Source of the DNA: Rebecca billardiae RCC1528
Taxonomy: Eukaryota > Protista > Haptophyta
Direction: 5' to 3'
DNA length: 64,000 bases
Assembly (NCBI GenBank): GCA_965240325.2
Contig: OZ251229.1
Location: forward strand, 434,001-498,000
Below, one piece after another: positions 1 to 64,000 of this stretch. The notes beneath the pieces were generated by a model. That model ran no database searches. It had not been told where the DNA came from and saw nothing but the letters and a program-made list of their open reading frames with translations. Each line of letters opens with the position of its first letter. The first letter of the stretch is position 1. Made by a program: the position numbers and the translations under genes.

Positions 1-131
1 AGGCTTTGTCCGGTCTCGGTGCCACGCAAGGCACCAACAGCGCCGCAGCTTTCGGCGGCAGCTCGGCGCGCGCGGCTCAGGCACCAGCTGCCAACGCTCC
101 TCGCGAGGGGCGCGGTGCGTGGCGGGCAGGC

Positions 132-3100
132 ATGTCGAAGCTCAAGTCTGTGAGCCGTTCCGGCACCGTTGCCTGGTCGACCTCCGCCGAGCGGCCTGGC
201 CTGCTCGCGGCGGGTACGGTCGCGGGCGCGATCGATGACAGCTTTGAGAGCACTGCGCAGCTCGAGATCTTCAACCTCGAGCTGGCCTCGCCGAGCGCGG
301 AGATGCCGCTGCTGGGCAGCGTGACGACGAGCGAGCGCTTCCAGCGGCTCGCGTGGGGTACCGGCGTCGACACCGCCTCGTACCCGCTCGGCGTGCTCGC
401 GGGCGGCATGGTCGACGGCTCGATCAAGATCTTCAACGCAAGCAAGATTGTGGACGGCGCGGAGGGCGAGGCGCTGGTGGCGACGGTGAGCAAGCACCAC
501 GGCCCCGTGCGCGGCCTCGAGTTCAACTGGAACCAGCCCAACCTGCTCGCCTCCGGCGCGTCGGACGCGGACATGTACATCATTGACGTCTCGCAGCCGG
601 CGACGCCGACGTTTTACACCGCGGGCCAGCGCACGGGCGGGCCGGGCGGCGCGGACATCTCGTGCGTGGCGTGGAACCGCAAGGTGCACCACATCCTCGC
701 CTCCACCTCGCACTCGGGCCAGACCGTCGTGTGGGACCTCAAGCTCAAGCGGCCAGTGATCTCGTTCAACGACCCGAACAACAAGACGCAGCGCAACTCG
801 GTCGTGTGCTGGAACCCCGAAGTGGTGCGTGCGTGCGTGTGTGCGTGCGTGCCGCGCGGCGCGGCGGGGAGGTGGCGTGGCGGGACGGCGCGGCGCGAGA
901 GCCCGCCGCTGGGGGTGTCGCACGCACGCCCGCTTGCGCGCCGCGCGCGCCCGCGGGCTCGCGGCGCCGCGCGCGCGCGCGAGGGGTCAGACCACCCACC
1001 CGCTCTGGCCACGCCCGCACGCGCGCCGCGCGCCGCGCGCCGGCTCGCAGGCGACGCAAGTGCTCGTCGCGTCCGAGGACGACCAGTACCCGCTGCTGCA
1101 GATGTGGGACCTCCGCAACGCGTTTGCGCCCGTCGCCGAGCTGCGCGGGCACACGAAGGGCATCCTCGCGGCGTCGTGGTGCCCCTTCGACAACGGCCTG
1201 CTCCTCTCGGCGGGCAAGGACAACCGCACGCTCTGCTGGGACCCGCTGGCCGGGCAGGTCCTGTGCGAGGTGCGGCGGCGCGCCGCGCGCGCGCGGCCTC
1301 CATCGCGCGCCAGCCGGGCAGACGCCGCGCGGCTCGCGCCGTGCAGGCCGCGGCGGCCGCCGCGCCACGCCGGCAGATGTGAGTCTTGTGAAGCTCACTC
1401 TCTCTCTCTCTCGCGTCCGCGCGCGCGCCCGCCCGCACACGCCGCCGCGCGCGCCCGCGCCGCCCGTGCCGCGCAGCTGCCGGCGAGTGCGAACTGGAAC
1501 TTCGACGTGCAGTGGTCGCCGTGCATCCCGGCGGTCCTGTCAACCGGCTCGTTTGACGGACAGGTGGCCGTGTACTCTCTGACGGACTGCGCGCCGCAGG
1601 GCGACGGGTGGACGGGCCACCCGGGCGCGGAGCCGGCGCACGGGATGCGCCGCGCGCCCAAGTGGCTGCAGCGGCCGTGCGGCGCGTCGTTCGGCTTCGG
1701 CGGCCAGCTCGTCACCTTTGCGCCGCAGCCTGCCGCGCCCGGCGCCGCCGCGCCGCGGCCCACCGTCCAGGCGCTCCAGGTGGCCACGGGCTCGGACACG
1801 GTGCAGCGCGCGGCGCAGCTCGCGGAGGCGCTCGAGAGCGGAGACGTGAACACGCTGTGCAAGGCGAAGGTGGAGGCGGCGACGACCGAGTCGGACAAGG
1901 CGGTCTGGGGCCTTCTCGCCGTGCTCTCGTCCGCCGACGCGCGGCAGGAGTTGATCGAATTCCTCAGGCCGGTCGAGGGCGAGGGTGCGGACGCGGCGGC
2001 GGAGCAGGCGGGCCCGACCGACGGCGGCGCCGACGCGGGCGCGTCCGCCACCAACGGCGTGGCGCTCGACGCGGACGCGGCGAGCTCGCTCGCCGCGCTG
2101 GCGCTCGCCGACGGCGGCGCCGAGCTCGCGCCCAGCGCGCCCGCCGCCGCGCCCGCCAAGCCGCCGCGCCCCGCGCCGCCGCCGCCGCCGCCGCCGAGCG
2201 TCGCGCCCGCGCTCGAGGCCAGGCTCCGGCGCTCGCTGGTCGCGGGCTCCTTCGAGACGGCCGTCGACATGTGCGTCGAGCACGGCCACATGGCGGAGGC
2301 GCTGGTGCTCGCCGCGTCGGGCGGCCCCGAGCTGTGGGCGCGCGCTCGTGACATCCTCCTCACCTCGCACCCGGCGCCCTTCATGCGCGTGCTCTCGGCC
2401 GTGGTGCACCAGTCGTTTGGGGAGCTGGTCGCCGAGTCGCCGCTCTCGCAGTGGCGCGAGACGCTGGCGATCCTCAACACGTACGCGGCGGACCACGAGC
2501 TGGCGGAGCTGTGCAACCGGCTGGCGCTGCGGCTGCAGGACGAGGGCGGCGACAAAGAGACGGCAATGCTCTGTTTCATGTGCGCGGGCAACGTCGAAGC
2601 GACCACGCTGCTGTGGCTGGACGCGCTGCGTGGCCAGCTCGACGCGGCGGCGGCCGGCACGGCCGCCGCCGAGCGGCACGCGCCGCTGGTGGCCTTCATC
2701 GAGCGCCTCCTCGTCTTCCGCCGGGTGACGGCGGACTCGGGCGCGGGTGCCCCCGCTGAGGTTCACGAGCGGCTGGCTCAGTACGCGGAGCTGCTCGCCG
2801 CGCAGGGCTCGTTTGCGCACGCTCTCGGCGCGCTGCACGCGTCAGGCGGCGGTGGCACGCCCGACGCGGGCGGCGAGGGCGACGGCACCTCGGCGGAGGT
2901 CGCGCTGCTGCGCTACCGGCTGCACTTCTCGGGCAAGCTGGACATGCGCGGCGTGCAGCCGCCGCCCGCGCCCTTTGCCTTTGTGCATGTCGGCATGGCC
3001 CCGGCGCCGCCCGCGCCCTCGCCGCGCGCGGCGGCCGGCGGCGCGCAGGGCGGGATGGGCGGCGCGCGCCAGCCAACTGGGATGGAGGCGCAGTCTGAGC

Positions 3101-4241
3101 TCTTCGCTCAGCCGCAGGGCGCGGCGGCCGGTGGGATGGGCGCGGCGCAGCCGCAGCCGCGCGCGGCGGGCGCGGGCGGCTACTACGCCCAGCAACAGCC
3201 GGCGCCGAGCGCGCCGCAGCCCGCGTACGGCGGCGGCGCGCAGCAGCCGGGCATGGCGCAGGGCGGAGGCTACGGTGGCGGCGGCTATGGCGCGCCCGCG
3301 CCGCAGCCGCAGCCGGCCGCTGCGTATGGCGGCGGCTACGGTGCGCAGCCACAGCCGCCGGTCGCGGGCGGCTACGGCGGCGCAGGCGCGTACGGCTCGC
3401 AGCCGCAGCAGCCGCCGGCGCAGCCGAGTCCGGGCGGAGGGTACTACGGCCAGCCGCAGCCGCAGCCGCCGCAGCCGCCGCCTGCTCAGCCGGCGCACGC
3501 CTACGGCGCGGCGACCCCCGGTGGGTACGGCGGGGCGCCGGGCTACGGCGCGCAGCCGCAGCACGGCGCGGCGCCCGGCTACGGTGCGCAGCCGCAGCAG
3601 CTGCCGCCGCAGCCCGCCGCGCCGCAGCAGCCGCCGCAGCCGATCAACGTGTTCACACCGGTCGCGCCGCCGCCGTCGCAGCCGGCGTCGCAGCCATCGC
3701 CCGGCCTGCAGCCGACGCCCGCCGCGCCGCCGCAGCCGCCGCCGCAGCCCGCGCCACAGGTGGGCGCTAGAGCGCGCGCGAGCACGTCGCGGGTGGCGCC
3801 CGCGCGCCCGCGCGCGCGAGGGGGCGCGTCGACCGCGCCAACGACCCACCGCGCCCTCGCGCCCCGCGCCCCCGCCCGCCGCGCGCGTCCGCGCGCCGCG
3901 CAGCGCATGGCCGACGCCGACACGTCGCCCGTCACTGGCAACAACCTGGTGGTGGTCCGCACGCTCAACTCGATCATGGATAGCTTGCTCGCGAGCGCGC
4001 CGACGCCGGTGCGCGCGGCGTGCGCCGGCGCGCGCGTGCGCCGCGGCCCCGCGCCGTGCCGCCGCTCACGCCTGCGCCCTCCCGGACCCGCCCGGACTCC
4101 CGGCCTCTCGGCCGGACTATGGGCAGATGGAGAAGCGCAAGCTGGAGGACGTCTCCAAGCGGCTCGGCGCGCTGCTCGTCAAGCTGAACAACAACGACGT
4201 CACGCCCGCCGTGTGCGAGCGGCTGTATCACATCTCGCAGG
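132..4241 (+). CDS. SEC31: COPII coat protein Sec31 (WD40 propeller, ACE1 helical region, Pro/Gln/Gly-rich linker, start of C-terminal helical domain); final exon apparently absent
   Basis: N-terminus MSKLKSVSRSGTVAWS...LLAAGTVAGAIDDSFESTAQLEIF, WD motifs, RAPKWLQRPCGASFGFGGQLVTF, WRETLAIL, C-terminal KRKLEDVSKRLGALLVKLNN. GT-AG introns at about 825-1050, 1270-1476, 3760-3903 and 4009-4126; last donor at 4242. Confidence 0.95.
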
Positions 4242-4339
4242 GTGAGCCGACGGGCCGCGTGCGCCGCGCGTGCACCCCGCGCGCGTGGCCGCGACGGCTG
4301 CGCGTGCGATGGCTGACGCGTGCCCGCCCCGCGCGGCGC

Positions 4340-5950
4340 GCCGACGGCAAGCCGTCGACGACGGCGGCGGGCAAGGCGATCTGGTCGGCGGCCGCGCGCG
4401 GCGCGGGGGCCGACGAGCTCGCGGCCGCCATCGAGGCCGAGCCCGACTGGCGGCACCGCTACCCCGCGCACTGCGTCGCGCTCGCAGAGGCGGCCGCGCG
4501 CTCGCGCGAGGCGGCGATCGGCAGCGCGGCGGCGGCGCTCGAGGCGTTCGAGGCGGCGTTCGTGCTCGAGGGCGGCGATGGGGCGACCGGCGACCAGCCA
4601 CCGGTCGGCCTGCACGCCGCCGTGCGCGCGCGCGTGCAGGACGGCGCCCCGCCGCGCTTCCGCGCGGCGACGGTGCTCCCGGCGCGCGAGCCGCCCGCGC
4701 CGGCGCCGCCGAGCCCCGCGGCCGCGCTCGGCACGGCGGACGTGGTGCACGAGGTGGAGCGGTGGGCGGCGTACGGCGCGGCCGAGCCCTCCGCCGCGCA
4801 GGCCGTGCGCGACGTCTGCGAGCGCCCCGCCGCCGCCTCGTCCGTGCTGCGCTCGCACGTGTTTGTGTGCCTGGGCGGCACGTCCGAGCTGTGCCCCGCA
4901 CGGCCCCTGCTGGCGCTGGGGGGCACCGTGGTGGCGCTGGCGAGGCCGGGGCCCAAGCTGCAGGCGCTGCTGGCGTACGCGCGCGGGGACGCGGGCGCGG
5001 ACGGCGGCGGCTTCGCGCCCTCGCGCGGCACGCTCGTCGTGCCCACGCCCGCCGCCGCCTCCGCTGAGGCGGCGGGGGCGGCGGGGGCGGCGGCGGGTCC
5101 GCTCGAGCGCGCGGGCTGCGACCTGCTGCGCTGCCCCGAGGAGGTGGCGGCGTGGCTGGCCGGGCTGGAGGCCGAGCTGGGCGGCGCGCAGCCGCGCACG
5201 ATGGTGCTCGGCTGCTACGGCTACCTCGACGGCGCGGCGCACTGCGCGCTCAACGCCGCGTGCGATGCGATCGCGTGCGCGCTGCGGGGCGCGCGGCCGC
5301 CCGGCAGCACCGCGCTGGCCACGCTGTGCACGCCCTCCGCGGCCGCGCTGGTGCCGCGCGAGGCGCGCGAGGCGGCGGACGCGGCGCGCGCGCGCGCGCC
5401 GTGGTGGACCGTCGGCGCCTTCCTCGCCCCCTCGTACCGCGGCGCCGCCGCCCCCTCCGGCCTGAGTGTGCTGGACGGCTACTCCACGGTGCAGGGGCCT
5501 TCGTACGCGCTGGCCAAGAAGGCGCAGGAGTGGCGCGCGCTGGCCTGGGGGCGGGGGGCGGGGGCGGGGGGCGGGCGCGCGTGCGCGCTCGTCGCGCCCG
5601 TCGTCCGCTCCGCCTCCGTCACGCACGTCGCCACCGCCGCGTACGCCGTCGAGGGCATGGAGGCGGTGCGGCCGCTGCACGCGCCGCCCGTCGCGCACGC
5701 GGCCGCGGCGCTCGCGCTGCTGCTGCTGCACGCGCTGGCCGAGGACACGCCGCCCCCGGACTACGCGGCGGAGGGGTTCGGCCGGTGCGCGGTGCACTCG
5801 GGGCTGTGGCGCTGCCCCTTCACGCTCGAGAGCGTGGGCACGCTCGCGTACGCGCTCGGCCGGCTCGGCTACCGCGCGCCGCCGCTGCCGCCGCCGCCGC
5901 CGCGCGGCCGCGCCGTGCCCGCCGAGGGCGGCGGCGCTGCCGCCGAGTGA
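4340..5950 (+). CDS. Uncharacterised conserved protein (family I recall from actinobacteria and algae), lacking its own start codon
   Basis: Motifs DGKPSTT, EPDWRHRY, LGGTSELCP, GCDLL, LGCYGYLDG, QGPSYALAKKAQEWRA, VHSGLWRCPF resemble that family from memory. Stop at 5948-5950. First in-frame ATG after 4340 is near 5201. Confidence 0.7.
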   Translation, partial: ADGKPSTTAAGKAIWSAAARGAGADELAAAIEAEPDWRHRYPAHCVALAEAAARSREAAIGSAAAALEAFEAAFVLEGGDGATGDQPPVGLHAAVRARVQDGAPPRFRAATVLPAREPPAPAPPSPAAALGTADVVHEVERWAAYGAAEPSAAQAVRDVCERPAAASSVLRSHVFVCLGGTSELCPARPLLALGGTVVALARPGPKLQALLAYARGDAGADGGGFAPSRGTLVVPTPAAASAEAAGAAGAAAGPLERAGCDLLRCPEEVAAWLAGLEAELGGAQPRTMVLGCYGYLDGAAHCALNAACDAIACALRGARPPGSTALATLCTPSAAALVPREAREAADAARARAPWWTVGAFLAPSYRGAAAPSGLSVLDGYSTVQGPSYALAKKAQEWRALAWGRGAGAGGGRACALVAPVVRSASVTHVATAAYAVEGMEAVRPLHAPPVAHAAAALALLLLHALAEDTPPPDYAAEGFGRCAVHSGLWRCPFTLESVGTLAYALGRLGYRAPPLPPPPPRGRAVPAEGGGAAAE

Positions 5951-7803
5951 CGCTCCTGCCGAGTGCCGCTCCTGCCGCTCCTCCTCGCAGCGGCACAGAA
6001 CTCAGAAGCGACTGGCGGTCGGAGTGGTCCGCACCGGCGCGCCGCGACGCGGGCACGTCGGTGCCCGAGGCGCCAGCGGCGGTCCCGCAGCCCAGACACA
6101 TCATGGACAGCGGTGTGATCATCAACGATGGGCAGCTCCGCGCCATTCGACGTCAGACAAGGAGTCGGCACTCACTCGGACTCTCACTCACGGTGCAACT
6201 CTGTCGGGCCGTCGGGCGTCCGGCAGTCGTACTCGGTACTATGGCAGTCGGGCACTCTCGAGTCTCACGGCGGGCGGAGTCGGCGGCTGCGGGTGCCACT
6301 CGCATCTGGCAGGCAGCATCATCGGGCCCGCGGCGGGCCCGGGGCGCCCGGGCCTCTGTGTCATCGTCACATTCACGTCAACGTGACTCCGGTGACTCGT
6401 GACTCGTGAGTCCGCGCGCTTCAGACGTCTCCGGCCTACGGCCGAGCACTAGCCAGCCGATCAGTCTACTAGTAATACTACTACTAGCTGAGGACAGTAC
6501 GGTCCGTGATTCATACTGGCTACTGCCGTGATGACGGCGATTCTGAATCTGAGTCTTCTGATGAGTTCATCATCAGTCTGATGTATTCTGTTCGGATGCG
6601 CGTGCACTGAGTCTGATCACTGATGTCCGCGGACTGATGAATCGGCCAATCGGCAATCGCCAATTCGGGGATTGAACTTAAGTTATAAGTAGCCGTACGT
6701 ATAGCTCGACAGACAAAGAATAATTGAGAATAGGATTCAACTAGTCTGAAGTTACGACGCGCGCGACGACTATATCGATTATAGTGGGGTCAGAGCTCCG
6801 ACCGTTACACTCCCGGGTGCCACAATCTCCCGAAATCTCTTAGCATGAGCTATCACATGGGTATTTACTTGGACGAACTAGTTAGTAGTTAGTAGGCGTT
6901 AAGGCTTAATTCCAGGGTGTAGAATCCGCCTGGCCCTGTGCCAATTTCAGACTGCCAAAATGTGATCTAGACGGTGCGATTCTGGTGCACATAGCGAGAT
7001 CACCTTGGAGATCGTGTATCATATCTCCCCTACTTAATGTTGCCGAGATCGCGTCGAGATTGAGGTCGTATATCTCCAGTAGGTGACATTTTTTCGCAAA
7101 ACTTGTCAGCGTGACCCCAGCTCATTTCAGGCGAATATTGACATCCCGAAGTTTGAGAGCCTCATCTCAAGACGACAGGAAGTTGGATTTTGGGCCACGC
7201 ACCCCCCAGTGGGGCTCTGACTGACCGGCCCTCTATATCGAAGATCGAATATAAGAGACGTGCGCACACAGCTCAGGCAGGCGAGATTGACGCACAGTCA
7301 GCCGACCGGCCCGATGGGCCGAGCCCGATGGCCGATCAGGCGATCACGAAATCATGATGCTCTGTTGCCTCTGTTCCCCTCAGACCCTCAGTCACAGAAT
7401 CGCAGCAGATCATGCTCGGCCTGATGTTGTTGGCTGTCTGCGTGTACACGAACAGCGATGGCCAGCTCAACGCGAGCACTTCTCCGGGCGTGACGGAATG
7501 CGTCTCCGTGCGCACCTCTTCTGCCGCTTGCGAAAGACCCGTTGCACGGGTGAGTAACCGTGAGCGTATGAAAAAACGACATGCGTATGAAATGTCGGTT
7601 TTGTCACTCGCGCTGCCGCATGGCTGACGCCCGCGCCGATCCGAGCGGAATGGGGCATTGCGAAGCCGATTCGCAATGCCCCAATCCAATCGGCATGTCA
7701 ATCGACCCAACCGTCGCTGAGAACGAACGACAAAACCCAAGGCAGGTGCCCACCAAGGCCCGCGCGCCAGCAGCGTGAACGCGCGGTCGCGCAGAGGTGG
7801 CCA

Positions 7804-8497
7804 ATGCAGAAGGCATCAGCCAATGCTGCTGCCTTCGGCAAGCGCGCCACCTCAGCGTCAGCATCGGGTGGGACCGTGACGATATATGCCCTGGATGCGG
7901 CTCCAGCCAAACGCCCTCGACACGGGGAGCCGCCATCGGCAGCGAGCGCGCCACGGATACATACACGTGCTGTCCTCGTGAACGAGGATTCAGGAGACGA
8001 GGCGCCGGCGGCTCGGCCCGCGATGCGCAGGCAGGCTGGAGTGGCTCACGCTGCGATCGCGTGTACGGGTACAGAAGGCGTGCGCACGCAACAACACCGC
8101 CTACGTGAAGCGCGTGGGCAAGCTGCTGAAGCTCTCACGATGCGTGCGCGCCTTCCTTCTCACCTCTGCGCTCGCCGACCGCTGCCTTCCGCGCGGCAGA
8201 CAGGGGACACCTGCCACCTGGCGCGCACGACGCAGCGTGTAACGCAGAAGGTGGTAGATCCGCTGCCACGCTCCCGCTGCCGCTGCTGCCGGCGGCAGCG
8301 GCATGCCCGAGGCGGCGACGGTGACTATCACTGCCAAAGTGTCGTTTTTTCGGCGCTCACGCGTGCAACTGGTGGAAAGCACTGCGAGGGCAGCGAAGCG
8401 CGCGCCGCTGCTCAGCACGCGCTCGGCGCTCCAGAGGCGGACGAGAATCGACGATGAGAATCTCGTCGTCTGGCGGGTGAAAAAGAAAAACTCATAA
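7804..8497 (+). other. Possible short or degenerate coding region of unknown function
   Basis: Protein-like stretches in two frames (MQKASANAAAFGKR...; MPEAATVTITAKVSFF...VVWRVKKKNS) with no recognisable domain. Confidence 0.2.
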
Positions 8498-8700
8498 TCT
8501 CTCGCGAAAAACATGATGGGCCCCTGTTTTTCCGCGCGCCGGGTGTGCGCACCCGCAGCTTGGCAGCCCAGCCCGACTGAGGCACCTCCACGCTGCTGCG
8601 CGTCTCGCGAGGGCGTCGTCTCTCTCCCCGAGGCCTCGCGGCGGCCGGGCGCTGCTTTGCGCGCGTGGCGTCGTCGTCGCGCGTCGGCGCGGCCGGAGGC

Positions 8701-10826
8701 ATGCAGCAGTTCGCCGCGGAGATCCGCGAGGCGCCCGTCCCCGTCGTCGCGCTCGTCGGCGAGGACGACGTGCAGCAGCGCATCGCGCAGCTGCGCGCGA
8801 GCTGGCCCAAGCCGCCCGCCACGGACGCGCTCGGCGAGAGCGAGGTGCTCACGCCGCGGTACACGTCGCTCGACCCGTCGGGGCCGGCGCCGTCGGCGCG
8901 GCGCGAGGTCGAGCTCGCCGCGGAGCGCTCGCTCCAGCCCGCGCCGCTGCTCAAGGACGGCTGGTGGGCGAAGCACGCGCACGCGGTGCCGGGCGCGATC
9001 GGCGTGCTCTGCCGCTGGGGGCCATCGACCGACCCCGAGGCGCTGGTGGCGAGGGTCGCGGCGGCGCGCGCGCGCGTGCGGCCCAACTGCCGCGCCCTCG
9101 CCGTGCTCGTCCTCGAGCCCTCCGCCGCCGCCGCCTCGCCGCCGCCGAGCGCGGCCGCGCTGCTGGGCGGCGACGAGCGCGTCGCGCAGCTGCGGCGCGG
9201 CGCCGATCTCGAGCCGTCGGCGGTGGTGGCGCTGGTGCTGGGCGGGGCGGCGGCGGAGGTGCGCGCGTCGGTGCAGCAGCTCGACCGCGCGCTCCTCGAC
9301 GCCGCCGACGCGTACTACGCCTCGCGCCACCGCCGCGCGCGCCGCGAGCGCGAGCTGTGCGCGCGCCCGTCGGCACTCGCCATTCGGTACGAGATCAAGG
9401 CGGCGTTTGCGGCGCACGCGCGCCGCGACCTGGGCTCGGCGGAGCGCGCGTACCGCGAGGCGCTCGGCTCGGTCGCGGACGCGCTGCGCGCGCGGTTCGC
9501 GCCGCTGCCGCCCGGCGCGCCCCGCCCCGCGCCGCCGCCGCCGCTCGCCCAGCTCAGCGTGTGCTCGCTCAAGGCGTGCGCCGAGCTGTGCGCGCTGCAG
9601 CGCACTCGCATCCTGCTGGGCGCGGGGCGCGCGTCCGACGCGGTGGCGGGGTGGCAGTGGCACGCGCGGCTGTTCGAGCGGCTGCGCGGGGACGACGCGT
9701 CGCCGCACGACTGCTCGCACCGCCCGGAGCTCGGCGCCGCGCACTGCCTCTGGCTCGCGCGCGGCCACCAGGCGTTCGGGACTCTGCTGCGCGCACACGA
9801 GGGCCGCGCGCTCGCGGCGCTGGCGGCGCGCGCGCCCGACGACGGCTCGGCGCCGCCGCGGCCGCCGCCGCCGTGCCCGCCGTGGCACGAGCCGAGCTTG
9901 CACTTTGAGCGCGCGGCGGCGTGCGCGCGCGAGCGCCGCGCCTACCTCCCCGCCCAGCGCGCGCTCGAGGACTCGGCGCTCATCGTCGAGCTGCTCGCGG
10001 CCGCGGCCGACGGGCAGCGCGCGCGCGGCCGGCAGCGCAGCGCGCTCGCGCTCGGCGCGCAGCTTGCGGACGAGTACGTGGCGGCGGGGAACGTGGGGAT
10101 GGCGGCGGCGCTGTACGAGCGCGCGCTGCGCGCGTACCTCCGCGACGGCTGGGCCGCCGCCGCGCGCCACGCCGCCAGCCGGCTGCAGGCGTGCAGCGCC
10201 TCGCTCGGCCAGCTGCCGCAGTGGGCGCACGCGACCGCCGCGCTGCTGCCCGCCGCGCTCAGCGCTCGGCCGGCCGAGGGCGCGCGCGCGTTCGCCGCGC
10301 TGCGCGCGCTGGCGACGGGCGGGGGCGGGGGCGAGGGCGGCGGCGCGGCGGCGGCGCACCCGCTCGCGCCCGAGCCCGACGCCTTCGCCATCGGCGACGA
10401 CGCCGACGCCGCGCCGCTCGTGCCGCCGACGCTGCCGCCGCTGCGCGCGCCGCTCACGCTTCCGCCCGAGCTCGGCGCCGCGGCCGCGCGCGCGCTCGTG
10501 CGCTGGGAGCCGCCGAGCGCGCCGCCGGGCGCGCGCGTGAGCCTGCACGTGCAGCTGCGCTGGCTGGGCGCGAGCGCGGTGCGCATCGACGAGGTCCGCG
10601 CGCGCACCACCGCCGGCCTCCTCGACGTCTCCCGCCGAGATGTCGATCTGGGAGATGTCGATCTGCGAGATCGCGATCTGGCGGGCGCCGGCGCGCGGCC
10701 GGGCGCGCGCGCGGCCGCGCTCCGCTGGGACGGGCTGCGCATGCCCGAGCTGGGCGCGGCGGGCGGCGAGGACGGGTCGGGCGCGCCCGCGGCGGTGCGC
10801 GTCGAGGCCGTCGAGCTCGTCCTCGG

Positions 10827-10857
<31 letters not shown>

Positions 10858-11713
10858 CGCGCGTGCGTCGTGCTGCGCGCCGAGTTGGCTTGCGCTGTCG
10901 ACGAGCGCGTGGCGCGCGCGGAGGGCGCGGCTGACGCGCTCGCGCTGAGCGCCGCCGAGCCCGAGCCCGACGCCGCGCTGGAGTGCTCGCACCCCGAGCT
11001 CGTGCTCGAGGGCGAGCGCGCGCCCGTGCGCGTCACGGTGCGCTCCCTCGGCCGCGCGCTCGCCGCCGCGCGGCTGCGCGTGACGCCTGTCGCTGCGGAT
11101 GAGGGCACGCTGGCGCCGCCCACGCCCACCTCACCCGCCGCGGGCGCGGGCGCGGCGCCGCCGTGGCTCGCGCTGCCCGCCGCGGCGCAGCACGCGCGGC
11201 CCGCCGCGGCGTCCGCATCCCCGCGCCCCGCCGCCGCCGCCGGCGCGGCCTCGCCCGCCTCGCCCACGCCGCCCAAGCCGCCGCCAGGCCCCGGCGCCGC
11301 GCCCGAGCTCTCGCTGCGCGCGCGGCCGAGCGCGCCGCTGTGCGCGGCCGAGCCCGTCGAGCTGGGGCCGCTCGGGCCGGGGGAGAGCGCCGACGTCGAG
11401 CTGCTCGTGTGCTCCGCCGCGCCGGGGCGCGTGCGCTGGTCCCTGGCGCTCGAGTACACGTGCGCCGCCGCCGCTGCTCCCGGCGGCGCTGCGCGCGCGG
11501 ACGCGCGGGCGCGCTCGGTCGAGCTGTCCGCTGAGACCAAGTGCGCGGCCGCGCTCGAGGTGCGGTGCGCGCTGCAGCCGCCGCCGGACGCGGCGCAGAC
11601 GAGCGCGCTGCCGCAGGGCGCGGCCGCCGCGCTCGCGTGCACCGTCGAGTGCATCGCGCCCGCCGGCGTCGAGCTCGAGCTGCTCAGCGCGCACTGCGAC
11701 CTTGACGGCCTCA

Positions 11714-11780
<67 letters not shown>

Positions 11781-12948
11781 GGACGCGGGTGTGCTGGGCG
11801 GCGTGGCCGGGCTGACGCGCCCGCGGCTCGTGCTGCTCGCGGGGCCGCTGCCCGCCTTCGACGCGGCCGAGCCCGTGCTGCTGCGCGCGGGCGACACGCA
11901 CCGCACCACGTTCAGCGTGCGCGCGCACGGCGTCGGCCTCGCGCCCAGCGCAGGCTCCCTCAGCCTGCGCTGGCGCAGGCGGACGTCCACGTCGGACCGC
12001 GCAGGCACCGCCGCCGCCGCCGCCGCCGCCGACGCCGCCGCGCAGCCGGCCGATGCGCCCGCCATGGTGCGCGCGCCGCGCCCTCGCGCCGTGCGCGCCG
12101 ACGCCCGCGCCGCCGGGGCGCGCACGCCTCCGCCGCGCCGGTACCGCGCGCCGCGCCGCGCCCAACACACGCCGCGCGCCGCCGCCGACGCCGCGCCTCG
12201 CGCCCACACCGCGCGCGTGCGCAGCCGCAGCAGTTGGTGGCGCCGCTGCCGCCGCTGAGCGTGCAGCCGCAGCCGCTGAGCGTCTCGCTGCGGCTGCCCA
12301 CGCTCGGCACGGTGGGCACGCTGTGCACGCTCACGGCGCACGTGGAGAACCAGTCGCGCGCGCTGCAGGTGCGCGCGCGGCCTCGCGCGATCGGCACGCG
12401 CGCCCCGCGCCTCCGCCGCGCGCGCCTCCGCCGCCGTGCCCCGTCCGGCTGTGCGGCTCAGGCGCGCGCACGCCCCGTGCCTCGGCGCGTGCGCGGCTGG
12501 GTGCGTGCTGCGGCGCTGCGCTGCGGCCGCGCAGGAGGTGAGCCTCTCCTTCACGGACAACGAGGCCTTCCTGTTCGCGGGCTTCAAGCTGTGCACGGTG
12601 CGGCTGCCGCCGGGCGCCAGGCGGCAGCTCACGTACAACCTGATGCCGATCAGCGCCGGGCACGTGCCCCTGCCGCCGCTGCACGTCGTGGCGCGCGCGC
12701 CCAACGGCGGCGCGGGCGTCGAGCTCGTGAGCAACGCCGAGGCGCGGCTCGTCTTCGTCACGCCGCCCGTCAACTCGAGCGCTGCGGCCGCGGCGAGCAT
12801 GGCCGCCGCGGCCACGTCGCCCACCGCGTCGCGATCGGCGGCGGCGGCGGCGGCGGAAGCCTTCCCCGCGGGCGCGGGCGGCGGCGCGGCGCTCCCGGTG
12901 CCATCCTCCGCGAGCTCGTCGCAGCCGCAGCCGTCCCTGCTCGACTGA
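8701..12948 (+). CDS. TRAPPC11: TRAPP III complex subunit 11 (foie gras / gryzun domains)
   Basis: N-terminal EIREAPVPVVALVG...LLKDGWWAKH..VPG, IRYEIKAAFAA, LADEYVAAG, YLRDGW; C-terminal AFLFAGFK...LTYNLMPISAGHVPLPPLHV. Introns at about 12067-12233 and 12369-12534. Confidence 0.85.
11714..11778 (+). repeat. (GGC)n trinucleotide tract encoding poly-Gly within TRAPPC11
   Basis: About 21 uninterrupted GGC units seen directly. Confidence 0.95.
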
Positions 12949-13495
12949 CGTTGAAGAGGATCAACTTGAAGACTGACGTTGAAGAGAACGCTCGCAAGGC
13001 CGGCGCGTGGCGTGCAGGCGCCGTCGGCAGCGGTGCCATTGGCGGCAGATGCCGATGCGGCTGCGCGCTGCAGCACCTCGCGTCATCCGACCAGCAGCTG
13101 GCGCGCATCATCTGATCTATGACCGTCGATCTGCTGGTGGCTTGATATGGTCCGGATGGCAAGTACGCGCATCAACACGCACGCATCATGATGATCGATG
13201 ACGATGACTGCTAATAATGACGCGACGCGATGTCTGATGATGATGACGATGATGACGGCGTCACGGCGACGCTCACGATATATATGATGACGATAAGCTA
13301 GCGCAGTTGATTAGTTGATCGATACGCGCGGCGACAACTACGACGAAATGATGGGACGCGACGATCGAGTCGCGATCGAATTAATAATTCTGATACGCGA
13401 TACGACTACGAGCGAGCCGTGACTCTGAAGTCTGATGCGGCCGATCAGACGGCGACGGGCGCGCCGCCCGGAGATCAGTGCGTCGCGCCGCGCAA

Positions 13496-14752
13496 TCACC
13501 TCGCCGCGACGGCGTTGGCCGCCTGGCGCTTGCGCGGCGACATCACGCGCTGCACCTTGGCGCGCAGCTTGGCGATCGCGGCGGCGCGCGGCGATCGCCG
13601 CACGAGCACGCCGCACAGAGAGTCGCAGCCCAGCTCCGCGCGCTGGCGCATCATCTCGAACTCGTAGGCGAGATGCGACATGGGCGGGCGCGCTCTCACC
13701 GTCTCCGCCCAGCAGCCCTGCACGAGCGCGCGCAGCTGGGGCGGCCACTCCGGCGGCAGGCGCAGCCGCAGCCCGCGCAGCGCGACGTACTCGGCGACCT
13801 GCTCGGCCGTGAGGTGCAGCCCGTCGTACGCCCGGCGCGCGCACAGCACCTCGTAGCAGAGGACGCCGAAGGAGAAGACGTCCGACAGCTCGCCGATGGC
13901 CTCGCCGCGCCAGCTCTCGGGCGCCATGAAGCGCGACGAGCCCGTGCGGCCAGTGAAGGCGAGGGAGTGCGCGTGCGGCGCCGCGGCGCTGGCGGGCGGC
14001 CGCTTGCCGATCAGCGCGCCGACGCCGCCGACGCCGGTCGACTCTGGCCTGAGGAAGCGGAACAGGCCAAAGTCGGCGAGGCACGCGCGGCCCGTGGCGG
14101 AGATGAGCACGTTGTCCGGCTTGATGTCGCGGTGCACGATCGTGACCCCCGCCGCGCCGTGCAGGTACTCCACCGCGCGCGCGAGCTCGGCCAGCCAGCG
14201 CATCGCCTGCGCGCACGAGTACTTGCCGCTCCTGCCGCGCACCGCGTCCGCGAGGCTGCCGCCGGCGGCGTACTCGAGGACGAGCGCGCCGAGCGGCGCG
14301 CCGTCGGAGCCGGCAAAGGTGTAGCAGCCGTGCGCCTTCACGATGTTGGGATGCTCCAGCACGCGCAGCAGCGCCGCCTCGGCGTAGAAGTTGGCCACCT
14401 CGTGCGCGGGCATCGCCGGCTTGAGATACTTGACCGCGACGAGCGCGCCGCCGGTCGGGCCGGTGGGCGCGCCAGCGAGGCGCGTGCCGAAGCGTGCGGT
14501 CGCCGCGCCTGAGAGCTCGCACAGCTGCACCTGTGCGTACGCGCCCTCACCCAGCTTGCGCAGCGGCGTCACGTCGGACGCGTCGAGCGCGGGCGAGCCG
14601 TCGAGCGCGAGCGTGGTCACCTTGGCGTGCTGGATGGCGGACATGTCGTCAGCGCCGTGCGGCGTGCGGAAGGAGGGTGTGTCCGCGATCTGGACGAGCG
14701 CGCGCAGCTGCCGCGCCGCCTGCTCGCTCATGGGCGTGGTGCCGGGGGGCAT
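13496..14752 (-). CDS. Ser/Thr protein kinase, tyrosine-kinase-like (MAP3K/Raf-like) type, intronless
   Basis: LGEGAYAQV, VAVKYLK, HPNIV, HRDIKPDNVL, ADFGL, TGSSRFMAPE, DVFSFG, CWAE...RP. Confidence 0.92.
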   Translation of the reverse strand: MPPGTTPMSEQAARQLRALVQIADTPSFRTPHGADDMSAIQHAKVTTLALDGSPALDASDVTPLRKLGEGAYAQVQLCELSGAATARFGTRLAGAPTGPTGGALVAVKYLKPAMPAHEVANFYAEAALLRVLEHPNIVKAHGCYTFAGSDGAPLGALVLEYAAGGSLADAVRGRSGKYSCAQAMRWLAELARAVEYLHGAAGVTIVHRDIKPDNVLISATGRACLADFGLFRFLRPESTGVGGVGALIGKRPPASAAAPHAHSLAFTGRTGSSRFMAPESWRGEAIGELSDVFSFGVLCYEVLCARRAYDGLHLTAEQVAEYVALRGLRLRLPPEWPPQLRALVQGCWAETVRARPPMSHLAYEFEMMRQRAELGCDSLCGVLVRRSPRAAAIAKLRAKVQRVMSPRKRQAANAVAAR

Positions 14753-14939
14753 GGCGAGCGCGTCGGGCGTCAGTCGCGGTGGTCGGACGGAGATCACGAT
14801 GCACGGGCGGCGGGTTTACTCGCCCACAAACGGCTGCTTACGCCACCCCCTTCGCCACAGCTTTGCAAAAGTTGAGACCGTATCCTGGTAGCTATCTCGG
14901 CACCTCCGCGTCTCGCCGCTGCATTTCGACATTTCAATT

Positions 14940-15035
14940 CGGTTTATGCAGCCTGATCATTCATAATTTTATTACCGTCACATACATCCGGTTTATGCAG
15001 CCTGATCCGTTCACATCGGTTTATGCAGCCTGATC
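14940..15035. repeat. Three exact copies of the 19-mer CGGTTTATGCAGCCTGATC
   Basis: Copies at 14940-14958, 14989-15007 and 15017-15035, in the short intergenic gap upstream of the kinase. Confidence 0.9.
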
Positions 15036-16650
15036 ATGCCGGGCTGCTCCGAGGGAGCCGCGCGGCCCCCGGTGCACTGAGCGGGCTGCCCGGCGCCGCC
15101 GTGCCCGCCGTGCCCATGCTCGAGATGGACGTGCGCGTGCACGCGCGGCGGAGGGACGCCGGGCTGGCGCTCGGCCCCGCGCCGCCGGCGCCCTGAGGCG
15201 CGTCGCGCGGCGCGGCCCACGCCGCCGAGGCCGAGACCGAGCCCGCGCTCGCGCGGCGCGGCGCGGCGCCGGGCGCGGCCGCGGACGGCGCGGCCGAGCC
15301 AGGCCGCGCTCGCGGCCGCGCGCCGTCGGCGTGCGCGCGGCGCGCGTCGGCCTGGCTCGTGGCGAGGCCGATGCTGCGCAGCGTCGCGCGCGGCAGCGTC
15401 TCGCGCGCCCTGCGCAGCAGCTTGCCGTCCGCGTTGAGCGTGTCGGACGCGAGCTCGAGGATCTTGCGCGGCTGGTTGGAGAGCGAGAGATGCGGGTGGC
15501 GCTGCGCGAGGTGGACCGCCCAGATGTGCTCGGCGAGGCCCGAGAGCTCGCGGTACGCGCCGCCCGCCTTGGAGGAGCGGATGAGGAAGGCCTGGTGCAG
15601 CGCGTCGAGCATCACCTCCGCGCGGTCCGCCGTCGGCACCGCGGGCGCGTCCACGTACCGCTCGCCCAGCCGCAGCTCGTCGCGCCACGTCGCCCACATC
15701 GCGGCGATGCGCGCGGAGAGGGCGGTGTGTCTGTCCGCGTCCTGCTGCACGCGCCTGAGGCGCAGCTCGAGCGTGTGCGCGCGCTCCTCGGCGGCGTGCG
15801 CGCGCGCGCTCGCCGCGCGCACCTCCGCGTCCGCGCGCTCCGTCGCCACGATCGCGCGCCCCTCCGCGCGCACCGCCGCGCCCAGCAGCGCGCCCTCCGC
15901 CTCGTCGTGCGCCTCCGCAAGCTCCGCCTCGCGGCCGTGCGCCTCGGCGAGCATCTGCTGCACCGTGTCGTACCGGCTGACGAACTCGGCGGGGGAGAGC
16001 GCGTCGGTGTCGACGCGCGAGCGGCGGAGGAGCTCGCCGAAGCGCTCGAGCCACGCGCACTCGCGCAGCCGCCGCTCCTGCGCGGCCATTCGCTCCTGCG
16101 CCCACGCGGCCTGCGCGCGCACGAGCTCGAGCGCCGTGCGCAGCGCGCCCGCCTCCTGCCGCAGCTCGGCGAGCTCGGCGTCGCGGCGCTCGTGGACGAG
16201 CTGCGCGTGCGCGCGCTCGTCGTCCATCGCGCGCGTCGCCGCGGCCAGCTCGCGCTCGCGCGCCTCCTCCGCATCCACCAGCGTCGCCTTCGCCTCGTCC
16301 AGCTGCTCGGCGCGCAGCATCTTGGCGCGCGTGCTCAGGCTCACCTGGCGCGCGCGGCCCGCGGCCGTGTGCTGCGAGCTCGTGACGTGGTGGCGCTCGA
16401 GCTTGTCCAGCGTGGCGCGCGACTCGATGTGCGCGAGCGCCTCGCCCGCCTTGTCCGCGCGCCGCCGCATGCGCACGAGGTGCGCGCCCATGTCGGCGCC
16501 GACCGGCTTGCTCGAGCCCGCAGCCGCGCCGCCCGCCGTGCCCGGCCGGCGGCTCTCCGCGTGGCGCGGCTCGGGAGAGGCCGCCACGGGCGAGCGCGTC
16601 GATGTCGCACTCGCCTCGACAAAGTCCCGCGAGAGATGCAGCCGCGCCAT
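15034..16650 (-). CDS. Coiled-coil protein, possibly CCDC42/CFAP73 (DUF4200)-like ciliary protein
   Basis: Long open frame rich in E/A/R/L heptads; the EFVSRYDTV segment is reminiscent of the CCDC42 family. ATG at 16650. Confidence 0.65.
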   Translation of the reverse strand: MARLHLSRDFVEASATSTRSPVAASPEPRHAESRRPGTAGGAAAGSSKPVGADMGAHLVRMRRRADKAGEALAHIESRATLDKLERHHVTSSQHTAAGRARQVSLSTRAKMLRAEQLDEAKATLVDAEEARERELAAATRAMDDERAHAQLVHERRDAELAELRQEAGALRTALELVRAQAAWAQERMAAQERRLRECAWLERFGELLRRSRVDTDALSPAEFVSRYDTVQQMLAEAHGREAELAEAHDEAEGALLGAAVRAEGRAIVATERADAEVRAASARAHAAEERAHTLELRLRRVQQDADRHTALSARIAAMWATWRDELRLGERYVDAPAVPTADRAEVMLDALHQAFLIRSSKAGGAYRELSGLAEHIWAVHLAQRHPHLSLSNQPRKILELASDTLNADGKLLRRARETLPRATLRSIGLATSQADARRAHADGARPRARPGSAAPSAAAPGAAPRRASAGSVSASAAWAAPRDAPQGAGGAGPSASPASLRRACTRTSISSMGTAGTAAPGSPLSAPGAARLPRSSPA

Positions 16651-16900
16651 CGGGCGAGGAAGCTGTCTCTTGGAGGAGCTCACTCGACGCGAGGCGCCAT
16701 GCTGGAAACAGCAAGCCAAGCCAACCGGTCAGGCGGTCACCGGTCGACGTGTCTTTTCATGGTCCGTTACTTGCGCATGATAAGAGTAGTTACTGTTTCC
16801 CGTGCCATGTGATCGCCGCGGACGCTGCTCACAGTCACTGTCCGAACAGGCTCGTCCGGCCAAACAAAGCCGCGATTCAGCGCGCGCAAGGCCGCCAAGG

Positions 16901-18910
16901 TCATCCGGCGGTGGTCGGGCGCGACAAGGCCTGCTCGCGCTCGCGTGGTGTGAGCGGCTGCTCGTGGAAGTCCTCCTCGCCGCCCACCGCCGTCTGCGGA
17001 GGGTTCATATCCGGCGCCGTCTTTGGCCTCCGAACGCCGCCGCCCGGCCTGCTCGCCGCCCTGGCTAGCCGGGCGTTTCGCCTCTGCGCCACCTGCGTCT
17101 GCACGAGGTCGAGCCTCTGCAGCTTCTTCTCGGACTCCATGCTGGCCTTCTTCATGTCCGCCTTGGTCTTCTTCTCCTTCACCTCGTCCTTGCACTCGAG
17201 GATGGCCCAGGAGCAGCCCTTGAGCGCGAGCACGATCAGCACGGCGATCAGCTCGGCCGAGAGCGTCGCCTGCAGCAGCCGCGGGTAGCCGATGTTGCTC
17301 GCGCCCTGCGCATGCGCGCGAGGGTGGGCGGGGAGCGCGCGTCACACGGCGCGGCCGCGCCACTCGGCCGCTCCGGCGCGCGAGGCGCCGCCGCCGCGCC
17401 CGCGCGCGCGCGTGCCTTGATGCAGACTGGCTCGACCTGCAGGTTGTCGCTGCACACGGGGTAGAGGAAGTTGAGCCCGTCCAGGTCGTCCTCGGTGAGG
17501 CACGTCTTCGGGTTGCGCGGGAGGAAGGCCTGCATCACCGAGTTTGCGTCGTAGCCGTCGTCCTTGGAGACCGCGCCCCACGGCGCCGAGCAGTTGTACG
17601 CGTCGCGGTCCGAGACGAAGTTGTACTCGGGGAACTGGTCGGGGTGGTCGAAGCCGAGCACGTGGCCGATCTCGTGCACCGCCGCCGCCTCGAAGTCGTA
17701 GCACTCCCAGCACGGCAGGAACACGTCGTGCAGCAGCAGCATCGGCAGCAGCAGCCCGAAGATCACCAGCACCACGTACGACAGCTTGAACTGGTGCAGA
17801 AACACGTCAGACACGGCGAAGAGCGCGTCGTCCAGCTCGATCTCGAACTTCTCGAGCTCGTCGAGCGCGCTGATCTTGCGCGTCCTGCGGGCGGCGGCCG
17901 CCGCGCGCCGCGGGGGCGGCGCGGGGCGCGAGCTCAGCGCGCGCGCGCCGCGCGCCGCGCGCGGCCGGTGCGGCCCGCGCCCGGCGGCGCGCGCACTTGA
18001 TGAACTGCTTGAAGATGCGCCAGATCTCGCCGCCGTTGTTGATGATCTCCTCCAGGTCGACGACGCCGTCCTGGTCCGCGTCGAAGGCGATGAGCATGTT
18101 GTAGATGAAGATCCGCGTGAGCTGGAACACCGCGTACACCGTGATGATCGCCGAGAAGAGGAAGAGCACGCCGAGCACGACGCCGACGATCGCGACGACC
18201 GGCAGCCCGTTCGCCTCCATCGTGTGGAAGAGCGAGCAGAAGGTGGCGTCGATGTACCAGCAGAGGTCGGTGCCGAACTGCAGCTCGACGTTGCGCAGGC
18301 TGCCGCCGCCCGCCTTCAGGTTGTTCGTCGAGAGCGGCTTGCTCGCGATCGCCTCGGGCACGACGCGCGCGCCCGAGTGGTCCTCGGGCGTCGACTGGAA
18401 GAGCGAGATCACAATCTCGGCGAGCGGGCAGGTGCGGCAGCGCGTGGAGGTGCACGCGGCGTCGGGCACGTCCTCCCACATGTCCTCGCCGGTGCAGATG
18501 CTCGTCACGTCGGTGAAGTAGATGTTCCGGTTGTTCCCCTCCCACGTCGCAAACGCGTTCTGCATGACGGCCTTGATCGCGTCGCAGTTGACAAACTCGT
18601 ACGCCTTAATCGTGGTCAGGTCGTTGCCCTCGGCGAACTTGGGCACCATGTCGGCGCAGAACTCCTCGTCGTACGCGTACGTGATCCCGCCGCCGAGCCC
18701 GTACTCCGAGCGCAGCGTCGGCGCCACAGACCACCTGTACACGGGCGGGCGGCCGTCAATGTTGGCGTGGTTGACGAGCTCGGTGATCGTCTCGATCTCC
18801 ACGTCCTCGTCGCGCAGCAGCTGCGCCGGGAAGAGGACCCACGCGTGGCAGGGCCATGTGGCGACGAGCAGCAGCAGCGCCGCGCTGACGGCGCGCCCAC
18901 CGGCCCGCAT
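16901..18910 (-). CDS. Membrane-embedded matrixin-like (metzincin) zinc metalloprotease with an internal TM-EF-hand-TM insertion
   Basis: Signal peptide; AFATWE helix; HEIGHVLGFDH zinc motif (17644-17676); Met-turn SVMQ; LTEDDLDGLNFLYP; EF loop DADQDGVVDLEE (18047-18082); three hydrophobic segments. Introns 17885-17996 (GT-AG) and 17306-17415 (GC-AG). Confidence 0.88.
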
Positions 18911-19182
18911 GGTCCGCCACGAGCCCAGCCACCGAGCGCCCGCGAGCTGGACCAGGGCAGGCCGCCACCGTGAAAGCTGCTACTGTATGCAGGTCCCCGC
19001 CGCGCTGGGCCCCGGTCGGAATGCAACCGTCAACGGCGGAGTCCGGGGGTTGCCGTCCGGCTTGGAAAAACTTGAAGACGATGGCGGCCGTGTGATCCGA
19101 AGCGGAAAGCACTGCGGCAAACCCTCACATCGCCCAGGGACGGCAGCTCGGGAGCCACGCGTCGACGCACGGCCCCGCCGCG

Positions 19183-20600
19183 ATGACGACGCAGCCGACG
19201 ATCTCGTACCTCGATGCGTTCCTCTCCGCCGCCGAGGACGCGCCGCAGGACCTCCGCCGCAACCTGCAGCACATGCGCGCACTCGACACGGAGGGCCAGG
19301 ACTTGGTCGAGCGCATCCGCAAGCTCGCCAAGGTGCACGTCACGCGCGCGAAGCGCTCGGTCGCCGACGGCGTCGAGCCGTCCGAAGAGCTCCTCCACAA
19401 GGTGCGCGGGCTCCACCGCAAGATGGAGGAGATCGGCAACGAGAAGGTCAACCTCGCGACTCAGATCCATGACATGGTGCGAGCGCGCGCGCGCGCCGTG
19501 TGCCGCCTCGCCGCGCCACTGGCGGCGTGCGCCGATCCCTCCGCCCGCGCGACCGTGCGCCCGGCTGCCACGCGCACAGGTCGATCGCCACATGCGCCGG
19601 CTGAACGAAGACCTGGCCAAGTTCGAGCAGGAGCTCGACGAGCGGGGCAAGCTGAAGGGCGCCACGGTCGCGGGCGCGGCCGGGAGCGCGGCTGCGGACG
19701 GCGGCGCGGGGCCGGACGGCGCGGAGGACGGCGCGGTGGCGGGCGGCGGCGGCGGCGCGGGCGGCGGCGCGCAGGTCTCGAAGAAGGGCCGCGGCTCGTC
19801 CAAGCGCCGAAGTGGCAAGGGCGCCAAGGCGAACACCGCCGCGGCCGACGCGGCGGCCTCGAGCGCCGCGCCCAAGGCATATCGCTCAGGCTCTGCGTCC
19901 GGCGCGCGCGCGCCCACCAAGCGCAAGAGCGAGTCGCTGGAGCTCGACCTCGACCTGGGGCCGGAGCTGATCGAGGAGGCGACGCCCGGGCAGGAGCTGC
20001 TGTACCCCGCGTTCCAGCTGCCGCTCGCGAGCAAGGAGGACGCGAGCAAGCCGCTGTGCGGCGCGATCCCCGCGGAGGACGGCGCGACGCACCCGGCGGG
20101 CGCCAAGGTGGCCGCGCGCGTCTCGCAGCCCAAGGTGGTGCCGCAGGAGTGGATCCTGGCCACCGTGTCCAAGTGGGCGGCGTCGGCGGGCAAGTACATC
20201 GTCACCGACGACGACGATCCGTCGGGGCAGACGGTGCACACGCTCCCGCCCAGCGCGCTCGCCGCGCTGCCCGTCTCGGAGCCGCCCACGTTCACGCGCG
20301 CGCACGAGTACAAGGAGGGCACGACCGTTCTCGGAATGTACCCGGACACCACGTGCTTCTACAAGGCGGTGGTCACGATCGCGCCGAGCAAGCGGGTGCG
20401 CGCGGCGCGCGCGCGGCGCGCCGCCGCCGCCGCCGCGCGCTCACGCCTGCCGCGCGCGCCCCGCCCCGCCTCCCGCGCGCCCCGCGTGTCAGCGAGAGCG
20501 CGACTACATTGTCGAGTTTGAGGACGACGTGGACATCAACGGCCACCCGACCGTCAAGCGCGTGCCTGTCAAGTACGTCGTGCCGTGGCCCTCGCGCTAG
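19183..20600 (+). CDS. SGF29: SGF29-type tandem Tudor H3K4me reader with an ING-like N-terminal helical domain
   Basis: C-terminal GAKVAARV..EWILA..KYIVTDDD..GTTVLGMYPDTTCFYKAVV..DYIVEFEDD..VPVKYVV; N-terminal YLDAFL..PQDLRRNLQHMRALD..EKVNLATQIHDMVDRHMRRLNEDL. Introns 19477-19579 and 20396-20492. Confidence 0.85.
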
Positions 20601-21179
20601 GGGTCGGCGCGGGTGCCGGGCGTGTCTGTGCAGATCGCGCGCGAGGGGAACGACTGGCGCAACCAGCTGGGCCGTGGGTGGGCGGCAGCAGCACGGGCCA
20701 CTGGCGGCCGTGATCGGCGCCCGTGATCATCGTTGCGGTGTCACGGTAGAACGCGCCGTACTTTTTTTGGCGCTTGCGCACGCAGCTCATCATGGGCGCA
20801 GCCGCACCCCGGACCTCCTGTTCTGCGCACTCGGCGGCCGGCGGCGGAAGGGAGTAAGCTATACGGCGGACGGACCGACGATCCGCCAGCATCGTCGTCA
20901 TCTGACTACCAGCGTCGCGTCACGACGCCGTCGTGTCGGACTCACTCGTGACGGTGTCTCGTCACTCGTGACTCTCGTGAAGTCGTGAGTCGTGATCGTC
21001 AGACCATCAGGCGCATCACTGACTTAGTAGCCGTGACTACCAGTCGCGTCAATAATTGTCGTCACTCCATGATCTCATCGATCATCAGCACATCATCGTC
21101 ATCATCACAGTAGTCAGATGAGCTCGCGGCGCGTCAGACTGCGCCATGCCATGCCATATAGTAGCGCGCATGCCCGTCG

Positions 21180-22065
21180 TCAGTCCAAGGTCAGGTCAAT
21201 GACATCCGAGCTGCCGCTGCGGCCGCCATTCGGACCGTTGCTCCCGGCCGGGCGCGCGCCGCCTCCGCCGTTCGCAGCAGCCGTACGAGCGGGGGTCGTG
21301 GGCGGGTGCGCAGGCTGGCGCGCGCCCCCGGGCGGAGTCTGTTTCTGCTTCTTCTGCGGGGGCTGGCTCGCGCCCGCGGCACCAGCGTAGCGGCGCGCTG
21401 CGGCCTGTTGAGTTTGACGGAGTCGAGCAGCGGCGGACGCCGCAGCGGCGTCGGCAGCCGCCCGCGCAACAGCAGTGGCGTCGGCAGCCGCCCGCGCAAC
21501 AGCAGCGGCGTCGGCAGCCGCCCGCGCAACAGCAGCGGCCGCCGTCTGGTTGGGCGTCAAGCGCTGGACAGCAACTGCTCCCGTGCCGCTGGCGCCGCGA
21601 GTGGCGCCGCGAGCTGGCGCCGGTCCCACCCTCGGTGGCGGCGCGGACGGCTGCGGCTGCGGCTGCTGCGGCTGCTGCGGCTGCTGCGCGGATGGCCCGG
21701 CGGTCGGCGCCTGCTCGGCCGCAGCCAAGGCCGCGGAGCGGTGCTCGAGCAGCCTCGCGCCCGCGCGCACGCGCGTCGCGCGTGCCGCCGCCGATCCGGC
21801 GGGCGCGACACGGCTGGCGCTGGCCTCGCGCGCGGCGGCCGCGACCCTGTGCTGCAGCATGCGCGCCAGCGCAGGCATGTCCGTCTCCTCGAGCGTGTCA
21901 AAGAGACCCGACGTCTCGCCGTCGCCGCAGCGCACGCCGATCATGCGCTGGTAGTCCGCCGCGGACGTGACAAACACGGGCAGCTCAAAGCGCTCCGCCT
22001 CCGCCTCCGCCTCCGCACGCAGCGGCACCGGCGGCTGTGGCGGCTGCGAAGGCTCGGCGGCGGCG

Positions 22066-22096
<31 letters not shown>

Positions 22097-25000
22097 GCGC
22101 AGCCGCCGCGGCGCGCGGGCGGTTGACGGGCAGCTCGTCGACGGCCACCCCCTGATAGAAGCCGTCGGTGATCGTGCGCTGCAGGAAGGCGCGGCGCGCG
22201 GCCGCGAGCGCGCGCGCCGGCGTGGACTCGTCCATCTTGAGGTTGCGCGCGATCTCCTCGGGCGCCATCTCGTCCGCCTTCGTCGCGATGATCAGCACGT
22301 CCCCGCGCAGTCCCTCGCGCACCAGCTGCCGCTTGAAGCCCAGCGGCATCATGTCGTGTATGTCCTTGTCGTTGAGCGCGCGCGCGCAGTGCGACACAAA
22401 GATCACGCCGTCCGCGCGCTCGATGTAGTGCCGCACCGCAGCGTCGCGCGCGGAGTTGTCGTCCTGCGCGCGCGCGGGCGCGGCGCGAGCGGACGGGCGC
22501 GTGAGCTCAGCGCGCGCGGTCGCGCGCGCCGGGGGCGAGCGCCGGACCGCGCGCGCGCGCACGCGCACGCGCGCGCTCGGCGCGCACATGCAGCCCCGGA
22601 GCGTCGACGAGCCGCATGCCTGTGCCGAGCACGGGCCAGGGGCCCTGCAGCTCGATGGCGTGGAGCAGCGGCCAGACGGACTGCCCGGTGCACGTGTCGT
22701 CCGACGAGTCGGCGAACGGCTGCAGCAGCCGCGAGAGCTCGGCGCTGTCGCGCGCGTGCAGCGTGAGCGTGTGCCCGAGCGCTGCGCCGAGCGCGCTCAG
22801 CCGCGCCTCGACCGAGGCCACGAGCGCCCGCTCGCCCGCGCTCGCGTCGAACGCGCCGCCGAAGAGCGAGAGGACGCGCGCGTGGCGCTCTTTCGCGGCG
22901 GCGGGCGCGTCGTCCGCGGGCTCCTTCCCGCCCGCCTGCACCACCGCGCGCACGTCCTCGCCCAGCTGCTCCGCCGTGCAGAACCTGACGCGCGCCTGGT
23001 ACAGCTCGGCGTCGCAGCGCGCCCTCGCGCGGAAGGCGATCTCGATGATGGCGGCGGTGCACGCGCGCATGCAGCTGGTGGGCAGCAGCGAGACCTCGCC
23101 GAGGAGCGCGTTGAGCAGCGTGGACTTGCCCGCGCCCGTGCCGCCGCACACGACGAACGTCGTGCTGGCCGCGGCGCCGCCCTCCTCGCTGCCGCCCGCC
23201 TCGACGAGCCGAGGCCACAGCTCAGGGCGCGGCGCGCCCGGCTTGAGGGCGGCCGCGCGCCGCTCGGCCTCGCGGAGCGGCCGCAGCGCGCTCAGCAGCT
23301 CAGCAGCCTGCGCGGCGTTCAGCGCGTTCGGCCTGCACAGCTCCGCGTCCACCTCCTCGTCCGAGAGCGACGCGAAGAGGGCGAGCGGCGCGCACAAGTA
23401 AATGGCGGACGGCACGCGCGTGAGCTGGGCGCCGGCCGCGCGCGACAGCCACGCCACCGCCGCGCTCACGCTCTCCTTGGCCGGCCTCGGCGCAGCGGGC
23501 GGCGGGCCCGGCGCGGCGGCGGCGGCAGGCGGCGGCGGCGGCTCTGACTCGAGGAGCGCGCGCGCGCGCGCGAGGCGCAGCAGCAGCGCGCGCTGCTGAA
23601 GCCGCGCGCAATCCGCGCCGCTCTTCTCCACCGCGTCCCTGAGGTCGGCGGCGTCAAACTGGAGCAGCGTCTCGCAGTCCACCTGCTCGTCGGCGCAATG
23701 GTCCGCGAGCTCGGCCGCGCCGAACAAGTAGAGGTGCTCGTTGGCGAGGCCGGCGAGGCCGGCCTGCACGGCGTGCAGCCACGGGCCGCACGGGGCGTCC
23801 GGCGTGCCGAGGGCGGCGGCGTCGAACGCGGCGAGCTCGCGCGCGCACGCCCCCGCCCGCTCGGCCGAGCAGCCGGACGTGGGCGGCGGCAGCGCGCGCA
23901 CGTCGAGCGCGCTCTGCTTGAAGCCGGCCCACGCGCCGAACTCGACGCTCGGCGCGGCCGTCGCGGGGCCGATCTGGAGGTACCGCTGCAGCGCCTTCTC
24001 GGCGACGTCGACGAGCTCGGGCATCTTCAGCTGCCCCGCTTGCTTCGCGAGCTCGGCCTGGATGGCCGCCTTGAGCGCCAGCTGCCCGCCCCCAACCAGG
24101 GCGGCCGCGCGGCTGCACCAGAGCAGCGCGTGCCCCGCGCTGCTCACGAGGCAAAGGCAGCTGGGCCTCCCTCGGGGGCACCGCCTGCCTTTGCTCGCCA
24201 GCACGCCGCGCAGCACCCTGGGCACGAGCGCCTCGCGCACAGCCTTGAGCAGCTCGTCCGCCATGCCGACCAGATCGGTCGCCATCTCGCGGCGCTCGCA
24301 GCCGAGCGCGGCGGCCGCGCGCAGCAGGAAGCGGTGCGCGCCACCGAGCGGCGCCATGCACATCCCGACGAGGGGCAGCATCGGCTTGAAGTGCCACTCG
24401 AGAAGGTAGCAGGAGCCCCTCAGCTTGCCGAGCTCGGCGACGGCAAGGGCGCACGCCTTGGGCACGAGGTCGGCGTGCTTGCTCGCGAGCTGCTGCTTGG
24501 CGACGCCCCACTCGGGGGACCCCGGCCCCGCCACGCGCAACGCGTCAGCAAACGCGGCCGCGGCCTCGTCGAGGCGATCGCGGACCTCCGTGGTCCGCAG
24601 AGCGGCGAAGTCGTGCGCGATGGCGAGCACGTCGAGGCCCAGCCTGGCGGACTCCGACGGATCAATGCCGGGCGTGCGGAGGATCCCGCGCACCAATCCG
24701 ACGACGACGCCGAGGTGCGCGCCGACGATCGCCCCGCCCTGCTGCGGCCCCGGCCCCGCGGCGCTCTTGACGCGCCCGAGCAGCTCGAGCAGCGACTGCG
24801 GGCCCGAGGACATCTCGATGCGCCGGCGCAGCGCGTCTGCGATGCGCGCGTCGGCGTGCTGCGCCTGCGCCACCACGTGCGCCTGCGGCACCAGCTGCCC
24901 CTGCGTCTGCGCCTGCGCCAGCCTCATCACCCGCGCCTGCGGCACCACCTGCGCCTGCACCTGCACCTCGCGCGCAATGGCGACGTTGACCAGGCACAGC

Positions 25001-27525
25001 TCGAGCCCGCGCACGGCGAGCGCAGAGCCGGCCGCGTCGGCGCCGTCGGCAGGTGCGCTGCCACCGATCGCGGCGTCGAGCATGGCGCAGAGCAGGTGCG
25101 CTCCGCACCGCGCCTTGCGCTGGATCTTGCCGGTGGCCGCCGGCTGCGCCGTGCCGGCCGCGGGCGCGCTGCCGAGCTGCCCGAGCTTCTCCGCCTTGCT
25201 CAGCGCCCACTCGAACGCCGTGCGCCAAGCCTTGCTGCCCGCGCCGTACTGGAGCAGCTCGGCCACCAGGCCCTTCAGCTGGGCGCCGAACGCGCCCTGC
25301 CTGAAAGCGCTGTCCGTCCGCGCGTACTGGCAGACGTGGTCGAGCTCCTTGAGCACGCCCTTCAGCGTGGCGTGGATGACTGGCGACCACGCCTTGCGGC
25401 CGTCGCGGCCGGCTGGGCTCGCGCCGCTCGGCGCGTCCGCAGCGAGCTTGCGCGCCGAGCGCAGGATGGACGAGCACCGCTCGAGGCTCTTGCTGCGCGG
25501 CACCGGCCACAGAGCGCGCCACTTGAAGCCGAGCTCGCGCACCACCTTGTGCGTCTCAGCGAACGCCGCGAGCGCGACGAACTGGGGGTAGAGCTTCTCG
25601 CCGAGCTGCTCGAGCTGCGCCGTGTCGCCGCTCGCCTCGGGCGGCAGCTTGGCGCACAGCTGCTCGAGCTGCGAGGAGATGGCGATCAGCGCGCACAGCG
25701 CGGCGCGGCAGTGCTCGACGGTCCACGCCGGCGCTGGCGCGCTCTCGACCTCCGACTCGGCGTCGAAGATGTCGTCGAAAGTGACGAGCGACGGCGCGCC
25801 CAGCTTGAGGGCAGCCGCGCCGCCCTCGAGTGCGCTGGTGAGGGCGCCCGCGTGCCGGCCGTCATGGAGCGCCGCCTGAATCTCGTCGAGCAGATCGCCC
25901 AGCTCTTCCGCCAGCTCGCTGAAGTCGGCGTACTCGTCGACCTCCTTCCAGCAGTCGCAGCTGCGGCTTGCGCGCTTGCGGCTTTCATGCCGCCAATTTC
26001 GCCCGTACCGCCCGTAGCGGTAGTCGTCCTCGTCCTCGTCCTGCTCCGAGTCGGTCTCCTCGCACTGCTCGCACTCATAGTCGTCCGGCGGCTCGAGCGA
26101 GTTGTCGAACTCGCTCCACGCCTCCTCCAGCCGACCACGGATGTAGGCGCTCATCCGATCGACAAGCGCCTCGTGGCGCTTGCGGAATAACGCGAGCTTC
26201 CGCTCGAGCTCGCCGCGCTTCTCGAGATGCTTCTTCTCGAGCTCAATCTGCTTGCTGATGGCCGCGAGGAAGCTGGCCTCGTCCGTGGGCGTGGGCGATG
26301 GCGGCGGCTCGCACGAGGGCGCGCCGGTCGCGCCACGCGCGTCGTCAGCCGCTGCGCGCGGCGGCGGCGAGCAAGCAGCATCCGCGCGCGGACGAGTGGC
26401 GCGCTGCTCCGCCGCGCCGTCCTCCTCCTCGAGCGCGTCCGCGCCGCGCTTGGTGCCGCCGGGCGGCGCGGCCGATGGCTGCGCCGCATCGACCATCTCG
26501 GCCTCCTCCGCCTCCGCCGCGGCGGGGCCGGCCGCTGGGTCGATCGTCTGCGGGGCGGCGAGCGTACCGCACTCGGCGGTCTCGACGGCGGCCAGCGTGC
26601 CTGCGTCCAGCGCGTCGGCGACCGCCTGCACGGCCGCCTCCGCCGTCTCGGTAGCGGCTGCCGCGGCCTGCACGGCCAACTCGACCGTCTGGACCGCCGC
26701 CGGCACAGCTTGCACAGCCGCCGCCGCCGTCTCAATGGCGGCCGGCGCCGCCTGCACAGCCGCCGCCGCCGTCTCGATGGCGGCCGGCGCCGCCTGCACA
26801 GCCGCCGCCGCCGTCTCGGCCACGACTTGCACAGCCGCCGCCGCCGTCTCAACCGCAGAAGGCGTGCGAGAGAGCCGACCGTGCGCGTCCGCGCGACGAG
26901 GGGGCGTGGCGGGCTTGGGGTTCGTCGGACTCTGAGTCAGGCCCAGCGTCGCGTTGAAGTTGGCCATCGGCCGGACCGGGCTGGTCGGTGTGTCGTCGTG
27001 CGCGCGCTCGCCGCCGAGACGCGCGTCCGTCTGCGGCGTCGAGCCCGCCAGGAGGGGCGTCTCCATCGAGCCGCGGACGGCAGCCGGCGGCTCCCTCGCG
27101 ACGGGAAGCGACCGCGCCTGATCGACGAGCTCGTACGCGTAGCCGGCCTCCGTGCGCGGGAGCGAGCCCTTGACCCACGGCCCGATCGTGAGCGTGTCGC
27201 CCAAGTTGAGTACCGTGCTGACGCCTTGCGTCTTGTCGGCTGGCTGCAGGTGCTCGACGGTGGCGCAGCCGGCGCGGTGCACGAGCACGCCGTTCCGGTG
27301 CTGCACGCGCAGCATGGCCGTTTCGGGCTGATCCTTGAGCTGGATGATGGTGCAGTGCTGCCGCGAGACGCTCTGCTCTTCCGGCGGGAGGCACAACGCT
27401 GGGACCGTCCTCCCCAGCTGGAACGACTCGTGGCCGAAGGGCACGTCACCCGCACGCTCCCGCGTCAAGCCGATCGGGCGGAGAGCGAGCGCGCGCGGGG
27501 CACGCGGCGCCGGTGTCTCAGCCAT
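21180..27525 (-). CDS. Large FHA + helical region + SAM-like + dynamin-family (SLIP-GC/NUGGC-like) GTPase
   Basis: FHA motifs LGR..SVSRQH..RNG; G1 GGTGAGKSTLLNALLG, LPTSCMRACTA, G3 LVDAPGL, DDNSAR, G4 TKAD; intron 22464-22587; ends in SDVIDLTLD. Confidence 0.88.
26620..26860 (-). repeat. Coding tandem repeat (about 39-bp unit, ETAAAAVQAAPAA-like) inside the FHA-GTPase gene
   Basis: Four to six degenerate copies of tgcacagccgccgccgccgtctc visible. Confidence 0.85.
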
Positions 27526-27807
27526 GACCGCCGCGACCTGCCTGCGTCAACTCGCCCGCGTCGCAGGTCGTTGCCTTGTCCGAGCACTGCTCGCAAGCGC
27601 CAGCTCTGTAAAGCGGGCGCGCGGCCCCCCGCGTTCGCTCGAGGAGCGCTTTGAGCTTGAGCTCGTGAGCAGGAGGACGTCCGTTGGCCAAGGACTGGAG
27701 ACTGCTTCACCGCTTGGCCCACACGACGCACGGCTTGAGTGCCGCGACTCGCGAACAGAGGACAGGGCGAAGCAGGGGACGACGCAGCGGCGGGCGCACC
27801 TCGAGCG
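27526..27807. promoter_or_regulatory. Probable bidirectional promoter between the two divergent GTPase genes
   Basis: Only about 280 bp separate the ATGs at 27525 (-) and 27808 (+). Confidence 0.55.
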
Positions 27808-30800
27808 ATGAGTAGTGACAAGCGCCCGCTCGACGACGCGAATGCGGCGGACGACGTGCAGGTCGTGGCGCCACCGGCGAAGGTGGTCAAGGCCGAGGCC
27901 GTCCCGCCGCTCGCGCGCGACGCGGACGTCGAGGCAGTGTGCGCGTGGCTGCAGACGGCGCTGCCAGTCGTGGGCACGCAGTTTGTCGAGACGGCGCGCG
28001 CGAAAGCGATGGACGCGGCGACGCTGCTCGCGCTCGACAAGGACGGGATCAAGAAGGCGTTCAGTGACTGCGCCAAGGTGGGCCCGCGCATCAAGCTGCA
28101 CGCCCGCCTCGAGGAGCTGCGCAAGGGCGGCGCGCTCGCGTCGAGCTCGGCGGCGCCGTCCGGCGGCGCGGCCGCGGTTGACCTCTCACTCGAGGACGGC
28201 GCGCAGGACGGCACGCTCGACGAGGAGGACGACGCGGGTGCGCTCCCCGAGATCGACGACAACGAGGCGGAGGCCGCCATGTCGCGCGAGTCCGACGCGC
28301 TCGGGCGCATCATCTGGGTGTGCAACAAGCTGGAGGCGCTGATCAAGCAGCGGAAGGACTTCGCCTCGGCCGCGGTCGTGGACGCGCGCCTCGGCGAGCT
28401 CAAGGCGCTCCAAGCGAGGCTGAAGCTACCCACGTGCTCGATCGTCGTCGTCGGCAACACCGGCGCCGGCAAGAGCACCCTGCTCAACTCGCTGATCGGC
28501 GAGGCGGCCGTGCTGCCCACGTCGGGCGTGCGCGCGTGCACCGCGACCATCATCGAGCTCGCGCACGATGGCGACTCGAAGAGCGACTACCGCGGCGAGG
28601 TGGAGTTCATCTCGCAGCAGGAGTGGTTCGACGAGGTGGAGGCGCTCCTCGACGAGCTCACGCAGGAGGACGGCACCGTGATCCTGCACGTGCAGCCCGA
28701 CCGGCCCAACTTCAAGTCGTGGTGCAAGCTGTTCGCTGTGTACGGCGAGAACTACACCAAGAACTCCAAGTGGACCGGCGAGTACTACCCGAGCACGGGC
28801 GCGAAGGTGTACAAGGCGCCGACGCGCGACGAGATGCTGCGCATCCTGCAGAGCCTGCACAGGAGCCAGCACGGCATCACGCGCCACCTCGGCCGCACGG
28901 TCGAGCTGAAGGCGGACGAGGCGGACGGGTTCAGGCGCAAGGTGCATGCACGCGCGCGCGCGCCCTGCCGCGGCGCGGCGGCGCGGCGGCGCCGCGGCTG
29001 ACGTGCGCGCGCGCTGCTCCCGCCCTGCCTCGCGCCCCGCGCCGCGCGCCGCCGCAGGTCGAGCGGTACACGGACTCGAGCGACGAGGTGAGCGCGGGCG
29101 CGTACTGGCCGCTCGTGCGGCAGGTGCGCCTCTTCTCGACGCGCTGGAGGGCGCTGCGCGCGGGCACCATCCTCGTGGACGCGCCCGGGCTGAACGACAA
29201 CAACGCGGCGCGCGACGCGATCGTGAAGCAGCGGCTGCGCGACGCGGACGCCGTGGTGATCTGCTCCAACATCACGCGCGCGGTGAACGACCGCACCGCG
29301 AAGAACCTGCTCGGCGACTCGTTCCGCCGGCAGCTGCTGATGGACGGGCAGTACAGCTCGCTCGTCTTTGTCGCGACGCAGACGGACAAGCTCTCGCGCC
29401 AGGAGGTCATCAAGTCGCTGCGCCTCCCCGCGCAGGCGAGCACGGTCGAGTGCGCGCGCGCGCGCAACGAGAACGTGAAGAAGCAGATCGAGCTCCACTT
29501 CTACGCCGGGCTCAAGGACATGGCGGCCGCCTCGGGCGACGTCACGTCCGACGCGGCGCTGCGCGCGCGCTACCCGCCGCTGCCCACCTTCTGCGTCTCG
29601 TCGCGCGCGTACCAGCTGCTCGAGGGGCTGGTGCCGCCCGCGGAGGGCGCGCGGCGCGCGACGTGGCGCAAGAAGCTCGACACCGAGCTGCCGCAGCTGC
29701 GCAAGCACCTGTGCGACCTCACGCTGCGCCGGCGCCACGCGGCGGTCGAGCAGACGTGCGAGGGCGTGCTCAGGCTCGTCGAGGCCGTCGAGGCCACGGC
29801 GCGCACCACCTCGGCGAGCAAGGACAAGCGCGCGGCGCAGGAGGCCTTCGACGCGGAGATCGCCGAGCTCGAGCGGCTGATGCAGCAGGCGGCCGAGGGC
29901 TTTGGCGAGTTCTTCGCCGAGCAGGTCGCCGCCGTGCTGCGGCCGCAGCTCGAGCAGGGCGCGTCCGACGCGGCGGCCGAGGCGCTGCGGACGGCGCAGG
30001 CGTGGGGCGAGTCGGTGAGGGTGGGCGGCATGCACTGGGCGACGTACAAGGCGACGCTGCGGCGCATGGGCGTGTTCCGCGACAACTTCAACGCGCTGCT
30101 GGGCGAGCCGGTGCTCAGGTGCGTCGCGTCGCACTGGCAGAGCGTCTTTGGCGTCGCGCTCGCGCAGCAGATGCAGAAGACGCTCGATCAGTTGAGCAAG
30201 CTCGTCGGCGGCTTCGACGACGCGTTCCGCGCGCGCATCGCGGCAAAGCTCGCGCCGCCGCCGGCCGCGCCGCCCGAGGCCGCGCCGCAGGCCGTCGTCG
30301 ACGCGAGCTCCGCGGCCGGCCAGCTCGTCGTGCACGCCGGCAGCGCCGGCAGCGCCGTGCCGCCGGCGTCGACGGCGCCCGCGCCCACGAGCGTGGTCCG
30401 CGGCGTCGAGACGCAGCTCAAGGCGATGGGCGACAAGCTCAAGGCGGCCGCGCAGCAGCAGCAGCGCGACATCTCGCGCGATCTCGAGCCGCTCGTGCTC
30501 GCGCACATGAAGCCCGCGTACGAGCGCGGCGCGGCCGAGGCGGGCGTGGGCTCGCACCAGCGGCGGAAGGACCACGTCGAGGGCCACGTCAAGGCGATCT
30601 CGAGCACGTGCTTCCGCACCTCCGCGCTCACGCTCGTCGACAAGCTGGGGCAGCTCAACAAGAGCCTCGTGGCGGAGATGAAGACCTCGATGGCGCAGCA
30701 CGTGGTTGGCAGCCTGAGGGTGCGCGCGCGCGCGCGCGCGCGCGCTCGGACACCGCGCCGCGCCCGTCGCGTGCCGCCTGCTCAGCCCGGCCCGCCGTCC

Positions 30801-31211
30801 ACCGCGCGCGCGCGAATGCGCTCGCAGGTGCACTACAGCGCACTCTGGGACGACCTCACGCCCGCCGTGCTCAGCGCGCGCGCGGAGATGCAGAAGCCGC
30901 CCGTGGACTGCCGGCTCGAGGCGGGCAACGCGCTGCGCGCGCTCAACAAGCCGCCCGCTGCCGCCGCCGCCGCCGCCGCGGGTGATGGCGACGCGTCGGA
31001 GCAGGCGGAGATGGAGGACGACTTGGTCGACGTCACCGCGCAGATGCAGGCGCGCCGTGCTGCGCAGCGCGATGCAGAGATGATCGACCTCGACGATCCG
31101 CGGTTCGCCTCGGCCGGTGCCGGCTTGTCGGATGGCGCCTCCCCGAGCGCCGTGCCGCCCGCCGCTGACGCAGCAGATGCCCGCCCGGCGCAGGTCAAGC
31201 CCGAGAAGTAG
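27808..31211 (+). CDS. SAM-domain + SLIP-GC/NUGGC-like dynamin-family GTPase with C-terminal helical stalk
   Basis: SAM-like VEAVCAWL..MDAATLLALDKDGIK..VGPRIKL; G1 GNTGAGKSTLLNSLIG, LPTSGVRACTA, YWPLVRQVRL, LVDAPGLNDNNAAR, HWATYKATLRRMGVF. Introns 28942-29057 and 30720-30827. Confidence 0.9.
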
Positions 31212-31443
31212 TCATATCGTTGTATAGCTCTGCGGTACGCGCGGTTATTGGGCAGGCCCAGCAGTAGCAGTTCCGCTGCCCTCGCTCACCATAGCAGCAC
31301 TGCGCCACTCATCAGCAGCCATCGTCCTGCTGGCAGCATCATCATCTATATATATACGTATGCGCTTTGATAAGCTAAAGCAGCGCAGGCTGCCAGATGA
31401 CATCACTGCTCCGATGGCGATGCGCGCTTGATCACTTGACGGA

Positions 31444-33442
31444 TCAGTCGGATGCGATGGTGGTTGTCGCCTCGGCGACACGAAAGCCAAGCTCGAGCAT
31501 TGCCGGTGGCGTGGTGTGGTCGCAGCACACAAAGACTTCGTGCTCGCCTGCTTCGAGTCGGCCGATGACCATGAAGTCGCCAAGCGTCGGATGCTGCAGC
31601 ACTGCGCCGCACTCGACGGGCGGGGATGCGCGGGGGCGCGCGCCCGTGAGCTGAGCGCTGAAGACGGACATGCTGGACTGAAGCCGAGCCGAAGCAACAG
31701 CCCCGCGCCCCTCCACCTGGTACTCCGCGTCACTGTCGCTGCTGGCGAGCTCCACTTCGTCGACGTCGTCGGGCAACCCTGCCTCGTCGAGCAGGCCGTC
31801 GTCGACGGCACGCCCCTCGCCGGCTGCCGCCGCGCGCGCGTCGCCTCGGGCGAGCGTAGCGGCTGCAGCTGGACGCAGACGCGCGCGCAGCTCGGCGCAC
31901 GTGCTGAGCACGTCAAGCGCAAAGGCAGCGCTGTCTGGCCCGGCCTCTGGCACGCCCCAGAGCACCACGTGCACCGGCCGCGCCTCCAGCTCGTCCGCGG
32001 GCAGGGCCTCCGCCCCGTCGGCGCCGCTGCGCTCCGGGGCGACGAGGAGCGCCACTGCTCCGACCACGTCTGCGGCCGAGTCCTCGCCACCGGCGCCGTG
32101 TGCGGCGACCGCCGCCGCGCCAGAGGCCGAGCTCAGCGCCGCTGCGGGGAGCGCGGTCGCGCCGAGGAACAGCGCGTGGTGCGCCGCGCGCGCCAGGTGG
32201 GTGAGCACGAGCACGGCGTCCTCGCTGAGCGCGCCCGGCGGCGGTTGAGAGGCGGCCGCAATCGCCCACTCGACCGTGAGCGCCACCACGCCGCCCGCCT
32301 GCGCGACCACGAGCACGTCGAGCGCGTGCGTGCGCGCGGCGCGCGGCGCGGGGGCGACCCACACGCGCCGGTGCGCGCTGAGCAGCGGCGCATCGGGCGG
32401 CACGCCCAGCACGCCGCCAAAGTCGAGCAGAGCGTGGATGTCGCGCAGCCGCGAGGCCGGCGGCGTGCGCGCGCAGCTGAGCACCGCGCCCGCATGCAGC
32501 GCGCACGTGCTCAGCTTGGGCACGGCGTGCGCCACGGAGGCGCCGGGGGCCGCGGCGCCGCCCGGGCTTTCGGCGCTCACGCGCACGCGCGCGAGCGCGC
32601 GCGAGGCCTCCTGCTCGAGGAGCTCGAGCTGCTGCTCCAGCCGGCTGCGCGCGCCCGCAGCCACGCGCGCGCACGGGACGGCGCCGAAGACGGCCGCGAC
32701 CAGGCTCGCCGGCAGTGCCGCGCCCTGCACGAGCCTGCCGCCCGTGCGCGCGGGCCCCGCGGGGGCAGGCGGGCCGGGGGCGGGCTGCGCGCCCGCCTCG
32801 AGCGCGCGCGCGCTGGCGCTCGCGACCACGGGGTCCAGCGTGCCCCGGAGCTCGCGGCGCGCGCGCACGGCGCTCTCGTCCACGTCGTGCGCGGCGCGCG
32901 CGAGCGCGTGGCGCACGCGGCCGAGGGTCGAGACGAGCGGCTCACCGCCCGCGAGGAGATCGCACGCACGGAGCGTGCTCTCCACGAGCCGGTGCAGCAT
33001 CCTGTGCGGCGCGTGCTCGCGCAGGAAGATCGAGCCGCCCGGCTCGGCCGAGATGGTCACGAGCAGCACGAGCACAAAGGGCGTGCCCGTGACGCGCACG
33101 TACACTGCGCGCATCTGGCCGCCGTCCGGTGCGTCGAAGCGCACCTCGCGGAGCTGGGCCCCCGGCGCGAGGTGACGAGCGCGCGGGTGGGGCCCGGTCT
33201 CGAGTGAAAGGTCGATGGAAGCGCCGTGCGGCGCGCGGGCGCGCACCGGACGCGCCGCGCACCGGCTCTTCGGTGAGCATGCCCATGGCTGCATTGAGCG
33301 CGATCAGCAGGCCGCGGGTACCGCGCGGCTCGGCACCCTCGGGATAAACGTACAGCACCTCGTCGCGCTCCGCGTCCTCGTCGCCCGCACCCTCCGGGTT
33401 GATCACCAGCCAAGAGAGCGGCGCGCGCTCCCCCGCCGCCAT
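31444..33442 (-). CDS. Longin-domain protein of the CCZ1/HPS4/INTU type (putative Rab GEF subunit)
   Basis: N-terminus WLVINPEGAGDEDAERDEVLYVYP...RGLLIAL matches the first-longin signature from memory. Intron 33154-33262 joins it to a long frame. Confidence 0.6.
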
Positions 33443-33602
33443 GCCGACGGTTGGCCCCGGACTGACTGACTTGACTTTGGAATGTCCGGATCGTATTTCG
33501 ACTCGGCATTATTTTCATCGGCAAGCTTGACTTTGGCTTGAGAGCACCGACGCGAGCGGGCAACGGCTGCTCGGCCTCGAGGTCGCGCACCGGTGTGCTC
33601 CC

Positions 33603-35260
33603 ATGGCTGGCGAGGGGGGAAAGCGAGGCCGCACGGAGGCCGCGCCCGCGGCTGCGGCCCCGCGGGAGCTGGCTGGCGACAGGGCTGGCAGTACGATGCC
33701 CACGTACGAGTTCCCCGAGGTGGCTGACAAGTACGACATCACCGAGAAGCTTGGGCAGGGCACATACGCTGTGGTGTACAAGGCCGTGCCCAAGGACCCG
33801 GCGCTCGGAGAGGAGGCGATCGCGCTCAAGCGCTTCAAGGTGTGGCATAACAAGCCGTCGCGCATACTCAACGAGGCCGAGATGCTCGCGCAGTGCGGGT
33901 GCGCGCCTGCGCATCCTGCCGCGAGGGCGCGCGCGCACACGCGCCGTGACTCGCGCGCGCGTGCTCGTCGCTGCGTGGCGCGCAGAGGCGAGAACTACGT
34001 GGTCGAGCTGCGCGACGTGCTGCGAGTCAAGTGTGACACGTCGTTTCTCCTCCCGTACTTCAAGCACGACTCGTTCCGGGTGTGTGCCAGCGCGCGCGCC
34101 TACGCGCACGATGGCGCGCACTTGGCCCTGACCGCGCTCGCACGCGCCCTCGGCGCGGCGCGCCGCAGGACAACCTGCACCGCTTCGATGTGGAGCACAC
34201 GGTGGCGTACATGACCTGCCTCTTCCAGGCGCTCGAGCACTGCCACCGCCGCCGCGTGCTGCACCGCGACGTGAAGCCCTCCAACGCCCTCTACTCGTTC
34301 GCCGAGCGGCGCGCGATGCTCGTCGACTTTGGGCTGGCCGAGCGGATGTCGCCGCCGAGCGCCAAGCCCAAGCCGGTGCACGCGGCGCAGCCGCGGCGGG
34401 GGTCACAGCTGTTCAAGTCGGCGACGGACGGCAGCCGGCTGCAGTACGTGATGCCGCAGGCCGGAGGCAGTCGTGCGCACGCTCAGCACGCGCCCGTCGC
34501 GCCCGCGGCCTCCGGGCCGGCCGGGCCGAGCGGCGGCGTGGCGGGCCGCAAGGCGGGGCGCGCCAGCGCGCACGCGGAGGCGCTGCCGTCGCTTCCGCGC
34601 GCGCGCGCGGGGACGCGCGGCTTCCGCGCGCCCGAGTGCCTGCTGAGCTGCGAGGAGCGCACCGGCGCCATCGACGTGTGGGCGGCGGGGATCATCCTCC
34701 TCTCCATCCTCGCGCGCACGTACCCGTTCATCAACTCGTCCGAGGACGCGGCGCAGCTGTGGGAAATCTGCCGCTTCCGAGGCGTGCGCGCGCTCGCCGC
34801 CGCGGCGCGCGAGCTCGAGCGCGGCCTCGAGATCAGCGTGCCGGCGGGGTGGGAGCCGCTGCCGGACGAGCCCGTCCCGCTCGAGTCGCTCTGCCACCTC
34901 TCGCTCGGCGCCATCCCGCCCGGCCGCGTGCGCGAGGAGCTGCTCAAGCTGACCGACCGCTGCCTCGACCCAAACCCGCGCACGCGCATCAGCGCCAAGG
35001 AGGCGTGGGAGCGGATGCGCGCACTCGGCGCGGGCGTCGAGTCGGGGCTTCCGGGCGAGGGCAACGGCGCGGAGCATTCCGCGGTCGTCGAGCCGCCCCG
35101 CGCTCAGCCGCCGCCGGCGTCACCGCGCGAGTTGCCGCCTGCGCAACCAGCGGCTGCGGCGCCCGCGCCACAGCCGTCGCCGCCTCGGAAGCTGGTCACG
35201 CGCTCGGGCGCCAAGCAAGGCAAGCAGGCGGCGGCAGCGACGACTTTGGCGACTCTCTGA
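33603..35260 (+). CDS. CDC7: Cell division control protein 7 (DDK) kinase
   Basis: LGQGTYAVVYKA, PSRILNE, LPYFKHDSFR, HRDVKPSN, LVDFGLAE, long kinase insert, RAGTRGFRAPE, AIDVWAAGIILLSIL..YPF. Introns 33899-33985 and 34080-34168. Confidence 0.93.
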
Positions 35261-35538
35261 GGCTTCTGCGCATGGGAGGGCCGCGGCGAGCACGCGCGCC
35301 GCCCGTCGCCCTGCGACCGCGAGGCCCTGTGACTACGCGTTGCCTGAGGTCACCGCCCCGGTCGCGGCGGCGTTGGCGGCGCCACTGTGACGCTCGGCAG
35401 ACGGCAGCGGTTGGCGGTGACTCCTGGCACTCGCGGTCGACGCGGAGACTGCGCCTCCACTGACCTCTGACGGCACCTGCCACCGACGTCGTCGTCACTC
35501 GTTGTCAGCATTGACAGCTTACTCGACGATCGATGACA

Positions 35539-35666
<128 letters not shown>

Positions 35667-35798
35667 CCGTTATTAATAGTCGCCCGTCGTCAGGCTACAT
35701 ATATCATCAGTATGTCGTAGTACGTAAATATAGCTTATTATTAGTCTTAGTATGAGAATAATGAGTGACACTGTGACACTATCTGGCCGTGTATCATA

Positions 35799-36315
35799 CA
35801 GGCAATCGCGGGCAATAAGGAGCTGTCACGTTAAGAAACTGGGGCTTGCTATCTGCGGATCTGGCCTAGAAACTGAGGCTAGCGATTGGCTGGTTCGCCA
35901 TACGCATAGTCACACTAAGAAACCGGGACTACGTCGTCCCGGCTGACGAGTGGTCCGCCGAGGGGCGAGGCGCAGTCGGCCCGTCGGGGACGCGGCGCGC
36001 GGCCCGACTACGAGTACAGTACAGGCCAAGTCCCGACTTCTCCTGATGACTGACTCCTGGCCAGTGCACCGCAGCATCCATGCAACATCATGCGCGCCAG
36101 ATTTGCTCCAAAAAGGCCCAAAATTTTCTGTCGGCCTCGCCGGCCGGGCCTATGAAGACTCAGCGGGGGGCTCTGCCCCCCTGCGCCCCCCGCGCCTGCG
36201 CGGCGGGCGGACCTAGCTAAGAAACTGAGACTCCGTAGGCGCTCGGGCTACCGAACGGCTAAGAAACCGAGGCTAGCCGTGAGATCTCTGACTTCTTATT
36301 GCCCGCGATTGCCTG
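35799..36315 (+). mobile_element. MITE family A copy 1 (non-autonomous, TA target duplication, Tc1/mariner-like termini)
   Basis: 21-bp TIR CAGGCAATCGCGGGCAATAAG at both ends, TA on each side, internal TAAGAAAC(T/C)G repeats; second copy at 58442-59065. Confidence 0.92.
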
Positions 36316-36414
36316 TATACGGACCGGAGCTCTACGTCACGACGTGAGTCTACGTCAACGTGGGGCCCGGCGCCCGCTCCACGATGCGCGCTCCGCCCTG
36401 CACCGCGCGTCTGA

Positions 36415-37491
36415 TTAGAATACCTTGAATGGCATGCCACGGCACCTGTAGTTCCTGATCCCCAGCATCATCTTGGCCTGTCTTCGCAGCAGCCGCCAGC
36501 ACGTCGTCGTCCGGTTCGGCTGCTTGTCCTGGAACACCGCCTTGCCATCCTTGTCCTTTGAGACCAGGCCCGCCGCCTCGAAGTAGAAGTAGCAGCTCGA
36601 CTTGCGCATCCACGGCTTAGACGACGCCCAGAAGTGGTGCACCTTGTACGGGCTGTACGTGGGCACGGCGTGGCGCCTCGCCAGCATCGCGTACACCGCT
36701 GAGATCATGCCCTGGTCCGCGTCCCCGTTCACCACGTTCCACGTGTTGTACTTCACCATGTGCACCTCCTTGTACAGCTCGAGGTCGGAGGCGTTGAGCA
36801 GGTCGCGCGGCCGGCCGATGAGGCCGGGGCCGTGCGTGATATTGAAGCGCATCGTGCGGAGCAGGCGCACCCCGAGCTCGTACTCCTCCTGCCTCGGCTT
36901 GAGGAGGAGCAGCCCGCCATTCAGAATGACCTGCGGGTCCATGTTCGCTAAGATCAGCGCATCGCTGCGCATGAAGCGGTCGTACAGCTCGGTCCATGCG
37001 TGCTGGGTCGCCTCCAGGTGCGCCTCTGGTCCAATCTTGCGGGCTGGGTGCCAAAAGTCGATGTCGTTGTCCACCAGGAAGATCGACTCGTACTCGGTGT
37101 GCCGCAGGACATCCCACTTCACAATGTTGGCGAGCGTGAACCCTTTGTCGTTGAGAAGCCAACGCTCCTTCAGGACGGTTTTCACACGATGCCGCTCGGC
37201 TGAGCGGTCGTACGACTCCTCAACCCACCTCTTGCTCAGGTCGACGACCTCCTGGCCGTACGGGATCACGCGTATCTGCGGGAATTGCGCGCACTCTGTG
37301 TTCACAAACTTGGCATCATTCGTCACGATGAGGACCTCGGCGCGGTCGCGCAGGAAAGGCAGGGCAGCGAAGCGCGTTGCATCCTGACACCACTTGACGA
37401 TGCCACAGACCTGGTCTCGACTGCTCATCGACAGAGCCCACACTGTTGTGGCGATCGCGATGCGAGCGCCCGCCGCTTGAGAGGGAGCCAT
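36415..37491 (-). CDS. Glycosyltransferase, GT-A fold, GT8 (glycogenin-like) type, intronless
   Basis: KW..TEYESIFLVDNDI (DxD), LNGGLLLLKP, DADQG, VHHFWASSKPW. Confidence 0.8.
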   Translation of the reverse strand: MAPSQAAGARIAIATTVWALSMSSRDQVCGIVKWCQDATRFAALPFLRDRAEVLIVTNDAKFVNTECAQFPQIRVIPYGQEVVDLSKRWVEESYDRSAERHRVKTVLKERWLLNDKGFTLANIVKWDVLRHTEYESIFLVDNDIDFWHPARKIGPEAHLEATQHAWTELYDRFMRSDALILANMDPQVILNGGLLLLKPRQEEYELGVRLLRTMRFNITHGPGLIGRPRDLLNASDLELYKEVHMVKYNTWNVVNGDADQGMISAVYAMLARRHAVPTYSPYKVHHFWASSKPWMRKSSCYFYFEAAGLVSKDKDGKAVFQDKQPNRTTTCWRLLRRQAKMMLGIRNYRCRGMPFKVF

Positions 37492-37698
37492 CTTGCGGTC
37501 CGTGGCTCCGCGCAATCGTCGTACCCGCGCGCGGCGGAAATCTGTAGTAGCAAAAATGAAATGAGATCTCGTCTTTCGAGTTTCGATCGAGTTTCCGAGG
37601 GCGGCTGGTGAGCAGCAGAGCTCCAGAGCAGAGCGGCTGCGGCTGCAGCGTGCACAGCGGGTTGCCATCCGGCGTCGCGGCGGTCGGACGACGACAGG

Positions 37699-38700
37699 AT
37701 GGCCCTCGCCTTCGCCTGCATCGTCCTACTTCTGTCCACTGCCGCGTCGAGCGATGCAGAAGAAGGCGATCCTGGGCAGGTGCCGGCTCCCGTGGCTGTG
37801 GAGCAGCCTCGCTCATGGGGAATCGATCGTAGGCTCTTGGTGCTGGCGGTCGCAGCCATCGCTGTCGTGGTCGCCGCCCGCCGCAGGGCCAAGCCCAACC
37901 CGCGCGATGTGGCCAACGAGACGGTGGGCGCGCTCTCCGCCGACGTCATCTCGCTGAACCAGAAGGTCAATATGCTCGAAGCTATCCGACGCCCAGCCGT
38001 CTACCCTCACGCGGTCGAGGCAGGGCTGTACAGCGTGCTCGTCCACATGCTGCGCGCAGACGCACTCGAGGTGTGTGCGCGCTGGCGGGGCGCGCAGTAC
38101 TGCAGCTTTGTCCACTGGATGACGAACACGCTCTTCAATCGCGACGGGCGCAGCGCGCATGGTGACCGCTGGGCCGCCTTCATCCGCAGCGCCGATGACG
38201 CCTGGCCTGCGTGGTTGGCAGCTGCAGGGGCGTTGGTCTCGACTGTCACTGATCGGCGCATCATTCGAAACCCGACTGCGGCCGACTTGGCCGTGCGCGC
38301 TTCGCGGGATGTGCTGAGCAGCCTGGGCCTCGGTCTCGCGCAGCAGCAGGCGGCGTGCGCCTTCTTCTATGTGGATGACGCCGCGCGTGGCGCCAACGCG
38401 CCCACCACTGCTGGGCCGGCGGCGAGCGCACGTCTGAAGGCCACTCTCACTGCACTGCGGCCCATGCTCGCGAATGCACGCGAGGCGGCCGAGCGCAAGG
38501 TGGACCGGAGCTCGCTCCTCGAGGCCAACATCAACCAAGTCGCAGGGTTGCTCGAGGTGTGGTCGAGCAGGTTTGGAGTGCCTACCGTTGACGTGAGCGG
38601 CGAGCTCAAGCTGAGCACCAAGCAGAAGGCCATGTATGCACAGGTTGCTGTGCCGATGGCGACCAGGGCGATCGCAGCTGCACGCGGCAGCCGGTCCTGA
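37699..38700 (+). CDS. Hypothetical protein with signal peptide and a transmembrane segment
   Basis: 333-aa ORF with normal composition; MALAFACIVLLLSTAA signal; LLVLAVAAIAVVVAA TM followed by a basic stop-transfer stretch. Confidence 0.65.
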   Translation: MALAFACIVLLLSTAASSDAEEGDPGQVPAPVAVEQPRSWGIDRRLLVLAVAAIAVVVAARRRAKPNPRDVANETVGALSADVISLNQKVNMLEAIRRPAVYPHAVEAGLYSVLVHMLRADALEVCARWRGAQYCSFVHWMTNTLFNRDGRSAHGDRWAAFIRSADDAWPAWLAAAGALVSTVTDRRIIRNPTAADLAVRASRDVLSSLGLGLAQQQAACAFFYVDDAARGANAPTTAGPAASARLKATLTALRPMLANAREAAERKVDRSSLLEANINQVAGLLEVWSSRFGVPTVDVSGELKLSTKQKAMYAQVAVPMATRAIAAARGSRS

Positions 38701-39307
38701 CTCCTGAAGCCCCACAGTAGGAATCGTGCCGGTGCGCGGGTGCCGTCAGCAAGCATGCCGACTTCGACGACGACGAGCTTCATCAGCGTCTTCGGACTAG
38801 TCTGAGTGAGCGCGGGCCGCTGCTGCCAGCACTCAGTTCGGCCAGTGCTCAGCCCTGGGCCTGTGTCGCCTTTCGGCGACCGATGCGGGTCGTCTCCCTC
38901 GCCATGGCCGCCGCACACTCACGGCACCGAGTCACACAGTCCGCACAGGCATGACTCATCGTCATGACTCACACTACTGTGTCTGAGTGAGCCATCTGGC
39001 CCGGGCTCGGTCTCGGACCGCCCGGCCCCGGGGCGGGCCCGCGGCCGCGACCGTACCGGCCGGACTCACCGCGGGCGGCATCCCGCCGCGCCCCATATCG
39101 CCGGCGTCGATCATCGGCGACTCGGCCGGATCCGGCCACCTCGTCAGTGGCCCGATCGCGGACGACCGTGCCGATTCGTTCGGAGGCCGCCGTCGCACGT
39201 TCACGTCACAGTCTGTCATTAATATTATTCAGATTCGTCAGACTCAGAGTAGTCGCTCATCGCATGTCACTCCGCTGCCGGCTCGTCGCGAGTTATCGTT
39301 CTAATCG

Positions 39308-39391
39308 ATGCTGCTGCTGCTGCTCTGGCTCTCTCTCTCAGTCTCTCTCTCGTCTCTCTCTCTCTCTCTACAAATTCTACTACTACTACTT
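39308..39391. repeat. Compound microsatellite (TGC)n-(CT)n-(CTA)n
   Basis: Seen directly. Confidence 0.85.
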
Positions 39392-39451
39392 CTAGCTGCG
39401 CGAATTCATGATGACGATGATGATTCATGGGCGCCGACCTCGTCTGACTCG

Positions 39452-42400
39452 TCACCCGGTGCTGGCATCTGCTGCAGGAGCAGCAGCGATGAGGGCGGGC
39501 GCCATAGCCTCAGGTGTCGGGGCGGCGGCCGCAGCGCCGTCATTTGGCGGCTGATCCGTCGCCAGGGGCGGCAGCAGCCGATCTCGACTGAGCCGCAGCA
39601 TGCGTGTCACCGACCCAGCGGCGCCCAGCGCCACCGCCGGCGCGCCAGCCTCCGCCTCGTCAATCTCGTGGGTGGGGCGAGGTGAGGTGTGTGGTGGTGC
39701 GCGCTCGGCTCCCCCCTCCGATGGGTCGGCGGCTGCGGGCGCGTGCGCTCTCGTGGCGTCAGTGCCACTGTCCGCGCCGCAAAGGCAGACGCCGCTGTCC
39801 TGTCGTCCCGGTGCGGTGCGCTCAAAGTGCGATGGGCAGCCCGGCGACGAGTGCCGCGAGCCGCTGTCCGAGTCCGCGCGCGCGGCCTGCACCCCGCGAG
39901 CGTGCCGCGCCGGGCAGCCCGGCGACGAGTTCCGCGAGCCGCTGCCCGCGCGCGCAGCCTGCACCCCGCGCGGGTGCCGCGCGGGGCAGCTCGGCGACGA
40001 ATGCCTTGAGCCGCTGTTCGCGCGCACATGCCCGGGGCGCGAGAACTTGGGTGGGCAGGCCGGCGACGAGTGCGGCGAGTCGGAGCCGCGCGCGCTCCGC
40101 GTCAACTGATCGCCCTTCGCCGAGAGCGCCATGCCCTCCGCCGACATTCGGAACGCGTGCAGCGCGCGCCGGACGGGCGTGGTCGGCGCCTCGTCCAGGC
40201 TCAGCCGGCGCTGCGCGCTCGCCGCCTCGAGCTGGCGCTGCCGGTTCGACTCGGCGACCGCCTCCAGCACCCTGCGCAGCGCGCCGTTGAAGCGCTCGCC
40301 GCCTCCGTACCCGTGCTCGATCATCGCGACGAGCCGCTCGCGGTCGTGCGCGAGGTTGCTCGTCGCGCCGCGCACGTCGAACGCCCTCAGCTCGGACAGC
40401 CACGCCTCGTACGCGGCCTCCGCGCTCGTGTCGCGCAGCGGCTCGAGCTCGATCTGGTCGTGGGTGCCGCCCATCTCGATGAAGACAAAGAGCTCGACCA
40501 CGCTGCACGCGCGGCACCGAGCGCGCGCGCGCGGGGCACGTGCGCGCACGCGCGAGGGAGGGCCAGGCAGAGGGCAGGCGTCGGGTCGTGTGCGCTGGTG
40601 GAGAGAGAGGCCGACGCCCGCCCGCGGCCGGGGCCAGCCAGGGGCACCGCTGGCGCGACGGTGCGGCCACGAGTGCCGCGCGCCAGTCGGGCGACGCACG
40701 GCCACGCGCGCAGCCGCCCGCGCTCACCACCAGAGGCGGGTCAGATAGGTCTCGCCGGCGAGGGCGAGCATGGAGTTGCAGCCTGCGAGGAAGACAGGCA
40801 GGCACTTGAGGCTGCGCACGCACAGGGGCGGCGGAGGGAAGCGCGCGGCTCAGCGCGCGCGCGATGCGCGTCGCAGCTCTGTTCACGCACATGCGCACAC
40901 GCGTACACAGCCGCGCGCACAGCCGCGCGCACAGCCGCGCGCACAGCCGCGCGCGGGATCGGACTCTCCAGCGCGCGCGCCCCGCCGCCCGCCCACGCGC
41001 ACTGCAGCAGTGCGCGCACTTGTCGTCGATGTTCTCCTGGTCGATGCAGAAGCGGTCGAGCCACACCTTGGGCTCGCGCGCGTTTGTGGCCACGAACGCG
41101 TCGCGCCAGCGCTGCAGCGCGTCGAACTTGGTCTCCGCGCTGTCCGCCCAGCTGTGCGAGATGAAGCTGGCGCGCAGCAGTGGCGCGCAGCAGTGGCGCG
41201 CAGCAGTGGCGCGCAGCAGCGGACGGGGGGCAGGCGCGTGCGGCCGGGCGCGCCGCACCGCGCCAGAGGCGGGCGGGCGAGAGGGCGCCGGGGCAGGCAG
41301 CGGGGGCGGCTCAGCGCATGCTCACCGCGCGCGCGCGCGCGCGCGCGCGCACGGCCGCCCGCCCGCCCGCGTGCGCGCGAACGCGCGCACCAGTCCACGT
41401 CGCCAAACGTGGCGGGCTGCGCGCGTGCGTACAGCGCCGGGTCGGGCTCCGAGCTGCGCAGGTCCTCCAGCCCGATCTGGTCGAGCGGCACGCAGCGGAA
41501 GAGCTGCTGCGCGCGCGACTGCACATCGCGCGCGTGCTCGCGGCCGATGAGCGCGGCGACGCTCGCCGCGGCCGCCATCGCCTCGCCGTGCGCGGAGAGC
41601 CACGCGTGCACGCGCAGCCGCAGCCACGGGGTGGCCGCGAGGCTCCCCACGATCATCATCTCGAGGGCCGACAGCAGCTGCATCGTGCTGAACGCGAGCT
41701 CGAGCTCGCCGCGCGCGCGCGCGTGGAAGTGGCCGGCGACGGCCTCGAGCAGCCGGAGCCCGAGCTCCACGCCGCCGTCGATCAGCAGCGTCCGGCTCGT
41801 CGCGAACCAGAGCGCGTGCAGCTGCGCGGGCGGCGACGCGCGCTGCGCGTACGCCGCGTGCGCGAGCCACACGACGAGAACGGCGCACAGCGCCAGCCGG
41901 AACAGGCCGACGGCGAAGTGGACGCCGCTCAGCCAGCACGCGACCGGGCCGCCGAGCACCGGCACGGCGCACGCCGGCGGCAGCGCGTCGAGCAGCCCGA
42001 CGAAGTCCATCACGACGAACACGCTGATGCCGAGGCAGAAGAGGATGGACACGTTCAGCACCGCGCGGATCAGAGGCCCGTCCGTCGGCGTGAGCGCGAG
42101 GAGGAGCGCCACGGCGGCGGGGGAGACGGCGATAAACGCAATCTCCACGTGCCCGTGCCCCGTGATAGTGAGCACCGTCGCCGCGACAACACTCGCCGCG
42201 AGAAGCGCCGTGCCACACGTTGCTAGCGGCAGCTGCACTCGCCACCTGAAGCGCCGGCCCGCGGCGTGCGCAGCGTCCAGCTTGCGCCGGATCGCGTCCG
42301 CATCGCGCGAGGAAAACGACCCCGAGCGGCCCGAGTCACGCGGCGTCGCGCGGCGCGCGACCACCGGGTGAACTTGGCGACCCGTCCCGAGGGATGATAG

Positions 42401-42529
42401 CGGTAGGCCTATCCGCGGCATTAGGCCATGGCATGTGGCACCGCGGGCAGCCGCCTGCTGCGCCGCCGCGGAAAAACTACCGCCAACATCCAGCGAGCTG
42501 CGGCCATTGGCGGAATTCAGATTGGCCAT
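39452..42529 (-). CDS. Multi-pass membrane protein with a C-terminal TIR-like domain and Ser-rich repeat tail
   Basis: About 6 hydrophobic segments, then the spliced sequence DCFISHSW..KVWLDRFCIDQ..NLKCLPVFLAGC..GETYLTRLWCVVELF. Introns 41167-41390, 40812-41019 and 40503-40727. Confidence 0.82.
39833..40085 (-). repeat. Coding tandem repeat (SRHSSPGCPARHARGVQAARA-like, 3-4 copies) in the TIR-protein tail
   Basis: Recurring gggcagcccggcgacgagt units. Confidence 0.85.
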
Positions 42530-42893
42530 GCAGTTCGTCAAGAACCGCCGATGAATATGCAGCACCTATCTACCGCCCTTGGCGCATGATACAGTCGTTA
42601 CTACTCGGTACTACTAATCATACGACCTATCCATACTGAGACAGTGCACCGTTCCGACAGGAAACCGTCGTCGTCGTCACCACCGACAGGCATCACCTGA
42701 TGTGATGCGTGCGCTGATACTATCATACTAGCAGCAGTGCTGACAAGGGCCGCCAAGGGCCCCGACAAAGCCTGCGACGACGGACTGAACGCGGCGACGC
42801 ATGACCAGAGCCGCTTCCGGCCCAGCCACCGGCACAGCGCATCATCATCGCGCGCCCGGCGCAGTGGATCGTGGGTCCGCTGCGGTCAGCAAC

Positions 42894-45459
42894 TCACATG
42901 AGCTCGGCAGCGTTGCCGGTCGTCGCACTCGGCTGCTGCGCAGCCTTGCTGGTGCGCATGCGCATGCCCACCACGACGGCCGCAGCGAGGACGACTCCGA
43001 CAGCAGCCGCGCCGAGCACTTTTGCGTGCGCGGCGATCACCTTGGGCACGCGCGAGCGCGCCTCCGTCCCCAGCTTGCCCGGCATAGACGGCGGCGCGCT
43101 CGTGGCGCTGTCGCCGGCAAGCACGGTGAACACGCCCTTTGCCTCGGCGCCAAACTCTGCGGCCGTGAACACGACCTTGCCGCCGACGACGACATCGACC
43201 TTGCCATCGCCGTACCCGCAGCACATGCCGTCCGAGTAGGTGTCGTACCTGTGATGAGGGACCGGGGCGCCGGGGAGTGCACCTTCAGCGACCACGTCGT
43301 GGGGAGCGGGGGGAGGGGGGCGCGGCGCCGGGCGCCATTGGCATGCGAGCGCGCGCGCGCACATGATGAAGGTGAACTTGCCGGGCAGCAGCTCGGCGAC
43401 AGCGCTCCCGTCGCTCGCCGTGCCCTCGGCAACCACCACGTCGTCGTCGTCGACTGCACGCGCACCGCATCGAGGGTGAATCATGCCAAGCAGGGAAGCA
43501 AAGACGCGTGAGCTGTCGCGCATGACCGACGTCCCCGACCTTAGTTGTGCGCGCACTGGCGCTGGCGCGCGCACGGCCGGCGCGTGCGCGCACGAATCTC
43601 CCACGAGTTCTCGCTCGGGTACCGATCCGGCGTGATGTTGACCTGCACATCGACGGGCTTGGTCGGGTTGCCCGCGCGCACATCGAGCTCAGCAGTCTTC
43701 ACGCTGGCGAAGCTGGCACCCTCGAAGACCAGCTCGCCACCGACGTACACCTCGAACTTGCCGTGGCCGTGGCCGCAGCTGCGCGCGCGGGGGGGCGTGG
43801 AAGGCGGGCGCCCAGAAGGCTGTGCGCGTCAGGCACGGCCGCGCGCTCGGGCGCACTTCGCGGAGCGAGCTGCGCGCTGGTACTGCAAACGCACCACATG
43901 CCGTCGGCCCACGTGTCAAAGATGGTGAAGACGTACGTGCCCGGATCGACGCACGCCTCGCCGCCCTTGTCGCCAGTGCCGTGCATGATGAGCTGGCCGC
44001 CCTTCCCGGCGCCCTTGAAGTGCCACAAGTTCTCGTCGGGGTGGTCGTCCGGGGTCATCTTCACCTGCACATTCACGCAGTCGCCGCCGCCGCCGCCGCC
44101 GCCACCGCCACCGCCCGATGGCGGTGGCGGTGGGCTGGGCGAGTGCGGGCCGTGCGCCTGGCCATCCGGCACCTGCGCGAGCAGGTTGGGCACGTTGTTG
44201 CTGCCGATCGACGCGGTGATCTTGCCCTCCTGCGCAAGGTTGACGATCTGAGCTGCCACCTGCGTCGACGAGAGCGACGTGTCCTCCGCGCGGATCAGCG
44301 CGGCGATGCCCGCGACGTGCGGGGTCGCCATGCTCGTCCCGGAGATCGTGTTGGTCGCGTCCGCACCGCCAATCCACGCCGACTTGATGTAGCTGCCGGG
44401 GGCAAAGACGTCGACGCACGAGCCGAAGTTGGTGAACTCGGAGGCCTTGTCGTGGTCGGTGGTCGAGCCCACCGTCACCGCCTCCGGCGCCGATGCGGGC
44501 GAGTACGCGCACGCGTCCTCATAGTCGTTGCCAGCGGCCACAATCACGGCCACGTTGGCATCGTGCAGCGACTTGACGACCAGGTTCTCAGAGGCGGAGT
44601 AGCCGCCGCCGAGCGACATGGAGACGACCTTGGGCCGGCCGCCGTTCTCGTGGTTCATGGCCCACTCCATCCCGGCGATCACGTCCGAGCCCCAGCCCGA
44701 GCCCTGGCAGTCGAGCACGCGTATCGGGTGGATCGTCGACTTCTTGGCCACGCCGTACTGCGTGCCGCAGCACGAGCCAGCACAATGAGTGCCGTGGCCC
44801 TGGCAGTCGTCCCCGTCCGAGTCGCTGTCGACAAAGTCGTAGCCCTGTGCGACGCGCGGCGTGACCGCGCGAGTGCTGCGTCAGCGCAGCGCGCCGCACG
44901 CGTGGCTACGCCTCGCAGCCGCGCGCACCTCGCCGATCCGGCCGGCAAAGTCGTTGTGGTTGACGTTCACGCCAGTGTCAATCACGTACACGTCCACGCC
45001 CTCGCCGGTGTTGGGGTAGTCGAGCGTGTGGTCGAGCGGCAGGTCGGCCTGGTCGATGCGGTCCAGGCCCCACGGCGGGTGCTGCTGGTTGATCACCACC
45101 TTCTTGTCCTCCTCCACCGCGACGCCGAGCGAGCGGAAGTACTTGAGGCCCGTCGGCGTGAGGTCGACGGCCATGCCCTCGGCGAGGGTGTCGAATTGGT
45201 GCTTGATGGTCATGTTTCCGGCGGGGATGAACTTCTTCGTCTCCTCGACCATCTCGGCCACGCCACTCTTGCCCAGGCACGGCTTGCCGTTCGGACCGCG
45301 GTGCGAGCGCGACGCGACAATGTTCTTGAAGCCCGACGGGAGCCGCGTCGTGTCCGCCTCGAGCAGCGAGTCGAAGTCGATGATGAAACGCTCGGCGCTT
45401 GCACCCGCGAGGGCCGCAAGGGCGGCAAGCACCACCAGAGGCGCAGCTGGGCACCGCAT
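42894..45459 (-). CDS. Subtilisin S8A (proteinase K-like) protease copy A: signal, prodomain, catalytic domain, Pro/Gly linker, 2 beta modules, C-terminal TM
   Basis: WGLDRIDQ, VYVIDTG, GHGTHCAG, AAGN, ISGTSMATPHVAG; 4 GT-AG introns; C-terminal VLGAAAVGVVLAAAVVVG. Confidence 0.93.
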
Positions 45460-45861
45460 CGGCGAAGACGCTGGTGATGTGGCCGGCGCCTCGGGGCCCT
45501 GCTCGCAACCGGCAACGACTCCGCCGACCAATTTTGTGGGCGCGGCCGCCCGGCGGCGGTGGCTAGGGATCTGGGCGGTTCATCGAATACTGGTAACAAG
45601 CTTCCGATACCCGCACGGCTCCAGCAGCTGCTGAATGGCTGATGACACATTGATGAACCCGCCCCTTGATGACACTCGGGACAGGCCTCCCGATGGGCGT
45701 GCACGGCTTGCGGTGCGCGCTCTACTGCGACGCTCAAACCCGGCTTGAATCACGCAGAGGACACGTATGCACACGCATCCCTCAGCCCAGGTGCCTTCGG
45801 ACCGCACCACAGGCGCGGGCGCGGCGCAGTGGGAGGGAGGACGCGGGAGGTGGGCAGCAGC

Positions 45862-47060
45862 TCACATGAGCTCGGCACCGTTGCCGGTCGGCGCACTGGT
45901 CTGCTCTGCAGCCCTGTGAGCATTCATGCGCCTGTCGACTGCGACAGCAGCAGCGAGGATGACGCCAACAGCTGCGGCACCGAGCACGCGCGCGCGCGCC
46001 GCGATGACCTTGGGCACACGCGCGTGCGCCTCCGTCTTCATCCTGCCCGGCTTTCCAGGCTTGCCCGGCTTGCCCGGTGGCTTGCCCTTGTCATCGGCAG
46101 GCACGGTGAACACGCCCTTGGCCTCGGCGCCAAACTCCGAGGCTGTGAATACGACCTTGCCGCCGACGACGACATCGACCTTGCCATCGCCGTATCCGCA
46201 GCACATGCCGTCTGAGTATGTGTCATGCCTGCGCGGACGTCGCACGGGGGAGTGCTCCGTCAGCCACCACGTCCCGGGAGAGACAGGGGCGCGGCGCGCA
46301 CGCGTAGAGTGCCATCGGCATGCGAGCGAGCGCACACACATGATGAAGGTGAACTTGCCGGGCAGCAGCTCGGCGACAGCGTTCCCGTCGATCGCAGCGC
46401 CCTCTGCAACCACCTGGTCGTCGTCGTCGACTGTGCGCAACGCAGCAATGGGGAGCGATGCCATGCGGGGGCGCATCAAGTGTGAGCCCTTGTGCGCAGC
46501 CACCAGTGCCGGGCTCATCATCACGGGGGTGCGCTCGCGCGGCCGGCGCGTGCGCGCACGAATCTCCCACGAGTTCTCGCTCGGGTACCGATCCGGCGTG
46601 ATGTTGACCTGCACATCGACGGGCTTGGTCGGGTTGCCCGCCCGCACATCGAGCTCAGCAGTCTTCACGCTGGCGAAGCTGGCACCTTCGAAGACCAGCT
46701 TGCCACCTACGTACACCTCAAATTTGCCTTGGCCGTGATCGCAGCTGCACGCGCGCACGCGCGTGGACAGCGGGCATCGCGCGAGTGAAACGCGGCCGCG
46801 CACTCGGGCGCACGGCGCGGAGGGAGCTGCGCACGGATAATGCAAACGCACCACATGCCGTCGCCATACGAGTCGAAGATGGTGAAGACGTAGGCGCCCG
46901 GAGCGACGCACGCCTCGCCGCCCTTTTCGCCAGAGCCGTGCATGATGAGCTTGCCGGCACCAGTGGCCGTCTTCAAGTGCCACATGTTCTCGTCGGGGTA
47001 GTTGTCCGGGGTCAGCTTCACCTGCACCTTGACACAATGCGGATGCTTGCCACCACCGCC

Positions 47061-47091
<31 letters not shown>

Positions 47092-48638
47092 CCACCACCG
47101 CCGCCGCCACCCGATGGCGGTGGCGGCGTCACTGGCGGCGGCGTCGCTGCCGGGGGCGGCGCCGCGTGCTGCGGGGGTGGTGGGTTCTCCCAAGTGCCGC
47201 CACCACCGCCGCCACCACCGCTCGACGGTGGTGGCGGCGTCACTGGCGGCGGTGGGGCCCAGTCGTCATCACCGCCCCCCGGCGGCGGCGCGGTGGACGG
47301 TGGGGCGGGTGGGCTGGGCGAGTGCGGGCCGTGCGCCTGGCCATCCGGCACCTGCGCGAGCAGGTTGGGCACGTTGTTGCTGCCGATCGACGCGGTGATC
47401 TTGCCCTCCTGCGCAAGGTTGACGATCTGAGCTGCCACCTGCGTCGACGAGAGCGACGTGTCCTCCGCGCGGATCAGCGCGGCGATGCCCGCGACGTGCG
47501 GGGTCGCCATGCTCGTCCCGGAGATCGTGTTGGTCGCGTCCGCACCGCCAATCCATGCCGACTTGATGTAGCTGCCGGGGGCGAAGACGTCGACGCACGA
47601 GCCGAAGTTGGTGAACTCGGAGGCCTTGTCGTTGTCGGTGGTCGAGCCCACCGTCACCGCCTCCGGGGCCGACGCGGGCGAGTACCCGCACGCGTCCTCA
47701 TAGTCGTTGCCCGCTGCCACAATCACGGCCACGTTGGCGTCGTGCAGCGACTTGACGACCAGGTTCTCAGAGGCTGAGTAGCCGCCGCCGAGCGACATGG
47801 AGACGACCTTGGGCCGGCCGCCGTTCTCGTGGTTCATGGCCCACTCCATCCCGGCGATCACGTCCGAGCCCCAGCCCGAGCCCTGGCAGTCGAGCACGCG
47901 TATCGGGTGGATCGTCGACTTCTTGGCCACGCCGTACTGCGTGCCGCAGCACGAGCCAGCACAATGAGTGCCGTGGCCCTGGCAGTCGTCCCCGTCCGAG
48001 TCGCTGTCGACAAAGTCGTAGCCCTGTGCGACGCGCGGCGTGATCGCGCGAGTGCTGCGTCAGCGCAGCGCGCCGCACGCGTGGCTACGCCTCGCAGCCG
48101 CGCGCACCTCGCCGATCCGGCCGGCAAAGTCGTTGTGGTTGACGTTCACGCCAGTGTCAATCACGTACACGTCCACGCCCTCGCCGGTGTTCGGGTAGTC
48201 GAGCGTGTGGTCGAGCGGCAGGTCGGCCTGGTCGATGCGGTCCAGGCCCCACGGCGGGTGCTGCTGGTTGATCACCACCTTCTTGTCCTCCTCCACCGCG
48301 ACGCCGAGCGAGCGGAAGTACTTGAGGCCCGTCGGCGTGAGGTCGACGGCCATGCCCTCGGCGAGGGTGTCGAATTGGTGCTTGATGGTCATGTTTCCGG
48401 CGGGGATGAACTTCTTCGTCTCCTCGACCATCTCGGCCACGCCACTCTTGCCCAGGCACGGCTTGCCGTTCGGACCACGGTGCGAGCGCGACGCAACAAT
48501 GTTCTTGAAGCCCGACGGGAGCCGCGTCGTGTCCGCCTCGAGCAGCGAGTCGAAGTCGATGATGAAACGCTCGGCGCGCACGCCCGCGAGGGCCGCAAGG
48601 GCGGCAAGCACCGCCAGGGGCGCAGCTGGGCACCGCAT
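45862..48638 (-). CDS. Subtilisin S8A protease copy B (expanded Pro/Gly linker, 2 beta modules, TM)
   Basis: Near-identical catalytic region and the same intron positions as copy A. Confidence 0.93.
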
Positions 48639-49499
48639 CGGCGAAGACGCTGGCGCGCTCGAGGCGACGACTGCCGGCTGCCCGCCGGCGCGGGCAAGGT
48701 CGGCCGCCGGTCTACAGCGCGCGAACCATTTTCGTCATCGTCAGATTTGAGATTTCGTCGGTCGGAGGAACGCCACCACCACGGAGTCTGATCACCCGGA
48801 GCCCGTTATAAAGGGGAATTTATGATTATATATATATATATGCGACCACCGCGGTGGCGCGCGCGCGTCGACGCCAGACGGTGCGTCGAGCTTCCGCTCG
48901 GCGATGGAGTGATGGGCGGCTACGAGGGGGGGGGGACGACGGCGAGGAGCGCTGATCCTGGTGTTTGTCTCTGCTGCTCGATCTGCCGCTACAGCTTGCT
49001 GACTCTGACGCCTGCCCGTTGCATACCACGTCATTCATATATATATATATATATATATGGAGTTACATGGTATAGTTACAGTTTCGTCATATGGCGGTTA
49101 CGGCCATATGTATGTATGATGGGTGTTCTTAAGGTGTACACGGCGCGTGCCGTCGGGCCACGTGAGTGCTCTGGGCGGCCCAACCGGCGGGCATGCTAAG
49201 AATGGCGATGCCGAGCGAGCGCGAGGCTCGCCGTCGAGCGCTACCCGGCGCGACGTCGCACGAGCGGCTGATCTGACATCTGTCGAGCGGCGCTACTCGC
49301 GATGCTGGCCGTGTGGGCAGAAAAGGCTCGTCTGCCAGGGCGGCGGCCATCTGAAAGCTAGCCAACGGCTGCATCACGCGGGACGAAGGCTACGCGCGCG
49401 TCTAACGCCGCGCTGGCCACGCTTGCCACGCGCGCGGCCGGTACTGACTGCCTCTGAGGCTAGGCCGCAGGCAGCGACTCACAACAACGTGCACACATC

Positions 49500-50481
49500 T
49501 GACACCTCTGCGTGCCAAGCGATTGAGCACGAGCGGCGGCTCTGATTGGCGGCGCGTACGCCGGTGCTCCGGGCTCGCCAACGACAGCTGCCACAGCGGC
49601 GAGTTGTTCTCCGACTGGCGCGTGCGCTTCGCCCCCCCCGCGGTGGGCTGCCTGCTGCCGCGCGCGCGGCCGGTCCGCCCTGCCCCTCGGCGCGTGCGCC
49701 GAGGCTGAGAGACCGTTGCGCGCCGCGGCCGCGAGGCGCACCGTGGGCAGCAGCGGGCGCCGTGGCGGCGGGTGCCGCAGCAGGCGCGCTCGCAGGCGCA
49801 AGCTCGGGATTTGGCGGGAACGATTAGACTCTACAAGTCACGATTCGCTCCTCCGACGGCGGCGGCAGCTGCGGCTGGGGCATGCGGTGGTGCCGCGCGT
49901 GTGACCAGAATGGCTCAAAGCGCTTGCAGACGCGCGCGCCGCATCCGACGCACCCGCGCCTCGTGTTGCCCGGGCCGTGGCCGCCCGTGTGTGCAACCCC
50001 TTGTACCCGCGAGACCCGCGCGGCCGGTGCCCCGTCAACCTCGTGCGGCCGCCCGCACAGTAGGCGCGCGTACGATCTCCACAGTCAGTGTGCCGGAAGG
50101 GCTGCACGCTGATCAGTGGCAGCTTGTGGCCGCCCTTCTTCGGCACGAACCCGGGCACCGTGCCCTCGAGTCACCGCTACAGCGGCAGCGCCTCCGCCGC
50201 CACCTTGAGCCCGCGGATGCGCAGCTCGAAGCCGAACGACAGCTGGGGTTAGCTGCGCAGCCCGAGGCTGCTGCCGCCCTGGTTGCGCTCCGCGTTGCAC
50301 CAGGTGCGCGTACATGCCCGCGCCAGGGGCCTGGCTGTCGTCGCATTCCCCTGGCTGCCACATCTAGCAGGCGATGGCCCTGTGAGGCGCCGTTCTCGCC
50401 GTCCTCGCCCTCCGACCCCGACCTCGACCTGCAGCAGATATGGTTAAGGTTCGGCTCCTCCTCTGTCCTCTGAGCCATCAT
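49500..50481 (-). pseudogene. Possible decayed coding sequence between subtilase copies B and C
   Basis: Protein-like frame ..LRS*PQLSFGFELRIRGLKVAAEALPL*R*LEGTVPGFVPKKGGHKLPLISVQPF.. interrupted by in-frame stops. Confidence 0.3.
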
Positions 50482-50936
50482 GCGAGGCGTCGTCGTGAGG
50501 GAGTAGCGCGCCGGCCACTGCTCGGGCTCTTGCCATCAGAGTTCCCGGCAATAAAGCGTCGATGCACTCGATGCCTCGCGCTCACGCTTGAGCGCCGGGC
50601 CCATCGCCGCAATTCCCCATACGTGTGGCCACGGATGTTGAAGAAGCCGATCGAACACGCGAGGGCAGCGCGTATCGCCATCGCCGGCCGGCCGACCAAC
50701 GACATGTAGTCCGGTAGTTCCCGCCCTTTCTAGTAATTCTGCGGCGTCCGCCCGGTGGTGAGTCGCAGCGGGTTACTGACCGTTTGGCTATTTGAGCTAT
50801 GGCGCGCGCCCGCATGCCGTCCGCGATTTTGAACTTTGGCTGGACTTCGGCGGCCGTCATCTACATCGGGCACGCATCTCTGCCGTGGCGGCAGTGACCC
50901 CCTGCCGCTTGCGTTGAATCAGGTCTGCACCAGAGC

Positions 50937-53890
50937 TCACATGAGCTCAGCAGCATTGCTCACCTTCGTATTGGTCTCCTGCGTAGCCTTGCGTGCGCGC
51001 AAACGCACGGTGACGGCGACAGCCGCAGCGAGGACGGCGCCAACGGCGGCGACGCCGAGCATGCTCTCGTGCGCGGCGATGACCTTGGGCAAGCGAGCCG
51101 GCCTCTCCGTCTCAAGGCTGCTGAGCGTAGACGGCAGCTTGCCCTGGGCACTGCCGCTGGCGCCGACGGTGAACACGCCCTTGGCCTCGGCGCCAAACTC
51201 CGAGGCTGTGAACACGACCTTGCCGCCGACGACGACATCGACCTTGCCATCGCCGTACGCGCAGCACATGCCGTCTGAGTATGCGTCATGCCTGCGCGGA
51301 AGTCGCGCGGGGGGAGTGCACTGTCAACAACCACGTCGCGGGCGGCGAGGGGGTGCTGCGCCTGGCGCCGTCGGCATGCGAGTGAGCGCGCGCACATGAT
51401 GAAGGTGAATTTGCCGGGCAGCAGCTCGGCGACAGCGTTCCCGTCGGCCGCTGCGCCCTCTGCAACCACCTCGTCATCCTCGTCGACTGCGGTCGAAGCC
51501 CAGTGATGACAAGTGATGCCACGCGGGGGCGCATCACGTGTGAGCCCTTGTGCGCTGCCAGGAGTGCAGGGCTCATCATCACCGGGGGGCGCTCGCGCGG
51601 CCGGCGCGTGCGCGCACGAATCTCCCAAGAGTTCTCGCTCGGGTACCGATCCGGCGTGATGTTGATCTGCACGTTGACTGGCGTGGTCGGGTTGCCCGCC
51701 CGCACGTCGAGCTCGGCCGTCTTCACGCTGGCGAAGCTACCACCTTCAAAGACCAGGTCACTGGCAACGTACACCTCAAACTTGCCAGTGCCGTGGTCGC
51801 AGCTGCGCGCGCGCACACGGGCGTGGACGGCGGGCACGGCGCGAGTGAAATGCTGCCATGCACTCGCGCGCACGGCGCGGAGCAAGCTGCGCGTGCGGTA
51901 CCGTGCGCGCACCACATGCCATCGCCATACGTGTCAAAGATGGTGAACACGTACGTGCCAGGATCGATGCATGCCTCGCCGCCCTTGTCGCCAGTGCCGT
52001 GCATGATGAGCTGGCCGCCCTTCTTGGCGCCCTTGAAGTGCCACATGTTCTCGTCGGGGTGGTTGTCCGGGGTCATCTTCACCTGCACATTCACGCACTC
52101 CGCCTTGACCTCGATCTCGGCCGTCTCGACGCTGGCGAAGCTGGCACCGTCGGCAACGAGCTCACCGGCGACATACACCTCGTACTTGCCAATGCCGTGG
52201 TCGCAGCTGTGGACACGCGCGGGCGGACAGCAGGCACGGAGGCGGCCGTGCCAGTGAGGCAGGGCCGTTCGCTCGGGCGCAAGATGAGAAAGAGGGCGCT
52301 CGCACCAGGCGCACACCACATGCCGTCGCCATACGAGTCGAGGACGGTGAAAGTGTACGTGCCCGGATCGACGCACGCCTCACCGCCCTCGTCACCGGTG
52401 CCTTCCATGATGAGATCGCAGCCCTTCTTGGCCTGCTTCAAATTCCACATGTTCTCGTTGGGGTGGTTGTCGGGGGTCATCTTCACCTGCACGTTCACGC
52501 ACGCCGGCCCACCGCCGCCGCCGCCGCCGCCACCGCCGCCACCACCCGATGGCGGTGGGGGTGGGCTGGGCGAGTGCGGGCCGTGCGCCTGGCCATCCGG
52601 CACCTGCGCGAGCAGGTTGGGCACGTTGTTGCTGCCGATCGACGCTGTGATCTTGCCCTCCTCTGAGAGATTGACGATGCGCGATGCCACCTGCGACGAC
52701 GAGAGCGACGCGTCTTTCGCGCGGATCAGCGCGGCGATGCCCGCGACGTGCGGGGTCGCCATGCTCGTCCCTGAGATCGTGTTGATCGCGTCCGCACCGC
52801 CAATCCATGCCGACTTGATGTAGCTGCCGGGGGCAAAGACGTCGACGCACGAGCCGAAGTTGGTGAACTCGGAGGCCTTGTCGTTGTCGGTGGTCGAGCC
52901 CACCGTCACCGCCTCCGGCGCCGACGCGGGCGAGTACCCGCACGCGTCCTGATAGTCGTTGCCCGCGGCCACAATCACTACCACGTTGGCATCGTGCAGC
53001 GACTTGACGACCAGGTTCTGAGAGGCTGAGTAGCCGCCGCCGAGCGACATGGTGACGATCTTGGGCCGGCCGCCGTTCTCGTGGTTCATGGCCCACTCCA
53101 TCCCGGCGATCGAGTCCGATTTCCAGCCAGAGCCTTCGCAGCTGAGCACCCGTATCGGGTGGATCGTCGACTTCTTGGCCACGCCGTACTGCATGCCGCA
53201 GCACGAGCCAGCACAATGAGTGCCATGGCCGTTGCAGTCGTCCCCGTCCAAGTCACCGTCGACAAAGTCGTAGCCCTGTGCGACGCGCGACGTGATCGCG
53301 CCAGTACCACATCAGTGCAGCGCGCCGCACGCGTGGCTACGCCTCGCAGCCGCGCGCACCTCGCCGATCCGGCCGGCAAAGTCGTTGTGGTTGACGTTCA
53401 CGCCAGTGTCAATCACGTACACGTCCACGCCCTCGCCAGTGTTGGGGTAGTCGAGCGTGTGGTCGAGCGGCAGGTCGGCCTGGTCGATGCGGTCCAGGCC
53501 CCACGGCGGGTGCTGCTGGTTGATCTCCACCTTCGTGTCCTCCTCCATAGCAACACCGAGCGAGCGGAAGTACTTGAGGCCCGTCGGCGTGAGGTCGACG
53601 GCCATGCCCTCGGCGAGGGTGTCGAATTGGTGCTTGATGGTCATGTTTCCGGCGGGGATGAACTTCTTCGTCTCCTCGACCATCTCGGCCACGCCACTCT
53701 TGCCCAGGCACGGCTTGCCGTTCGGACCGCGGTGCGAGCGCGACGCGGCAATGTTCTTGAAGCCCGACGGGAGCCGCGTCGTGTCCGCCTCGAGCAGCGA
53801 GTCGAAGTCGATGATGAAACGCTCGGCGCTTGCACCCGCGAGGGCCGCAAGGGCGGCAAGCACCGCCAGGGGCGCAGCTGGGCACCGCAT
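50937..53890 (-). CDS. Subtilisin S8A protease copy C (3 beta modules, TM)
   Basis: Intact triad motifs; an extra module together with its own duplicated intron. Confidence 0.93.
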
Positions 53891-54250
53891 CGGCGACGAC
53901 GCTGGCGCGCTCGAGGCGACGACTGCCGGCTGCCCGCGGGCAAGGTCGTCGCCTCGGCGGCCGGTCGTGACCGGCCCTGGCGCGGCCGGGTACGGATCGG
54001 CCGGCGGGCTCAGCATCCGCCGCCCTATTCTGCTGACGAAGTATTGATGGCGCGGGCTTTTTACAGTCGTTATAGTCGTTTCGATCATCTGCGTCAGTGG
54101 CACTCGTGAACAGTCGGCATGCCGTCCGCGACTTTGCAGCCGGACTCTGGTGGCCGCCGTCGGGCACGATCCTCTGCGGTGGCAGCGGTGGCCCCTTGTC
54201 GCTTGCGTTGAATCCGGTCTGCACCAGAGCGGAAAGGTAGGGCCAGCAAC

Positions 54251-55823
54251 TCACATGAGCTCGGCAGCGTTGCTCACCTTCGTATTGGTCTCCTGCGTAG
54301 CCTTGCGTGCGCGCAAACGCACGGTGACGGCGACAGCCGCAGCGAGGACGGCACCGACGGCGGCGACGCCGAGCATGCTCGCGTGCGCAGCGATGACCTT
54401 GGGCAAGTGAGCCGGCCTCTCCGTCTCAAGGCTGCTGAGCGTAGACGGCAGCTTGCCCTGGGCACTGCCGCTGGCGCCGACGGTGAACACGCCCTTGGCC
54501 TCGGCGCCAAACTCTGCGGCCGTGAACACGACCTTGCCGCCGACGACGACATCGACCTTGCCATCGCCGTACGCGCAGCACATGCCGTCTGAGTACGAGT
54601 CATGCCTGCGCGGAAGTCGCGCGGGGGGAGTGCACTGTCAGCAACCACGTCGCGGGCGGCAAGGGGGTGCTGCGCAGGGCGCCGTCGGCATGCAAGTGCG
54701 CGCGCACACATGATGAAGGTGAATTTGCCGGGCAGCAGCTCGGCTACAGCGTTCCCGTCGGCCGCGGCGCCCTCGGCAACCACCTCGTCATCCTCGTCGA
54801 CTGCGGGCGAAGCGCAGTGATGACGAGTGATGCCACGCGGGAGCGCATCACGTGTGAGCCCTTGTGCGCAGCCACGAGTGCAGGGCTCATCATCACCGGG
54901 GGGGGCTCGCGCAGCCGGCGCGTGCGCGCACGAATCTCCCAAAAGTTCTCGCTCGGGTACCGATCCGGCGTGATGTTGATCTGCACGTCGACTGGCGTGG
55001 TCGGGTTGCCCGCCCGCACGTCGAGCTCGGCCGTCTTCACGCTGGCGAAGCTACCACCTTCAAAGACCAGGTCACTGGCAACGTACACCTCAAACTTGCC
55101 AGCGCCGTGGTCGCAGCTGCGCGCGCGCACACGGGCGTGGACGGCGGGCACGGCGCGAGTGAAATGCTGCCATGAGCTCGCGCGCACGGCGCGGAGCAAG
55201 CTGCGCGTGCGGTACCGTGCGCGCACCACATGCCATCGCCGTACGTGTCAAAGATGGTGAAGACGTACGTGCCCGGATCGATGCACGCCTCACCTCCCTT
55301 GTCGCCAGTGCCGTGCATGATGAGCTGGCCGCCCTTCTTGGCGCCCTTGAAGTGCCACATGTTCTCGTCGGGGTGGTTGTCCGGGGTCATCTTCACCTGC
55401 ACATTCACGCACTCCGCCTTGACCTCGATCTCGGCCGTCTCGACGCTGGCGAAGCTGGCACCGTCGGCAACGAGCTCACCGGCGACATACACCTCGTACT
55501 TGCCAATGCCATAGTCGCAGCTGTGGACACGCGCGCGCGGACAACAGGCACGGAGGCGGCAGTGCCAGTGAGGCAGGGCCGTTCGCTCGGGTGCAAGATG
55601 AGAAAGAGGGCGCTCGCACCAGGCGCACACCACATGCCGTCGCCATACGAGTCGAGGACGGTGAAAATGTACGTGCCCGGATCGACGCAAGCCTCGCCGC
55701 CCTTGTCGCCGGCGCCTTCCATGATGAGATCGCCGCCCTTCTTGGCCTGCTTCAAATTCCACATGTTCTCGTTGGGGTGGTTGTCGGGGGTCATCTTCAC
55801 CTGCACGTTCACGCACGCCGGCC

Positions 55824-55860
<37 letters not shown>

Positions 55861-57204
55861 CGATGGCGGTGGCGGTGGGCTGGGCGAGTGCGGGCCGTGT
55901 GCCTGGCCATCCGGCACCTGCGCGAGCAGGTTGGGCACGTTGTTGCTGCCGATCGACGCGATGATCTTGCCGTCCTCTGAGAGATTGACGATACGAGATG
56001 CCACCTGCGAGGCAGAAAGCGATGCGTCCGCCGCGCGGATCAGCGCGGCGATGCCCGCGACGTGCGGGGTCGCCATGCTCGTCCCGGAGATCGTGTTGGT
56101 CGCGTCCGCACCGCCAATCCATGCCGACTTGATGTAGCTGCCGGGGGCAAAGACGTCGACGCACGAGCCGAAGTTGGTGAACTCGGAGGCCTTGTCACTG
56201 TCGGTGGTCGAGCCCACTGTCACCGCCTCCGGCGCCGACGCGGGCGAGTACCCGCACGCGTCCGAGTAGTCGTTGCCCGCGGCCACGATCACTGCCACGT
56301 TGGCCTCTGTCATCGACTTGACGACCAGGTTCTGAGAGGCGGAGTAGCCGCCGCCGAGCGACATGGAGACGACCTTGGGCCGGCCGCCGTTCTCGTGGTT
56401 CATGGCCCACTCCATCCCGGCGATCACGTCCGAGCCCCAGCCAGAGCCTTCGCAGCTGAGCACCCGTATCGGGTGGATCGTCGACTTCTTGGCCACGCCG
56501 TACTGCGTGCCGCAGCACGAGCCAGCACAATGAGTGCCGTGGCCGTTGCAGTCGTCCCCATCCGAGTCGCCGTCGACAAAGTCGTAGCCCTGTGCGACGC
56601 GCGGCGTGACCGCGGGGGTGCTGCGTCAGCGCAGCGCGCCGCACGCGTGGCTACGCCTCGCAGCCGCGCGCACCTCGCCGATCCGGCCGGCAAAGTCGTT
56701 GTGGTTGACGTTCACGCCAGTGTCAATCACGTACACGTCCACGCCCTCGCCAGTGTTGGGGTAGTCGAGCGTGTGGTCGAGCGGCAGGTCGGCCTGGTCG
56801 ATGCGGTCCAGGCCCCACGGCGGGTGCTGCTGGTTGATCTCCACCTTCTTGTCCTCCTCCACCGCGACGCCGAGCGAGCGGAAGTACTTGAGGCCCGTCG
56901 GCGTGAGGTCGACGGCCATGCCCTCGGCGAGGGTGTCGAATTGGTGCTTGACGGTCATGTCTCCGGCGGGGATGAACTTCTTCGTCTCCTCGACCATCTC
57001 GGCCACGCCACTCTTGCCCAGGCACGGCTTGCCGTTCGGACCGCGGTGCGAGCGCGACGCGACAATATTCTTGAAGCCCGACGGGAGCCGCGTCGTGTCC
57101 GCCTCGAGCAGCGAGTCGAAGTCGATGATGAAACGCTCGGCGCTTGCACCCGCGAGGGCTGCAAGGGCGGCAAGCACCGCCAGGGGCGCAGCTGGGCACC
57201 GCAT
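54251..57204 (-). CDS. Subtilisin S8A protease copy D (3 beta modules, TM)
   Basis: Intact triad motifs; 3' half nearly identical to copy C. Confidence 0.93.
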
Positions 57205-57669
57205 CGGCGAAGACGCTGGTGATGTGGCCGGCGCCTCAGGGCCCTGCTGGCGTAGCCGGCACGGCGACTCCGCCGACCAATTTTGTGGGCGCGGCCGCCC
57301 GCCGGGGCGGGCGGCGGCGGCGAGGCGGCCAACCGCGGCCGCGGAGCTTTCGTTCATTGATGATAGCTATTCAATACTGTAAGGTATGGCCACATGATAG
57401 GATCCCGTCGTCATTTGGCGGTTCATCGAATACTGGTAAACAAGCTTCCGATACCCGCACGTACGGCTGACCAGCTGAATCTGCGGCTGATTACTGGGCA
57501 GGCCTCCATGGGCGTGCACGGCTTGCGGTGCGCGCTCTACTGCGACGCTCGAACCCGGCTTGAATCACGTAGAGGACACGTATGCACACGCATCCCTGCC
57601 CAGCCACCCAGGTGCCTCCGGACCGCACCAGAGTCCACAGGCGCGGGCGCGGCGCTGTGGGAGGGAGGT

Positions 57670-57805
57670 GGGCAGCAGCTGACAGTCGGAGCTCCGTCCG
57701 TCGCGGTACCGTTGCCGGTCCGGGCCGGCACTGGTCTGCTGTGCAGCCCTGTGAGCATTCATCCGCCTGGCGACTGCGACGGCAGCAGCGAGGATGACGC
57801 CAACA
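57670..57805 (-). pseudogene. Relic 3' end of a fifth, copy-B-like subtilase
   Basis: 57708-57805 matches 45877-45970 (gcactggtctgct..gcagccctgtgagcattcat..gcagcagcgaggatgacgccaaca) with small indels. Confidence 0.75.
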
Positions 57806-58299
57806 CTCGCCCATCAGCTCATGCACCGAGCAGCGCGACCGCGTGCGCCGCGATGACGCCTAACGACGTCTTCACTGCATGGGCCGCTGCTCGCTGGTCC
57901 CGGCAGAATCCGGGAATGGGAGACTGAGTCCATTAGTTCCCACTCCTAGTCCGGACAAAATGATACGTATACACTTGACTAATAATAAGAGACGCACACA
58001 GCTCACTGCTCAGGCAGGCGAGATTGACGCCCGCCAACTGTCACCGCACATGTTACGAAGGTCTCGGTTAGAGACACTTAGTCTGCTAAGACTTAGAGCC
58101 GTCGGCCGATGGTACTATTGGTAGCGCCGTCCGAAGTAATAATTCATTCAGCCGTCCGCACACGGTACCGAGTACAGGCTCGTCTGACATTGTCTGACAA
58201 AGAGGCAGCCGTCCCTCGCGGCGCCCCCAGACGGCTGCCTCTTCTTACAGCCGTGTGTATATATATATATATGTGTGTATATATATATAATTAATATAT

Positions 58300-58414
<115 letters not shown>

Positions 58415-58441
58415 CACACACGGCAGGGTCAGCTGGCCGTA

Positions 58442-59065
58442 CAGGCAATCGCGGGCAATAAGCAGTCAGAGATCTCACGGCTAGTCTCGGTTTCTATTAG
58501 ATAGCCGTTCGGTAGCCCGAGCGCCTACTGAGTCTCAGTTTCTTAGTTAGCTAATAGCTAGGTCCGCCCGCCGCGCAGGCCGAGGCGCGGGGGGCGCAGG
58601 GGGGCAGAGCCCCCCGCTGAGTCTTTAGAACCGGCCGGCGAGGCCGAAGAAAATTTATTTGGGCCATTTTGGAGCAAATCTGGCATGACGTTGCATGGAT
58701 TATTGGATGCTGCGGTGCACTGGCCAGGAGTCAGTCATCAATCAGGAGACTCAGTCGGGACTTGGCCTGTACCGTCGTAGTCGGGCCGCGCGCCGCGTCC
58801 CACTGGCACTGCGCCTCGGGCCCTCGGCGGACCACTCATCGGCCGCGGGCGACGTAGTCATCCCGGTTTCTTAGCGTGTGACTATATGCGTATATATATA
58901 TATAGCGAACCAGCCACGACTGATCATCGCTATTATTAGAGTCATCCGTCAGTTTCTAGGCCATATATATAGTCACTTAGTTACATCGTCCGCAGCCGAT
59001 TGAGATAGCAACGGCCCCAGTAACTTCTTAACGTGTGACAGCTCCGTATTGCCCGCGATTGCCTG
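58442..59065 (-). mobile_element. MITE family A copy 2 (inverted relative to copy 1, lengthened by small insertions)
   Basis: Same TIR CAGGCAATCGCGGGCAATA, TA flanks, and a collinear interior with 35799-36315. Confidence 0.92.
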
Positions 59066-59274
59066 TATCGCATTCGCCGTATCCGGGGCGCCTTTAATAT
59101 ACGAGCGTCAGCAGCTCAAGGTCGCCCTGGCCTCAGCCCACCAGGTACACTCCGGCTCCGGCGCGACGCAGCCGGTCACCCCGTGCGCCATGATGATGCG
59201 TCCTCGATCTGATGACGAGTCATCATGCAGACTCCTTGCGTGATGCCAATGCTCAGGCACTTGCCGTGGTACTC

Positions 59275-60206
59275 TTACACGAGACGGCACGAGGAGCAGT
59301 CGGAGTCCGACACGCACGCGTAGCCCGAGGGTGGCGGGTCGCAGCAGGGGTTGTTGCCAGCAGGTCCATTGCACCAGCCCCACTGGCTGCACGCGCGGTT
59401 GCCCTGGCAGTCAGCGTCCGAGCTGCACTTGTGCGGGGTGCCAAGCGAGTTCTGCCACCTGCTCCGCGGAGGCCAGGGTCAAGCACACGGGCAAGGCACG
59501 GGGAAGCACAGAGTCAGAGTGTGGTGCGCATCAACTAATGGAATGATTGCAATGAAGGCGCTCGGTGGGCGCATACGCGCCAAACGTCGCGTGAACCACC
59601 CAGGCAGCACGTACTCGTTGACGGTGCAGCGGGGCATGATCGAGCTGATCGGACGGCACGTGGTGCAGTCCGACTTTGACACGCACTGGAAGCCTTTGGG
59701 TGGCGGTGAGCAGCAGGGGTTGTTGCCAGCAGGGCCATTGCACCAGCCCCACTGGCTGCATGCGCGGTTACCCTGACAGTCCGCGTCCGAGCTGCACTTG
59801 TGCGGCGTGCCAAGCGAGTTCTGCCACCTGCTTGGCAGCGTTGTCGCAGGAGCGCGCCGCGCGCGTTGTCGATTGTTTCATGTTCACAAGGTGCATCACA
59901 TGCGGTCCGATCGGACTTCACGCGGCGCGGGGCGGGGTTTGCATGCGCGCACTCGTTCACACCACAGCGGCGCCACCACTTCTCAATGTCCTGAGCCTGC
60001 GCCGCCGGGACGGCGGCTGACTTCTCGATCGGCATCGGCTCGGTGACCTCCGCAGCGACAGGCTGGTTGCCGCCCGTAGCGACAGCGATGCCGACGAGGG
60101 CGACGGTTCCGACGAACCCCAGCACTGCGAGAGCGCCGAGCATCACGCGCTTGGGCGAGCGGCTCTCGCCGGTGGTGGGCGCCTCGTTCTTCTCCGTGTC
60201 GATCAT
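59275..60206 (-). CDS. Type II membrane or secreted Cys-rich protein with two tandem hevein-like (CSQWGWC) modules
   Basis: Exons 60206-59953, 59827-59615 and 59458-59275 splice in frame (GT-AG, both introns phase 2); repeat EWQNSLGTPHKCSSDADCQGNRACSQWGWCNGPAGNNPCC occurs twice; N-terminal TM VMLGALAVLGFVGTVALVGIAVA. Confidence 0.85.
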
Positions 60207-61585
60207 CGATGCTAGTTTGGCGGGGGCGGGGCGCAGCGTCGTCGGGACGGTCTTGTGGTAATTAGGCGAGGGCGTCGGAAGCCGCGCCCGCGCGGCGCTC
60301 GCCAGCGGCGGCGGTGGGATACGGTACAGTTTACTAAGAATAAGAGACGCACACACAGTACCGTATCGGCGTCTCCTCAAATACAGTGCTATGTTCAACC
60401 AGGATCATCCTCATCGATGATCGATCTAGTTAGAAGGGAGTACCCAGACGGTTGTACCGTTGTAATCGCGCGGTTATTTCGTCGCTTAATGATGATCGAC
60501 GACGATGATGACGAATATGTTTCGAGATGCGCCGCGATCAGGGAGAGCGCGAATGCGCGATCGAAAGCTGCAGTGATGCGCGCAACGACTGTGTTGCGAT
60601 AGCCCGACGCCTGAAATTTGCAGCTGATCGGGCAAAGGCCGATCAAAGGAAGCGCAGTGCACCCCAGCGGCTGGCTAGATGTATCCCGCGCCAGTGGTCG
60701 CATATCTGAGGCACTGTCCAATGTGTGCACGCGATTCCCGCCGGCTCGGCCTCAGGTCTCACCTGCTGAGGAGTGACTAGTGCTAACTAAGTCAGACCCG
60801 GCCGGAGGCAGCACCGCTGACGCAGCGCTGTAGACAGTGTACGGACTGTCTGTCTGTCAGTATCACTAATCGATCAAGACTACCGACTGATATGTACAGT
60901 ACTACGGTGTATCCAAGGTGGCGTCACGCGGCGTGGAGTCCGGCGGGTCCATTCAGGAGCGCAGCATCGACGGTGTGTCTGCTGCCAGCCTGAAGCGGTG
61001 ACGCACCGTGTCCGTCCGTGTGTCAGTGCCGGTCGCGGCCTGACTCCCTCGGAGACTCCCAAGGCGCGGCCCCTCATATTGTTTAAGCTCAGAAGGTCAT
61101 AAATAACTCCGCAGGACGAATCACAATATATATATATATATATATATATGTGGGGTTATTGGTACAATAACTGATTGTCTAAGAGGACGACAAGAACGCC
61201 GGGCGCCAGCGCCGCTCATCAGCCACATCGCCCTCTACCAGACCATCGCCTCAAAGGGCGCTGCTCCCGGACAAACAGTCTGTCCGGGTTGTTCTGCCGC
61301 CCAGGAGATCGATTTCCGGCGCCGGCCTCTGCCGCCTGCTTCGCCAGGCGCGGCGTGCGAGATGGCTCCAGCCAAGCTCGTCCTGCGTCGCCGGCGGCGG
61401 CGGCTCGCACGCGGGTGGCGCGTCGCGTGCACCGACCAACATCTTTCGGCACTGCCGCTCGCCAAGGCATGAGGACACGTAAATCCCACTGAGTAGGAAC
61501 ACACGCAGCCGCCTCGGCATCGACATGCCAGGCGGCGTGCCCACCTTCGGCCAGCAGTTGGCGTCGGCGTTCACGAGGACGGCTA

Positions 61586-61619
<34 letters not shown>

Positions 61620-61869
61620 AGCGCTCTCTTGCACCGAGTACCGGCTTAATACCGACTAAACCGAGTAACAGTGAACTCGTGCTGGCCCGGCTACGGTTGC
61701 TGTATTAAATGTCTGCTATAACTAATATATATTATGCTGCTGATCTAAGTATTATACGACTAGTCTCGGTCTGATGAGTAGTCAAGTGACGAATATATTC
61801 GTCTTGACATACTGATCATCATGATGAATCCGCAGAACTTCAATGATCATCAACGACAACGACCATATA

Positions 61870-62635
61870 TCGTCCGGTGGATTTGCATTTGGCACACCTG
61901 GCTGTCTCCCAGAGCACTCCTTCTTGGCCGCCGCGACCGAGCGCGCAGGTAGATACGGATACGGGATACGGCGCTCAAACGGTTTAGTTGCCAGTGTTCG
62001 TGCTTATTATATTCTTCTAAGCTCGCCTAGGTGACGCGGCAAAAGAATCCCGAGCTTGCTACGGTCTGTGGTTCGTGAGATATAACCTCCGCCATCTCAC
62101 AGTGAAACCACTGGGGAACAGTCAACAGGGCCCAAAAATCACATGGGCACCACGTTTTCGGCCATATAACTACCGCGGCTGCCGCTTGCCGGAGCTACTC
62201 GCCGCTAGGTCGGCGGGCGGCGACATCGACTACGACCTCACCCTCATCCAAGTGCTCCGGAAGGCGCTCGGCAGCGGCGGCATCGCCATCTGCCGTCGCC
62301 GCCGCGTGCCCCAGGCCGAGGCGGTGCTCCACCCCGGCCCGCCGCTCCCGTAGGGGGGCAGGGCTGCGGGTGGCGCACTGTCTGACCTGGAAGGAAGGCG
62401 CGGACGCATTCTATGTGTCGTCTGTTGCACTCTGAGCCTGACGCTTGTCCGATGCTGCCACGCCGTTAAATATAACTACCGAACGGGAGCAGATTATCGA
62501 GACGCGCGGTTTGTTTCCCGCAGAGCTCTAAGCTCAGCTTAGGTCTTCGCTCGACCACCGCGAACCGCGTTGCCGAGGTTACATGGGCAGCGGCAGCGCG
62601 GACAAAAAGGTGCCAAATGCAAATCCACCGGACGA
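61870..62635. mobile_element. MITE family B (26-bp perfect TIR, TA target duplication)
   Basis: TCGTCCGGTGGATTTGCATTTGGCAC at 61870-61895 and its exact reverse complement at 62610-62635, each flanked by TA. Confidence 0.85.
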
Positions 62636-62643
62636 TAGGCTCC

Positions 62644-63432
62644 TCAGACAGCGATCAGATCGAACTTTGTGCCCACCTTGTCCACGATCGCGCGGTTGAC
62701 AACGGTGAAGTAGGAGTTCCACGAGTCCGCACCAAGGCTCCACGCCGCGCGCGCCGCGTCCGCATCGGCCGCGGCCGCAGCTCGTGCGAGCTCCTTCAAC
62801 GAATACCCGGCCTCGTTCACGTAGAAGCGCGCCAGCAGCGCGTCTCGCTGCGAGGCCGAGTTCTCCGAGATGAGGAGCGCGTTGCCCATCAGGATGCACT
62901 TGATCAGTGCCGCGGCGATGGGCGAGGGGCGCTGCTTGCCCTCGGCCACGGTGCCCGATACGGCGGCACTGACGGTCTCCCACGAGCCCTGCTCGATGGC
63001 CTTGCGCAGCGCCGCAAACTGCTCGCTGCCCACCTTGACGTCGTCAGCGTACTTGCTGTACCCGTTGTAGCGCTGCTGGAGCGGCACGTACGTGCACGCA
63101 TTGTCGACGCAGCTGCCCCACGCGTTGTACGCCGGCTCCTTTGCATTTGCGAGCTCCTTGATGTCGAGCTTGCGCGGTGGGACCACGGCGTAATCGTAGT
63201 AGAAGTCCTTCTGGATGAGTGCGCCCTTGTTGGTGCCGCGGTCACGATCAAAGAGCGCGTCCTTGGCGCCGCATGCGTCTGGCAGGAAGGCCGAGGCCAC
63301 TGCACCGCCCACGGCGAGCACCGCGCCCCGGCGGCCGATCTGCGGCGCCAGCGCCGCGCCGGTCGACGCACCTGATGGCGCGGCCGGCGCGACCGTGCCG
63401 AATGTGACGCAGAGCGCGATTGCCGCCGCCAT
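62644..63432 (-). CDS. Nuclear-encoded plastid thylakoid-lumen protein (twin-arginine signal, predicted helical, possibly PsbQ-like fold)
   Basis: Hydrophobic N-terminus and Ala/Pro/Ser transit region, IGRRGAVLAVGGAVASAFLPDACGA Tat-type signal, then a compositionally normal helical domain; intronless. Confidence 0.75.
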   Translation of the reverse strand: MAAAIALCVTFGTVAPAAPSGASTGAALAPQIGRRGAVLAVGGAVASAFLPDACGAKDALFDRDRGTNKGALIQKDFYYDYAVVPPRKLDIKELANAKEPAYNAWGSCVDNACTYVPLQQRYNGYSKYADDVKVGSEQFAALRKAIEQGSWETVSAAVSGTVAEGKQRPSPIAAALIKCILMGNALLISENSASQRDALLARFYVNEAGYSLKELARAAAAADADAARAAWSLGADSWNSYFTVVNRAIVDKVGTKFDLIAV

Positions 63433-64000
63433 GATGATCTGATTACGACCTGTACGTACGATACAGTTTATTTGTTTTAACGTGCGTAAGGCTCACGGTG
63501 GCAGGTTGCCGCGCCATCCTTCATCGCACGCTCTCCGACGAGAGACCTGGAAACTGGTTTTGAACTACCCATGACCTCAGACGCAAGAGCACGCCAGTAC
63601 AGTTTACTATGTTTTAACGTGCACACTTGGTTAAGGCGTGATTGACGCCATCCAACACTGCACAAAGACACCGCCACAGTACGCAATAGGGAGTCCCCTC
63701 CCGCCGTCCGTGGTCCGTTGACTGACTCGGTCTTCCAACTCCAAGACAAGAGTAATACTGTCAGCTAACTTCGTAACTAGTAACTGTTGACCAATCTTGT
63801 GTCAATGATGGTGTCATCCGGTCTATCGGCGGCACGATTGAGCCCGCCACGCGCACACAATTCACGACTACGAGTCACGGACGCGGTACTGACTGCGGAG
63901 CTCGCGCATCAGCGAAGCGTGTGCGACCGCGCGAGCCGTCCGTGACGTCCGTCACAAGTAGTCGTGTACTCTCACCCATCGGAATTCGGACCCAATGCTC

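Follow-up and report, generated by a model that had tools for sequence, protein, structure and literature searches.

Metzincins are among the best-studied proteases, and their catalytic domain is seen as a compact, soluble unit whose membrane tethering, if any, takes the form of a terminal anchor. For example, the membrane-type matrix metalloproteinases (MT-MMPs) are attached through either a single C-terminal helix or GPI, while MMP-23 has an N-terminal signal anchor; we know of no instance among these enzymes in which the catalytic domain is itself interrupted. In matrixins, the final strand of the sheet, beta-5, is joined to the zinc-binding helix by a short loop. Among membrane metzincins, ADAM17 has an extracellular activity that is governed from the cytosol, but through phosphorylation and with the aid of iRhom2, a polytopic partner encoded separately from the protease. 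EF-hands adjoining transmembrane helices control membrane proteins in NOX5, DUOX and STIM1, the outputs being an oxidase or a channel activator, and none of these is a protease. EF-hands usually operate in pairs, and that of STIM1, which is lumenal, comprises one canonical EF-hand paired with a 'hidden' one. Membrane helices and catalytic elements also alternate along the chains of Ste24/ZMPSTE24 (M48), site-2 protease (M50) and BlaR1 (M56), as they do in the protein described here, but these zinc metalloproteases belong to the gluzincins or to the intramembrane proteases and are folded differently, lacking the beta-sheet and Met-turn fold of the metzincins.

The gene considered here, from Rebecca billardiae RCC1528, is on the minus strand of a 64,000 nt stretch of DNA, termed the window, to which all coordinates refer; the gene structure was obtained by computation, as were the fold and family affiliation of its product, the hairpin, the recognition of the EF-hand by sequence and the bias in topology. 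By its sequence it is intact and encodes a collagenase-type zinc protease. It extends from 18910 to 16901 as three exons, which on splicing yield a product of 595 aa, and no paralogue was found in the window. Mapping of open reading frames (ORFs) and peptides places exon 1 at 17997..18910, encoding aa 1-304 and two bases of Lys305; this comprises the signal peptide, the N-terminal half of the catalytic domain, the first putative transmembrane helix (TM1) and the EF-hand. Exon 2 (17416..17884; aa 305-461) contributes the rest of the predicted cytosolic module, TM2, the zinc helix, the Met-turn and helix C, and exon 3 (16901..17305; aa 462-595 and the stop codon) TM3 and a charged, probably cytosolic tail. 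These are the elements that the original prediction had listed, all of which were located.

Intron 1 (17885..17996; 112 nt) has GT-AG boundaries, with the frame passing from 0 to 1 across the gap, and its excision renders the protein collinear with P0003, the closest full-length homologue (54-57% identity), apart from a single one-residue gap near the junction. The position of this intron is conserved, as the ORFs of five related genomes (P0004-P0008) terminate at the equivalent Lys of exon 1. Intron 2 (17306..17415; 110 nt) is instead GC-AG, its donor retaining 'EPVCIK|GASNIGYPRLLQ', a gapless match to 'EPVCIQPERNIGWPRLLQ' in P0003, including a Cys that is 100% conserved in the family alignment. 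An alternative GT donor at 17436 was rejected, since its use would remove this Cys. The need for a non-canonical donor could be taken to indicate that the exons derive from separate transcripts, or that the gene is a pseudogene, but such an artefact is highly improbable: the whole architecture is present in one uninterrupted ORF in homologues, those of P0003 (611 aa, in a 2,082 nt contig) and P0015 (in a 2,234 nt contig) both being collinear with the 595 aa product; the alignment to P0003 is end-to-end, with the only gap near a junction being that at intron 1; and the exons are devoid of in-frame stops and retain all catalytic and invariant residues. Homology hence supports the splicing of the three exons, and with it the proposal that a single gene product contains both halves of the catalytic domain.

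At E <= 1e-3 a profile search with this family recovered 1,775 representatives, and at the stricter limit of E <= 1e-30 it recovered 519; the family thus comprises at least 519 clusters when counted at 50% identity. A set of 161 proteins was fetched, 130 of which contain both CW[YF] and HExxHxxGxxH, separated by 104-257 residues; these 130 are treated as the family members below.

The N-terminal catalytic half (18209..18838) is predicted to include strands beta-1 to beta-5, helix A, a CWY..FC motif with its CWY at aa 217, and an extra helix, and contains the stretch AFATWE ... VELQFGTDLCWY. The second half contains the zinc-binding motif HEIGHVLGFDH (17644..17676; aa 375-385), an instance of the metzincin HExxHxxGxxH/D consensus lying in the region PCWECYDFEAAAVHEIGHVLGFDH, and the Met-turn ANSVMQA (17527..17547; aa 418-424, of which SVMQA is aa 420-424), which is flanked by the zinc helix and helix C in the manner of metzincins. 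Searches using sequence alone, whether with Pfam on the exons or with phmmer and a profile against the PDB, recovered just the zinc helix: Pfam Peptidase_M10 matched exon 2 (1.7e-6; 28.4 bits, cut-off 24) over profile positions 103-126 of 159, and there was no Pfam match to the N-terminal half.

Structural comparison was made with an AF2 model of P0003 (P0003:25-505, 100 sequences; pLDDT 89, pTM 0.86), a run using just 10 sequences having been discarded with a pLDDT of 51. In this homologue a five-stranded sheet and helices A, B and C are predicted within one domain. The best 50 Foldseek matches to the model in the PDB are all MMPs, with weak E-values of ~0.01, probably because the insert breaks the alignment; VIA-align was therefore used. 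The best VIA-align matches are MMP-9, -2, -20 and -12 (Z 11.9-12.6; rmsd 2.5-3.0 A), which superpose over 148-158 residues from model residue ~24 to ~415-425, including both halves, followed by other metzincins that likewise span both halves, namely serralysin (Z 9.8), snapalysin (9.4), and astacins and myroilysin (8.0-8.5). The ADAM17/iRhom2 complex (8snl) is also among the matches (Z 7.3), and no M48, M50 or M56 protease is in the top structural matches of the P0003 model. Because the model aligns with MMP catalytic domains across both halves, these are predicted to lie on the same side of the membrane and to make up a single MMP-like fold, as originally proposed; on the homologue's model, at least, the assembly is confident (pLDDT 89) and its resemblance to MMPs close (Z 12-12.6).

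The protein is accordingly classed as a matrixin-like, MMP-fold metzincin, predicted to be active, with its nearest relatives by predicted fold in the matrix metalloproteinases of MEROPS M10A (Z 12-12.6), whose HExxHxxGxxH motif and Met-turn it shares. It differs from these in having Pro-Asp after the third His, where MMPs have Ser, and in lacking a prodomain, the PRCGxPD switch and conserved His and Asp residues to bind the structural zinc. Only ~45 residues separate the signal peptide from beta-1, and the cysteine-switch motif was absent both from the window protein and from all 161 family proteins. Nor is there a conserved counterpart to the three His and the Asp that hold this zinc in the S-loop of matrixins, the N-terminal half having just one His column at least 80% conserved, positioned after CWY..FC. 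The want of a recognisable element to hold an active MMP latent might suggest a catalytically dead pseudoprotease serving as a membrane scaffold or receptor. This is barely credible, as the protein has kept the HExxHxxGxxH motif, with its catalytic Glu, and the Met-turn, all of which show 96-100% conservation among its relatives. The H, E, H, G and H columns are invariant across 100 aligned family members, and the Met column of the Met-turn is 96% conserved.

A further departure from the MMPs lies between beta-5 and the zinc helix, where the short loop of matrixins is replaced by an insert of ~135 extra residues with two putative membrane helices. The interval from CWY to HExxH is 158 residues in the window protein and 104-257 in the family, with a median of 129, in keeping with the 'roughly 130 residues' that had been estimated to occupy this loop. 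The first of the two helices is TM1 (18125..18208; aa 235-262), for which the Kyte-Doolittle 19-mer peak is 3.04, and the second is TM2 (17716..17781; aa 340-361; peak 2.46). In the P0003 model, TM1 is within a single 38-residue helix that runs on as the entering helix of the EF-hand, and TM2 is a helix of 27 residues, closely followed by the zinc helix after a gap of a few residues. Beyond helix C is TM3 (17213..17284; aa 469-492; peak 2.25), a 33-residue helix in the model with a further long helix after it, and then a Lys/Glu/Arg-rich C-terminal tail (16904..17212; aa 493-595) that is predicted to be cytosolic. At the other end of the protein, a signal peptide is assigned to aa 1-23 (18842..18910), based on a hydrophobic peak at aa 8-26 and small residues at -1 and -3 of a probable cleavage site, CHA|W; homologues have a matching N-terminal pattern, followed by a conserved Trp-Val.

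Across the family, Lys and Arg residues within 15 residues of the helices number 4.1 on the loop side and 2.0 on the outside, and together constitute 15.5% of the loop and 16.8% of the tail, compared with 6-7.6% of the catalytic halves. All 12 of the family-invariant Cys are within the two catalytic halves, including the four flanking the hairpin (CWY..FC / PCWECY), which may staple it through disulphides, as originally suggested. N-glycosylation sequons are only mildly enriched in the halves and speak little for the topology. Hydropathy, the modelled helices and the Lys and Arg distribution together give the membrane-length hydrophobic helices and positive-inside bias of a polytopic protein, and support the prediction that TM1 and TM2 behave as a transmembrane hairpin with a cytosolic loop. 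The segments might alternatively be buried or re-entrant, rather than spanning the membrane, or the topology inverted so as to put the catalytic domain in the cytosol and the EF loop in the lumen. TM3 contains a Glu and is moderately hydrophobic, with the modest peak already given, and Cys depletion, sought as a topology marker, was not seen in the loops; both would fit such an arrangement. It is nevertheless very unlikely, given the hydropathy of TM1 and TM2 over 19 residues, the length of the helices as which they are modelled, the signal peptide, the confinement of the invariant Cys to the halves and the twofold positive-inside bias.

The transmembrane hairpin is retained by homologues: exactly two hydrophobic 19-mers lie between CWY and HExxH in 116 of the 130 members, a first such segment being seen in 125, and in 114 there is a single further one downstream of the zinc site. 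In the TM3 region there are conserved Gly, Arg and Pro columns. This design is common to hundreds of uncharacterised marine protist proteins, which are from haptophytes where named, and the hairpin form appears to be eukaryotic, as judged solely by the taxa of ESM Atlas clusters. A search of the literature found no paper describing a protease with such a topology, in agreement with the original remark that none was known. By contrast with the MT-MMPs, which are likewise membrane-bound with a catalytic domain outside the cytosol, as predicted here, the members of this large and so far unstudied protist family would have a chain that crosses the membrane two times partway along the catalytic domain. 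If the predicted topology is true, a membrane hairpin at the entry of the active-site helix is compatible with the metzincin fold.

Within the putative cytosolic loop, DADQDGVVDLEE (18047..18082; aa 277-288) is a full match to PROSITE PS00018, conforming to the EF-hand loop of 12 residues in which positions 1, 3, 5, 7 (backbone), 9 and 12 supply the ligands, position 6 is Gly and position 8 is hydrophobic. The combination of a two-helix insert and an EF-hand match is beyond chance, since any PS00018 match arises in just 41 of 20,000 shuffles of the protein (0.2%) and 116 of 130 members share an insert with two helices. The eight sequences of the EF-hand clade are only 22-38% identical over the EF segment, and all eight have the same residues at loop positions 1, 3, 5 and 12, which are Ca2+ ligands. 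When the clade profile (45 columns) was compared with the PDB, all 60 of the 60 matches listed were EF-hand Ca2+-binding proteins, among them lanmodulin (2.2e-11), CDPK3 (1.9e-10) and calmodulin (2.3e-7). Pfam EF-hand_5 is sub-threshold on the window sequence (E = 0.0089), and Pfam EF-hand models match just 2 of the 130 family inserts at E <= 0.01, for which reason the call was based on loop pattern, conservation and the clade profile. The P0003 model contains the corresponding helix-loop-helix, with helices at 207-244 and 255-275 and the loop at 246-257 (pLDDT 86-89), in a canonical register, the second helix beginning at loop position 10. The canonical EF loop that had been claimed is borne out by the profile search and by its conservation in the clade, and by sequence it is a genuine EF-hand and a putative Ca2+ site. 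No second canonical EF loop was found in the window protein; a conserved helix (ELDDALFAV) that follows the EF-hand could be its hidden partner, by analogy with the arrangement in STIM1.

EF loops are confined to the insert, being present there in 21 of the 130 members and elsewhere in the protein in none. They occur in 20 of 118 representatives (~17%), have been gained or lost at least six times on the family tree, and lie in a loop with no sequence conserved family-wide. The original prediction is corrected in this respect, as the hairpin, not the EF-hand, is the conserved feature of the family.

The best explanation of the locus, to which we would give a probability of roughly 0.6, is that it encodes an active matrixin-like metzincin with three membrane crossings and a cytosolic EF-hand. 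Following removal of the signal peptide, the beta-sheet half would be outside the cytosol; TM1 would enter the cytosol, in which a module of ~75 residues would carry the one canonical EF-hand; TM2 would go back out, leading straight into the zinc helix, Met-turn and helix C; and TM3 would re-enter, leaving the basic tail in the cytosol. The halves would join as one MMP-like domain, held tight to the membrane by three helices, and the most likely substrates would be membrane-proximal or membrane-anchored proteins. Cytosolic Ca2+ binding could shift TM1 relative to TM2, so acting on the active-site helix, or might instead control dimerisation or sorting. According to the P0003 model, Ca2+ would be well placed to move TM1 and TM2, because the entering helix of the EF-hand continues TM1 and a later conserved helix runs into TM2. 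Ca2+ binding, like gating and the identity of the substrates, is something we infer, and gating of the protease by Ca2+ is plausible.

As an EF loop is missing from 83% of the family, the protease must work without one in most lineages, and Ca2+ would on this argument do no more than modulate it. The architecture could be real and the hairpin yet act as a rigid three-helix anchor, with the EF-hand concerned with trafficking, oligomerisation, partner binding or nothing, rather than gating. Hairpin and catalytic residues are all kept by the 98 of 118 representatives without an EF loop, no loop feature is conserved across the whole family, and single EF-hands commonly associate with another copy of themselves, favouring Ca2+-dependent dimerisation over an intramolecular switch. 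Against this, the model offers a mechanical path, from the EF-hand helix to TM1 and from the next helix to TM2, which stops only a few residues short of the zinc helix, and EF loops have turned up repeatedly, in several clades, at this position and at no other. A simple anchor is a possible reading, but not the one to be expected. The fullest version of control from the cytosol, a self-contained inside-out Ca2+-gated ectoprotease or sheddase in which movement passes via TM1 and TM2 to the zinc helix and the variable loop is a general regulatory slot in the family, is tentative and on present evidence rather unlikely.

The proposed control from the cytosol of an activity outside it would liken the metzincin with three membrane crossings to ADAM17/iRhom2, with the difference that the membrane helices and candidate sensor are within the protease chain itself. 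Were the topology as predicted, the family would offer a naturally occurring case in which proteolysis across a membrane could be controlled from the cytosol with no partner protein. The EF-hand clade, which includes the window gene, makes this idea directly testable, and the design could be a template for engineered proteases switched from the cell interior.

The location of the protein is likewise deduced, with the beta-sheet half probably exposed at the cell surface or in the lumen of an endomembrane compartment. Plastid targeting, prompted by the conserved Trp after the signal peptide, was also considered and was rejected as the main reading, because the next 30 residues are acidic and partly structured.

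Judged from its sequence, the product of the minus-strand gene at 18910-16901 appears to be an intact MMP-like metzincin, apparently active, with three membrane helices of which two interrupt the catalytic domain. The coding sequence of 1,788 nt (595 codons) is joined from three reading-frame segments, exon 1 (18910-17997), exon 2 (17884-17416) and exon 3 (17305-16901), separated by a 112 nt GT-AG intron (17996-17885) and a 110 nt GC-AG intron (17415-17306; donor and acceptor AAG/GCACGC...CAG/GGC), all on the minus strand. Comparison with homologues supports this predicted splicing pattern. Exon 1, used as a search query, identified full-length relatives, the closest of which, P0003 (611 aa, 57% identity to exon 1), is one unbroken ORF on a 2,082 nt contig (L001); likewise, P0015, a distant member of 620 aa, is one unbroken ORF on a 2,234 nt contig (L002), both contigs being mRNA-length as judged by size alone. 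The window protein aligns with P0003 end to end, without a gap at junction 2 and with one gap of one residue eight residues past junction 1. The Lys at which exon 1 ends is also where five ORFs of related genomes, P0004-P0008 (50-58% identity), stop, and the position of intron 1 is therefore shared with those genomes. The GC donor of intron 2 retains 'EPVCIK/GASNIGYPRLLQ', matched by 'EPVCIQPERNIGWPRLLQ' in P0003, and with it a Cys 100% conserved across the family; an alternative GT donor at 17436 was rejected, as it would remove this residue. Both introns, each of around 110 nt, are extremely GC-rich, and reading through intron 1 generates a 367 aa ORF that corresponds to the database entry P0001.

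All the motifs quoted in the original prediction were found in the spliced 595 aa protein by reading its sequence and hydropathy, with hydrophobic segments scored as Kyte-Doolittle 19-mer peaks. A predicted signal peptide (aa 1-23) is followed by AFATWE and VELQFGTDLCWY, with CWY at aa 217, the very hydrophobic TM1 (aa 235-262, peak 3.04), the EF loop DADQDGVVDLEE (aa 277-288) and TM2 (aa 340-361, peak 2.46). Beyond these lie PCWECYDFEAAAVHEIGHVLGFDH, which has the zinc motif at aa 375-385, then SVMQA, TM3 (aa 469-492, peak 2.25) and a C-terminal tail rich in Lys, Glu and Arg. Right behind the predicted signal peptide cleavage site (A/WV; 18830-18845, minus strand) is a Trp-Val pair which, in the family alignments A1 and A2, is kept between clades of only 25-30% identity. 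The Trp recalls the aromatic residue that targeting signals of complex plastids have at +1. The 30 residues that follow the pair are acidic, however, so that the pair may rather mark a mature N-terminus with a function, as in MMP or astacin activation.

Sequence methods detect the zinc helix only, and AF2 supplied with a ten-sequence alignment gave a poor model (pLDDT 51). With a 100-sequence alignment, residues 25-505 of P0003, the proxy for the window protein, were modelled with a mean pLDDT of 89 and a pTM of 0.86. When this model was compared with 48,161 PDB representatives using VIA-align, the best matches were proMMP-9, MMP-2, MMP-20, gelatinase A and MMP-12 (Z 11.9-12.6; rmsd 2.5-3.0 Å over 148-158 residues), followed by serralysin (Z 9.8), snapalysin (9.4), myroilysin and astacins (8.0-8.5) and ADAMs (about 7); the top 50 Foldseek matches were MMPs throughout, but with weak E-values. 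The MMP matches extend from model residue ~24 to ~415-425, that is, across the insert, and the match to MMP-20 spans almost the entire 160-residue domain. Read from the secondary structure of the model together with the sequence alignment, the N-terminal half consists of beta-1, helix A, beta-2 to beta-5 and a short extra helix past CWY..FC. The insert comprises a 38-residue helix (TM1 and its extension), a loop, then helices of 21 and 15 residues joined by a short turn, and a 27-residue helix (TM2). A break of a few residues separates it from the zinc helix, Met-turn region and helix C of the C-terminal half, which are followed by a 33-residue helix (TM3). The fold match across the insert and the order of elements therefore support, at the level of structure prediction for a close homologue, the central claim of an MMP-like domain interrupted at the junction of beta-5 with the zinc helix.

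The family to which this protein belongs is large, with a ten-sequence profile search of 1.84 billion cluster representatives finding 1,775 proteins at E<=1e-3, of which 1,254 reach E<=1e-10 and 519 reach E<=1e-30. Both CW[YF] and HExxHxxGxxH are present in 130 of 161 family proteins examined, 104-257 residues apart (median 129, n = 130). Counted by the study's own pattern and hydropathy rules, exactly two hydrophobic 19-mers lie between these motifs in 116 of the 130, such that the two-helix insert, whose retention in homologues had been proposed as a check, is widely kept; 114 of the 130 have exactly one such 19-mer downstream of the zinc site. In a 100-member alignment, the zinc ligands, catalytic Glu and motif Gly are 100% conserved, the Met-turn Met 96%, the Pro-Asp behind the third His 94% and 90%, and twelve Cys, six per catalytic half, 97-100%. 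No sequence conservation of the hairpin helices or the intervening loop was found in the family alignment. In contrast to TM1 and TM2, TM3 has Gly, Arg and Pro columns, at its entry and within the helix (model positions 435-450 in A2), that are 98-100% conserved, and on this pattern it may have a role beyond anchoring. Where their taxa are known, ESM Atlas clusters resembling the model or the homologue P0012 are 100% eukaryotic, Haptophyta being the most frequent group; next in rank come ordinary matrixins from bacteria, archaea and viruses, which lack the insert.

The distribution of charge bears on the orientation of these helices. Within 15 residues of the hairpin helices, Lys and Arg average 4.1 on the loop side versus 2.0 on the outer side, and they make up 15.5% of the loop and 16.8% of the tail versus 7.6% and 6.0% of the catalytic halves, within which all twelve invariant Cys are found. 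Little weight was given to a mild enrichment of N-glycosylation sequons in the halves, or to Cys depletion in the loops, which was not seen. Together with the N-terminal signal peptide, these features give an indirect but consistent picture in which, most likely, both catalytic halves are non-cytosolic and the loop and tail cytosolic; architecture and topology together are given a probability of roughly 0.85.

By sequence and predicted geometry, the loop segment is an EF-hand. It matches PROSITE PS00018 at 13/13 positions, a pattern matched anywhere in only 41 of 20,000 shuffles of the window protein. Pfam EF-hand models score under threshold (E 0.0089 and 0.018), as is usual for a lone EF-hand. 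Among eight clade sequences with only 22-38% identity to the window's 45-residue EF segment, the residues at loop positions 1, 3, 5 and 12 do not vary, seven sequences have Gly at position 6, and only Val or Ile is seen at position 8 and only Asp or Glu at position 9. A profile of this segment matches lanmodulin (2.2e-11), calcium-dependent protein kinase (1.9e-10) and calmodulin (2.3e-7) in the PDB, as well as polcalcin, calcineurin B, hippocalcin and ALG-2, with all 60 of the matches listed being EF-hand Ca2+-binding proteins. In the P0003 model, the helix that starts as TM1 stops directly before the loop, and loop position 10 is where the following helix begins, as in the canonical register (pLDDT 86-89). 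Binding of Ca2+ by the predicted EF-hand is considered probable. No second canonical EF loop was found in the window protein; the conserved ELDDALFAV helix past the EF-hand might be its hidden partner, or pairing might take place between two chains.

The strict EF pattern occurs inside the insert in 21 of 130 members, and outside it in none. On a FastTree phylogeny of the catalytic halves only, EF loops are found on 20 of 118 rows: four in the window clade (support 100), twelve in a second clade (support 100) and four scattered. This distribution needs at least six changes, versus 18.7 with shuffled labels, gains being indistinguishable from losses as the tree is quick and unrooted. It is therefore the hairpin that is the family's defining feature, while the loop on the cytosolic side varies, a Ca2+-binding loop having been repeatedly held or lost there. 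The cytosolic loops of P0014 and P0015 contain two EF-type loops in direct tandem, DDDGDGQLDDDE then DEDGDGQLS..E, and the module of the second EF clade therefore differs from that of the window clade, being more acidic.

In the P0003 model, only a few residues separate the end of TM2 from the zinc helix, and TM1 starts about ten residues past the extra helix downstream of beta-5, spacings so short that the active site would lie near the membrane surface. Such a position would suit the enzyme to cutting membrane-anchored or membrane-proximal proteins, and the catalytic domain could not be shed as a unit. In the window clade, the entering helix of the EF-hand would be an extension of TM1 and the helix past it would lead into TM2; through this continuity, Ca2+-induced opening of the EF-hand could shift both helices and, through them, the zinc helix. 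That catalysis is truly gated by Ca2+ is plausible but less likely than not, the main rival being that the hairpin serves as a rigid anchor only and that dimerisation or sorting is what the EF-hand controls.

MMPs are the closest structures to the predicted fold, yet the window protein differs from matrixins in several respects. It lacks a cysteine-switch prodomain, PRCGxPD being absent from every family member checked, so latency would be imposed by some other means, and it lacks a conserved structural zinc site, with no equivalent His/Asp columns in the family alignment. In addition, it has Pro-Asp behind the third His, its beta-5 to helix-B connection is broken by the insert and its Pfam match is limited to the zinc helix. 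These differences set the protein, on sequence and modelled structure, apart from matrixins proper, in a metzincin family of its own whose fold is MMP-like. In membrane-type MMPs, MMP-23, ADAMs and meprins, the membrane anchor is a single terminal helix or GPI, and the polytopic zinc proteases M48, M50 and M56 have folds other than the metzincin-like one predicted here. Literature searches found no published description of a protease with such a split-domain topology. MMP homologues have been reported in haptophytes, green algae, Pelagophyceae and Labyrinthulomycetes (2025, PMC12587646), in an account silent on their topology or inserts.

The start codon of the protease gene is separated from a divergent gene starting at 19183 by only about 270 bp (18911-19182), an interval that probably serves both genes as a bidirectional promoter. 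The protease gene is followed directly, also on the minus strand, by a 561 aa ORF (15034-16719) that is rich in Ala, Glu and Arg and has the look of a coiled coil. The G+C content of the window is 70%, dipping to 0.58-0.61 at 6001-8000 and 58001-64000 versus 0.66-0.83 elsewhere.
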